This document shows positions 1-64,000 of a stretch of DNA of 64,000 nucleotides, piece after piece. Positions within the stretch are counted from its first letter, which is position 1, and each line of letters begins with the position of its first letter. The notes below the pieces were generated by a model. That model worked only from the letters and a program-made list of their open reading frames with translations, was not told the origin of the DNA and made no database searches. The position numbers and the translations under genes are program-made. The stretch lies in the NCBI RefSeq assembly GCF_009914755.1, contig NC_060929.1; one strand, 5' to 3'. This stretch comes from the human T2T-CHM13v2.0 reference genome, Homo sapiens.

Positions 1-73
1 TGAGCATTTTTGGAGGGCACAGGCTACACAAAATACAGTGTATCTAATATCATTTCTTTTATAATATACTACC

Positions 74-387
<314 letters not shown>

Positions 388-424
388 TTACAGCTTACAA
401 CTGTCAGGCCTCGTCAGAAAGTCC

Positions 425-535
425 TGTATTAGTTTCTTATTGCTGCTTAACAAATTGTCACCAATTTAGTAACTTGAAGCAATACAAATTTATTATCTTA
501 TAGTTATGAATATCAGAGTCCCAGAATGGGCCACA
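425..535 (-). mobile_element. MaLR LTR fragment (MLT1-type)
   Basis: TGTATTAGTTTCTTATTGCTGCTTAACAAATT...AAATTTATTATCTTATAGTT resembles the reverse-complemented MLT1 3' terminus. Confidence 0.65.
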
Positions 536-559
536 AACTGCTCTGAGCACTAAATGGTG

Positions 560-745
560 ATAAACCCACAGCAACCCTATGAGATAAGCATCATTGTTAT
601 CATCATCCTTATTTAACAGAAGCAAAAAACAAAGGCCAGAGAAGAAAAGTAATGGCTCAGAGCTTCCCAGCTATTGAGTGACACAGGTAAGACTAAGCCC
701 AAACATTGTGGCCCCAGAGCTCACACTCCCAGCATTACTCTATAG
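560..745 (-). mobile_element. MIR SINE
   Basis: CAGCAACCCTATGAGATAAG...CCTTATTTAACAGA...CCCCAGAGCTCACACT resembles the antisense MIR core. Confidence 0.6.
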
Positions 746-769
746 TGAACTGTTTAGCCGGGGTTCCTG

Positions 770-1650
770 TAACAGCCTCCTACTCCCTAGTCTCCAGGCC
801 TCCTAACGCATCCCACACTTCAATCTACTACAGAAGCCACAGCGAATTTCCAAAGATATCAATCTGCTCATATGTCCTTCATGTTTAAAACACTCAGTAG
901 CTCTTCCATTCCCCTCCAGGTAAAGTCAAGACACTTGCCTGTGGTTGAATAGGCTCTGGTGATGTGATCCTGGTCACTCTTCATCGGCATCTCTGGTCCT
1001 TCCCTCTGCCTCTACCCCTCACTGCACACAATGACATAACCATAGCAAACATTCTGCTCAATACATTCTCCCATTCCCACTTGTCCCAGGCCTTAGCAAG
1101 TGATGTTCTTTCCACCTGGAAACTTTCTCTTCCGCCTCTTTGTTGACTATCTCCAAATGATAAGTCTCAGCCTAAATGTCTCAACCTCTGATCCATGGTC
1201 CTTCAACACTCAGTCTAAATTGGAACCCTTGATAGAGCCTTTCATCACAACTTGTGTTTTCCTTTATAGCAACATCGTACGTATGCATGTATGTAATTAT
1301 TCAGTCAACACTGACTTTCACCAATAGTAAGTTTCACGATGGCAAGGACAGTGTCTATTTTGTTAGTTAACTGTAAACTCAGCTTTTAGCACACTTCCTG
1401 GTAAACACAGGCAACCAAATATTGTCCATGTGCCTCCTGTGAGCTCACTGTGCTTCTCGCCTATAGCATTCCTCACAATACAGTTTATTGTCACTGCCTA
1501 TTTCTGTATTCCCCATTAGATTTCACTATTTTACACACTATGAGGACAAAGACTATATCTGACTTGGACCTCACTACTGAACCCCCAGTATCTAGCACAG
1601 AGTCAGCATATCGTGGACACTCAAACATTCCAGAATAAATGAATAAACAA
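770..1650 (+). mobile_element. L2 LINE 3' fragments
   Basis: Pyrimidine-rich L2 motifs (TTTAAAACACTCAGTAGCTCTTCCATT; GGCAAGGACAGTGTCTATTTTG) and an L2-type end GAATAAATGAATAAA. Boundaries approximate. Confidence 0.55.
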
Positions 1651-2886
1651 GCATAAACAACTGGCCCATTTGGGGTAACAATCCTCTTTATTACTACTGC
1701 CATAAATCAGATCAAGGGATTGAAGGATTGTTCTACTTTAACCACTTTAAAGGAATAGAATCTATTTAGAACATTGAGAGAAAGCTATCAGCTTCAAATT
1801 CTGACCAAATATTGTTTATTAGCCAAAACAGACAACAGGGCCAACTCAGGCCTCGATAAGAAACAATCCATGAGTTTAGTCAAAGATCTCATGAGTGACC
1901 ACTCAGACAGAAAATTTGGCATCTACCTGCCAACTCCTACAGAAACCAAGAGCCAAGAACTGCAAAGAATGATCCCAGAGGTAACTGACTGACTGACTGT
2001 ACCTACCAGTAGTCATTATATTACTCCCCGTTAAAGGCTTAAAGGGAGGTCTTGAAGACAAAAATTTATAATTAAATGACGTTTCATCATGCTGAAAGGA
2101 GAAAAAGATATATTCAAATGGAAAAAAAAGCAAAGGCAAAGTAAAATATATTAACAGGATCTGATGAGACTACAGATGAAAAACAATTCCTGAAAAAGAT
2201 GATCCATCTTCTCAATGGGAAATACATAGGTCTTTTCTACACATAGTATTTAAATGAAGACAACATTAATGTCTCTTTCTGACCTGGCTCCAGAAAGTCT
2301 GCTCACTCTTGGAAGTGATGACTACATCCTTTGAGTGCTAGAATAGAACTATATTGTTTTGTCCAATGGGTGAATCATAATTGCCCAGTTGGATATGAAG
2401 GAATTTTAGAGCAATCTTGGAGCGCATAAATATGAAGCAAGAACAGTTCTGTTATGGTAATGATAGTAATCCCAAAATGCCACAAATACACTGGTATTTC
2501 AATAAATTAATAAGAATATTTCATGGTGACATGAATGCCCTTGTGTCTTCCCACTAGTAAAGGGGACACATGTTGGGTTGATCAAACTTCATCTTCTCTA
2601 TAATTTAAAACCCTTTCCAACCACAGTGCAATTAGCTCCATACTCTACTCCTAATACCAGGATTCCGAACATAAGGATCCAAGTTTACCTACTTAATTTA
2701 CCTTCGTTCAATATCCTCTAATCACCTTTGCCATGTTTTTCAACATCTCATTAGTGCTGAAATTAATACCTTAATATGAGTGACACAAATTTTGCTCTGT
2801 TTGGCTTATTCCCTCAGTAATCTAGGAACCAGCCCCCTTGACACAAAATAGAAACATAAGTAAAATACTTTTAAAAGAAAAAAAAG

Positions 2887-3182
2887 GGCCAGGCATGGTG
2901 GCTCATACCTGTAATCCCAGCACTTTGGGAGGCCAAGGTGGGTGGATCACGATGTCAGGAGTTCAAGACCAGCCTGACCAACATGGTGAAACCCCATCTC
3001 TACTAAAAATACAAAAATTAGCCAGGGCATGGTGGTGCCCATCTGTAATCCCAGCTACTCAGGAGGCTGAGGCAGGAGAATCACTTGAACCCGGAAGGCA
3101 GAGATTGCAGTGAGCCTAGAGAGCACCACTGCACTCCAGCCTGGGCGACAGAGCGACACTCCGACTCAAAAACTAAAAAGAA

Positions 3183-3213
<31 letters not shown>

Positions 3214-3232
3214 AAGAAAGAAAGAAAGAAAG
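2887..3232 (+). mobile_element. Alu SINE (AluS, Sg-like) with tail converted to (GAAA)n/(GA)n microsatellite
   Basis: Full dimeric Alu at 2887-3167, followed by AAAG/GA repeats to 3232. Confidence 0.93.
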
Positions 3233-5199
3233 CAGTATGTTGCTGACAACATGCACAGTGGTTCCACTTGCTTTAAAGCTGTTATGCCAAATTTGACTGA
3301 GCATTTACTCCCCACACTGAAGCACCTCCCAGGCAGCAATAAAGGTCCTACATACATGGTTACCCTGCCTTGGACAATCAAAGCCCTATTGCATGCCTTT
3401 CTGCTCTTAACTATTGTGTGCCTGCTAATAGGCAATGCTCCCTATTGGCACTGAATTTGGAAGAAATTTCTTGTGGAGCAGTTTTTAAAACTGTAACCAG
3501 GAAAAGAAAAAAAAAAAAAACATTAAAACCAATCAACCAAAGAAGTCGTTTTGGCTATTTGCTGCATTGCCAGGGACTAGTTTTTATTTTTAGAAACACT
3601 TTCATGAAACAGAGCTTTAGGTATTTTTACCAAGTATAGCTGATCCAGTTACTTTTCTTCATTCTTATTTCCGGTATATTTTTAGCCGCAAGAGTTACTT
3701 TCTCTGGTAAAAGAGGTGCTGTCCCAAAAATAAATAAAACTTGGGTGGACAAAAAGGACATGGTCCACAGGTCTATTCTTGGGAAGTGCAAAGCAGCTCT
3801 GAGGACCCAATCTCATGAAGCTGTCCTCAGCCACAGACATCTAAAGGATGCAGAGGAGCTAGTTGACTTGGTAGCCCAGCACTTGAAAATTTCTAGAAAG
3901 CAGAACCAAAATAGCATTTTTCTCCTGCTGCCCTACAATAATGTCCATGCATATGATCTTTGTGGGGCCTACAGGTTCTTTGTAGGAAGTCTTTTAGTAA
4001 ACAAAACCCCAGAAGAAAAGCCCCCACCACACTACTCAGTGCTTTAATGAGATTAGAAAAAGACACCTCTTTCTCCTCATCCCATCTCAGGACTTGGCTT
4101 GTGAGCAAAGCATGGACTGGGTTTCAGCCTCCCTTCACCCCCTTGGCCTGACGTCTCACTGTCATTGAATAGCACCTGGATTTCTTTGAAACACTGGGAC
4201 AATACTTCTTCTTACATTAATTGATTACATGTTTCAGCCATGACCACAGGTAAGGTACCTGGGCTCTGGAGAATTCAAAGGTGAATGAAATGGTAACTAT
4301 CTTCAAAAAAGAGCCCTCAATCTCAGTGAAAGTATGAGCAAAGGTATAAAAGGTGCTAAGATAAAATGTGCCCGATGCTGGTTAATTTTATGGTTTCACT
4401 TGCGTATAGGAAAGTCATGGGTGATTGAGCTTAAAAATGAGCTTACGTGACTAATCAAGAGAAGACCATGATACGGCAGTTATAGAGAACAGAAATGGTT
4501 TGTCAACACTGAACTTTGAGGATGTGAACTTAGTGATGGTCAGCAGGATAGATTAGTGTATCCTAGCTGGCCTCTCTGCTTCCAGCCTCTTTAGATACTC
4601 TAATGATCATTTAACACAGAGGCTAGCTAGGAAGTTGATAGATTATATTACTGCTCAAACATTCCAAGGGAATAGTATACATCCCTAATCCAATAACCTC
4701 AGGCTGGGATGTGTCACTTACTTTAGACAATAAAATGGGAATACATAGTATATGCACCACTTTCAAGCAAAATTTTAAGAGCCATTTTATGGTTCTATAA
4801 TACGCTCTTTTCTTTTTGCCCCAATGTCCCGATCAGGGCTGTTCCTTCAGTCGGGGTCCCAGAATGATTATACTTTGGAGCAGAGCTGCAGTCAACTCAT
4901 AATAGACAAACGGCAGCATCAAGAAATAACTCTCTTGTTTTAGCAAGTGATACCAATTTGGAGATTGTTTGTTAGCGCAGCGTAACATCCTAAGTTCACT
5001 GATATGGGAAGCTAGTGCACCTTGAAGGTGAACACAATAAGGTCTTAGGCTAAACATAAGAAGTGATATTGGATAGAAAAGGGCAGAGATAATAAAAATC
5101 ACAACAACGAGAAATCGACATCACTTAGTATTTATGTGTCCAGCAGTATGTTAATCACATCTCATTTAATCGTCTCAAAGGCAGAACTCAAACACATAT

Positions 5200-5848
5200 C
5201 TAACACCACAGTATGTGCTCTGAATTTTCCCAGTAACCAACAAAGCTTGGTGATTTTTCGTGCATGTGTAGTAAGATTAACTCAGCAAATCTAGGTGGCT
5301 CAAGCCCTGCACATGCCCAAGAAAAACCTCTCTTCAAGACTGAACTTAGGCCAGCTCCTGAGAGTAAGCCTTGAGCCACAGGTATATTCTGCCTGGTAAG
5401 AGTGTTGTATGCCTCAGGCCTTGGAGCATGTGGTACCAGTTTGATCAGATAGTTTATGCTAACAATGTGATGCATGATGGCTGCCTGTTCCTTCTCTGAG
5501 GAGCTGAAGTCTGAGTAGCTGAGGTAAGTCATACAGGTGCTGCATGACTATGTGGCTGGCCTCCATTAAAAACATCAAAGCTCAAGTGTTTCCCTGGTTG
5601 ACAACACTTTGCATATGTCACACGGTATTGCTTGCAGAATTAAGTGCATCTGTGCAATTCTACTGGAAAAAAACTTTTAGAAGCTTGCACCTAATTTCTC
5701 CTGGACTTTTCCCCACATATCTTTTGCTTTTCAGATTTTAGTCTGTATTCTTTCACTAAGTAAAACATAATTGTGACTATAACAACTTTTCTGAGTCCCA
5801 TGCATCCTTTTAGCAAGTCTGAGGGTGGCCTTGGGAACCCCTGATACA
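5200..5848 (+). mobile_element. ERVL-class solo LTR (MER21/MER77/MER68-like)
   Basis: Ends ...CTGAGGGTGGCCTTGGGAACCCCTGATACA and contains TTTCCCTGGTTGACAACACTTTGCATATGTCACAC, typical of this LTR group. 5' boundary uncertain. Confidence 0.55.
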
Positions 5849-7869
5849 GTAGTGTACATGAGACAGGTTAATGTCAAAGATGACACCAAATTTCCAAGGC
5901 CAGGTGATTCAGAAAATGGTAGTTTAGTGAACAGATACGGGAAAGTCAGAAGGAACTGGTGAGCTGGGAGGGTGGGTAAAGAAAGAAGCCGAGGAAGCAA
6001 GTGGAGGATGGAAGGTAAATTTGGTAGCTGACATTCAATTTGACTTCCATATCCAGGTAGGAACATCCAATGGGCAATAGAAAATGTACAACTGGAATCT
6101 GTGATGAAAGCCCAGAATGGGAATATAGTTAATGGTTAAAACCATGAGAATGAATAAGGCACTGAGGAAAAGATTAGAGAAAAAAACAGCAAGGAGTTGA
6201 ACACAAACTGTGAAGGATGAAACTTGGCTGTCTACATATGAAAAAACAATGAGAAGGAAAACAAATTTTACCTATTTTCAATTCATCATGAAAGATTCTG
6301 TTTAATTTTATATATTAAGCTAGTTATACTGTATACTTTTCACAGGAAATATTTGCTAAAGAGTTTTTTCTTGATACTAAATAACATTTTAAAATCAGCT
6401 GTATTTATTTCCTCATTGAAGCCTCATTTTAAGGGCATTTAGAAGTTTGTCTTATGAGCAAAATATTCAGATGTAATTATGATAAGCATTGAAATATATA
6501 TATATTTATATATGAAATAGTTTGGAGTTATTTCCAAATAAACTGGGGCAGAGAAAAGCCCCAGTCATTCCTGATGCTACTTCATGTATCTATGTGGCTA
6601 ACACCAGGTCTATTTCTATATGTTTATTTGCGGTTTTAGCTACCCCAAAAATTAGGGTCAAAAGAAAGATAACAATAAAGTCAGTCAAGGTCCTATGGGG
6701 TTTCATTTCACTTAACACATTTCTATTTTTCTGCATTTTCTTTAAATGGCAAACAGAGCTAGACACCAAGAGCATCGGACTCAACTCAAGCCACTCACTT
6801 TTGTTTCTGCTTCCTCCAGAGGTGATTTTTTAAAAATATTCTCATGTGCTTTTAGACTTTTATTCTTCTATGGAAGAACATGTTTGATCATTTCAGAAAC
6901 TCCTTTAAATAATGTTGCTGTCAAAATCAGAGTTTCTGGCTGACTTCCCCCATTTCACCGGAAGAGGCAGCCCCCCAAGTTTATGACCTCAGGTACTTCT
7001 TACTGAAGTTTTAGAAAATACTGGATCTGCCTTCACTTTTCGTTTTCATTTTCTTAGCCCTACTCTTTTGTGTGAGAGAATACATGTTTATGGCTATCTT
7101 TCAAAGAGATTTATGAATTGGTTCTAGGGCTGCATATGAGACAGTGAGCGCTAGGGAAGTCAGTTCTACAGCCAGTTGCACCCTGCTACACTTCCTTCAA
7201 TGAAGAGTTCCAGTCCATCATCTTAGGGTCAAGTTGTTGAGAAAGTCTTCAAAGTGTAACATTCAAACTAGTGTCTCAAAAGCTCCCCCATGTGTGCGCA
7301 TGAAAAATAACTCATCAAGGGAAAGTTTCACTGGAGTACATGCAGAATAAGAACAGGGACCAATTTTCAGATCTAAAAAATGTAAGATACAAGAAAACAC
7401 CACATTCTATAATTATCATTTTATTTACATGTGTCATGTTTAACATCTAAAAGAATAATTAGGTGGGCTGTTTTGTACAGATTATAACATTAGCAAATGA
7501 AATGAATGCACTAAAAACAATTATTTTTCTGTAAAAGGTATGAAAAAACAGGGCAAAAAAATGAAAAACACTTGGAATTTTTCCAACCATAAGTATACTC
7601 AAAAAAGAAATGATAAGCCCTCTGAATATAGTAACTGATTTATGTTTTAGCCCAAGAAATGAATTCTATGAAAATAAACCAACCAAAACATTAGTTGTAC
7701 TTTCCAGAAAGCAATTGCCTAATGGAAATGCCTTCCATTTCTCCTTTTAGCCCATTTATCTTTCCCTTAGGGGAAAACACACTACAGCTAAGACTACTGT
7801 GTAAATCAGCTACTTCCAAGCAAAAGGTGTGCTTCCCAGAATATTAAAACTAAGGCTGGCTTGAAAGAT

Positions 7870-8330
7870 GTTCTATTCTAACCTCCCTCTTTTATAGGTG
7901 AAGAATGTGAACTCAGAGAGGTGAATGGACTTGTCCCAGTTCAGAGAGTTGGCGGAAAATTTGAGAGCAGAACCCTAATCTGTTTTATAGTTCAATCATT
8001 ATCACTTTATACTATTCTGCCTCCCAGTTTTTAGTAATAGTAACAAATTATAAATAGAAAAAATACTAACAAATATTTCTAACGCTAAAATGTGCTGATC
8101 ATTTACTCTGTGCCATTTAAAATGCCTTTAAATACATTATATGAATTAGCTCATTTGGTACTAAGAATTAACTTCTGAAAAAAAGTTGTATTCTCTCCAT
8201 TTTACAGATGAGGAAATCAAGGCACAGAGAAGCACAGTACCTACCCAGGGATCTTAAAGAGTAAGTGTTGAAGCTACTGTAATAGCTAAGCAGTCTAACT
8301 CTACAGACCAGATTCTTAACCACAAATAAC
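7870..8330 (-). mobile_element. Two MIR SINEs
   Basis: Antisense MIR cores TTTATAGGTGAAGAATGTGAACTCAGAGAGGTGAA and CCATTTTACAGATGAGGAAATCAAGGCACAGAGA. Confidence 0.7.
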
Positions 8331-8769
8331 TAAATAGTATAAAGAAAATAGAATTGTTATTCAAAATTCAAAGGGGCATCAGCTATGGTATTAAATCTTA
8401 TCTTTTGGCAACATAAAATTGAAACCTGTGATAATTCAAACAGAAATAGGGACCAACTTGAAACTAAAAAACAGCAACTAGCTTAAAAGAAAAACCCTTA
8501 CCTAATTAGGTGAACAAACTTGAAGCTTTCCAAGTACTGAACTTCATACAAATCATACAAATAGAGGGGCAGCATTTTTCAGTATGGTAACGCAAATCAT
8601 GCCACCCTATAATTAGAAATTATTCTTACCTATTCATTAAAGCAATCCCTGTCCTAGGCAATTATTGGTTAGCCTAGTTTTCAAGTAATAAAACTAAATG
8701 TCTTAAGTGGAGGTAATCTCTACTACTTTTCTAATTGATCCAAATTAGTATGAACTTCTTAAATAAACA

Positions 8770-10370
8770 ATGACCACTCAACTTCCAAATCCAATGGGAG
8801 CCTGAAGTCTGACCTTGCCAAGCCTCTCTGCAGTCTTTGACTCTGTTTGCTTCCTCTCTCCTCCTGACATGATTTCCTTTCTTGGCTTCTACGACATCAC
8901 TCCCCTGGCCCTTGCCTGGTGCTACAGATCACTCCTTCACTGTAGCAAGTTCCTCCTCATCTATTTGATTGTTAAAGGTTGGTACTCCCAGAAGTTTGTT
9001 TCTGTTGGGTTCTTCCTACTCCCCATCCCCACACTCAGCTTGAGTGACCACAGCCACACCCACTTCTTCTACTACTACTCAGGGGCTGATGCTCAGCTTC
9101 CAAACTGGGGTGTCGCAACTAGTCCTCTTCCCCAATGCCTACACTGTCCATGGAAATACCTCAAATTCAGCATAATCAAATCCAAATCCCACACATTTCA
9201 CCAAAAATCCTATTCCTCTTCTTGTATTCCTTATTTTGCTTAATGGATCCCACCAGTCAACAAACCTAAACCTTGAATCATCGAAAAGTCCTTCCCTGTC
9301 TCCCAGAATACATACAGCTTGGCCATAATTGCAACGAACTGTGCTTTCTAAATTGAACCAGAGTCTTCCACTCTCTCTTGCATTCTCATGAAAATCATCC
9401 AGACTCCGCCTTCATTGCCACTGTTCCTCCACAAGCCAAAAACCTGTCCCAGATTGGATTCCACCAGAAGTAGAGCCTGAGCTAAGAATTTAAGCATGAG
9501 TAGTTTTTCGAGAAGGGATTCCAGGAAGCAAAATGTAGGAGGGTATGGAAGAATGGCAAGTATGGGAAGGAACAATACTGGTGTGTAAATGACCAGACAA
9601 CTGCTGTGATCAGGTGAGACTCAATGTCACCGGGAACCTCCAAGATATTATACAAAACCTGCTGCAGACTCATCCTCACCAGGGGTGAAGAATCTGAGCT
9701 ATTCATGCATCATTGTCTGAGCGATGCTCTCAAGGATGTTAACTTCTGGTGCTTTGGGCCTGCCTCATTACAGTCTTGCAAACTTGTAGTCTCTGAGACT
9801 TGTAGCTGTTGTCTTGTACAGTAACAGTGACTGCCAAGGGAATATGAGAGGGGCACTGGCAACACTTGCCACAGAAACCTTCCAAGGCTCTCATAAAATC
9901 CAAGTGCCTCTGGTGCAGCCTGCAAGTCATTCCATGACCTGTGTCCTACTTTCTTCTCCAGCATCATTTCTCAGTCTTTCTGGTCTAATATTTATGTGCT
10001 ATAATCCTATCAACCTACTAACGGTCCCCAAGTCCATAATGCTATTGCCACCTCTGTTTTGTACTTACTACTCCCCCTTCTCAGAATGTCCACCTCTGTC
10101 TCCCAATCCTATTTTCATCTACCTGGAATACACCAACTTTTTAGGAAGATACAGCTCTCAGATCTCTTTCTCTCTCAAGAGCCTTCCCTCAATTCCTTGT
10201 ACCCTAGCTGGGCACTTCCACCTGTGCCACTGCCCTGCCTTCTGTCTCTCTCATCAAATTGCACAGTAGTTGTTTGTGCACATGGCTACACCAGGCTGCC
10301 AGAGTGTGAATTCCCAACAAGAAAGGACTCTGCATAATTTGTCTCTGTTTCCCCAGCACCAAGCCCAATG
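8770..10370 (+). mobile_element. Degraded L2 LINE, interrupted by an LTR at about 9445-9870
   Basis: L2-like motifs on both sides of the LTR (TCCAAATCCAATGG...TTGGCTTCTACGACATCACTC; CTGTTTCCCCAGCACCAAGCCCAATGC). Confidence 0.5.
9445..9870 (-). mobile_element. ERVL LTR, LTR33-like
   Basis: Starts TGTCCCAGATTGGATTCCACCAGAAGTAGAGCCTGAGCTAAGAATTTAAGCATGAGTAGTTT, resembling the antisense LTR33 terminus. Confidence 0.5.
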
Positions 10371-11979
10371 CAAAAAAAAGAGGAAAAATTAAATAATAAT
10401 AATTCCTGAGTTATATATTATACAAAATAAATAATAAATCTGTAATTAAAATGGCAAACAACAGCCAGACCAAGGAAACTTTGGAAAAAAATATATAGTA
10501 ATTTTCCCTTTAGTACGTGCTTTAAAAAAAAATGACTAATTAGGAATTTTGCTTTCTCTACCTATGAGCTATAAATCAATTTTTTTCACTCTGCTTCAGC
10601 TTCTCAAGCTGTGTGCCTCTTTATTAGCAGTGATTTCCTTAAAGGGAATCAAATGCTTAAGAGCCCCTAATAAATCCTTATGGATTTAATACATTCATGG
10701 ATATTTTGTGACCACATTTCAACCTCTCTAACTCAGAGTCTCTTCTATGTGCCTGACAGTGAGCTGCCTTCACATTGAACCCAATTAGATACTCCTAAAA
10801 GGAAGAAACACGTGTTGTAATTGCCCTCCTAAGACTCTTTGCAGGCCCCTCTAGGTCACTTGCTTCCGTTCCTCTGCAGGGGGGTTCTGCCAGCTCCAGC
10901 ACTGATGGGCAGAAAGCCAGTGCAGCATTGGGCAGGGGCAGCCCTGCGCATGAACTTTCACTGGATCCATCACAAGCAATGCATTTATATGCAAATATAC
11001 CCAAACCTGAATAATGATTAAATTCGGATTCTGGGAACTTCCTGGAGACAAAAGAGGATGAAAAAGGAGAAAGAAGTAATGAACTGTATATCTAAAGGCT
11101 TCTAGTTCAAAACTGACTTGATGTACATTGATGTGAAAGCTAAACATATGGTAGATATCTTTGATCTGGGATCTGTGACACAGTTTGTGCTTGGCATCTG
11201 TTGTTTGTGATTTTGTGATGCATTGATCACTGTCACCATGTCTGATAGAAACTAAATTGCCTTCAGTCCATGCAGACGTGATTGCTGCTTTTACTCTCCT
11301 GCCCATTTGCATCCTTATAGTTTCCCAATGGGAAAGAAAAATAACCACAGTGGATCAGGTTTTAACATTGGGTGTTGCCTCTCATCACCTGTGTTTTGGA
11401 TTTGCCCTGGCCAACACTAGGATTCTTTCATCTGAGATGATAAAAATCTACCAATGCAGTAACAAGGACAAGGTGATCTGTTACAGAAAAAGCAAAGAAG
11501 GAAACTTGGAACGTCCTGCTCATAAGTCAGGTCTGCAGTTCATGTTTTATTTCACATTTGCAGACCCACTGCAGGCAGCCAAGGAGTTGCTATTTGAAAT
11601 GTTTTGCTGACCTCATAAGAAACAATGTAAATAGACTTTGTATCCCAATGACGTCAATGTTAGAGCCAGTATCCATGTTCTTTTCTATTTTGTGAGACTT
11701 TTGTGTATATTGTTTCCAACTCCCTGTGCTCACCAGCAGTGTGTTCTGTTTTGGTGTAAACTGATACCAATCTTTGCGTGTTACCATTTCTCCTAGTTCC
11801 CCTACACTGACTATAAAATGAAGGATAACAGAGGGTAAAATGTAACATGGGTGACAGGGGCAGAGATGCCTGTACTGACCCCCTCTTTCCACTCCTATAC
11901 CCTTTGGTGCTTTTTCCCTGGGGACCTTGTTCTAGGGTTGTTTTATGGACAAAACTTTGCCCTTAAAGGTCTGGGCTTC

Positions 11980-13172
11980 TGTGTCAGGAAAAGCTCTCTC
12001 AAACCGTGTTTTTCCTCTACTCTCACGCCACCACAACAACAGTCATCAACACAGAAGAAGCCTTCTGTTACCCGAAGTGTGGAGTTTTGCCCCCACACAT
12101 CAAGCAGTGGACACCAACTGGGGGTCCTCTAATTCAATTCTGCCACTATCTACCTGGAGATAGCATCAGATCCCATAGGTTGAGGGCTCAGTCCCAAAGA
12201 TGCTTCCACCTGTAGACACCAGTCAGAAGTCTGGTGTCTTTTGACCAACCAACTTCAAGTTGGGGTTTCCATGACCCCTTCTTTGGGTTTGATTAACTGG
12301 AATTGGAAGCAGCTCACAGAACTCAGGGGAACACTTTTACCCTTACCAGTTTATTATAAAGTATATTACAAAGGATACAGATGTGTAGGGTGAGGTATGA
12401 GGGAAGATGCATGAGCTTCTGCGTCCTCCGTAGATGCACCACCCTCCAAGAACCTTCACGTGTTCAGCTATCTGGAAGCTCCCCAAACCCAATCCTCTTG
12501 GGTTGTTATGGAGGCTTCATTACATAAACATGATTGACAACCCTGTAGAAATGTGATTGGACAAAAAGTGCATGATCTAAACCCATCAATGCCTATCTAC
12601 TCAGACTTTTCTTGGCCTCTCTGTGTAGCATTCATTCCTCTTAGGTATAGAGCAGGACTCTTTCTGGAATGAGGGTATTTTGGTTTTTTGGGGTTTTTTC
12701 TTTATTTTTTCTAAAAAAAAAATGGGATAAATATGCAGAACGTGCAGGTTTGTTACACAGGTATACATGTGCCATGGTGGTTTGCTGCACCTATTGACCC
12801 ATCCTCTAAGTTCCCTCCCCTCACTGGTGTATATTGTTCCCCTCTCTGTGTCCATGTGTTCTCAGTGTTCAACTCCCACTTGTGAGTGAGAACATGCGGT
12901 GCTTGGTTTTCTGTTTCTGTGTTAGTTTGCTGAGGATGATGGCTTCCAGCTTCATCCATGTGCCTGCATAGGACAGGATCTGGAATGAGGGTATTTTGAC
13001 CGACAATCAGATTAGAGTCCTGCCTTGGGCAAGTGAAAGGAGGACAGGAGAAGGTTAGAGGGAAAGATTCCGTTTCCTGAGGCCTAAAGTGCCCCAACAT
13101 TATAACAAGGATTATGGGAGCTAGAAGCCAGGAACCATGGATGAAAACAAGTATCTATATCATAACACCACA
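11980..13172 (-). mobile_element. MER21-type LTR, interrupted by an L1 fragment
   Basis: TG...CA ends (TGTGTCAGGAAAAG...CATAACACCACA) and MER21 motif CTAATTCAATTCTGCCACTATCTACCTGGAGATAGCATCAGATCCCA. Confidence 0.75.
12683..12978 (-). mobile_element. 5'-truncated L1PA (L1PA8A-like) 3' end with 20-bp TSD
   Basis: Antisense L1 3'UTR (GTGCAGGTTTGTTACACAGGTATACATGTGCCATGGTGG...GTGAGAACATGCGG). TCTGGAATGAGGGTATTTTG occurs at 12663-12682 and 12979-12998. Confidence 0.9.
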
Positions 13173-13561
13173 GCGACCTAATTAAGTAATCCATTATCAA
13201 TAACGACAGCTAAAAATTCAACAAATATTCATTGTGTACCTCTTATGGGCAAGTTATGGCTTTTCTAAGCATATTCACTTCTTTTTTCTTTTTTTTAATT
13301 TCAACATTCCTTTGAGGAAAGAAAGGACAGAATTTTAATCCACATTTTGCCATCCAAGAAATTATGATATAGAATATCATATAGATATAGAATATGATAT
13401 AGAGAGGTTTTACACTTTATCTCCAATCAAAGAGCAAATCTATGAAAGGATTGGAATAAAATACAAGTCTAACAATAGAAAGTCCAGTGTCTTCTCCCTC
13501 TTCCTTCCCTAAGCTTACACCAAATTGCACTTTATAACACAGTAGTGAGAAGAAATTCTGA

Positions 13562-13700
13562 CCACAGAGGTTCTCAGCTTGGAGTCTATGCCCATGGATG
13601 GATGTAGAAGGTATTCAGACTCTTGAAACTGTATTCAAAAGGTTGGCATATGTGCATTTTTCGAAGGAGAGAATAAAAAAACTCTAAATGATTAAAAAAT
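13562..13700. mobile_element. hAT-Charlie DNA transposon fossil (MER103-like)
   Basis: CAGAGGTTCTCAGCTTGGAGTCTATG...ATGTGCATTTTT resembles MER103C. Confidence 0.4.
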
Positions 13701-13799
13701 TTTAATCATATGATTTATATTTTATATACTTGAATAACAAAGCAACCTCAATATTGCATGAAACCTGGTATTTCTCTTTCCTAGTCACCTAAAATGCAC

Positions 13800-14253
13800 C
13801 CTGTTACAATCGTTCACATATAACAAGCTACCTTAAAACTTAGTAGCTGAAAGTAACAACAGTGATTTCATTTTCTCACAAATCTACAATTTGGGGAAGG
13901 CTCAGAAGGCACAGCTCATCTCTGTGCCATGTAATGTCGGCTGGAATTGCTTGACAGGCTGAAGGATCTGCTTCAAAGATGACTCTCACACATGGCTGAC
14001 TGCAGTTTCCTCTCCATACGGGCCTTTCTATGGGCTTCTTCACAACATGTTGGCTGGGTTCTGGGAGCAAGCCTCTCAGGATACACAAAGTAGAAGCGAC
14101 CCATTTCTGAAGGTCTGCACCAGAAACTGACACCTCTACCCCATCCCATTGGTCAAGCAGTCACAAGAGGATACAAGGGGAAGAGACATAGACCCCATTT
14201 CTTGATGGAAGGAGTGTCAAAGGATTTTGAGGCCATGTTTTAAAGCTGCCATA
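13800..14253 (-). mobile_element. MaLR LTR (MLT1F/G/H-like)
   Basis: ACAAGCTACCTTAAAACTTAGTAGCTGAAAG...GACCCCATTTCTTGATGGAAGGAGTGTCAAAGGATTTTGAGGCCATGTTTTAAA. Confidence 0.7.
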
Positions 14254-15099
14254 TCCCTCTGGAGGCATCTTATTTCTTCCTTTGGTTTACTCCATTACTA
14301 TTCTCTCTCGCTCTCATAGATCTTTGCCATGTTAGAAACCAAGCTCTAGCATCCCTCCTATTTCCCACTTCCCGGGGCAAGTGTGTGGCTGTTGCAGCCT
14401 ACTGCTGCCAATTGGCTGGCCCTTCTACCTACATCTCTCTACTTCTTAGCTCTGGGTGTCCAACCCATGCAACTTCCTCCCTTCCTCCCCTGCTGGAGTC
14501 ACATGAGGAGCTCTGTGCAGCCTGCTTGTTTAAAGAAATGCTAGCCAATAGCTTTAGGGGGATAGTGGTGGTGACTTCTGTCTAAAGGCAGAGAGATCAA
14601 AGTTATTCTGCAGTAGTATATTAAATACGAGCCACGTGCAGCAAGAAAAAGAGGCCAACCTTTGCCAACAGTACTCTGTGACCTCTGGTTGAGTTTAGCG
14701 CAACCCCAATTCTGCCTGTTTCCAGTCACTAACCAAATTCCTTACCCTTTGAAAAGTAAGAGGTATTCAACATTCAAGGAAATGCCAACCAGGACTTACA
14801 TTGTTTGCATCACTTTCCCCCATTCTCCTTATTAATTAAAATGACTGATCCATAAAATTGGTTATCAGCACTGAAACACTCTCTGATACTCTCTGCCTCC
14901 AGCTCCCTTAGGCTGCCCTTTGGAAATGGTCTGCTTTTTCTCTGCAGTAGAAATGATAATTTAAAAAAAAAAAAAAAACAAGAACCACCAGCTGAGGAGA
15001 AAATCTCCAAGGCTTGGCCTGAGGGGGAATATAAGCTACTATTAAAAAAATCAACCTGGCACCTTGGAAGTTTTACCTACATTCTCACCTATTCACCAT

Positions 15100-15540
15100 C
15101 TCCCATCCCTCCCGTGCCAGGAACCCTCTGCCCTCAGAGCCTTTGCATTTCCTTTGCTTGGGATAGAAAGTCACTGGCTGTTTCTTCCTTCCTAAAAGAA
15201 GTCCTCGGGTCTTTATTTACATATCACCTTCTCAGTGAACCTGCCCTAGAAGCCCCATCTAAAATTTACAAACCTAATATAAACATGCACACATATACAC
15301 ATGCATATTCACACACACACACTGCTTCCTATCACTGTTACCTCCTCACAGTTTCCTCATCACTTATCGCTATCTAATATATGATGCATTTTACTTATTT
15401 ATTATCTTTCCCCTTCTACAATGATAGCTTCATGAAGGCAAGATTTTTTATGTCTTGTTTACTGTTTGGCCTAGAACAGTGACTTGTACCAAGTAGATGT
15501 GCAATAAATGTTTATTAATAAATAATTGAATAAATGATTG
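15100..15540 (+). mobile_element. L2 LINE 3' end
   Basis: CCTCAGAGCCTTTGCATTT...GCTTCATGAAGGCAAGATTTT...CCTAGAACAGTG...CAATAAATGTTTATTAATA. Confidence 0.65.
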
Positions 15541-15642
15541 ATCTAACCTATAACATCCCCACATGGTGATCACAGGGGGCTCCCAGTCACACTGTCTGCT
15601 CTGAAGGTAGATAGCTATAAATCAGGCTCTAACAGCCACCCC

Positions 15643-16140
15643 GCAGATTAGTTTCCTACTGCTACTTTAACAAATTACCATTAGTGGCATAAAACAACAA
15701 AAGTTTATCATGCCACAGTTCCATAGGACAGAAGTCCTATGAGTCTCAGTGGGCTAAAACCAAGAGGTTCATAGGGCTGAGTTTCTTTCTGGATGCTCTA
15801 GGGGAAATTCTCTTTCCTCGCCTTTTCCAGCTCTAGAGATCATCCACATTCTGTGGCTTGTGGCCCTTTTTTCCATTTTTAAAGAACGCAATGTTATATC
15901 CCTCTGACTACTGCCCCTTAGTTTCCTTAGTCACAATTCCCTCTCTTTTCCTGCCTACCTTTTAAAATATTGAATTGGGCCCACCAGGATAATCCAGGAT
16001 AATCTCCCTATTATAAGATCATCTGATTAGTAATCTTAATTCCATCCACAATCTTAACTCTCCTTTGTCCTATAACGTATTCAAAGATTCCAGAGATGAG
16101 AACATAAACCTCTTTGGGGGCCATTATTCTGCTCACATCA
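15643..16140 (-). mobile_element. MaLR LTR (MLT1C/D-like)
   Basis: ATTAGTTTCCTACTGCTACTTTAACAAATTACCA...GGGCCCACCAGGATAATCCAGGATAATCTCCC...TCTTTGGGGGCCATTATTCTGC. Confidence 0.8.
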
Positions 16141-18260
16141 TCCTCTTGAGCAACCTAAGAAGTGATAAGGCCTCTCTCATCAATTTGATAGCTGTGATGT
16201 TCCATGTTTAGCCCTTACCTTTAGTCCTTGTTGAGGTATAGTACAAACTTCCCTGGATTGAAAGGCAGAAGATATTTCATTCAAGACCCTTCTGAAACTG
16301 TTGGTTTTATAACCTGGGATGACTAACTCAATCACAATTACTGAGACTCCATATTTTCAACAGAAAAGTAGAGTTAATAAAACCTACTGACAGGACTATT
16401 ATAAAATGAATTGTGGAGAAATCTTTTTATAGAACTTTCATACTTCACACAGTGTAAGGAATCATTGTGAATAGAGATCTCTAGGACCAAAGATACCCTG
16501 AGTTTGTACTGATGGTTTTTATTGTTTTGCTCCTCAAAATAAAGTACCACATTATCACTTGCAAGTTTGAACAAATTACAAACTGAAATTGGCAATGTCA
16601 CACTCAGTCCAAGTCCTATAATACCATTACATGATTTACTGATGACAATATTGTACAGACAATCCAACTGTGAATATGATTTTTGTTTTTTCTAGTTGAA
16701 GTTTCTTCATTTATTTGTCCTCAGAAAAACGACATTGAGAAACAGGTAAGCCTCACCTCTTTCATTTGGTAGTGTGAGAAACAATGACTGTAGTTAATTG
16801 TATATTTCCTTCTAGGCTCCCTCAGGAAGAAAAATGTGCCTCATTCACTTTTGTAACTCTGGTGCCCAGATTCTTGCCTGGCAGAGATACTCAATGAATA
16901 TTTGTTGAAGTAATTAATAAGCTAATACACCAATATTTAATTAGAGATGCACATTAGGAAATTGTCCATGCTGCTGCTATGTAGCTATAAATCCCTTTCC
17001 ATCTTCATTTTCTAGCCTTTTGTTAATCCCACCCTGAAATTCCCAATATCAAGGGGAAACTGGCCTTTGCCTGACCTCTGGAAAGCCATTTAAAAAAAAA
17101 TTTAAGCAAAATTTCTTTAAATGGGGAACACCGTACTCCAGTTCATGCTTCCAGTTACCACTCTCATGATCAAACATTTCTTCCTAGAGTTCCCCTAAGA
17201 AGGATACCACAGGGAAGATTGTAAACTTCTTATTCAAGTAAAAGAGGTGAAGATGTGCAACACATTTAAACGGGTTCTTCCCCTAAGGAAGGTGTAACTA
17301 TTGCTTCTACAGGGAGCCAGGGAAGATTTCCTTGAGGCTGAAAAATATGCCCAGTAAACAAAGCTTTGATTGTGAAACTTCAAGTCTCTGATGGACTTTT
17401 TTTGAAGGAAAGCTTATAACAGAGGGGTCAGTCAATGACACACCACCAGATATGTTCAAATAAATCAAATGCTTATACCAATTCCACAACCTGCTTTTGT
17501 GAGCCTCAAGACACAACCAACTTAAACCTCCATAAGGTGGATGTGTCACACATCGGAACAACTTCATAGGAAAACAGTGAGAACTGGGCCCTTACTGATT
17601 TCACATTGCCTGATTTGCCAAGAGAGGAGAAAGGCTTTTCTAAGCCAAGAGAGTCTTTAAGCATCGCACATTGTGTCCAATACTTGAGGTGTGACAGTAA
17701 GGGTCTAAGAGGAAATAAGTTTCTTTTTTCCTTTTTTTCCCCTTGAAGCTGCAAGATTTATGAAGAAGAACCTTCAAGTTTTATGAAAAAGAACTCTATA
17801 AGTAGCCTACTACAAATAAAAAACACTACCAATTTAATCAAGAAGTTCAAGGAATAAGATATGTTTGTATTGCATTTCACTTAAAATACTCTTCAATTTA
17901 AAAGGAGGACTTGGCAATGTGAATTTTGCCAGCAACAAAAAATTCAAATTCAACAACCAATTCCACAATAATCATTTTGCCACACTCACAGCAAATATCC
18001 CTGGATTCACTCAAACTTAATACTGCAAAGGTAGCACTTAAAACTCTTTTCACTTTAGGTACCCACTGAACACTGAGGTGGCCAGAGTAAGTAATAAACT
18101 CTTGGTGATAATGAATGGCTAGTCCATTTTTCTTTGCCAACATACAATAGATTCTGGTGTGGAAGAAAATAGTTTCACAGTAAAACACTAATTTAACTCT
18201 CTTAGGGTACTAATCTATGTGTTGAAAAAGAGGTTTCATTGAATGTTTTCCTGAGTTATA

Positions 18261-19008
18261 TTCCAATTATCTACAGATTTACCTAAATTTTCTAAATCCA
18301 TGTGTATTTTCTACTAATATAACCTCTTATTTTTTGCAGCTTAAGTGCTCAATAAAGCTCTAATTAGCAAAAGATGAAATATGTTTCAGTCATCTGGATT
18401 TTTATTCAATCTTATTTACATGAATTCAAATCTATATTCTCCCCAAAATTTCGACAAAATTCACCTTTGTCAAGTAGGTCTGTCCTATACTTTTAACATG
18501 AAGACTCCAAAATATGCACACAAACTAACACATACAAAGAATTTTTTGGCACAAATGCTAATTTTTCCTACACAAGGTCACCGTTAATGAACTGCTTTCA
18601 AGAATATGTAAAAAGAGTGGAGAACAATATATTTTAAATTATAGTGGCAGCTCTTGCCTCCTTTTAAAGTTTTCTCCCCATAACTTGGGTTTGTAGCACT
18701 GAAATGGGGATAAGAATGCTCACAGTTATTGTAAAGTTAATTTAGGAATTGTGTTTTTATGAAGAACTTTGAACTCGAGGTTTGATATGTTGAAAATAAA
18801 ATGTATACATTTCAATTGCCTATCGATTTGTCTATATTTTCTGAATCCATTTGTATTTTCCACTAATATAACATTTTATTTACTGCAGTTTTAAGAGCTA
18901 AACAGAACTCTAATCAACAAAAGCTAAGTTTCATCATCTAGACTTTTATCCTATTTTATTGACTTCAACTCAAATCTGTGACCTCCAAAATTTTCCTTAG
19001 TAAATTCA
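18261..19008 (+). repeat. Diverged direct duplication of about 200 bp (18261-18463 and 18810-19008)
   Basis: Colinear by eye: AATCCATGTGTATTTTCTACTAATATAAC vs AATCCATTTGTATTTTCCACTAATATAAC; CTCTAATTAGCAAAAG vs CTCTAATCAACAAAAG; TCATCTGGATTTTTAT vs TCATCTAGACTTTTAT. Confidence 0.8.
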
Positions 19009-20824
19009 GGTAATCACTCAGTACAAATGAAGTAAAGACTTTCAGTTACCAGATACTAAATTACAATTTATAACTTGTCTTGTCTATTTACATATGTTTA
19101 AGATCTTTCTTCAGGGATGGAGCAGCAGTAATGACATTACTTTGGCAGAGCTCATGAATCTACATTAATATCCTCTCATCTGGGGTTTTCCACATCTTGC
19201 TCCGGTACAAACATTTTCTTGATGGCAAGAACCAAAACTCAGCAACCCAAGGAATTCTTGCAGAGAAATATTAGCTGTCTCACATTTTCGCCTTCAGGGT
19301 AGTTCCAAGAGCTAATGTCTAAGGCTATACTAATACTCCTAAAGTGACCCACCCGAGCCTAGATTTTCTTCAAATGGCTCGGTCCCAAGACCTTCCTCAT
19401 GCTCCATCTTAATGTACAGGTGCGGTGGGATTCTCTTAAACCAAATCCAATTCAACAAAGAGGTGATGCTGAGTTGCATAAACCACCCCCCTCCACCACT
19501 GAGTTACAAAAATAATCGTACCAGCAGAAATCTGACAGCCTCCATCTGCTGAATAACTTGTTGAAAACCAATCAACCAGAGACCACTAATTATTCTGAGG
19601 TCTTTTTAAAATGTAAGGTTTTTTTTTTAATTTCTGGAAACTTGACTGCTATTATTTAAGATGGCCCATTCAACAACAATGGTTCATAATTATATCTATT
19701 TATTTTGACAGTCCATAGCTCCTGATAAAAGGCCATCTGCAACATTTTCAAATTAAGGATTTTTTCCTACAAAGAACATTATTATTAACAATGTGAAATA
19801 TTGAAGCTTTGGAAGGGAAGTGTAATCAAAGACCACAACATAAAATTCCATTATCACAGTGTCTGGTTTTGCCTCTGCTTTTTCAATTTAAAGAGGAAGA
19901 ACTAGAAGTAAATGTAATAAGTAGTGAGGCAGAAAGGATGAGGGAAAGGAATTGCTGAGTTAGACTGAAAACATCTCAAAAGCAAAGATTACGCCTTTTA
20001 TTTCTCTTTCTTTTTCAAAATACAATGCATAATCTACACTGTGTTCTGTTAATAAAGGGTGCCAAGATAGAAGAAAAAAAAAAAAAGCAAACAAGCCAAA
20101 CTCCCCTTCAGAACTCCTCCCTCCCCGCTCTGCATCTCTCTACCTTGCTTAGGTGCCCATTCCATGAGTTGTTTGAGCCCCCTAACCAATATCACACCGC
20201 TTAAGCCTGCCCATTACCACCACCAGGGGACCATGTAGAGTGGTCCAGGTTGTTTACCACACAAAGGTACTCCGCTCAAGCAGGCATGTGATAGCTAAAA
20301 CCCAGCCCACGGTTACCAAGAGAATCAGCTACTAGTGCCCAGCTGGAACAGCCTCCTTGGTTGTTTTGTGGGCTTCTTTGAGAATACCAAGCTGTGTGCA
20401 CTGGTACAGGGCTACATCCACCCAAAGGGGGCACTGCTCTTTTCTGTTTTGCATAAAATAACAGCTTTATCCACTGCGCATGTTCCCAAATTTTCACACT
20501 CACTCTTCCCACAAAGGAGCAGATATGTTAAAATAGATGATCCTGAGAGTTTATTATTAGACAACATTTTGCAGATGGTGGAGTCTAATGAGAGGAGTAA
20601 AAATAAGAAAAGCCTCCTGTGTCTTCCTTTATGAAGTCAGGAAGGTGAACTGGGTTGGGCTGCTGCCACCTGGGAAAGACCCTGCCACATATTTCTTTGG
20701 CTTCTTCCCTTATTTTCTTACGGGTCTTCTTCTCATGGGGCTAGAAGGAAAGTCAAACCAGGGATTACCCCATCTGAGAAGACCTGTTCCCTCTCTCTCT
20801 GGTTCTATATTAACTTTTAACTCC

Positions 20825-21005
20825 TTTTTTTTATTCTTTTCTCTTTTTAGAGACAGGGTCTTGCTCTGTTGTCGAGGCTAGAGTGCAGTAGTGTGATCAT
20901 AGTTCACTGCAGCCTCAAACTCCTGGGCTCAAGGGATCCTGCCTCAAGGGAGCCTGCCTCAGCCTCGTGAGTAGATGGGACTTCAGGTGAAAGCCACCAT
21001 AACAG
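20825..21005 (-). mobile_element. Alu monomer (FRAM/AluJ right arm)
   Basis: T-rich tail then AGAGACAGGGTCTTGCTCTGTT...CACTGCAGCCTCAAACTCCTGGGCTCAAG, with a small internal duplication (CTCAAGGGA.CCTGC). Confidence 0.85.
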
Positions 21006-21387
21006 GTCTGACTCCTATTCAAGGCTGGAGATTTTGCCCCCAGACAGAGAAGACCCAGAGTTAGGTATCTATGCCAGCTTGGCCTTAGACAACAGGTAGA
21101 TCTGTGTTTCCTTAGTCTTAGGCTTGCTTCTGCTGACTTGCTGGCCGACTTATCCCAGGCAGACCTTTCCTTTCCTTGAAAATTAAAGCCTTCAACAGCC
21201 AAATTCAGACGTGGACCTCAAGGTAGGTTGGGAATTGTATGGAAACAAAGACGAACACTAGGTCATTCTGACTCTTAGCCCATTTTCCGGCCTCACAAAA
21301 GAAATTCTTCACGTGGTCCAATGCAAATTTTTAGGATCCCACATTTACTACTAGCACTCACAGTATTTTTAAATGTGCATTTCCCTT

Positions 21388-22105
21388 ACAAATTAAAACT
21401 GCAATGAGCTATCACCTCATATCTGTTAAAACAGCTATCATCAAAAGACAAAAGTTAGCAAGTGTTAGCAAGAATATGGAAAAAAGGGAACATCTGCACA
21501 CTGTTCATGGGAATGTAAATTAGTGCAGCCATTATGGGAAGCAATATGGAGGTTTCTCAAAAAATTAAAAATAGAACTACCATATGATCCAGGAATCCCA
21601 TGACTAGGTAGATTTCTAAAGGAAATGAAATCATTTTGAAGAGATAGCTACACTCCCATGTTCATTGCAGCATTATTCACAATAGCCAAGATATGGAATC
21701 AACCTAAGTTTCCATCAATGGATGAATGGTAAATAAAATATGGTATATATACACAATGGAATCCTGTTCAGCCTTAAAAGAAGGAAATCATGTCATGTGC
21801 AACAACATTACTGAATCTGGAGGACATCATATTAAGTGAAATAAGCCAAGCACAGAAAAACAAACACTATACCACATGGTTTCACTCATATGTGAAAATT
21901 TTAAAAGTCAAACCTACAAAAGCAGAGAGTAGAATGGTGTTTACTGGGGGCTAGGGACAGAGAGTTGTAAGTGGGAGAGATATTGGTCAAAGGATAGGAA
22001 ACTTCAGTTAGCTAGGAGAAATAAGTTCAAGGGATCTATTACACAAGGTGTTGACTATAGTTAAGAACAGTGTATTATGTACTTGAAAATCATGAGTAGA
22101 TCTAT
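21388..22105 (+). mobile_element. L1MA LINE 3' fragment
   Basis: End of ORF2 and 3'UTR: AATAGAACTACCATATGATCCAG...GCAGCATTATTCACAATAGCCAAGATATGGAATCAACCTAAG...GGAGAAATAAGTTCAAGGGATCTATT. Confidence 0.85.
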
Positions 22106-23029
22106 AATCTCATCCTTTGTGCTATTCTGCCTGAGCTCTCATGTTGGAAAACCATCAGATAAAATAATTCCTTATAGTATAATTTAATCACATTATAGGC
22201 AATAACTTACCCTAATCAATTTGTTCATAGAGTTTAGACCTTGAAATTCTTGCACTGTAGCAAAACTAGGTGAGCACTCTTACAGTTATTCACAGCACAG
22301 GCTCTACTGGAATGGACAAGATTTCTCAGGATTACCCCAGAAGATATAATTAGGATAGACCATGAATCCAAGAGGTTTTGCTTTGGGAGGAGAAAATGCC
22401 ATTCTTTTTTGTTTTTTAATCTTCTATGGTTGAATGCAATAAAAAAAATTGCCCAAGAGAATTAGCTCTTAGTGCCCAGCTGGGAAGACCTCCTATTTTT
22501 GAACTGATTTGCAAATGATAGTGGTACCTCACCATTATTGAAGAAGGCCATAGCTGTATTAGCTTCTTCCATCCACCACTCACACAACACATTGGCCAAA
22601 TCAAGTCAGGGAAAGTGGTCAGAGCTATAATGATGGTGGTAAAAGTGGCTGTCACTTTTACGGATCTGTTACTAGTTGGACAGACCAACAGGCTTCTACC
22701 TTGGCCTGGTCAGTTCATTTCCAGATTAGGGTTGACATTGATGGACACTGCCTGAGTGGCTGGTGTTTCACCATCAACATCAGGAGTAGCCCAGCTGAGA
22801 GGACTAATCCTTGTCTGAGTTCTCAAGAGAGTTACTGTACCATAGAGTTAGCTATCGAAGGGAACCTGGGACATCCCTCAGTCCACCACACTTACTCCCC
22901 AGTGCTAGATCTTCCTCTACAACACCCATTGCATTGTCAACTGACCTCTGCTTGACATTTCCTCCAAAAGCAACCCATTTTTACTTTAAGAGAACCAACT
23001 TCTCCTCTATTCTCCTATAACAGGAATTA

Positions 23030-23250
23030 GAATGAGAATAGCTATTTACTAAATACTTAATATGGGATTTACATATATGAATTTATTCAATTCCCATACC
23101 AACTCTGTGAGATAAAGATTACCACTGCCCTTTTTCAAATGAGAAACAGACTCAGAGGGTGAAGAAATGTGCCCCAAGTCACACAGCTGAACAAGGACTT
23201 GCACCCAGGTCTGTCCAACCCCAACACCCTGTTTGTAATCACTAAACTCT
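23030..23250 (-). mobile_element. MIR SINE
   Basis: CAACTCTGTGAGATAAAG...AAATGAGAAACAGACTCAGAGGGTGAAGAAATGTGCCCCAAGTCACACAGCT. Confidence 0.7.
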
Positions 23251-23709
23251 ACTTCCTCATGTTAAGCACCCACCTATCTTTGAATTGCAATGAGGCATAC
23301 ATCCCAAAATTAACATTTTAGGTCCCTGGAGATCTATAATTTGATTATTTATAGAGGAGGAAAAGCCAAGTTTAAGCAACATCTAAGCCCCACTTAAATA
23401 ATTGCTTTTTATTTCCTTTCATCTGATCCATTCTAGGCCTATTTTATAGTTGCACTCTCAGAAGGTGTGTTCACTTCTCCAATCCAATTTCTTGGGGTGG
23501 GGGTGTGACAGAGGCTATATTACCTCTTAGTATTGCTTATAGAAACTTCAAGAAAGCTATAAAGAAAAGGAACTGAAGGATATCTCTTTATATTTTCTTC
23601 TCCTACTTGAAATACAGACTATTAATAAGGGGCTTAAAAGAATAAAGATGTCAGCAAGAAGGAAAATTAAAGGTTCAAAAGAATGCCTTTAGATAAAATG
23701 AGTTGATTA

Positions 23710-24283
23710 TGTATTGTCAGACTGTGGCCTTCTGGTATCTGAAACCCTTCCTATATTTGATGAATTTCCTGCCATGTGAATCTTAGTGGGAAACAAAGCC
23801 CCTTCCATTACAGCAGTCAAGATAGCCAGATTCTTTCTTTTTCAGACTCTCTGGCAGTCATGGCACAGATCATGGTCATAGACAATGATATACATCCATC
23901 CTGGGGCTTCAAATCCGGGGCCAGTGGCTCAGAGAACAGAGAAACTTCATCCTGGCAACTGTGGTGGCAGCAGCCAGTTGCCAGGCCAGTAGGTCCAGCA
24001 GCACCAAGCAACCGTATCCAAGGCCAACACCAGCAGTGGCCGTGCCGGCCCCATGCCCAGTGTTCAGCAGGAGCAGCAGTGATGGCTCCCCAAGCTGGCT
24101 CTCTGGTGTGACTTTTAATTTGGCTCTGGCTTCCCTTTTTCCCCACCCATATTCTAAGTCTGGTTCCTACAACTTTACAGTGAGTCCACCAGATAACCTG
24201 GTATCTCTCAAGAAGTTACTTTTATGCCTAAGCCAGCCAAAGTCTGTTTCAATTGCTTGCCTTGAAGATCTCAAGTGGATATA
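23710..24283 (+). mobile_element. Ancient ERVL/MaLR-class LTR (LTR67/LTR78-like)
   Basis: TG start and typical 3' end TTATGCCTAAGCCAGCCAAAGTCTGTTTCAATTGCTTGC. Family uncertain. Confidence 0.45.
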
Positions 24284-24575
24284 TGATATAAAAGGACACA
24301 TTTGTGCTCAACCAGAGTAACAGCAAGGGCATCAGGCCATATCAGGACCCCTCACTAAATTCACATCAGCATCTGAGGCTTATCCTACCTTTGGATCTGG
24401 AAAAACACAAGTATGGCCAGATTCTCTCCTATTTATTTCATGACTGCATCACAAAGTGACCACTGCCTCAGAACCATACTCACTACACAAGAATGTGGAA
24501 TGGTAAAACAGAAGTGGATGGGACTGGGGTTCGAAAGTTTTCATTAGTTTTCTGCTATATTGAAATATAAATTCT

Positions 24576-24917
<342 letters not shown>

Positions 24918-24965
24918 CTAACATCCTACTATAAAATCCATTAATTTATAGAATTAAAACTGAGG

Positions 24966-25205
24966 GGCTGGGTGCGATGGCTCACGCCTGTTATCCTAGC
25001 ACTTTGGGAGGCCGAGTTGGGTGGATCACTTGAGGTCAGGAGTTCAAGACCAGGCTGACCAACATGGTGAAACTCCATCTCTAACAAAAATACAAAAATT
25101 AGCCGGGCGTGGTGGCAGGCACCTGTAATCCTAGCTACTTGGGAGGCTGAGACAGGAGAATTGTTTGAACCTGGGAGGCACAGGTTGCAGTGAGCCGAGA
25201 TCATG
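24966..25205 (+). mobile_element. AluS (Sx/Sq-like), 3'-truncated
   Basis: Alu runs from GGCTGGGTGCGATGGCTCACGCC to GCAGTGAGCCGAGATCATG, then switches abruptly to non-Alu sequence with no tail. Confidence 0.92.
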
Positions 25206-27839
25206 TGGTATTGGGGGATACAGAGGTGAAGTTTGCTTCGTGCACAAATTTCTTCATTTAATTCTGCATCAGAGAATAATCAAAACACAAGCACTTGGGA
25301 TAAAGGCCATCTAAGCTATTTTAAAACAGAGCCAGTTTTTGCAAACAGGGGTACTGTTTACAAAACCGTGGTACTGGGGTAGTTTTGTAAACTTGGTACT
25401 GCTATGGAGTCCACAGGGCTTTATTACACAAAAGCCACATTTTAAATACGGGGAAGATGTTTAGCAAACTATCTTATGTGGTAAAACTGTCCAGAAAAGT
25501 CAGGACATGATAAGCCCAAATTTCAAGGAGTGGTTCCAACAAGGAGACTGCACAAAAAGCCGGCTTCATGCTCCATACAGTACAGTGGGCATACTCAAGA
25601 CTTATTTTATGGTTAGGCTTTTGATGACATGATATAAAGTCTTGAATATATAACACACTTCACAATGAAAAATCTAGAAAAAGGGCAAATGATGATAAAA
25701 AGAAAAGTCCACCTTTCACGAACATCTTTCTTCAGTCTACTCAATTGCTGAAGCTGCAAAGAGTAAATGACACACATCTCTGGAGTGTGCACACCCTCCT
25801 GCCCTTATGTTAAAAAAGAGGATGGAGCCTCCCTCTCACGGCAAGCCCACGGGGCAGGGGGAGGCTTTGAACTGATAATGATGTACAGGTGAAAGTGATC
25901 ACACGTCAGTGATCCGCACCAATGTTGATCAGCACTCTGTGGCATCTCCCTCCAGGCCGCATCTCAGGAGTCTACGTGTTAAACGTGAGCACTGGCTAAT
26001 TCTTCATCTTAATAGGCACTTCCCAGGAAACTCCAACCCTGCTGAGACCCCTCCAGTTTGCCCAGTCCTGATTAATGTGCTACTTATTACAGAACATTGA
26101 AATGGTTCCCAGAACATGTTTGCAGCATCTGCGTCAATCAACAGATATGTCTAGCCCAATAAACTGAAACACTCTGTCTTCTTCCCTGCTGCATCTTAAT
26201 AAGAAACCCAGAGAGTTTCAGGCTTCTTGTTAACCTTTTAAAGCACTATGAAATGAATCTCAATAAAATCTAAATGTGAATACCCAAAAATGGGAAAGAA
26301 AACACAGATTATAACTCCAATCAACCAAGAGTAAAGAGAAAAAGATCCAACATAAAACTTAAATTGGAACCCTGACAGCTGGAAAATACGACTGATGACT
26401 TCAAACGCTCTCTCTCAGAGTAGATGGGGCCACTGGTGGTGATTGTTTCTTTGTTCCAGCAATGCCTGAAATAGCAATAATGTGAGAACAATAATTCCAC
26501 CCTAAATGCCCATGGGTAGAGAACATTGAACTATAACAGCAAGTGATATCTGCAGAACATCCTGGAGGTTGTGCGACATACATGGGAAGACATGCGAATT
26601 TTGGCATCCAAAAATCTTCTCAAATCTCACCTCTACTTCTTTCCTCTCTGAGTTGCAGTTCCCCATTTGTGTTGTGAAGGCAGTAATGTCTACTACATGG
26701 AACAGCTGTGAGTTTACATGAGACAATGTGTGTGAAATGCCCACTATGGTGCCTGGCATGTGGGAGGTGTTCAGTAATTGGCTCTACCCTTGTTCCGTGG
26801 GACACCTACAGCCACGAAGAGCTGCTTCATTCCTGCTTTCTATGGGCTAGGCCAGTTGCTCCAGGCCAGTAGCTTCTGGCAGTCCGTGGTTGCACCACCG
26901 AGTGGACAGTCACGCTTCAGAATGTCCTGGAGCAGTTTTCCACAATACACACAAGCCTTGCTGCATAAGGGCACCCAGTTTTGAAGATCACGTTTGGAGC
27001 AGTCAACTGGCTTCATTCCAGGTGATCTTATGTTGATGCTTAATATCCAGGAAGACTCCTAAGGGATGTTTATAAACCAGGTTGGTATCTAACAAAGCTG
27101 TGAAACAGTCCTAAAACTGTCATTGTTGATCCCCTGTTCCTTCATGGTATGTCCCTTATGCTCTTATTATCAGGCACCCTGTAACCACATTGGACAGAAG
27201 CTCCCTGTCCTTGCAGGGCTATAATCCCCACATTGCCACCTTCCAAAGCCATCCAACCCAGGCATTGCCCCATGCCTCAACATGAAAACTCACTTGCCTG
27301 GTAACCCACTTATAAAACCAGAAACCAAACCATTTACAGAAGATCTAGTCTAATCCTCCATTTAATTAATAGGAAATCTGAGGTCAAGGCCCAGGAAAGG
27401 CCAGATGCTAGCACAGCCAGGTCTGGAGGCCAGAATATCCAGCTCCCAGATCAGAGGTGTTTCCACTCCACAGTGCTGTCTTAGGAGGCTCGGCAGGTGG
27501 ACCAAAACCATGGCACACAATAGCTTAGTGTGTTCCTTCTCTAAAGTAATATTTGCTTTTAACAGGGACATATAACTGAATAGAATGAAGAATACTTAAA
27601 TTTCAAAATAGCAGCCAGAGCCAGTGGGATGATGTTTGAGGTTGAATAAGAGACTTTTGGCCTCCCCAAATCATTGTACTTAGGCAACCACCTACACTCT
27701 CAGGAAATGTTCTGCAGATGAAGAATGTTTTGTAGATGTGACTTCCACCCTTCCATCCACCTATCTATTCAACAAATACTTGCTGAGTGTCCAATATATA
27801 CAAGGTACAATTCAGTAGGGACAGAAAAGATGACCTCTT

Positions 27840-28060
27840 CCCCTGTATTCATGTTCTGTGTGCCAGGTCTTGCACCAAGCACTTCCTTTGCCTTGTCTGA
27901 CTTAATCATCACAACAATCACATGAAGCAGGTATCATGTCCCCCATTTTACAGACAGGGAAACTAGAGCTAATAGAAGTTAAGTAAATGCCCAAAGTCTT
28001 GAAGTTTAGTAAGTAACACAGCTGAAATTTAAGCCCAGTCTGCTGTACTCCACAACCTCT
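27840..28060 (-). mobile_element. MIR SINE
   Basis: TGTGTGCCAGG...CCCCATTTTACAGACAGGGAAACTAGAGCTAATAGAAGTTAAGTAAATGCCCAAAGTC. Confidence 0.75.
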
Positions 28061-28789
28061 GCTTTCCCTCCTTCCTGATGCTGTCTCTCCAGCAGGTAGG
28101 TGCACAGCTGACCTTTGTCAAGAAAGTATTGTGAAACCCACATTAGAAAATGCACGTGAAGCAGGCAGCACAATGCTTGGCATATAGTAAATGCCTTCTC
28201 TTTTTAAGGTTGGACAGGACAAACTGTTTCATAAAACTTTTGTTTAGTTTGGAACTCAATGACTCTTTGGTTTGCAATATTGCAACAAATGCCAATATTT
28301 TATATAAATGACAAGCATTTTAGTGTAAACTGGCCACTTTGTTAAAACTGAGCGATTCTCCTCAGAAAGGAAGATCTAGGAAAAAGGAAGTTCTAGAAAA
28401 AAGATCTAGAGAGATTTTCTGATCCTACAGCCTAACCAAGTTATTTTGTGTACCCAGCACCCCGAGTCAGCCAATTCTTTTTTTTTTTTTTTTTTTGTCT
28501 CTCTCTCTATTCATTTATCTGGAGACAGAGCCACATTCATTCCTCATTTAACTAGTACACAATTAGTGGGTGGTATTTAATGAAACTATGTTGACTGCTT
28601 GGATAAAAAAAATCATCAGAATGGAATGTTGAGCAACTATTATTTTGGTTGGAACAATGGGCTTTGTTAACCTGAATGTAATTGAAACTGGAAGTCTTCC
28701 CCAGGGATTGCATTACCTCTGCTCAAGTGACTACAAAAACTCTCTGATGTCAGGTCGCTGAATACAACTTCAGTGGCCTAAAGCTTCTA

Positions 28790-29000
28790 GAGCAGCACTC
28801 TCTACAAGAGTAGAATTTCTGTGATGATGAAAATGTTCTTTCTGTGTCTCCTCTGCCAAGTAGCTACTAGCCACATGTGGCTATTGAGCCCTGGAAATGA
28901 GATTGTGTGGCCCAGGAACAGGATATTTTATTTTCTTTTATTTTCATTAATGTGGAAAGCCACATGTACCCTGTGGTCAGCATAGTAGATAACATAGTTA
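28790..29000. mobile_element. MER3-like hAT-Charlie DNA transposon
   Basis: AGAATTTCTGTGATGATGAAAATGTTCT...GTAGCTACTAGCCACATGTGGCTATTGAGC...AGCCACATGT. Confidence 0.75.
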
Positions 29001-31611
29001 CAGAAGAATTGACAACAGGAAAGTTGTTTTATAGAGGAGGGAATAAGGGCTCCGTAACATGACATCATAATTTCTAGACAAACGCTTAACTTCCCTGAAG
29101 CAGATTCCGCCAAGAGGGATTGGGCCATGTTGGAAAGAGACCAGTTTGCCTGTAATATTCTTCCTTTCTCTAATCCTGGGCTCCCTTCAGGTAGAACCCA
29201 GATCACCATCAGGAACCAGAGAATGAGAAAAAGTAGAGAGATTGTGGAACCTCTAAGCCATCTTCTCACAGAGGAGGAAACTAGAGTTCAAAGATGCAGC
29301 CACCTGCCCTACCTCATATAATGAAAGAACAATAGAGCCTTCTGACATACAGACTACCCGCTTTCAACTAAATTTGGCTGACATCTGTCAGTTCTCTTCT
29401 CTAATTAACTGTGGGCAAATAAGTTTTCAGGTGTTGCAAGGGCCAGGAAAACAGTGAAAATGTCTAAAGAATGCCAAGAGTAAGGTGAAAGGGATCAGTA
29501 TCCTATCAGGAGTGGGCATCCCATCAAAACTGGGCAGCTGCCCCTTGCAGCCAATTGCAGCCAGGCAATAATGTGTCATCTGACTGTCCAGTTTTCCCAA
29601 GAGGAGCAAGGAATGAGTTTGCAACCTGTAGCTTAACCTATTTCACCTCACTCTCATAACTCTCCTCCATTCTCAACTACCAAGAATACTTGCATTATAA
29701 TAGAAGATCTGGCATTTTGGAAGTTTGTTCAAAACTCAGGGGACTGAATCTGTAACTGGCGCAATTTTTGGCTCTATGAAGGACAATGAGGTCACTGGCC
29801 CTGTCGAGGACTCTTCAAACCATTCCACATAGGTGGGCACCGCTATGCTATATCCAGCCCAAAGCTAGTCAGGAGTTTCACTCCCCCAACTAAGAAAATT
29901 TAACAAAAGACAGCAAATAGGTCATTGTGCAGAAACATTCAAATGCTTATGGTATTGCTTATTAATTATAACATAGTGGCCTACATCTATTTGAAAAGGA
30001 ATATTTGCTGGGTATAAAGCAGATACTTCTACTGAGTATAAGCCAGATACTTTACCAAGGTTATTATAATATGTTAATCTCTAAAACACCATTTCTAGAT
30101 AGTGATTATTATTCCCAATGTATAGATCATAGATTATTGAAGTTAAGTATCTTGCTCAAGAACACAAAGGAAAAACATAGAACGTGGACTCAAAAACAAG
30201 TTGGGCTTCAAAACCCAAGCACTTTCCACCATATCCTGCCCCTTCTTCCTGCCCCAATTACACCCACAGGGGTTCCTTATTCTATCCAACAGATGGGCTC
30301 TGGGTGGCTCTCTGTGCAATAGATCATCTTGCACTTTTTTTTTTCTTTCCTAAATCATAGTTTCAGACTTAACTAATTACAACATTTCCATTCTCATCAT
30401 TGGAAAAAAAATAATAAAGATATTTCCTGCTAAATCAAAACAACAATAAGACAAAATTTCATATCTGCAGTGACATAGAATGGATAAGCATCTCCTATCC
30501 AAATTTACCCCATTCCTGATGCCTGTCAGCAGTGGATGAGAAGTATGTGCCCTACATATCTTCTTTTTAAAACTTGCCATGTCTAAATATTTAAAGTACA
30601 GGATTCTGAAATGCACAATTAATTTTTAAAACTAAAAGGAGGAACCAGAGACAATACATCTGCTATCCCAAACTCTTTCAACTGTTTTCTCTATCTAAAG
30701 TAAAAAACAACTCTCAGTGCACGATTTATAACCGCCATAACTCTCTTCTGTTTGAGATGCCACATCTACAATGATTAATGGGAAGAGTCCAGGGTTTCTA
30801 ATACTGTCTACTCTGATGGCAAATTGATATATAGTCCTCAGCAAATTCCATTTGAGTCTATGATTTTCCTGTAAATGTGCCCCAGAGTTGCTGCCACATT
30901 CCTAAATTCCAGCTAAAATTTATGATCACACTTCCACCTTTGATTATTGTGTAGGAGTTTAATGTAAAACTCCCAAAATAGTAATATTACAATTGTGTTT
31001 CTTTATTTTATTCCAGGCTGCCTGGTACTCTCAGTTTTACATTAGCAAGCTTTTTGATGAAAATTTGCCTCATTTTCTATCAGCTGCATTAATAAAAATA
31101 AGTATTGCTGAGAAAATAGGACCACGTGGCACAATTAGCTAATACACATTCCTTCTATTTCTTGTAAATTATGTTGAAAAAAAAATGGCAGTAAAAATGA
31201 GTGTGGGGAGTTCCATGTGCTTCCCAATGGCTGGTTGAAAAAGTACTATAAATTCAACACAACTAGCCTTCCTTGCTGTAAGCACCAAGAGCAGTGTGTT
31301 CACCGAAATGTGACTGAAATTGGAAATAAGGTAGGGATGAGGAATGAAAAAGGCCAGGAGATGAGATGTGACGGAAAAAGCGGAGGCCAAGCAAGATGAG
31401 CTGGAGGTGGAAAGGAGAGAGTGTATGTTTGGAGAAGTTCTGATGAGGAGCTGCTTGGTGACAAGAGGGTCGTTGAGTACCTGAGAGTACCTTTACCTAT
31501 TTTATTATGACCACCAAAGATTTCAAATGATTTTCTGCAGCTCTTAGCTCCCGAGCACACTGGAGCTGAGGAAGGAGACGTTTCTCTCAGAAGATCATCA
31601 AAACACTCTAG

Positions 31612-32068
<457 letters not shown>

Positions 32069-32074
32069 CCTTAT

Positions 32075-32122
32075 ATTACTTTTAATGGCAAAAACCGCAA
32101 TTACTTTTGCACCAACCTAATA
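32075..32122. mobile_element. MADE1 (mariner-derived MITE), one arm only
   Basis: ATTACTTTTAATGGCAAAAACCGCAATTACTTTTGCACCAACCTAATA is the MADE1 spacer, one terminal inverted repeat and TA. Confidence 0.9.
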
Positions 32123-32124
32123 TT

Positions 32125-32622
32125 AGTTTAAAACATGGCTGCAAAATTCTTAGACCCTCCTCCCATTTAGAAGGGCGGTCTATGTCATCTCCCTTGAACT
32201 CGGTGGGTTTTGTGACTATTGCAACCAAGAGAAGACAGTGGAAGTGAGGCCGTGTGATTTCCAAGGTTGGACATGAAAAGCAGTGTAGCTTCCGTCTTCT
32301 TTACTGGAACTCGTATGCTTGGAGTCCTGAGCTCCACACCCAGTGTCTGACAACATGCAACCACCAGGCTGTAAGGACACTAAGCCACACGGAGCCATCC
32401 TGATCACCAGACATGTGAGGGAAGGTGTCTTTATGTGACCCCATCCTGGCATCCGGTCTCCCCTGCCCTTCAAGTCTGCACAGCTGGAGCAGAGACAACC
32501 TATTCCCGCTGTGCCTTCACTGACTTCTTGACCTGTAGCTTCCTGCGTGAGCATAAAAAAAATGGTTGTTCTCAGCTGCTAAGTTCTAAGATAATTTGTT
32601 ACACAGCAGCAGTCTCTGGAAC
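32125..32622 (+). mobile_element. MaLR LTR (MLT1F/G/H-like)
   Basis: TTTAAAACATGGCTGCAAAATTCTTAGACCCTCCTCCCAT...GCTAAGTTCTAAGATAATTTGTTACACAGCA. Confidence 0.75.
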
Positions 32623-33254
32623 TATTTCTTGTTTCATTCCCACCTCTGATCTTTCTCTGTGGAGGCTCCAATCCTGAAATAAGTAGTTTCCACTTGGGTG
32701 TGGCCCTAAAACTCTCTGTTCAAATGAAAATTTCCACATAAGCCATTGCCAACTGAGGCTCTGAGGCTCCTCAGCACACAACTTGACAATTACTCTTCTT
32801 CTAGAAAGTACATATGTGACCTTCCTTCTGTCAATCACATAATTTCTGAAGCACTGCTTTGCCTGGAAAGTCTTGCCAGTTTAATCATATGCAAATGGAG
32901 GGCCTGTAATTTTCCCTCACCCACTCCCCACTCCCTCCACCAATGATCACCAACATGTTTGTATTGAGCAGCTAAATATCAAAAAAAGTGTGAAAGAAAT
33001 ACGAGCATGATGTCTTCCTTCAAAGGACTTCTTATCATTTTTAAGAGGCAGTGCTAGCCCACTCTACCACCACCATCACTATAGAACAAAATAATAAAGG
33101 GAGAGAGATATTCTCGCCATTACTATGGTTCATAATAAATATAATATAGAAAATCCTTATTTCTGTGCTTATGCAAGGTACTTTTGCTCCATGCACATCC
33201 ATGTCACCAATGTTAATAATCATAATGATTCTTTTTATCTGAAATAAGATAGCA

Positions 33255-33720
33255 TTCAGTCACTTATCATGTATTCAATAACTATGTATTGAGCTCTTTT
33301 TTGTGCCAGGTCCTCTGCCAGCCCAGTGGGGAATAAAGCGGACACAGCCCCTGTCCTCTTGAGGCTTACATTCTAGTGGAGTAGAAAGACAAAAAAATGT
33401 GTAAACATAAAATAGTGACTTATGCAGAAAAGAAAAGAAAAAGGAGGATGTGGTATGGAGAGTAACTGGAAGTGGGGATGGCTACTTCGGTTAGGGTGGC
33501 CAGAAAAGATCCAGGAAAATCGAGGTGGCAGCTTTTAAGGCAGGGACTGAAAATGAGAAGTCAGTTAAGAAAAGATATGGGAAACAGGGCTTCAGGTGAC
33601 AGAGTAGTAATTATTACATACCCCAAAGCAGGAAAAATCATTTCATGTTCCAGGAGCAGAAAGTCTTGTGTGGCCAGAGAGATGGGGAGGGGGCAGAGGG
33701 GGTGAGAATTGTGAGAGGCG
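33255..33720 (-). mobile_element. L2 LINE 3' end
   Basis: ATTCAATAACTATGTATTGAGC...TGTGCCAGG...CCCTGTCCTCTTGAGGCTTACATTCTAGTGG is the antisense L2 tail. Confidence 0.65.
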
Positions 33721-33847
33721 GAGCAATTACGTGTCATGATGCCAAGTGCACAAGTGCTCTGAAGTTATGGTCTCTTCCCTAAAACCAGAAGCTATCCAAG
33801 GGTAAAAACAATCTATATAGCAATTATCCTGTGCTAATGGTTACTTT

Positions 33848-33871
33848 ATCATCATCATCATCATCATCATT
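33848..33871 (+). repeat. (ATC)n trinucleotide microsatellite
   Basis: About seven ATC units read directly. Confidence 0.9.
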
Positions 33872-34934
33872 ATAAAGCTTGTATTGATTATGCGCTTACT
33901 TTGGATTAATATTTTGGAAAACATCACTGTGCTCTTCCTTGCTTTTCAAATTTATAAAACATTCTTAAGACAGATAAAGGAAGAAGGAGTTAATATTCAG
34001 CATCTGGCATTCAAAACAGGCCATTTGCCAAGTCTTACTGACATATTGTCTTGAGGAAGAATGTTTAAATGTCTGTATTGCTTTTCACATATCCAAATGA
34101 TTTGGCTCAAAGAGTTCTTCCATGGTGAAATGAAGATTTGGCCTAGAAGAGTGTAGAGGAAACTGTCATCTCTCTTTCTCATCCCAGGAGTGTGAGAAGG
34201 AAAAGCAGGGAAGAACAAAGCAGTCAGATGTGTGTGCCTTAAAGACTCTTGTGTGGATAGAGGAGAGCCCGAGGGATGAAGGATTTCTGCCCCATTCCTG
34301 TTCAGGGCTCTAGAAAGATATGCCCTCTCAGGCTGCCCCATACCAAGGACATTTGGAGGGAGTTAGGCAGAGGGAGGCCTCGATGTTTAGCTTTTCTGAG
34401 CAGCTCTTTGTTCCCTATGGCAACCTTTGAGGTAGGGCTGGGAGTCCAGGTGTTTAAGGGGGAAATTAGAAAGTGACTAGCTGAGAGCTAGAACACAAGC
34501 CTGGCAAATAATGTGATGGCACCCTAGCAAAGGCTGGGTGTGGAGAGTCCATCCAGAGGCATTGGTCTCTGTTCCTGAAGTGCGATCAGTGGACACCATG
34601 ACTATGCCTATGGGTCCAGACTTTTCTCTCCCACCAAGAGGCTGCCTAAGCCCCTCCCCTCCCCTACATACCAGACATCATCTTGGAGAGAAACCTGGAA
34701 AATCCTGGAACACAGAGATCTGAAAGTCTGAGCACCTTTTCCTAGAGACAGAGCATTATCTAAAATCAATACATCAGACTAAGACAGCTTAGACATTTAA
34801 TTTATTTTTCCTTCTAATCAGCAGTGGTTTGCTCAGGAGGAAGATCACATTAGTTAAAATCAAAACTAAGAAGCTACCTCTTCTCCGCCCATCTGGATGA
34901 GATGTCAGTGAACTTTGTGACTCACCACAAGTCT

Positions 34935-35390
34935 TGACAAATATCATCTCATTTAATCCTCAGCAACCACACAAAGCAGACACTATGACTGACTTCCATT
35001 TTACAATGAGGAGAGCTAGTCTAAGGTTAAGCAACTTTCCAAAGCTCTTACAGCTGTCAAGTAACAGAACTGTCAAAGATTTTCATGCTTGGCCACTGCA
35101 GGTATTGCCTCCATGTCCTTGATACAGGCTCTGTGATAATATGATGGCAATGAGCCTCAGACATTTATATTTATTTTAAAAACATAAGGCACTTGCCATG
35201 GGAGAGACACTGTTCTTACTGCTTCTAACAGGAATTCATTTAAACTTCTCAATAATCATATGAAGTAGGTACCATTACCCCATTTTACGTATGAGAATAG
35301 TGAACTAAAAAAGCTGCATACTTTTCCCCAGGTCAGTTTTGCAGCTAATACATGGAAGAACTGACATTTGAACATAGGCTGACTGGCCCT
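34935..35390 (-). mobile_element. Two MIR SINEs
   Basis: ATCTCATTTAATCCTCAGCAACC...CCATTTTACAATGAGG and GAAGTAGGTACCATTACCCCATTTTACGTATGAGAA. Confidence 0.65.
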
Positions 35391-37129
35391 AGAGAATGGG
35401 AGATGAGATATTAACTGCTGCACTGGACAAAGAGGGAGTCAAGCAACTTGGTAAGTTCTAATTTTTTCAAGTCACACTCATTCTAGGTTGTAATAAAGCA
35501 TGCACTGGTATAATTTTCATTGCTGATAAAAAGGATAACTTCCAGAAGGGTTCATTTTCCATTAACTGTAAAAATCTATGTGAAAATAGTTACAACTGGT
35601 AGCTATAACCAAAATAGGTTATGATGTTTAAAGGAAAAACGGACTAAAAGACTAGCTTAAGTATAAAGCAAACTTATGTAAGGGCTAGAACTATCCTGGC
35701 CTTTCACGTGTATTATTACCACCACTGTATGACATAACCAGAAGAAATTCAGACATGTCACAAAGGGAAGTATCACATAAGTGTTAGCTAATCTCATTAT
35801 CATCATCATCATCATTGCAATTATTATATAAAACCAAGGCATCACAATATATGAAAGTAATCACCATGTAAAAAGAATTTTTCAATGCATACATTTATTT
35901 TATACTAAAAGCAACGAATTTCACATTTTAACATTATTTCCGAATATTTAAGTCCAATTCAAACCATTTAGCTCTAAAAAAGTAAAATGACAATTTAAAA
36001 GATCGGCTCTAAATCAGGGATTAAAAACCAGATCTAAATGAAGGAAAACGTGAGTGAAATTAACCCTAAAGTTAGAAATATATTTTTCTTATTGCTGCAA
36101 TAACTAAGCTATGATCCAATGGTGTTCCCCAGATATTTTCCACCTTTCCTAGAAATCTCAATTTACATACTAGTTTGTTCCACTGCTACTGACCCAACCA
36201 CCCGCAAAAAAGGTGGCTAGATAGGTGTTATATTGACCACAATCTTTATCTTCCCAAAGATTCCCCATGCCAAATTATATTCAAAAAGATTAATATTTTA
36301 AGTCACTAACTTAATAAAACAGTACAATTCTTAGAGTAACTATCTCTTTTTAGCTGAGGGTTTTTATCCCAGTGAAGGAGCTGTTGGCTTGTTTTTGTTT
36401 CTTTCACTTTTCTTGAGGTTTTCTCCATTCATGGCTGGGTTCATCTGTACATTCAGTCTCAGGACAATAGGACTACAATTATACGTGTCTTCAAAAGAAC
36501 ACTAGGAAAATGTTATCTCCACTATTCCATCTTGCAAGTAGATCAACTAAAACACAAAGAAATTAGGGGAAAAAACAGCCAAGGGAGACTGAGACCAATA
36601 ATTTTGTTGCCGTTACCCAACACTGCATCGTTTTTATAGACATATTTACACATTCACTTGAAAGAGCAATCCAGAAGAGATAGAAAAACCAGTCAATATC
36701 TTTTTAGAGAGCCTTACTCCATCTGGAGGTATTTGGGCAGTCTCAAATAATTTAGTGTAGTATTCTACCACATTCCACCTTGTTTTTGTCTTTTTTCTGC
36801 ATGTCTGGATCACTGATTTGTATTATTCCCAAGGAGACAGAACTTTTTCTCAAATCATCCTCGTTCTTCGATGCTTAGTTCAAACCCTGCATGTTTTGTG
36901 TATTCACATAGATACTTATAGCAAAAGGATTCCATCACCCAGAATTATGTTATTGGTTCTAGAAAAGTACAATACTCCTTATGTTTCCAATGATGACTAT
37001 GAGGCACTCCAAGATCTTAAGTTATTTACTAAATCATTTTGTTAAGTTTTTCTGTTAATTTTATGTCAATTATTTTGGTTATTTAAAAATATGTAACCAC
37101 TGTAAGGTAATAACAGCCAGCTGATTGTT

Positions 37130-37345
37130 TTTTATTTGCCAAAGCCTATAGCATTATTTCCTATAACCCTTACAACAAATCCTTAAGGTAGGTTTTAATC
37201 AAATACTTTTTATAGATAAGGAAACTAAGGCTAGGCTAGAGGTGGAGTCATTTGCTAATGACTAGGTGAATATTAAGTCATAATACCAGGATTTAGATCC
37301 ACTTCAGTCTGATTCTAAAATGATGACTTTAACTACAACATTATA
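37130..37345 (-). mobile_element. MIR SINE
   Basis: CCTTACAACAAATCCTTAAGGTAGG...TTTTATAGATAAGGAAACTAAGGCT. Confidence 0.65.
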
Positions 37346-39589
37346 TAGTTGAAGTCATGGAATATATGTATAATTCATTTAACTAAGCTATTTAATAAAT
37401 GCAAGCTCCTTCATCCCCTCACTAGCTGAGCTCACAAGCACATAACGTTCATGCTATCAACAGTTTTATTTATCCCAGGACATACTTCCTAGATTATATT
37501 CCTACTGACTACTGTAGCTTACTTTCATTACATCATTCACTCAAAAACCCTCAGGATTTTTAGAGAGCAATATACTTTATAACATTACCTCATCAAACCT
37601 ATAGGCAGAAAAAGGTATATTGTCAGGTCTGTTTTCATTTAAATCCACTTTTTTTCCAATCTGAAGGAGAAGCATCCCTTGCATGCATATTGCTCTATGT
37701 TTTACATTGGTCCCAAAGGTACTCACACACAATAGACTTCCAGAGCCTTTCATTTTCTGAAGATGAGAGGAGGAAGGAGGAAGGAGAAGGAGGAAGAAAC
37801 GAAAGGAGAAATAGATGGGAAGACTACACAGACTCAGGAACGCAGTGGTGCACACTTGGTAAAAGGGCATAAGGTACTTTTAATATTTTGCACTAAGCCT
37901 TGTCATTCCTTCCACCTTCATAAAACCAGATTCTAAAAGGGCCAAAGCCTATCCTTATAAATTCAGAATGCCATGGATGTAAGAGAATTTGGGAGTGGTT
38001 TGTTTTAATTTTGAATTTCTTTTTTCGTTTATTTTTTTTTTTTTTGGAAAAACAGCTTAGAAACTTCAATCTGGTGAAAGTATCATTGACTTACATTGGG
38101 TTGTTTCAGCCCTGCATCAGATCCCAAAGTAACAAATAATCTTAATGTAACTACTATTTCCATCCAACCAGTTATAAGCATCTCCTAACCCAAAGAACAC
38201 TTCCAGATTTTTCTTGCTGCTTTATCAGAGTTCAGGTTCACTTTGTCAAACTTTTTACAGTTCTAAAATAGAAAACAGAACCGATGCCCTATGTCTTACA
38301 ATTAATTGCATGCACTTCTGTTTGTTCCACCAAGTTTCTCGACAGATACAATTTCTCCCCTTTCGAAGGTAAGCAGAAGGGGTCATGTATTCCTTAGTAC
38401 ATGCTGTGATAACAGTCCTTGTCTGTCATACACAGTAGGGCCGATGCTAAGACGAATCTCCTCAAATAAACAAACCAAAGCTTCTGTGCACTAGCAGTCC
38501 TTGGTTTTGTACTTTATACCAATTATATACCATTTCTGCCATATTATCCATACATTGTTTTTATATTCTTTAGGTAGTTTTTATGTGTTAATCTGCCTCC
38601 CTAGAGAATGCAAATAATAGTCATAAAAACAAAAATTGATATTATTGAGTATTTTTATGGGTCATAAAACTCTATTAAGATTTTTTATCTTAACTGTTTT
38701 TGATCACACTATTAAGATATGCATTGCCCATCCAGAGATAAAGCTACTTAAAAATAAAATCAAATTAAAAAGTTAAATATACATACACACACAAAGACAG
38801 GCAACTATAATTTGGACCTATTATAAAAATTCTCCCTGGCATCATTCCAAGGGACATATATAAGTTAAAGATCAGCAAAGTATTGCTTTCAAGGAGAAAG
38901 AAAAGACAGAATATGCAACCTACTTCTGTTGGTACACACAAGGCTACAAAGCAGTTTGCTGGTTAACACTCCAGGTATCTGGAGTAAACCAATCCTAGCT
39001 ATTTTCTGAACTCTTTCTTTTAAGTGTTATAAATATGGTAATAAGGAATAACCAAGAAACAAAGTTGTGCCTCTTATGTAAACCTACTTGTAATGGAATT
39101 ACATTAAATCTGGGAGTCATTCCACATGACAGCCTTCACTTACCTATCTAAGGTCATAACATCCCCAAACCAAGAAGCACCTACCCGGACAAATTCAAAG
39201 TGCCTCTTCGTCTCTGGTATACGTTTTAAAATCTCTCCTTGGTTAAGACACAGGAAGAAGGGAAATGAAATTTGAGTCTTAGGGTAATCATTTGCCATTG
39301 GGCAGACCCACATCAAGCTAGATGCCAGTACCTTGTCACATGGTAGGAATGCCTAAGTGGTTGCACTCAACCTGGGTGAGACAACTGGAAGTCCAAACCT
39401 TTAAAGTGCCACTGAAAGGGAGCAATCAATGGTACTCATTAATGTGCATGGGTTCCCTTCTTTCAGCACCTATTTCCTAGACCCTCTGCATCTGATCAGG
39501 CTATGAGACAAGTTCTAGCCAATAGAATGTGAATGTAAGTCATATGTACCCCATCCAGACCTGGTTCCTAAAACCTCCAAACCACCTAT

Positions 39590-41046
39590 TAAGAGGTGAC
39601 AGCATGCTGACAGCCCTCACAGCCCTTGCTGGCTCTCAGCGCCTCCTTGGCCTTGGCGCCCACTCTGGCCGTGCTTGAGGAGCCCTTCAGCCCTCCCCTG
39701 CACTGTGGGAGCCCCTTTCTCGGCTGGCCAAGGCCGGAGCCGGCGCCCTCAGCTTGCGGGGAGGTGTGGAGGGAGAGGTGCAGGCGGGAACCGGGGCTGC
39801 GCGGCAGGCACTTGAAGGCCAGTGCGAGTTCCGGTGGGCGTGGGCTTGGTGGGCCCGCACTGGGAGCGGCAGGCCGGCCCCGCCACCCCGGGCAGTGAGG
39901 GGCTTAGCACCTGGGCCAGCAGCTGCTGCACTCAATTTCTCACCAGGCCTTAGTTGCCTCCCCACGGGGCAGGGCTCGGGACCTGCAGTGCGGCCACGCC
40001 TGAGTCTCCCCACACCCCCACCATGGGCTCCTGTGCAGCCCGAGCCTCCCTGACAAGCGCTGCCCCCTGCTCCAGGGCGCCCAGTCCCATCCACTGCCAA
40101 AGGGCTGAGGAGTGCAGGCGTAGGGCGCGGGACTGGCAGGAATCTCCACCTGCCGCCCGGTGCGGGACCCACTGGGTGAAGCCATCTGGGCTCCTGAGTC
40201 TGGTGGGGACTTGGAGAATCTTTATGTCTAGCTAAGGGATTGTAAATGCACCAATCAGCACTCTGTATGTAGCTCAAGGTTTGTAAACACACCAATCAGC
40301 ACCCTGTGTCTATCTCAGGGTTTGTGAATGCACCAATCAGCACTCTGTATCTAGCCCAAGGTTTGTAAATGCACCAATCAGCACTCTGTGTCTAGCTCAG
40401 GGTTTGTAAATACACCAATCGACACTCTGTATCTAGCTAATCTAGTGTGGACATGGAGAACTTTTGTGTCTAGCTCAAGGATTGTAAATGCACCAATCAG
40501 CACACTGTCAAAACAGACCAATCAGCTCTCTGTAAAACAGACCAATCAGCTCTCTGTAAAATGGACCAATCAGCAGGATGTGGGTGGGGCCAGATAAGAG
40601 AATAAAAGCAGGCTGCCTGAGCCACCAGTGGCAACCTGCTGGGGTCCCCTTCCACACTGTAGAAGCTTTGTTTTTTCACTCTTTGCAATAAATCTTGCTG
40701 CTGCTCACTCTTTGGGTCCACACTGTCTTTATGAGCTGTAACACTCACTGCAAAGGTCTGCAGCTTCACTCCGGAAGCCAGCGAGACCACAAACCCACTG
40801 GGAGGAACGAACAACTCCAGACACCCTGACTTAAGAGCTGTAACACTCACCGCGAAGGTCTGCAGCTTCACTCCTGAGCCAGCAAGACCACGAACCCACC
40901 AGAAGGAGGAAACTCCGAACACATCCGAACATCAGAAGGAACAAACTCTGGACACACTGCCTTTAAGAACTGTAACACTCACCATGAGCGTCCGCGGCTT
41001 CATTCTTGAAGTCAGTGAGACCAAGAGCCCACCAATTCTGGACACA
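39590..41046 (+). mobile_element. Solo LTR12 (LTR12C-like, ERV9) with 4-bp TSD CTAT
   Basis: Begins TAAGAGGTGACAGCATGCTG and ends CCAATTCTGGACACA. CTAT at 39586-39589 and 41047-41050. GC-rich U3, CCAAT repeats, repeated TGTAACACTCAC U5 units. Confidence 0.95.
40225..40692 (+). promoter_or_regulatory. LTR12 enhancer/promoter: CCAAT (NF-Y) array, TATA-like box, poly(A) signal
   Basis: CCAAT at 40251, 40292, 40333, 40374, 40415 (41-bp period), 40493, 40518, 40542, 40566. TATA-like AATAAAA at 40601; AATAAA at 40687. Activity at this copy is not shown. Confidence 0.75.
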
Positions 41047-42894
41047 CTATCATACACTCTTCCTTCAGAGAAATTAATATCCAAGACTCTGGGGCTTTAG
41101 AGGATAATGAACTAGGTAAAAACAGCTTGGGAATCTGAATAACTTTGTGGAACATGCTGTGTCCCACTTTACCCCCAATCCACATTGTAATGTGATACGA
41201 ACAAGAAATAAATATGTAATATATAAAGCCATTGAGATGTAGGGATTGGCCTGTTAAAGTCTTCATGCTACCATGACTAATCACACTGTGCGATTCCATC
41301 TACAAATGGCCTACATGGTTATTAATTAATCAAACATCCAATTTACCTGAAGTAGATGTCCAGACTCATTTGTACTGCCAGAACAGCCAGAACATGAAGT
41401 AGTCATGGTAATAGCCACAATGGTGTTTGGGCAACCAGATTTTAAAAACTGATTGACAGCAATTGAAAAGACCACATAAAGCAAGTGTGCCCAGAGAACA
41501 GCCTCTCTCAATTCTGGGGCGGATTCTCCCCACAGATTTATCTTGTTTAATCTGTGAGATGAGTACAATTGTATCACGGATGAGAGAACTGAGATTTAGT
41601 GTACCTCACCCAAGATCATCCAGCCTACATCTGTCTGCTTGAGTTCAGATCCTACACTCACAACCATTGCACTCCTGGAGGGCAAAAACCAGACTTCTGC
41701 ATATCTTTGTTCTGTTTTTTGTTTCCCTCACACAGTTCTAAGCCTAGAGCTTAGTAGTGCCAGTAGTACCAGTTAATACATTCTCCAAAGAAGCTAACAC
41801 ACTTGTTTCTCAGAGGAAAAATCAACTACATTCGCAACATCTTTTCAAGCCATTCAGTTACAGTGTTTTATAATAAGTTGGAACAATAGGCCAGGAAGGG
41901 TATTTGACAGGAGGACATAGAAGAGTCAAAGGCAGGTGGCAACAGGAATCTCAACATGGGAGGATGGGGCTTGGGGGCTTAGAGCTTTAGAATATAAAGA
42001 AGAATTTTTTTTAGAAAGCAGTTACCAAGAAGAAGAAAAAAAACTCTTCTGAATGGGCTCTTTTGAGTGTTGATTCCACAAGTATAGTACAACATCGTGT
42101 TGGGACCACACAGTTTAAAGTACTAACAGATTTAGAGAAAGACAAACACATGAGAAATGTCCTTGTCTATAATGTTTAAATGGTCAGGGTTTAAAGGGAA
42201 TGCAAGAGAGAGGGAAAAAAAAAACACTCTAAGCTAACATTAAAGATAAACACTTCCAAATTTCATAACAATGAGTTCACAATTCACTTTTCAGTATACT
42301 GCAGACAAGAACCTGAAAAAGAGACTCCTGAATTACCTAGTGACAATTTAATGTTCCAGGAAGTGGAGAAGATTCCATCAGAGTCACTGTTTCCACAGGA
42401 AAACATTGATTCGGAATGTTCATTGAGTAGCTAAGTCTTGTCACAAATATCTTTAGCTCCTCAAATTCAGAAGAGCAAGTGAGGTAAAGGGAAAAAAAAC
42501 AAGAAAGAAAGAAAAGCTAGAAAGCTCACAGGACATGATTCCATACAGAATTAATAAAGTTAGACTGTGCATTTGAAAGACACGAGTTCAAATTGGGAAC
42601 AGGCTAGCATATGTTATATCCCTATTTTTAAAGCACAAAAAGGGGAGAATAATTTGAAAATCAGACTGACTAAAATGGAAATAAAATTGCACTTTTAAAA
42701 TGGATATTATCAGCTGATTCGTGCCCTGGAATATTAGGAAAATCAACCACAGCAACCACAGTAATAATAATAACTCTAATTTATATAAATCGCTGCTGCT
42801 TATCTTATTTGTTTTTTTGTTTTGTTTTTTATCCTTCTATAGACTATTTTCCTTTATTTTCTGTGTGACTCTTTTTGTCTTTTTTTGTACTTTA

Positions 42895-43188
42895 AATTTT
42901 TTTATTTTTAATTGTTCTGGGTACATAGTAGGTATAATATATTTATGGGGTACATGAGATGTTTACACAGAGACATGCAATGTGAAATAATCACATCATA
43001 GAGAATGGAGTATCCATTCCCTCAAGCATTTATCACTTGTGTTACAAACAATCCAGTTACACTCTCGGTTATTTTTAATTGTAGAAATAAGTTACTAACT
43101 CTAGTCACCCTGTTGTGCTATCAAATAGTAGGTCTTATTCATTCTTTCTATTTTTTCCTCATTAACCATCCCCCTCCCCCTTAGCCCC
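42895..43188 (-). mobile_element. L1MA (L1MA2/3-like) 3' end
   Basis: GGGTACATAGTAGGT...TATTTATGGGGTACATGAGATG...TAGTCACCCTGTTGTGCTATCAAATAGTAGGTCTTATTCATTC. Confidence 0.85.
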
Positions 43189-43289
43189 CTTATTTGTTAT
43201 AACAAGAAACTTGTAAGTTAATCAGGGAAAGATTATTAAAAGATTAAGATAAACATAAGAATAAAAAATAGAAGCCAATTTTGTAGATG

Positions 43290-43930
43290 TACCATGGAGA
43301 AAATGGATACTGCAGGTAAAACAAAAAAGTCAGCATTCCTCCCATACATTTTTAACGAGGCTACAGCCACTAACACAGCTGCTGGAGGGAAATTTGGCAA
43401 CATTTAACTAAGTAACAAATGTGCATACATTTTCAGGTAGCAATTGCACTTTTATGAATGTATCCTACAGATATACTGGCATATACCAAATGGTTTACCC
43501 AAAGTAGTTCATGAAGCATTGTTTATAATAACCAAAAAGTATGAGTAAAAATAGGAATCTGGTGAGATAATTCATGGTATTTCATAAAACTGAGTATCAT
43601 GTAGCCCAAAAAAGAATGTAGAAATTCTTTATATATTAATATGTATAGCCTCCAAGATATGTCATTAAGTAGAAAAAAGACAAAACACAAAAAAATATAA
43701 AGTATGCACATCATGCTATCATTTATGTGAGGAAAATAAGAAGAGGGAGAGGATTTCATATATATCTAAAATATGTCTGAAAGGGAACAAAAAGAACTGG
43801 TAATATCTATCACCTCTGAGGAGAAGAATTAGGCTACTAGATTAGAAGAGAGATTTTTTGCTACATATTCTTCTATAGCCTTTGAATTTTATTCATGTGA
43901 ATCAATAAATACATTCCCTGATCAAAAATA
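43290..43930 (+). mobile_element. Old L1ME-type 3' fragment
   Basis: GGAGGGAAATTTGGCAACAT...GCAATTGCACTTTTATGAATGTATCCTACAGATATACT...CTCCAAGATATGTCATTAAGT. Confidence 0.6.
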
Positions 43931-45894
43931 AAATGATTAGAATTACAAATTTTTTAAGATAGGCAGAATGCATTGTAAACTAGAAACAATTGCAAATCAA
44001 ATTGATACCTATATATTTCTGCTTCCAGCTATGATAGAGTAACTAGTAACAGATTATCTGTCTCACAGAAAATACTTACAAAACTAAGTAAAATATATGA
44101 GGCAACCGTTTTCAAACAGTGGCTAACAAGCCAATCCAGAACTGAAATCCCTCTGCCCACGAATGTCCACCTCTGTGAATAAGGATATTTTCCTAAACAT
44201 GACAAAAAGAGCTGGAGTCTGAGGCAGCTGGCATGGCTGGCATCTATAAAGCAGAGTCTTAGAGAGTAAAGACTTTAACACAGAGAAGTCTCAGAAGTTT
44301 TGCAGAGATTTGTCCCAGACATGGGACAAATCTGTGACTGAGATCACCACCATACATTTGCAGAGTGAGAATACTGGAGGCTTAACAGAGAGAAAATGTT
44401 ATCAGGTTGAGAGAACAGAAATAGTGGAGGTCAAGTAATGCTGGAAGAAGAATAGTACTAGACATCATTGCAGTTCAGGTCCTATGGGTTTGAGAGAGCT
44501 CATAAATAAATACTACTTTGACACCCCTGGGATCTACCTGAGAAACAGAAAGTTGGTACCTCTCTACAAGTAAAGACTATGTCCTAAAGTAAGTCCTATG
44601 ACTCCAGTAAAGTCTAAAACAAAGCCTATCATCAAGAAAAACATCCTCTATCAACACTGAATACTGCCAGGTTGAATAGGTTGGGAAAGCACCTGGGATT
44701 TCTCAAAGATTTGGACTAACAAAGCCTAAAACCATGCTTAAACATGTTCAACGTGATCAGCCAATTGAACAGCATGCTAAGATAACAAGCAAAATTCTTC
44801 AGAAGAAAATAACACAATCCAGAGGCATGATAACACATTGTCCAAAATGTCCAGTATGCAATAAAAAATCACCAGATAAAGAAATAAGATCTCCATTCCA
44901 AGATGGCCAAATAGGAACAACTCCAGTCTGCACCTCCCAGCGTCATCGATGCAGAAGATGGGTGATTTCTGCATTTCCAACTGAGGTACTTGGTTCATCT
45001 CATTGGGACTGATTGGACAGTGGGTGCAGCCCATGGAGCGGGAGCCAGCGCAGGGTGGGGCATCGCCTCACCTGGGAAGTGCAAGGGGTTGGGGGATTTC
45101 CCTTTTCTAGCAAAGGGAAGCCATGACAAACAGGACACTCCCGCCCAAATACTGCGCTTTTCCCACTGTCTTAGCAACCAGCAGACCAGGAGATTCTCTC
45201 CTGTGCCTGGCTTAGCAGGTCCCACACCCATGGAGACTTGCTCATTGCTAGCAGAGCAATCTGAGATTGACCTGCGAGGCAGCAGCCTGGTGGGGGGAGG
45301 GGTGTTCACCATTGCTGAGGCTTAAGTAGGTAAACAAAGTGGCCAGGAAGCTGGAACTGGGCAGAGCCCACCACAGCTCAGCAAAGCCTACTGCCTCTAT
45401 AGACTCCACCTCTGTGGGCAGGGCATAGCTGAACAAAAGGCAGCAGAAGCTTCTGCAGACTTAAACATCCCTGTCTGACAGCTCTGAAGAGAGCAGTGGT
45501 TCTCCCAGCATGGCGTTTGAGCTTTGAGAACGGACAGACTGCCTCCTCAAGTGGGTCCCTGACCCCCACATAGCTTAACTGGGAGACACCTCCCAGTAGG
45601 GGCTGACAGACATCTCACACAGGCAGGTGCCCCTCTAGCACGAAGCTTATGGAGGAAGGATCAGGCAGCAATATTTGCTGTTCTGCAGCCTCCACTGGTG
45701 ATACCCAGGCAAATAGGATCTGGAGTGGACCTCCAGCAAAATCCAACAGACCTGCAGCTGAGGGACCTGACTGTTAGGAGGAAAACTAACAAACAGAAAG
45801 GAATAGCATCAACATCAACAAAAAGGACATCCACACCAAAACCCCATCTGTAGGTCACCAACATGAAAGACCAAAGGTTGATAAAACCAAAAAG

Positions 45895-46919
45895 ATGGAG
45901 AGAAACCAGTGCAGAAAATTTAAAAATTCTAAAAACCAGAGTGCCTCTTCTCTTCCAAAGGATCACAGCTCCTCACGAGCTATGGAACAAAGCTGGACGG
46001 AGAATGACTTTGACAAGTTGACAGAAGTAGGCTTCAGAAGGATGGTAATAACAAACTTCTCCAAGCTAAAGGGGCATGTTCTAACCCATTGAAGGAAGCT
46101 GAAAATCTTTAAAAAATGTTGGACGAATGGCAAATTAGAATAAACAGTGTAGAGAAGACTTTAAATGACCTGATGGAGCTGAAAACCACGGCACGAGAAC
46201 TTCGTGATGCATGCACAAGCTTCAATAGCCTGTTAGATCAAGTCGAAGAAAGGATATCACTGACTGAAGATCAAATGAATGAAATAAAGCAAGAAGACAA
46301 GTTTAGAGAAAAAAGAGTAAAAAGAAACAAACAAAGCCTCCAAGAAATATGGGACTATGTGAAAAGACCAAATCTACGTCTGATTGATGTACCTGAAAGT
46401 GACGGGGAGAATGGAACCAAGTTGGAAAACACTCTGGAGGATATTATCCACAAGAACTTCCCCAAACTAGCAAGGCAGGCCAACATTCAAATTCAGGAAA
46501 TACAGAGAACATCACAAAGATACTCCTCAAGAAGAGCAACCCCAAGACACATAATTTTCAGATTCACCAAGGTTGAAATGAAGGAAAAAATGTTAAGGGC
46601 AGCCAGAGAGAAAGGTCGGGTTGTCCACAAAGGGAAGCCCATCAGACAAACAGCAGCTCTCTCAGCAGAAACCTTATAAGACAGAAAAGAGTGGGGGCCA
46701 ATATTCGACATTCTTAAAGAAAAAAATTTTCAACCCAGAATTTCATATCCAGCCAAACTAAGCTTTGTAAGTGAAGGAGAAATAAAATCCTTTACAGACA
46801 AGCAAATGCTGAGAGATTTTGTCACCACAAGGCCTGCCCTAAAAGAGCTCCTGAGGGAAGCACTAAACATGGAAAGGAACAACTGGTACCAGCCACTGCA
46901 AAAACATGCCAAATTGTAA
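45895..46919 (+). pseudogene. L1 ORF1p remnant, interrupted by stops
   Basis: Track fragments MERNQCRK... and ...QSLQEIWDYVKRPNLRLI...RATPRHIIFRFTKVEMKEKMLRAAREKG. Stops at about 46092 and 46679. Confidence 0.92.
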
Positions 46920-46982
46920 AGACCATCGACACCATGAAGAAACTGCATCAACTAATGGGCAAAATAACCAGCTAACATCATA

Positions 46983-50791
<3,809 letters not shown>

Positions 50792-52062
50792 ACAATGAGA
50801 ACACTTGGACACAGGGTGGCGAACATCACACACCAGGGCCTGTTGGGGGGTGTGGGGGGTGGGGGATGGATAGCATTAGGAGAGATACCTAATGTAAATG
50901 ATGAGTTGATGGGTGAAGCAAACCAACATGGCACATGTATACATATGTAACAAACCTGCACGCTGTGCGCATGTACCCTAGAACTTAAAGCATAATTTAA
51001 AAAAATGAAAATATGATACATAGGCAAGCAAAAAAGCAGTAAATACAAACAAATCTCAAAATTACCCAGATATGTCCAAACAAAGAATCTAAAGCAGCTT
51101 TTGTAAATATGTTAAAGAATTTTAAATATATATGTCCAAAGAATGACAGGAAATATGATCTCAAGGAGTGAATAGAGGAGTCTAGGCAGAGAAAATAACC
51201 AAATGAAAATTCTAGAACTAAAAAAAAATAAAAATGAACAATTTAGTGGACAGGTCTGAATAGCTGATTAGAGATGGCAGAAGAAAAGAGAACCTAAAAC
51301 AGATCAGTAGAAATTATTTAATCTTAGAAAGGAAGAGTGGGGAAAATAATCAGGAAGATGAACTAAGATTTAGGAATAGGTAGGACAATACCAAATAGTC
51401 TTAACGTAAATGTAATTGGAATCCTAGAAAGAAAAGCGAGTGAGAATGGGCCAGAAAAAAATATTTGAAGGAATAACAGCTGAAAACTTTTCAAAACGAT
51501 CAAACAGATCCAAGAAGTTTAGCAAACCCCAAGAAGAATAAATATAAAGAAAACCACACCCAGGCACATTGTAGTAAAACTGCAGCACATCCAAGATAAA
51601 GAGGAAATATTAAGGGCATCCAGAGGAAAGACACACATTACGTACAGTTGAACAAGGATAAGAATGATCATGGGCTTATGAGAAACAGTGGGGACTGAAA
51701 ACCCCAATGGCATGGAATTTTTAAATCGCTGAAAGGAAAAACGAAAACAAAGCTGTTAACTCAGAACTCTACAACCAACAAAAATATTCTTCAAAAATGG
51801 GAAGAAAATAAAGGCACTTTCAGATAAATAAAAGCTGAGAAAATTAATCACCAGCAGACCTACACTATAAGAAATACAAAAAGTTGAAGATAACTGATAC
51901 CAGATGGAAATTCAGATCTACAGTAAGAAAGAAAAAGAGCACTGGAAATGTTAAGTAAATTACTAAATATAAAGTAGTATGTTTTCTTTCTTAGAATTTC
52001 CTTAAAGACTACTATTTAAGGCAAAAGTGAAAACACTCTAAGGTTGGGGTTATGACATGTTA

Positions 52063-52410
<348 letters not shown>

Positions 52411-53278
52411 AAGAAAGAGGATGACTAAATTGAAATAAAATGTTGTAAGTTTACTACATTTGTCAAATGTTAAGTGTGAAATGTGGAGAGGTACAATACT
52501 GAGTATGAATAGATTCTAATGCATAGGGGCTGCATATTTTTAGCCCTTGAGCAATCAAGAAAATTAAATTAAAAAGGAAGATAAATGATAAACAGAGAGA
52601 TAAGGGGGTATAACTAAAAGCCAATAGAAAAAATAAAATGGCACACTAAAAAATATTCAAATGCTCTGAAAAGAGCAGGAAAGAAACAACAGAGGAACAA
52701 AAAACAGAAGAGATAATGAGAAAAAAAAAAAGTTTGATACCTGGTGTTTAGTGGAATTCACTCAATAAATTCATTCATGCAATGAGAGGCTACTATACTG
52801 ATGCCTGAAGGTATGTAAATGTTCATAAGCCTTGCCTCCTACTCTCAAAAACCTTACAATTATACATGCGACTATGCAACAAAATGGCATATGAAAAATA
52901 CAAATAAAATTATAGTTATCACTGAGGACTTCCTATATACTGAAAATCCTACTAAATGCTTCACAAATAGTATTTACTTCTCACGATGATATAAAGAATT
53001 TTCATAATGTAGGTATCCTTGGCCCCACTTTGTAGATAAAGTTGGATGTAAGCTTCATGACAGCACAAACCATAAATATTATTTACCATTGTGTTACCAA
53101 TGCCTTACAATTTGCACACATCTAATACAAGCTTAGTAAGAAGCTATAAAAAGAATAAGTGAATGGCAAAGGATATAATAATCTACTCAAAGTCATGCTG
53201 AGAACCAGAATTTGGAACCAGACAGACTTCGGTCCAAAGTCCTTGATACTAACAGTTAGGATCCCAAAAGGCAATAAC

Positions 53279-53415
53279 TTGGGTGACAATACATCCAGTT
53301 TACACAGGATAGTTCCAGTTTATGATTATTGTCCCAATGTGACTACTAATAGTTCTCCCATTCATTCACCCTCAAAAAATGCCAAATTTGTATGATAAAT
53401 GTTATGGTTTCTCTA
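53279..53415. mobile_element. MER94-like hAT-Blackjack MITE
   Basis: GGGTGACAATACATCCAGTTTACACAGGATAGTTCCAGTTTATG...TGATAAATGTTATGGTTTCTCTA. Confidence 0.65.
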
Positions 53416-54158
53416 GCTATAAGATTTCAGAGGAGATTCTTCCTATCCATGAGCATGGAATGTTTTTCCATTTGTTTATGTCATCTCTGATTTCTTTCAG
53501 CAGTGTTTTGTAATTCTCATTGGAGAGCTCTTTCACTTCACTGGTTAGCTATATTTCTAGATATGTTATTTTTTGTGGCTATTGTGAATAGGATTATGCT
53601 CTTGATTTGGCACTCAGCTTGGACATTATCGGTGTAGAGAAATGCTACTGATTTTTGTATCCAGAAACTTTGCTGAAGTTATCTAGGAGCTTTTGGGCAA
53701 AACTATGGGGTTTTCTAGGTAGTTTGACAGAGGTAGTTTGATTTTCTCTCTTCCTATTTGGATGCCTCTTATTTCTTTCTCTTCCCTTATTGCTCTGGCT
53801 AGGACTTCCAATACTATGTTAAATAGGAGCAGTGAGAGTGGGCATCCTTGTCTTGTTCCAGTTCTCAAGAGGAATACTCCCAGCTTTTGCCCATTCAGTG
53901 TGATGTTGGCTGTGGGTTTTGTTGTGGATGGCTTACTATTTTGAGGTATGTCCTTCAATGCCTAGTTTTTTGAAGGTTTTTAACATGAAGGTTGCTGAAT
54001 TTTATCAAAAGCCTTTTCTGCATCTATTGAGATGATCATGTGTTTTTTGTTTTTATTCCGTTCATGTGGTGAATCACATTTATTGATTTGCATATGTTGA
54101 AATCAGTCTTGCATCCTAGGGATAAAGCCTGCTCAATGGTGGTGGATTAGTTTTTTTT

Positions 54159-54619
54159 TTTTTGTTTTTTTTTTTAAACAATTTTATAACTTTATTTGGT
54201 ATATTTGATGATTAGCAGTTAGTTCACATTCACACCGACTGTAGATTTTTTTAAAGTGGTAACAGGTACGTAGGCAACCAAAGTATAGAGCTTGTTTGGT
54301 AAATCTTTATCTTCATTACATTTTCTGGACAACCGAACATGGATACAGTATGAGACGTTGCTTATTCCTTTGGCCCAGACAGCTTTGTTGAGCCTGGTAT
54401 CAAAGTGTGCATCTGGAGTTCCCATCTCCTTCAGGGCAAGTTTCCGGAGCTCTTTGAGTGCCTGAGGGGCACGCTTCTTGAAGCCCACTCCATGAATGCA
54501 CTTATGAATGTTGATGGGATATTCTCGGGTCACCATCTCGTTGATGGCGAATGACCCTTCTTCTTCTCATCACCCTTCTTTGCAGGAGCCATTCTGCCGG
54601 GCCCAAGTTGGAAAGGAAA
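54159..54619 (-). pseudogene. RPL31: Processed pseudogene of 60S ribosomal protein L31 (eL31), full-length and intronless
   Basis: Minus strand: pyrimidine 5' leader TTTCCTTTCC, ATG at 54592 (MAPAKKG...), 1-nt frameshift near 54549, then [22 protein letters not shown]...MGTPD...[13 protein letters not shown]...[11 protein letters not shown] at 54219, AATAAA near 54191-54196, poly(A). Confidence 0.96.
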
Positions 54620-54639
54620 CTGGCCACTATTCTTACATC

Positions 54640-54828
54640 ATAATCAGTAGTAAAGCTAGTCTCATCTTCCACTACTTCCCCTCTTCCTCCCTCTACTCCA
54701 GCCCCTTGGCCTTGCTTCTTTCCCTGAGGGCCTCGACCCTAGCTTTCCCTTCTGCCTCGCATGCCATTCCCCCAGATATCCTTCTGCTTGACTAATTTCC
54801 TTGTCTCCTGCAAGTTCTTAGCTCAAAC
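54640..54828 (+). mobile_element. L2 fragment carried inside the transduced segment
   Basis: CTCATCTTCCACTAC...CTCTACTCCAGCCCCTTGGCC...TTCCCTTCTGCC...TTCCCCCAGATATCC...CTTAGCTCAAA resembles the L2a 3' region. Confidence 0.65.
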
Positions 54829-54833
54829 CTTTC

Positions 54834-56434
54834 TTTTTTGTTTGTGTTTTGTTTTTTTTTGTTTGTTTTTTTTTTTTATTGATCATTCTTGGGTGTTTCT
54901 CGCAGAGGGGGATTTGGCAGGGTCATAGGACAATAGTGGAGGGAAGGTCAGCAGATAAACAAGTGAACAAAGGTCTCTGGTTTTCCTAGGCAGAGGTCCC
55001 TGCGGCCTTCCGCAGTGTTTGCGTCCCTGGGTACTTGAGATTAGGGAGTGGTGATGACTCTTAACGAGCATGCCGCCTTCAAGCATCTGTTTAACAAAGC
55101 ACATCTTGCACCGCCCTTAATCCATTTAACCCTGAGTGGACACAGCACATGTTTCAGAGAGCACAGGGTTGGGGGTAAGGTCACAGATCAACAGGATCCC
55201 AAGGCAGAAGAATTTTTCTTAGTACAGAACAAAATGAAAAGTCTCCCATGTCTACCTCTTTCTACACAGACACAGCAACCATCCGATTTCTCAATCTTTT
55301 CCCCACCTTTCCCCCCTTTCTATTCCACAAAACCGCCATTGTCATCATGGCCCGTTCTCAATGAGCTGTTGGGTACACCTCCCAGATGGGGTGGTGGCCG
55401 GGCAGAGGGGCTCCTCACTTCCCAGTAGGGGCGGCCGGGCAGAGGCACCCCTCCCTCCCGGATGGGGTGGCTGGCCGGGCGGGGGGCTGACCCCCCCACC
55501 TCCCTCCCAGACAGGGTGGCTGCTGGGCGGAGACGCTCCTCACTTCCCAGACGGGGTGGCTGCCAGGCGGAGGGGCTCCTCACTTCTCAGACGGGGCAGC
55601 TGCCGGGCGGAGGGGCTCCTCACTTCTCAGACGGGGCGGTTGCCAGGCAGAGGGTCTCCTCACTTCTCAGATGGGGCGGCCGGGCAGAGACGCTCCTCAC
55701 CTCCCAGACGGGTTCGCGGCCGGGTAGAGGCGCTCCTCACATCCCAGACGGGGCGGCGGGGCAGAGGCTCTCCCCACATCTCAGACGATGGGCGGCCGGG
55801 CAGAGACGCTCCTCACTTCCTAGATGGGATGGAGGTCGGGAAGAGGCGCTCCTCACTTCCTAGATGGGATGGCGGCCGGGCAGAGACGCTCCTCACTTTC
55901 CAGAGTGGGCAGCCAGGCAGAGGGGCTCCTCACGTCCCAGACGATGGGCGGCCAGGCAGAGACGCTCCTCACTTCCCAGACGGGGTGGCAGCCGGGCAGA
56001 GGCTGCAATCTCGACACTTTGGGAGGCCAAGGCAGGCGGCTGGGAGGTGGAGGTTGTAGCGAGCCGAGATCACACCGCTGCACTCCAGCCTGGGCACCAC
56101 TGAGCACTGAGTGAACCAGACTCCATCTGCAATCCCAGCACCTCGGGAGGCCGAGGCTGGCAGATCACTCGCGGTTAGGAGCTGGAGACCAGCCCGGCCA
56201 ACACAGCGAAACCCCGTCTCCACCAAAAAAATACGAAAACCTGTCAGGTGTGGCGGCGCAGGCCTGCAATCGCAGGCACTCGCAGGCTGAGGCAGGAGAA
56301 TCAGGCAGGGAGGTTGCAGTGAGCCGAGGTGGCAGCAGTACAGTCCAGCTTCAGCTCGGCATCAGAGGGAGACCGTGGAAAGAGAGGGAGACGGAGACCG
56401 TGGGGAGAAGGAGAGGGAGAGGGAGAGGGAGAGG
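54834..56434 (-). mobile_element. SVA retrotransposon (SVA_C/D-like), all domains present, short VNTR
   Basis: Minus strand order: (CCCTCT)n at about 56404-56434, Alu-like region about 56000-56400, GC-rich VNTR about 55380-56000, SINE-R about 54880-55380, AATAAA at 54875-54880, A-rich tail 54834-54877. Confidence 0.97.
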
Positions 56435-59400
56435 GGATTAGTTTTTTTTATGTGCTGCTGGATTCAGTTTGCTAGTATTTTGTTAAGGATTTTTGCATCT
56501 ATGTTCATCAAGGATATTGGTCTGAAGTTTTTACGTTGTTGTTATGTCTTTGCTTTGTCTTTGCCAGGATGATGCTGGCCTCATAGAATGAGTTAGGGAA
56601 GAGTTCCTCCTCCTCAATTTTTTGGAATAGTTTCAGTAGGAATGGTACCAGCTCTACTTTATATGTCTGGTAGAATTTTGCTGTGAATCTGTGTGGTCCA
56701 AGGCTTTTTCTGGCTGGTAGCCTTTTTATTACTGATTCAATTTTGGAACTTGCTATTGGTCTGATCAGGGTTTAAATTTCTTCCTGGTTCAGTCTCGAGA
56801 GGTTGAATGTTTTCAGGAATTTATCAATTTACATATGCAATGCTATTCCTGTCAAATGAACAATGATATTCTTTACAGAACTAGAAAAAACTATTCTAAA
56901 ATTCATATGCAACCCAAAAAGAGCCCAAATGGCCAAAGCAATTCTAAGCAAAAAAGAATAAAGCTGGAGGAATCACATCACTTAACTTCAAACTATACTT
57001 CAATGCTACAGTAACCAAGACAGCATGGTATAGGTACAAAAATAGATACATAGACCACTGGAACAGAATAGGGAGCCCAGATATAAACCCACACACTTAC
57101 AACCATCTGATCTTCAACAAAGTTGACAAAAACAAGCAATGGGGAAAGGACTCCCTATTCGATAAATGGTTCTGGGACAACTGGCTAATCATATGCCAAA
57201 GACTGAAACTGGACAGCTTCCTTAGATCATATACAAAAATCAACTCAAGATGGATTAGACACTTAAATGTAAAATGTAAAATTATAAAAACCATTGAAGA
57301 AAACCTAGGAAATACCATTCTAAACATAGGCCCTGGCAAAGATTTTATGATGAATATGCCAAAAGCAATTGCAACAAAAACAAAAATTGACAAGTGGGAC
57401 CTAATTAAACTAAAGAGCTTCTGCACAGCAAAGGAAACTATCAACAAAGTAAATAGACAACCTACAGGATGGGAGAAAATATTTACAAATTGTGCATCTG
57501 GCAAAGGTTTAATATCCAGAATCTATAAGGAACTTAGACAAATTGACAAGCAAAAAAACAAACAAGCCCATTAAAAAGTGGGCAAAGACACTTTTCAAAA
57601 TAAGACATTTACACGGCCAACAAGCATATGAAAAAATACTCATCATCACTAATCATTAGGGAAATGCAAATCAAAACCACAATGAGATATCATCTCACAC
57701 CAGTCAGAATGGCTATTATTAAGAAGTCAAAAAGTAACAGTTGTTGGTGATACTGCAAAGAAAAGGGAATATTTATACACTGCTAGTGGGAATGTAAATT
57801 AGTCCAGCCACTGTGGAAAGCAGTTTGGCAATTTCTCGAAGAACTTAAAACAGAACCACCATTTGACCCAGCAGTCCTATTATTGGGTATGTACCCAAAG
57901 GAATATAAATCATTCTACCATAATGATACACACATGCATATGTTCATTGCAGCTCTATTCACAATAACAAAGACAAGGTATCAACCAAAATGGTCAACAA
58001 CATTAGACTGAATAAAGAAAATGTGGTACATATACATTATGGAATACTATGCAACCATAAAAAAGAATGAGATCATGTCCTTTGCAGCAACATGTATGCG
58101 GCTGGAGGCCATTATCCTAAGAGAACTAACACAGGAACAGAAAACCAAATACTGCATGTTCTCATTTATAATTGGGAGCTAAACATTGAGTTACATGGAC
58201 ACAACGAAGAGAAGGACAGACAGCGGGGCCTATTTGAGGGTGGAGGGTAGGAGGAAGGTGATGATCAGAAGACTACATATTGGGTACTATGCTCATTACC
58301 TGGGTGACGAAATAATATGTACACCAAACCCCCAAAACACACCATTTATCTATTAGAGCAAACTTAAACATGTGCCCCTGAAACTAATATTTAAAAAAAA
58401 AAGATTTCAGAGGAGAAAGCTCTCTTTGATTGACATGATCAGGAATCTTCATTTAAGAGATGACACTTGAATTCAGCTTTTTAAAAAATAAATAGGATTT
58501 GCTATGCAGACAAGAGGTTAAGGCTTAAAAATTGAAAAGAGTTCTGTAACTTTAAGAAAACATGACATGAATTTATAAATGGTTGTAAGATTCGGCACTG
58601 TAAGAAATCTTTAAATAAAAATTATTGTTCACAGACTTTCATAAGTGATGGGGATTGAAAGCTTTCTAAATTATCAGAAACCAAAGGCTGATAACAAAGA
58701 CTACTGTGTAACACATCTCACTGGGCTGAGGGGAAGACACCAGAACATGTCTCTTTTTTTTTTAATATTTGTGTGTTTTAAAAGGCAGAGTCAGTAGCAT
58801 GAATTGTATAGATTACTCTAATTTTAAAGGCAAAAGTAAGAAAGATTTAATGGATTTAAATGGACACAAAAAGAGGTAACATTAACCAAAGTGGTTTTCA
58901 ATTAGTCGGACACAACTTAGTTTTACTTGTTAAATACAATTTGTAATTCAGATATTATGCAGAAAACAAAGCTCATAGGCATCCTAATGGTTTTTAGTTG
59001 TAGAATCTGAATCCATTCCTAAATCTCTCTGATTCCATCTCTCACTCAAACCTCCAGATTTCAATGCACCAACAATGATGAGTTTGAATGGAAAAAATCA
59101 AGGTACAAAAAGAAAGGCCAGGGCTTTCCTCTCTCTCCCTTGCTCTCAGGGATGGGTCTGTATGTCAAATTAAGAGTATTGAACCCTGCAAAGAAAATGC
59201 TGATGGAGATACAGAAATGAAAAAGGGAGTTAGAGATTAACTGCTTGGAAAAAATAATGATTTATAAATATGTTCAGAGTATACTTTGTCAAGAGCACTG
59301 ACTTATGGCATGAAATTAAAGGGAAGTAAACATGGGTCAAGAAACTGGAAGGACAATTATGAGATGTGTTTGCCATTAGCCTGTAAACTTCTATAACAGA

Positions 59401-59824
59401 ATTGTTGTCTAAGAGATACAAAAGTAGTTCCTTTATGTCTGCAATGTAAAACCGAACTTGAAAAACTATCTAAGAATATTCAGTACAGATGGTTCCTTTT
59501 GAATGATGGGAATTACTAGAACAATGTGTTATGCATTTTTCAACTCTGATTACTAAATCTCTATCCTGAATTTCTTTGGCACAAAAAGCATTTTAAATCA
59601 AACAACTAGAGCATATATTTAAATTGTTTAAATCTTCCCTTTTTCTAAAGTACCTGCTTGATAGACACAACTTAACATATAACTTAAATGTTTAAATTTC
59701 CAGAGAATCTTTAAGATGTTTTAGAAAGTTCACAGCTTTTCATTTGTTTGGCTTTTTTATTTTTACTCCTAACAAAAAGTTTAGGTTTACATTTGGAAGC
59801 TTTATGACAATTGGTGTTAGTTAT

Positions 59825-60157
59825 GAAGATGATTGTCTCTTGACTCTCTTTGCTTAGAAGTCTATGGAGCATGTAGCTTTCAAGATTTTTTTTTGAAACT
59901 GAAGCCCAATATTTTATTTCTAATTGGGGAATACCTCTTTCTATTTGCAACTTGAATAAATGAGAGAATTATTTAGGACGTGAAGATTAATGAAGATTCA
60001 AGAAGATGAATGTCTCTTGACTCTCTTTGCTTAGAAGTCTATGGAGTATGTAGCTTTCAAGATTTTTTTTTAGAAATTAAAGTCCAATATTTTATTGCAA
60101 ATTGGGAAATACCTCTTTCTATTTGCAACCTGAATAAATGAGAGAATCATTTAGGAC
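59825..60157 (+). repeat. Tandem duplication of about 155 bp (59825-59979 and 60002-60157)
   Basis: GAAGATGA.TGTCTCTTGACTCTCTTTGCTTAGAAGTCTATGGAG...GAATAAATGAGAGAAT.ATTTAGGAC occurs twice with about a dozen differences and a 22-nt spacer. Confidence 0.95.
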
Positions 60158-61289
60158 AAGTTGAGTGTTCTTCCATTGCAGACTTTCTTAAGCTAACATT
60201 TATTAAACAGAACAAAAAAGACAGATCTTTAATTTTTCAGAGCCTCCAGGGCTGGTTTATAGGTTTCAGGACAATTCAGCTAAGAAGCCTACCAAGGCTA
60301 GTAGGGAAAAGGAACACAGCAGAAATGATTGCTATGTAAACAAAAGTTCAGAGTAGATAATGAAACTCTGGAGAAGCCTGCCAGAGAAGCTTTTCAGGTA
60401 GCATTTCTTTAGGTAGGCAAATTCATCTGAATTTATCAAAGTGCTGAATATTGATAATTTGTGAATTAGTTTTCTGGTTCTGCTGTTAAAAAATCTTTTG
60501 GGGAATGACAACAATCATCCATTGATCCCAAGTAGTACCAATTTATTAGGAACAAGAAATGTGGCCATATTATTTGTTCTGAAATTACTAATAGTGTCTT
60601 ATATGAAACCAATAGCCCAGAAACAAAGTCAAAAATCAGTTAGACTGTACAGCAAGTTTCTAATATTAATCCTCAATAAAGATTTTTAGAAATCCACCAG
60701 CTTTCATTTATTTCCCTGAGCTCTCCTTTGAATGTTTTCAAGACATTCAAATTTTCTCCTACACAAAATCCTATGCTTTCAATACAAGAGCACTGTATTT
60801 GTATTTAAAAATTAATAGTAAGCCAAAACAACTCATGATGTGTTCCAAGTAGAGTTCAAAGTAGATTAAGATCAAGAATTCATTTAATCTAGCTTGAGCT
60901 TCAAACAGAAAATACTCATCCCTTCCACACCCTTTAGAATTGAAGTATGATTGCCCACTGCCTAAGCTACTTGCAGGTGGCAACCATTATTCATACATGT
61001 TTAGAAGCAGTAGGAGTCTTCTCAGGCCACTAGGATGCATTCGGTTCACTGAAGCATACTGAACACTACCCACAGAACTTATGCTGTTTTTAGAAGCATG
61101 AAATTAGGCTCAATGAAGTAATGGGCTAAATAACGGGAAAATTCAGCACTGTTTTTAAGTGCTGATATTTGACACTTTTCTGCAAGGAATCTCTGCTAAT
61201 TATCCCTTTACCTAAAGGGAGCAGGCAACTGGCAGAAAAAATATTATGAACATTGTACAGAGAATAGACTATAGTCATGTTTTAAAAAC

Positions 61290-61740
61290 AAAATTGATAG
61301 GTTTGGAGCTAGAGGTCTTGAGTTCACACATATTCTGACTCGACCACTCTAGATGTGTGACCTCAACACAATCACTTTTTCTCCCCCACACAATCACTTT
61401 TTCTCCCCCACATCATTTCCTCATCTTCAACAGAATATCTACTCTATCTGGTTGTTGTGATAGTTGAACATATGTGAACCTATTTCAAACTGTTGCTTGG
61501 CTCTTTGGAAGGTACTCAATAAACACTGGTTGGGCACAAGCTTTGGAATCAGACAAATCTAAGTTTAAATCCCAATTCCATTTATTAACTGGTTGTTTTG
61601 GGCAGGCTATTTGACCGGTCTCTAAGTCTAAGTTTATTCATCTGTAAGGTACAATGAAATTACTACCCTTCAGGCTCACTATGAGGATGAGACAATATAT
61701 AATGTACTGAGCAAAGTGCCTTATACAAAGTATTAAATAA
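61290..61740 (+). mobile_element. Two MIR SINEs; the first contains a perfect 22-bp tandem duplication (61366-61409)
   Basis: TTTGGAGCTAGAGGTCTTGAGTTC...TTTCCTCATCTT and GCTTTGGAATCAGACAAATCTAAGTTTAAATCCC...TTCATCTGTAA. ACACAATCACTTTTTCTCCCCC occurs twice. Confidence 0.7.
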
Positions 61741-62689
61741 ATAAAGCCTATTGTTTCACATTTGACTCTACAGCACAAGAAAAGCTAAGTGGCCAGCTTG
61801 TGGTTTCATTGAAAGTTAGTGGTGGGTATCCTCTCCTATCTTTGGACTCCAAGGTTCTCTCTGTTTCCCAATAACCTACTGGTAGACTTTTCCACTGCAA
61901 TTTGCATGGCAGGCCTTGAATAGTCTTAATACACTTGGGCTTTGTCTTATTTTACTTTATGTTTATATTAATACCCTTTCTTTGAACATAAATTCAGAAA
62001 GAATATGTAAATTGAGGATATTCTTTAGATCTTTGAATCCATTATGGAAATTCAGTTGCCAGTGCTTCCATGGTGAAAGTCTTTCTTTCTAGCTTCAGAA
62101 GCATCCAGATAAACAAATTAATAAAAGCTTATGTTTCCATATCAATCCTGCTGTAGACATTTTATGTCTGGCCATAGAAGCTATGATGAATTTTTATTTC
62201 TACTTTCCTTCATTAGAACAACTTTTGCAAAAGAAGACTGACTTTGTCTTAAGGAAAAAAGTCATAAACCAGCCTCATTAAGAAGCCATCTCTTTTGTGA
62301 TTGACAGCAGGCAAATGCAGGACAGTGGGCACTATCTGAGAATGGAGTGAAGTGACCCTTGGTGAGGGCTGGAATATGCCCTATAAATTTAACAGATTTT
62401 AAAAAGCCTTTAGATAGCATTCGTCTGTTCTGACATGTCAGATAATTCATAGTGGAGAGAAATCATTTTAATGCAATTATTACGGGAAAGCCATTAACCA
62501 AATGCTAACCATGTTCTGCATTAGGGAATTTACACTTGCAAGTAATAATAGGGATCAAACAAGGGAGGGAGAGTAAAACTAGAGCACACAGATGAGAAAG
62601 AAGCAGGGAGAAGTACTTGGAAATGCCTTTCCTGTTAACCTCATGTAAAAGAGCAGCTCTCCTATCTTCACCATCTAAACCCTTACTCT

Positions 62690-62885
62690 GCTTTATTCTT
62701 CTGTGTGGTACTATTACCACTTGATATTTATATTTTTAGCTAATTTATTTTTTGTATGCTTCCCCCTTTAAAATGTAAGCTCTATGAGGGTAGAATATTG
62801 TGTGTATTTTGTTCATTGACTGTACCCCTTGTGTCTAGTACTGAGCCTGGCATATACATGCTTCAATACGTGTGTTCATCAACAG
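62690..62885 (+). mobile_element. L2 3' end
   Basis: AATGTAAGCTCTATGAGGGTAGAA...TTTTGTTCATTG...GCCTGGCATATACATGCTTCAATA. Confidence 0.65.
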
Positions 62886-63104
62886 AAGAGAGGCCATTAC
62901 CTGAGTAACCCAAGTCAGTCTACACAGACCTGGAAATTAGGACGTCTATTCAGGGCCTTGAAAGATGTCAGAAAAAATGAGCAATTTTTTTTTTGACAGT
63001 CATTACTTTCTCATAATTGTAGAGGTTGAAGAATGGTTAAAAGTGAGAAGAGGAAATAAACATATTAATAGGAGGAAGGTGCTTGATTGTACTCCTGACA
63101 AAAG

Positions 63105-63420
63105 AAACATGAATTAAAATTAAAACAAAGTAGCATTTTTTTTCCTATGAGATTAGCACCTGTGTTGGTAGGGTGGTAAGAAAAGCAGTCATTCCCAGAC
63201 AATCTTCTGGAAAGGAAGATTGGTAAATTTGGTAACTGCTTTTATCTAATAATTCTACCCTTAAGATTTTGTCCTACGGATATACTTGCACAAGCATGCA
63301 CTGTTGGAGATAGGAAAAGGTTGAGACAACCTAAATGTCCACCAGGAAGGAACTGGCTATGTACATGATATGACATATAAGTAGAACACCGTGTGGCCTT
63401 TAAAAAGAACAATGCGTCCC
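63105..63420 (+). mobile_element. Old L1ME-type fragment
   Basis: ATGAATTAAAATTAAAACAA...TTTCCTATGAGATTAGCA...GACAACCTAAATGTCCACCAG. Confidence 0.55.
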
Positions 63421-64000
63421 CGATACAATATTTCACCTCTCCAGAAGTTCCCAGTTGATAACCACCAAACATTTGTTTAAATTCCCAAAATACCTTATGG
63501 CTTAATTAGGGACCATTGTTTTCACACCAATATCAAAGCTCTTATAACTGCGGAAATACATGTTTTTTACAGGATAATAGACATCCCAGAAAATTGATAC
63601 AAATGGACTGTGGATAATGAATATAAACTTCATTCCATCCTTAATAATTTTAAATTTAGCTTGATATTCATTCTAGATCCACCTCAAGATATATCTTCTC
63701 CATGAAGCTATCCTCCTACACCTCAGTGAGTACTGCATGACAAGCACCCACAATGACTCAGTCTCTGGAAGTCATATAGGAACAATTCATTCTATCCCAA
63801 ATGGCATCAGAGTTTTGTATTGTCAGGTAAATTGATGCCTAAGAATTGTTGGAAATTATCTGCTATATGAAACCTTCTTTCATCCATAAGTTAAATAAGA
63901 AATATGGCCACAACATCCATGTAGATGTTTGAGTGAGAAACTGAGACATCATATCAAATTGCTTTCTTTCTTTTCCCTAACATTTCTTCAGCAAATCCTG

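What the first reader, a model, noticed from the sequence alone, without database searches (positions are those of the whole stretch)
54144..56449. SVA 3' transduction that re-mobilised a complete RPL31 processed pseudogene
Seen: on the minus strand the order is SVA (hexamer 56434 to tail 54834), about 215 nt of non-SVA flank, a full-length RPL31 pseudogene and a second poly(A). One 15-bp duplication, GGATTAGTTTTTTTT (54144-54158 and 56435-56449), brackets the whole 2.3 kb. Removing the cassette rejoins the host L1 ORF2 (...GGTGGATTAGTTTTTTTTATGTGCTGCTGGATTC...). Neither the SVA nor the pseudogene has its own TSD here. Known: SVA transcripts can read through their weak poly(A) signal and copy 3' flanking DNA, as in the AMAC/SLC35G duplications. 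Inference: a source SVA lay just upstream of an older RPL31 pseudogene and terminated at that pseudogene's AATAAA. This copy is therefore a retrocopy of a retrocopy, which automated annotation would count as an independent RPL31 retroposition.
Basis: partly seen in the sequence, partly recalled or inferred. Interest (0 to 1): 0.85.

Follow-up and report, generated by a model that had tools for sequence, protein, structure and literature searches.

The report
SVA insertion carrying a copied RPL31 pseudogene
A young human SVA retrotransposon landed in an old L1 inside a PDE4D intron and brought with it 681 bases copied from chromosome 17, including an ancient RPL31 pseudogene, so RPL31P8 is a second-hand copy; this is a clear but ordinary example of a known process.

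Summary
One exact 15-bp duplication occurs only at 54144-54158 and 56435-56449. It brackets, on the minus strand, a complete SVA, an A-rich tract, about 215 nt of unique DNA, a full-length RPL31 pseudogene and a terminal poly(A). The two flanks rejoin as one L1 ORF2.

The non-SVA block (54176-54856) has one other copy in T2T-CHM13, at chr17:65.178 Mb, with 676 of 682 positions identical. That copy sits in its native context: a sense Alu, the same flank, and a pseudogene with its own 11-bp TSD.

Both pseudogene copies differ by about 11.5% from 28 other RPL31 retrocopies. They share 58 private states and differ from each other at 4 positions. RPL31P8 is therefore a copy of the chr17 pseudogene, not a fresh mRNA retrocopy.

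The predicted source SVA is absent from chr17 in CHM13. No VNTR or SINE-R match lies in the 33 kb examined. The chr17 homology starts exactly at the first A of the Alu tail.

Best reading (0.85): a classical SVA 3' transduction from a source allele that never became fixed. The main rival is a template switch at the Alu tail (0.08). Damert 2018 lists this SVA (hs_SVA_DR) with no chimpanzee or gorilla orthologue. SVA-driven pseudogene spread is already published (CKS1BP, 2025).

The parts
56435..56449 (-). 5' copy of the 15-bp target-site duplication
   Evidence: Exact repeat, found at only two places in the window; 0 of 100 shuffles gave 2 or more
56382..56434 (-). SVA (CCCTCT)n hexamer region
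   Evidence: TRF period 6, 9.2 copies at 56382-56435; sequence read
56004..56381 (-). SVA Alu-like region
   Evidence: The only part of the SVA that matches ordinary Alus on chr17 (query positions 132-432, 73-92% identity). 90.7-95.3% identical over 367 or more bases to the same region of 23 of the 29 nearest SVA loci; the other 6 gave partial or weak matches
55377..56003 (-). SVA VNTR
   Evidence: TRF period about 40, 12.8 copies at 55505-56003. The extension down to 55377 is read by eye
54875..55376 (-). SVA SINE-R, ending in the SVA's own AATAAA (54880-54875)
   Evidence: 98-99% identical to 39 other genomic SVA copies scored, out of 2702 candidates. 5-8 differences per 496 nt to the 29 nearest loci. 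AATAAA position. Listed as hs_SVA_DR at hg19 chr5:59726386-59726882
54857..54874 (-). SVA's own short A-rich tail (A9 C A3 C A4), not present at chr17
   Evidence: Lies between the AATAAA and the start of chr17 homology
54834..54856 (-). Transduced block, part 1: the A-tail of the chr17 Alu
   Evidence: The blastn alignment to L002 starts here, at the first A after the Alu body
54620..54833 (-). Transduced block, part 2: unique chr17 flank. It includes the 5' copy (54621-54631) of the parent pseudogene's own 11-bp TSD
   Evidence: Only two places in CHM13: here and chr17:65178449-65178661. TSD pair at chr17
54176..54619 (-). Transduced block, part 3: full-length RPL31 processed pseudogene (RPL31P8). 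ORF remnant at 54219-54592, frameshifted; AATAAA at 54196-54191
   Evidence: 441 identical, 3 substitutions and 1 indel versus chr17; 50-52 substitutions versus the majority state of 28 other retrocopies. Translation. The chr17 ORF matches Pfam Ribosomal_L31e at 6e-41
54159..54175 (-). New poly(A) added 15 nt after the pseudogene's AATAAA. Its boundary with the A-rich TSD is ambiguous
   Evidence: TRF T-run at 54151-54175. chr17 has no A-run at this point
54144..54158 (-). 3' copy of the 15-bp target-site duplication
   Evidence: On the + strand the site reads TTTT followed by A in the empty site, which fits an L1 endonuclease-type target
53683..54143 (-). Host L1 ORF2 (reverse-transcriptase region), downstream half
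   Evidence: Contiguous with the upstream half in 8 of 11 related L1 copies. RVT_1 E=2e-5, below the Pfam cut-off
56450..56760 (-). Host L1 ORF2, upstream half
   Evidence: 5942 genomic candidates, 40 scored, best non-self match 86%; contiguity

Best explanation
An SVA of the SVA_D group once sat in the A-tail of a sense-oriented Alu at the chr17 locus (CHM13 chr17:65.178 Mb), about 240 nt upstream of an ancient RPL31 processed pseudogene. A transcript of that SVA ran past the SVA's own AATAAA. It continued through the rest of the Alu tail, 214 nt of unique DNA and the pseudogene, and was cleaved and polyadenylated 15 nt after the pseudogene's fossil AATAAA.

The L1 machinery then inserted this RNA by target-primed reverse transcription at a TTTT/A site in an old L1 ORF2 within a PDE4D intron. 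It lies in the same orientation as PDE4D and created a 15-bp TSD. The source SVA allele was not fixed; it is absent from CHM13.

Shown: the single-event architecture, the chr17 origin of the 681-bp block, the direction chr17 to chr5, and the old age of the pseudogene relative to the copying event. Inferred: that an SVA stood at chr17, and that read-through rather than template switching joined the two parts.
For: 1. One TSD brackets the whole unit, and the flanks rejoin as one L1.

2. The order SVA, AATAAA, short A-tail, foreign DNA, AATAAA, poly(A) is the standard form of a 3' transduction.

3. The foreign block 54176-54856 is 676/682 identical to chr17. Apart from the copy in this window, that is the only place in CHM13 with the flank.

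4. Direction. At chr17 the block continues upstream into an Alu body and unique DNA. The pseudogene there has its own TSD, TGGCCACTATT, placed exactly at its 5' end and after its degenerate (TA)n tail. The chr5 copy is bounded by the SVA on one side and a new poly(A) on the other.

5. The two pseudogene copies share 58 states that differ from the majority of 28 other RPL31 retrocopies, and are about 11.5% from that majority. They differ from each other at only 3 substitutions and 1 indel. Of these four differences, 2 polarise to the chr5 lineage and 2 to chr17. The next most similar retrocopy is 87% identical.

6. The chr17 homology begins exactly at the first A of the Alu tail. That gives a TTTTT/G site on the other strand, a plausible L1 endonuclease target for a sense-oriented SVA, so the tail would be the source element's 3' TSD.

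7. Timing is coherent. The block shows 5 substitutions in 682 columns (0.7%). The SINE-R shows 5-8 differences per 496 nt to its 29 nearest relatives. Damert 2018 Additional file 2 lists this SINE-R (hg19 chr5:59726386-59726882, hs_SVA_DR) with empty chimpanzee and gorilla columns. That places it in the class counted as 245 human-specific of 340 hs_SVA_DR elements. It is the only SINE-R in the window.

8. Base rates from passages read. 748 of 7554 polymorphic SVA insertions carry a 3' transduction (PMC10681720). 16% of TD-carrying SVAs have no identified source (PMC12593883). An orang-utan SVA transduction also lacks an identifiable source (PMC9132208).
Against: No SVA is present at the chr17 locus in CHM13. 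The Alu tail there is uninterrupted. Across the 33.2 kb examined (20 kb upstream, 3.2 kb at the locus, 10 kb downstream), only the Alu-like part of the SVA finds matches, and these are ordinary Alus. Nothing matches the VNTR or SINE-R.

No sibling copy of the flank exists in CHM13.

Weak negatives from the literature follow; both depend on incomplete files or on coordinate offsets I estimated from memory.
- The held part of the supplement of the 1,019-genome long-read study (CHM13 coordinates) has no entry beginning 65178 or 65179.
- Damert's hg19 SVA_D list shows no chr17 element at my estimated hg19 interval of 62.23-62.40 Mb. For the prefix 6237, only 2 of 6 occurrences were displayed, and both were on chr5.

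The junction lies in an A-rich tract, which is also where a template switch onto an SVA poly(A) would be favoured.
Confidence: 0.85

Rival explanations
1. Template-switch chimera. L1 reverse transcriptase began on a polyadenylated non-SVA transcript of the chr17 region that ended at the pseudogene's AATAAA. It copied that transcript back to the A-rich Alu tail and then jumped onto the poly(A) tail of an unrelated SVA RNA. No SVA ever sat at chr17.
For: There is no SVA at or near the chr17 locus in CHM13. The junction is an A-rich tract where nascent T-rich cDNA could pair with an SVA poly(A). A template switch was proposed for the first SVA-CKS1BP unit (PMC12593883 passages).
Against: An A-tail of 18 nt with two C interruptions separates the SVA from the foreign DNA. 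The foreign DNA starts with genomic, non-mRNA sequence at a plausible endonuclease site. By contrast, the CKS1BP case was argued from a missing poly(A) and a 5'-truncated mRNA. This model needs a separate Pol II transcript of the chr17 region, for which I have no evidence. In the 2025 survey, only 1 insertion among 217 TD-containing SVAs was attributed to a template switch.
Confidence: 0.08
2. Independent primary retroposition of RPL31 mRNA at chr5, as the pseudogene annotation implies, next to an unrelated SVA.
For: RefSeq annotates RPL31P8 simply as a pseudogene (hub table). The copy is intronless and ends in a poly(A).
Against: It has 58 private states shared with the chr17 copy and is 99% identical to it, against at most 87% to any other retrocopy. 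It carries 237 nt of chr17 genomic flank upstream. It has no TSD of its own. A pseudogene 11.5% diverged cannot have arisen from mRNA together with an SVA whose SINE-R is 98-99% identical to other copies.
Confidence: 0.005
3. Two nested events. An orphan retrocopy of the chr17 transcript inserted first, and an SVA later inserted at its 5' edge. Alternatively, a DNA-level duplication moved the chr17 block.
For: A-rich DNA at the junction would be a good target for a later SVA insertion.
Against: The SVA has no TSD of its own. The 5' TSD copy lies directly against the hexamer, and its partner lies after the second poly(A), not after the SVA tail. A DNA-level duplication would not add a poly(A) 15 nt after an AATAAA, nor create a TSD at a TTTT/A site.
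Confidence: 0.02

Closest known systems
SVA 3' transduction (Xing et al. 2006, AMAC1 duplications; recalled, paper not held)
   Same: A full SVA, its own poly(A) signal and tail, downstream genomic DNA, a second poly(A), and one TSD around the whole unit. The transduced DNA maps to a single other locus.
   Different: The cargo is an ancient processed pseudogene, and 3' end formation re-used its fossil AATAAA. No source SVA remains at the donor locus in CHM13, and no sibling copies exist. I could not check whether this locus is in the 2006 catalogue.
SVA-CKS1BP units (PMC12593883, Mob DNA 2025; passages read)
   Same: A near full-length processed pseudogene propagated as part of an SVA-TD unit, with one TSD per unit. 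[quoted passage not shown]
   Different: There the pseudogene part is young and 5'-truncated, has no poly(A) between parts, and is attributed to a template switch from CKS1B mRNA. Three copies exist. Here the cargo is an old genomic pseudogene with its genomic flank, an A-tail separates the parts, and there is one copy.
Transductions whose source element cannot be found (PMC9132208 orang-utan case; 16% of TD-carrying SVAs in PMC12593883)
   Same: The transduced sequence identifies a donor locus, but no progenitor element is present there in the reference.
   Different: None in principle. This is one more instance.
Ordinary RPL31 processed pseudogenes (28 others compared)
   Same: An intronless copy from the 5' end to the AATAAA, with a poly(A) 12-19 nt after the signal.
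   Different: No TSD of its own, genomic flank from another chromosome attached, and private mutations shared with one other copy.

Membership tests
SVA retrotransposon (full-length, SVA_D group) | [quoted passage not shown] | tested here: met
   Subfamily label hs_SVA_DR comes from Damert 2018 Additional file 2; I did not re-derive it
L1-mediated (TPRT) insertion | One TSD of 7-20 bp at both ends, a terminal poly(A), and a T-rich/A endonuclease site | tested here: met
   15-bp TSD; poly(A) at 54159-54175; TTTT followed by A on the + strand of the empty site
SVA 3' transduction | Non-SVA DNA between the SVA's own poly(A) and a second poly(A), inside the TSD | tested here: met
SVA 3' transduction | The transduced DNA maps to a unique donor locus where it lies in native context | tested here: met
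   chr17:65.178 Mb, 676/682 identical; 2 of 2 genomic places are this window and that locus
SVA 3' transduction | A progenitor SVA immediately upstream of the donor sequence | tested here: not met
   No VNTR or SINE-R match in 33.2 kb around the donor in CHM13, and the Alu tail is uninterrupted. Other haplotypes and apes could not be examined, so the historical presence of a source is open
SVA 3' transduction | An empty target site in outgroup species | not testable with these tools
   No ape genomes are held. Indirect evidence: Damert 2018 lists the element with no panTro4 or gorGor5 orthologue
Primary processed pseudogene | Own TSD directly flanking the mRNA copy and its poly(A) | tested here: not met
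   No such repeat at chr5. Met at chr17 by TGGCCACTATT at L002 655-665 and 1501-1511
Template-switch chimeric retrocopy | Parts joined without a genomically encoded link, with no donor locus that has the two parts adjacent | tested here: inconclusive
   No locus in CHM13 has the SVA adjacent to the block. However, the A-tail and genomic flank at the junction fit read-through equally well or better

The most novel reading that the evidence does not exclude
No SVA ever stood at chr17. Instead, L1 reverse transcriptase, while copying a polyadenylated transcript of an old pseudogene locus, switched within an Alu A-tail onto an SVA RNA. That would create, in one step, an SVA with a ready-made 3' cargo. 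If so, A-rich Alu tails would act as hot spots for stitching arbitrary transcripts to SVAs, and some 'sourceless' transductions would not be transductions at all.
Probability: 0.08. Interest if true: 0.4.

Novelty: new member of a known kind. Interest (0 to 1): 0.3.

Why it matters
The case shows that a catalogued ribosomal-protein pseudogene, RPL31P8, is not an independent retroposition of RPL31 mRNA. It is a human-lineage copy of a much older pseudogene on chr17.

This affects three things. Counts and ages of retrocopies are distorted, because divergence from the parent gene dates this copy far too old. It matters for tracing SVA source elements. It also places two sense-oriented poly(A) signals and an SVA in a PDE4D intron.

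Mechanistically it adds nothing new, since both SVA 3' transduction and SVA-borne pseudogenes are published. The only open point is the missing source element.

Tried and rejected
- Independent mRNA retroposition: rejected.
- Nested insertion and DNA-level duplication: rejected on TSD and poly(A) geometry.
- chr5 as donor of chr17: rejected, because chr17 has native context and its own pseudogene TSD.
- An idea that the three T's before the new poly(A) were chr17-specific genomic bases: dropped. Other RPL31 retrocopies show cleavage sites spread over 12-19 nt after the AATAAA, with similar terminal bases. Only 17 of 29 loci had a recognisable 3' motif.
- Pol III read-through from the chr17 Alu: considered, because no TTTT occurs in the 682-nt block and a T-run follows it directly. 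Set aside because the chr5 copy lacks the Alu body and carries a poly(A) at the usual distance from an AATAAA.
- Pfam on a 35-aa L1 fragment next to the TSD found nothing. A longer fragment gave RVT_1 below the cut-off.
- Literature searches that found nothing on this locus: 'RPL31P8' gave 0 papers; SVA + transduction + RPL31 gave 9 papers, none relevant by title and abstract; supplements of PMC12593883 had no hit for RPL31, PDE4D, TEX2 or PECAM1 or for coordinate prefixes.
- Xing 2006 (PMC1693794) and Feng & Li 2021 (PMC8661421) are not held, so their tables could not be checked.
- I did not name the SVA subfamily myself and built no SVA consensus.


Full report
**1. What is in the sequence**

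Read on the minus strand, the region between the two copies of the 15-mer has these parts, in order:
- a (CCCTCT)n block at 56382-56434 (TRF period 6)
- an Alu-like stretch
- a VNTR (TRF period about 40, 12.8 copies, 55505-56003)
- a SINE-R ending in AATAAA at 54880-54875
- an 18-nt A-rich tail (A9 C A3 C A4)
- 681 nt of non-SVA DNA at 54176-54856
- a poly(A)

The 15-mer GGATTAGTTTTTTTT occurs only at 54144-54158 and 56435-56449, even with one mismatch allowed. None of 100 shuffles gave two matches. Only two AATAAA lie on this strand inside the cassette: the SVA's own, and one at 54196-54191, 15 nt before the terminal poly(A).

**2. The target site was one L1**

I took 11 related L1 copies from elsewhere in the genome (5942 candidates, 40 scored, best non-self match 86%).
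- In 8 of the 11, the two flanks map to adjacent positions and overlap by 15-16 nt, which is the TSD length.
- Two copies (L036, L041) have 40-60 extra bases at that point.
- One copy (L042) lacks a downstream match.

A 92-aa open stretch 180 nt downstream matches Pfam RVT_1 at E=2e-5. The score of 24.8 bits is under the 29.6 cut-off. A 35-aa fragment next to the TSD matched nothing. On the + strand the TSD ends in a T-run followed by A in the empty site. From general knowledge, that is the usual L1 endonuclease target.

**3. Origin of the non-SVA block**

The 214-nt flank has exactly two places in T2T-CHM13: this window and chr17:65178449-65178661 (2 candidates, both scored). A blastn of the window against that locus (L002) aligns 54176-54856 at 676 of 682 positions, with 5 substitutions and 1 single-base indel.

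At chr17 the block is in native context.
- A sense-oriented Alu body runs into an A-rich tail. The homology begins at the first A of that tail.
- The tail is followed by the same unique flank and the same RPL31 pseudogene.
- The chr17 pseudogene is bracketed by an 11-bp direct repeat, TGGCCACTATT (L002 655-665 and 1501-1511).
- That repeat lies one base before the retrocopy's 5' end and directly after a (TA)n tract that replaces its poly(A).
- An antisense Alu with its own 10-bp repeat, AAACAATTTT, sits in the old tail.

Either repeat alone could arise by chance in 1.2 kb; I estimate about 0.2 and 0.7 expected. Their exact positions are what make them credible as TSDs.

The chr5 copy carries the 5' copy of the 11-mer as part of its flank (54621-54631). 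It ends in a new poly(A) where chr17 has none. The direction is therefore chr17 to chr5.

**4. RPL31P8 is a copy of a copy**

A search with the pseudogene part returned 40 scored matches from 78 candidates. chr17 was 99% identical, and the next best was 87%. I aligned the chr5 and chr17 copies with 28 other retrocopies, which were all the further loci returned.
- chr5 and chr17 differ at 3 substitutions and 1 indel in 445 columns.
- Each differs from the column majority of the 28 at 50-52 substitutions, about 11.5%.
- They share 58 states (gaps included) that depart from that majority.
- Of the four differences, two are derived on the chr5 lineage (a 1-bp deletion and a C>T). Two are derived on the chr17 lineage.

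The pseudogene is thus far older than the copying event. The SVA family is restricted to hominoids (general knowledge). This SVA's SINE-R is 98-99% identical to 39 other scored copies, with 5-8 differences per 496 nt to the 29 nearest. An mRNA-derived retrocopy of the SVA's age could not be 11.5% diverged.

**5. Age and species range**

The substitution divergence between the two copies of the block is 5 of 682 columns, or 0.7%. With so few events the Poisson range is roughly 0.2-1.7%. It is below the genome-wide human-chimpanzee divergence of about 1.2% (general knowledge).

Damert 2018 (PMC6139936) Additional file 2, sheet 'homo', lists hs_SVA_DR at hg19 chr5:59726386-59726882. Its column headings are hg19, panTro4, gorGor5, observations and alu-like hg19. 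The chimpanzee and gorilla cells of this row are empty. Additional file 1 counts 245 of 340 hs_SVA_DR elements as human-specific.

I equate that row with this element on three grounds:
- the offset to CHM13 (1,522,494) matches the offset I estimate for PDE4D from recalled gene coordinates
- the listed length is 497 nt
- the window holds only one SINE-R

That an empty cell means 'absent' is my reading of the table. I did not examine ape genomes.

**6. The missing source**

The Alu tail is uninterrupted. I compared the 1578-nt SVA with 33.2 kb of chr17: 20 kb upstream on the element's strand, the 3.2-kb locus itself, and 10 kb downstream. Only SVA positions 132-432, the Alu-like region, found matches, at 73-92% identity to ordinary Alus. 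Nothing matched the VNTR or SINE-R. No sibling copy of the flank exists.

Two weak literature negatives follow.
- The held part of the supplement of the 1,019-genome long-read study has no number beginning 65178 or 65179. That file uses CHM13 coordinates, was cut when stored, and includes chr19 rows. It has no chr5 entry beginning 61248 or 61250 either (context).
- Damert's hg19 list shows no chr17 element in the interval 62.23-62.40 Mb, where I estimate the donor lies. For the prefix 6237, only 2 of 6 occurrences were displayed, and both were on chr5.

**7. Mechanism**

I favour the standard read-through model, at 0.85. An SVA inserted in the Alu tail in sense orientation; A-tails are good endonuclease targets. 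The retained tail would be the source element's 3' TSD, which explains why homology starts exactly at the first A. Transcription then passed the SVA's AATAAA and used the pseudogene's AATAAA. The new poly(A) begins 15 nt after that signal, within the 12-19 nt spread seen in the 17 of 29 other RPL31 retrocopy loci whose 3' motif I could recognise.

The source allele was presumably polymorphic and has been lost, or is rare today. Sourceless transductions are reported:
- 16% of TD-carrying polymorphic SVAs have no identified source (PMC12593883 passages)
- an orang-utan case also lacks an identifiable source (PMC9132208 passages)

About 10% of polymorphic SVA insertions carry a 3' transduction: 748 of 7554 (PMC10681720 passages) and 188 of 3,470 (PMC12350158 passages).

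The main rival, at 0.08, is a template switch in the A-rich Alu tail from a non-SVA transcript onto an SVA RNA. This was proposed for the founding SVA-CKS1BP unit. It fits the absence of a source. It fits less well with the interrupted A-tail and the genomic flank at the junction, and it needs an unobserved transcript.

**8. Comparison with what is known**

The architecture meets every tested criterion of an SVA 3' transduction except the presence of a progenitor at the donor site. That an SVA can propagate a processed pseudogene is explicitly stated in the 2025 Mobile DNA paper. Gene duplication by SVA transduction dates to Xing et al. 2006 (recalled; the paper is not held).

I found no paper naming RPL31P8 or linking SVA, transduction and RPL31 (9 papers, none relevant). 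The 2006 catalogue of reference transductions may contain this event, but I could not see it. I therefore class the finding as a new member of a known kind, with modest interest.

**9. Side observations**

- The chr17 parent keeps an open 124-codon frame that matches Pfam Ribosomal_L31e at 6e-41. It has 27 nonsynonymous against 11 synonymous codon changes relative to the majority state, which looks neutral.
- The chr5 copy is frameshifted at about codon 15.
- The cassette lies on the same strand as PDE4D (hub table).
- A preprint reports an RPL31 retrocopy present in GRCh38 but absent from at least one of 17 long-read samples (section 5). Whether that is this locus is unknown.

Noticed in passing
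L002:1098-1472 (-), i.e. CHM13 chr17 about 65.178 Mb: The parent RPL31 pseudogene keeps an uninterrupted 124-codon ORF (Pfam Ribosomal_L31e 6e-41) despite about 11.5% divergence. It has 27 nonsynonymous against 11 synonymous codon changes versus the majority of 28 other retrocopies, so the open frame is probably chance rather than selection. The chr5 copy lost the frame through a 1-bp deletion.
   Followed up: partly
L002:655-1511: At chr17 the pseudogene's poly(A) has turned into a long (TA)n microsatellite. It also received an antisense Alu flanked by AAACAATTTT. The pseudogene's 3' TSD overlaps the first bases of a further sense Alu, so it seems to have inserted at the edge of a pre-existing Alu.
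   Followed up: partly
L002 reverse strand, the 682-nt shared block and the bases after it: No TTTT occurs between the chr17 Alu and the end of the pseudogene, and a T-run follows immediately. A Pol III transcript of that Alu would therefore end at almost the same base as the Pol II cleavage site used by the chr5 copy. I treat this as coincidence.
   Followed up: partly
L048, L050, L074 (SVA loci on chr20, chr7, chr6): By eye, at least 3 of the 29 nearest SVA relatives show a short stretch of unique DNA after the SVA tail followed by a second A-run. These look like short 3' transductions. TSDs were not checked.
   Followed up: no
window 54144-56449 (-): The cassette is in the same orientation as PDE4D. 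It places an SVA and two sense AATAAA signals in an intron of the long isoforms (hub table). No expression data were available.
   Followed up: no
window 54159-54175 and 54857-54874: Both A-tails carry C interruptions: A11 C A5 before the TSD, and A9 C A3 C A4 after the SVA. The 11-mer CAAACAAAAAA occurs both in the SVA tail region (54865-54855) and at the end of the transduced Alu tail (54844-54834). I have no explanation beyond low complexity.
   Followed up: no
bioRxiv 10.1101/2020.06.07.139212, section 5: RPL31 is among the parent genes of retrocopies present in GRCh38 but absent from at least one of 17 long-read samples. RPL31P8, lying inside a human-specific SVA insertion, is a candidate. 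The table is not readable here and the published version is not held.
   Followed up: partly
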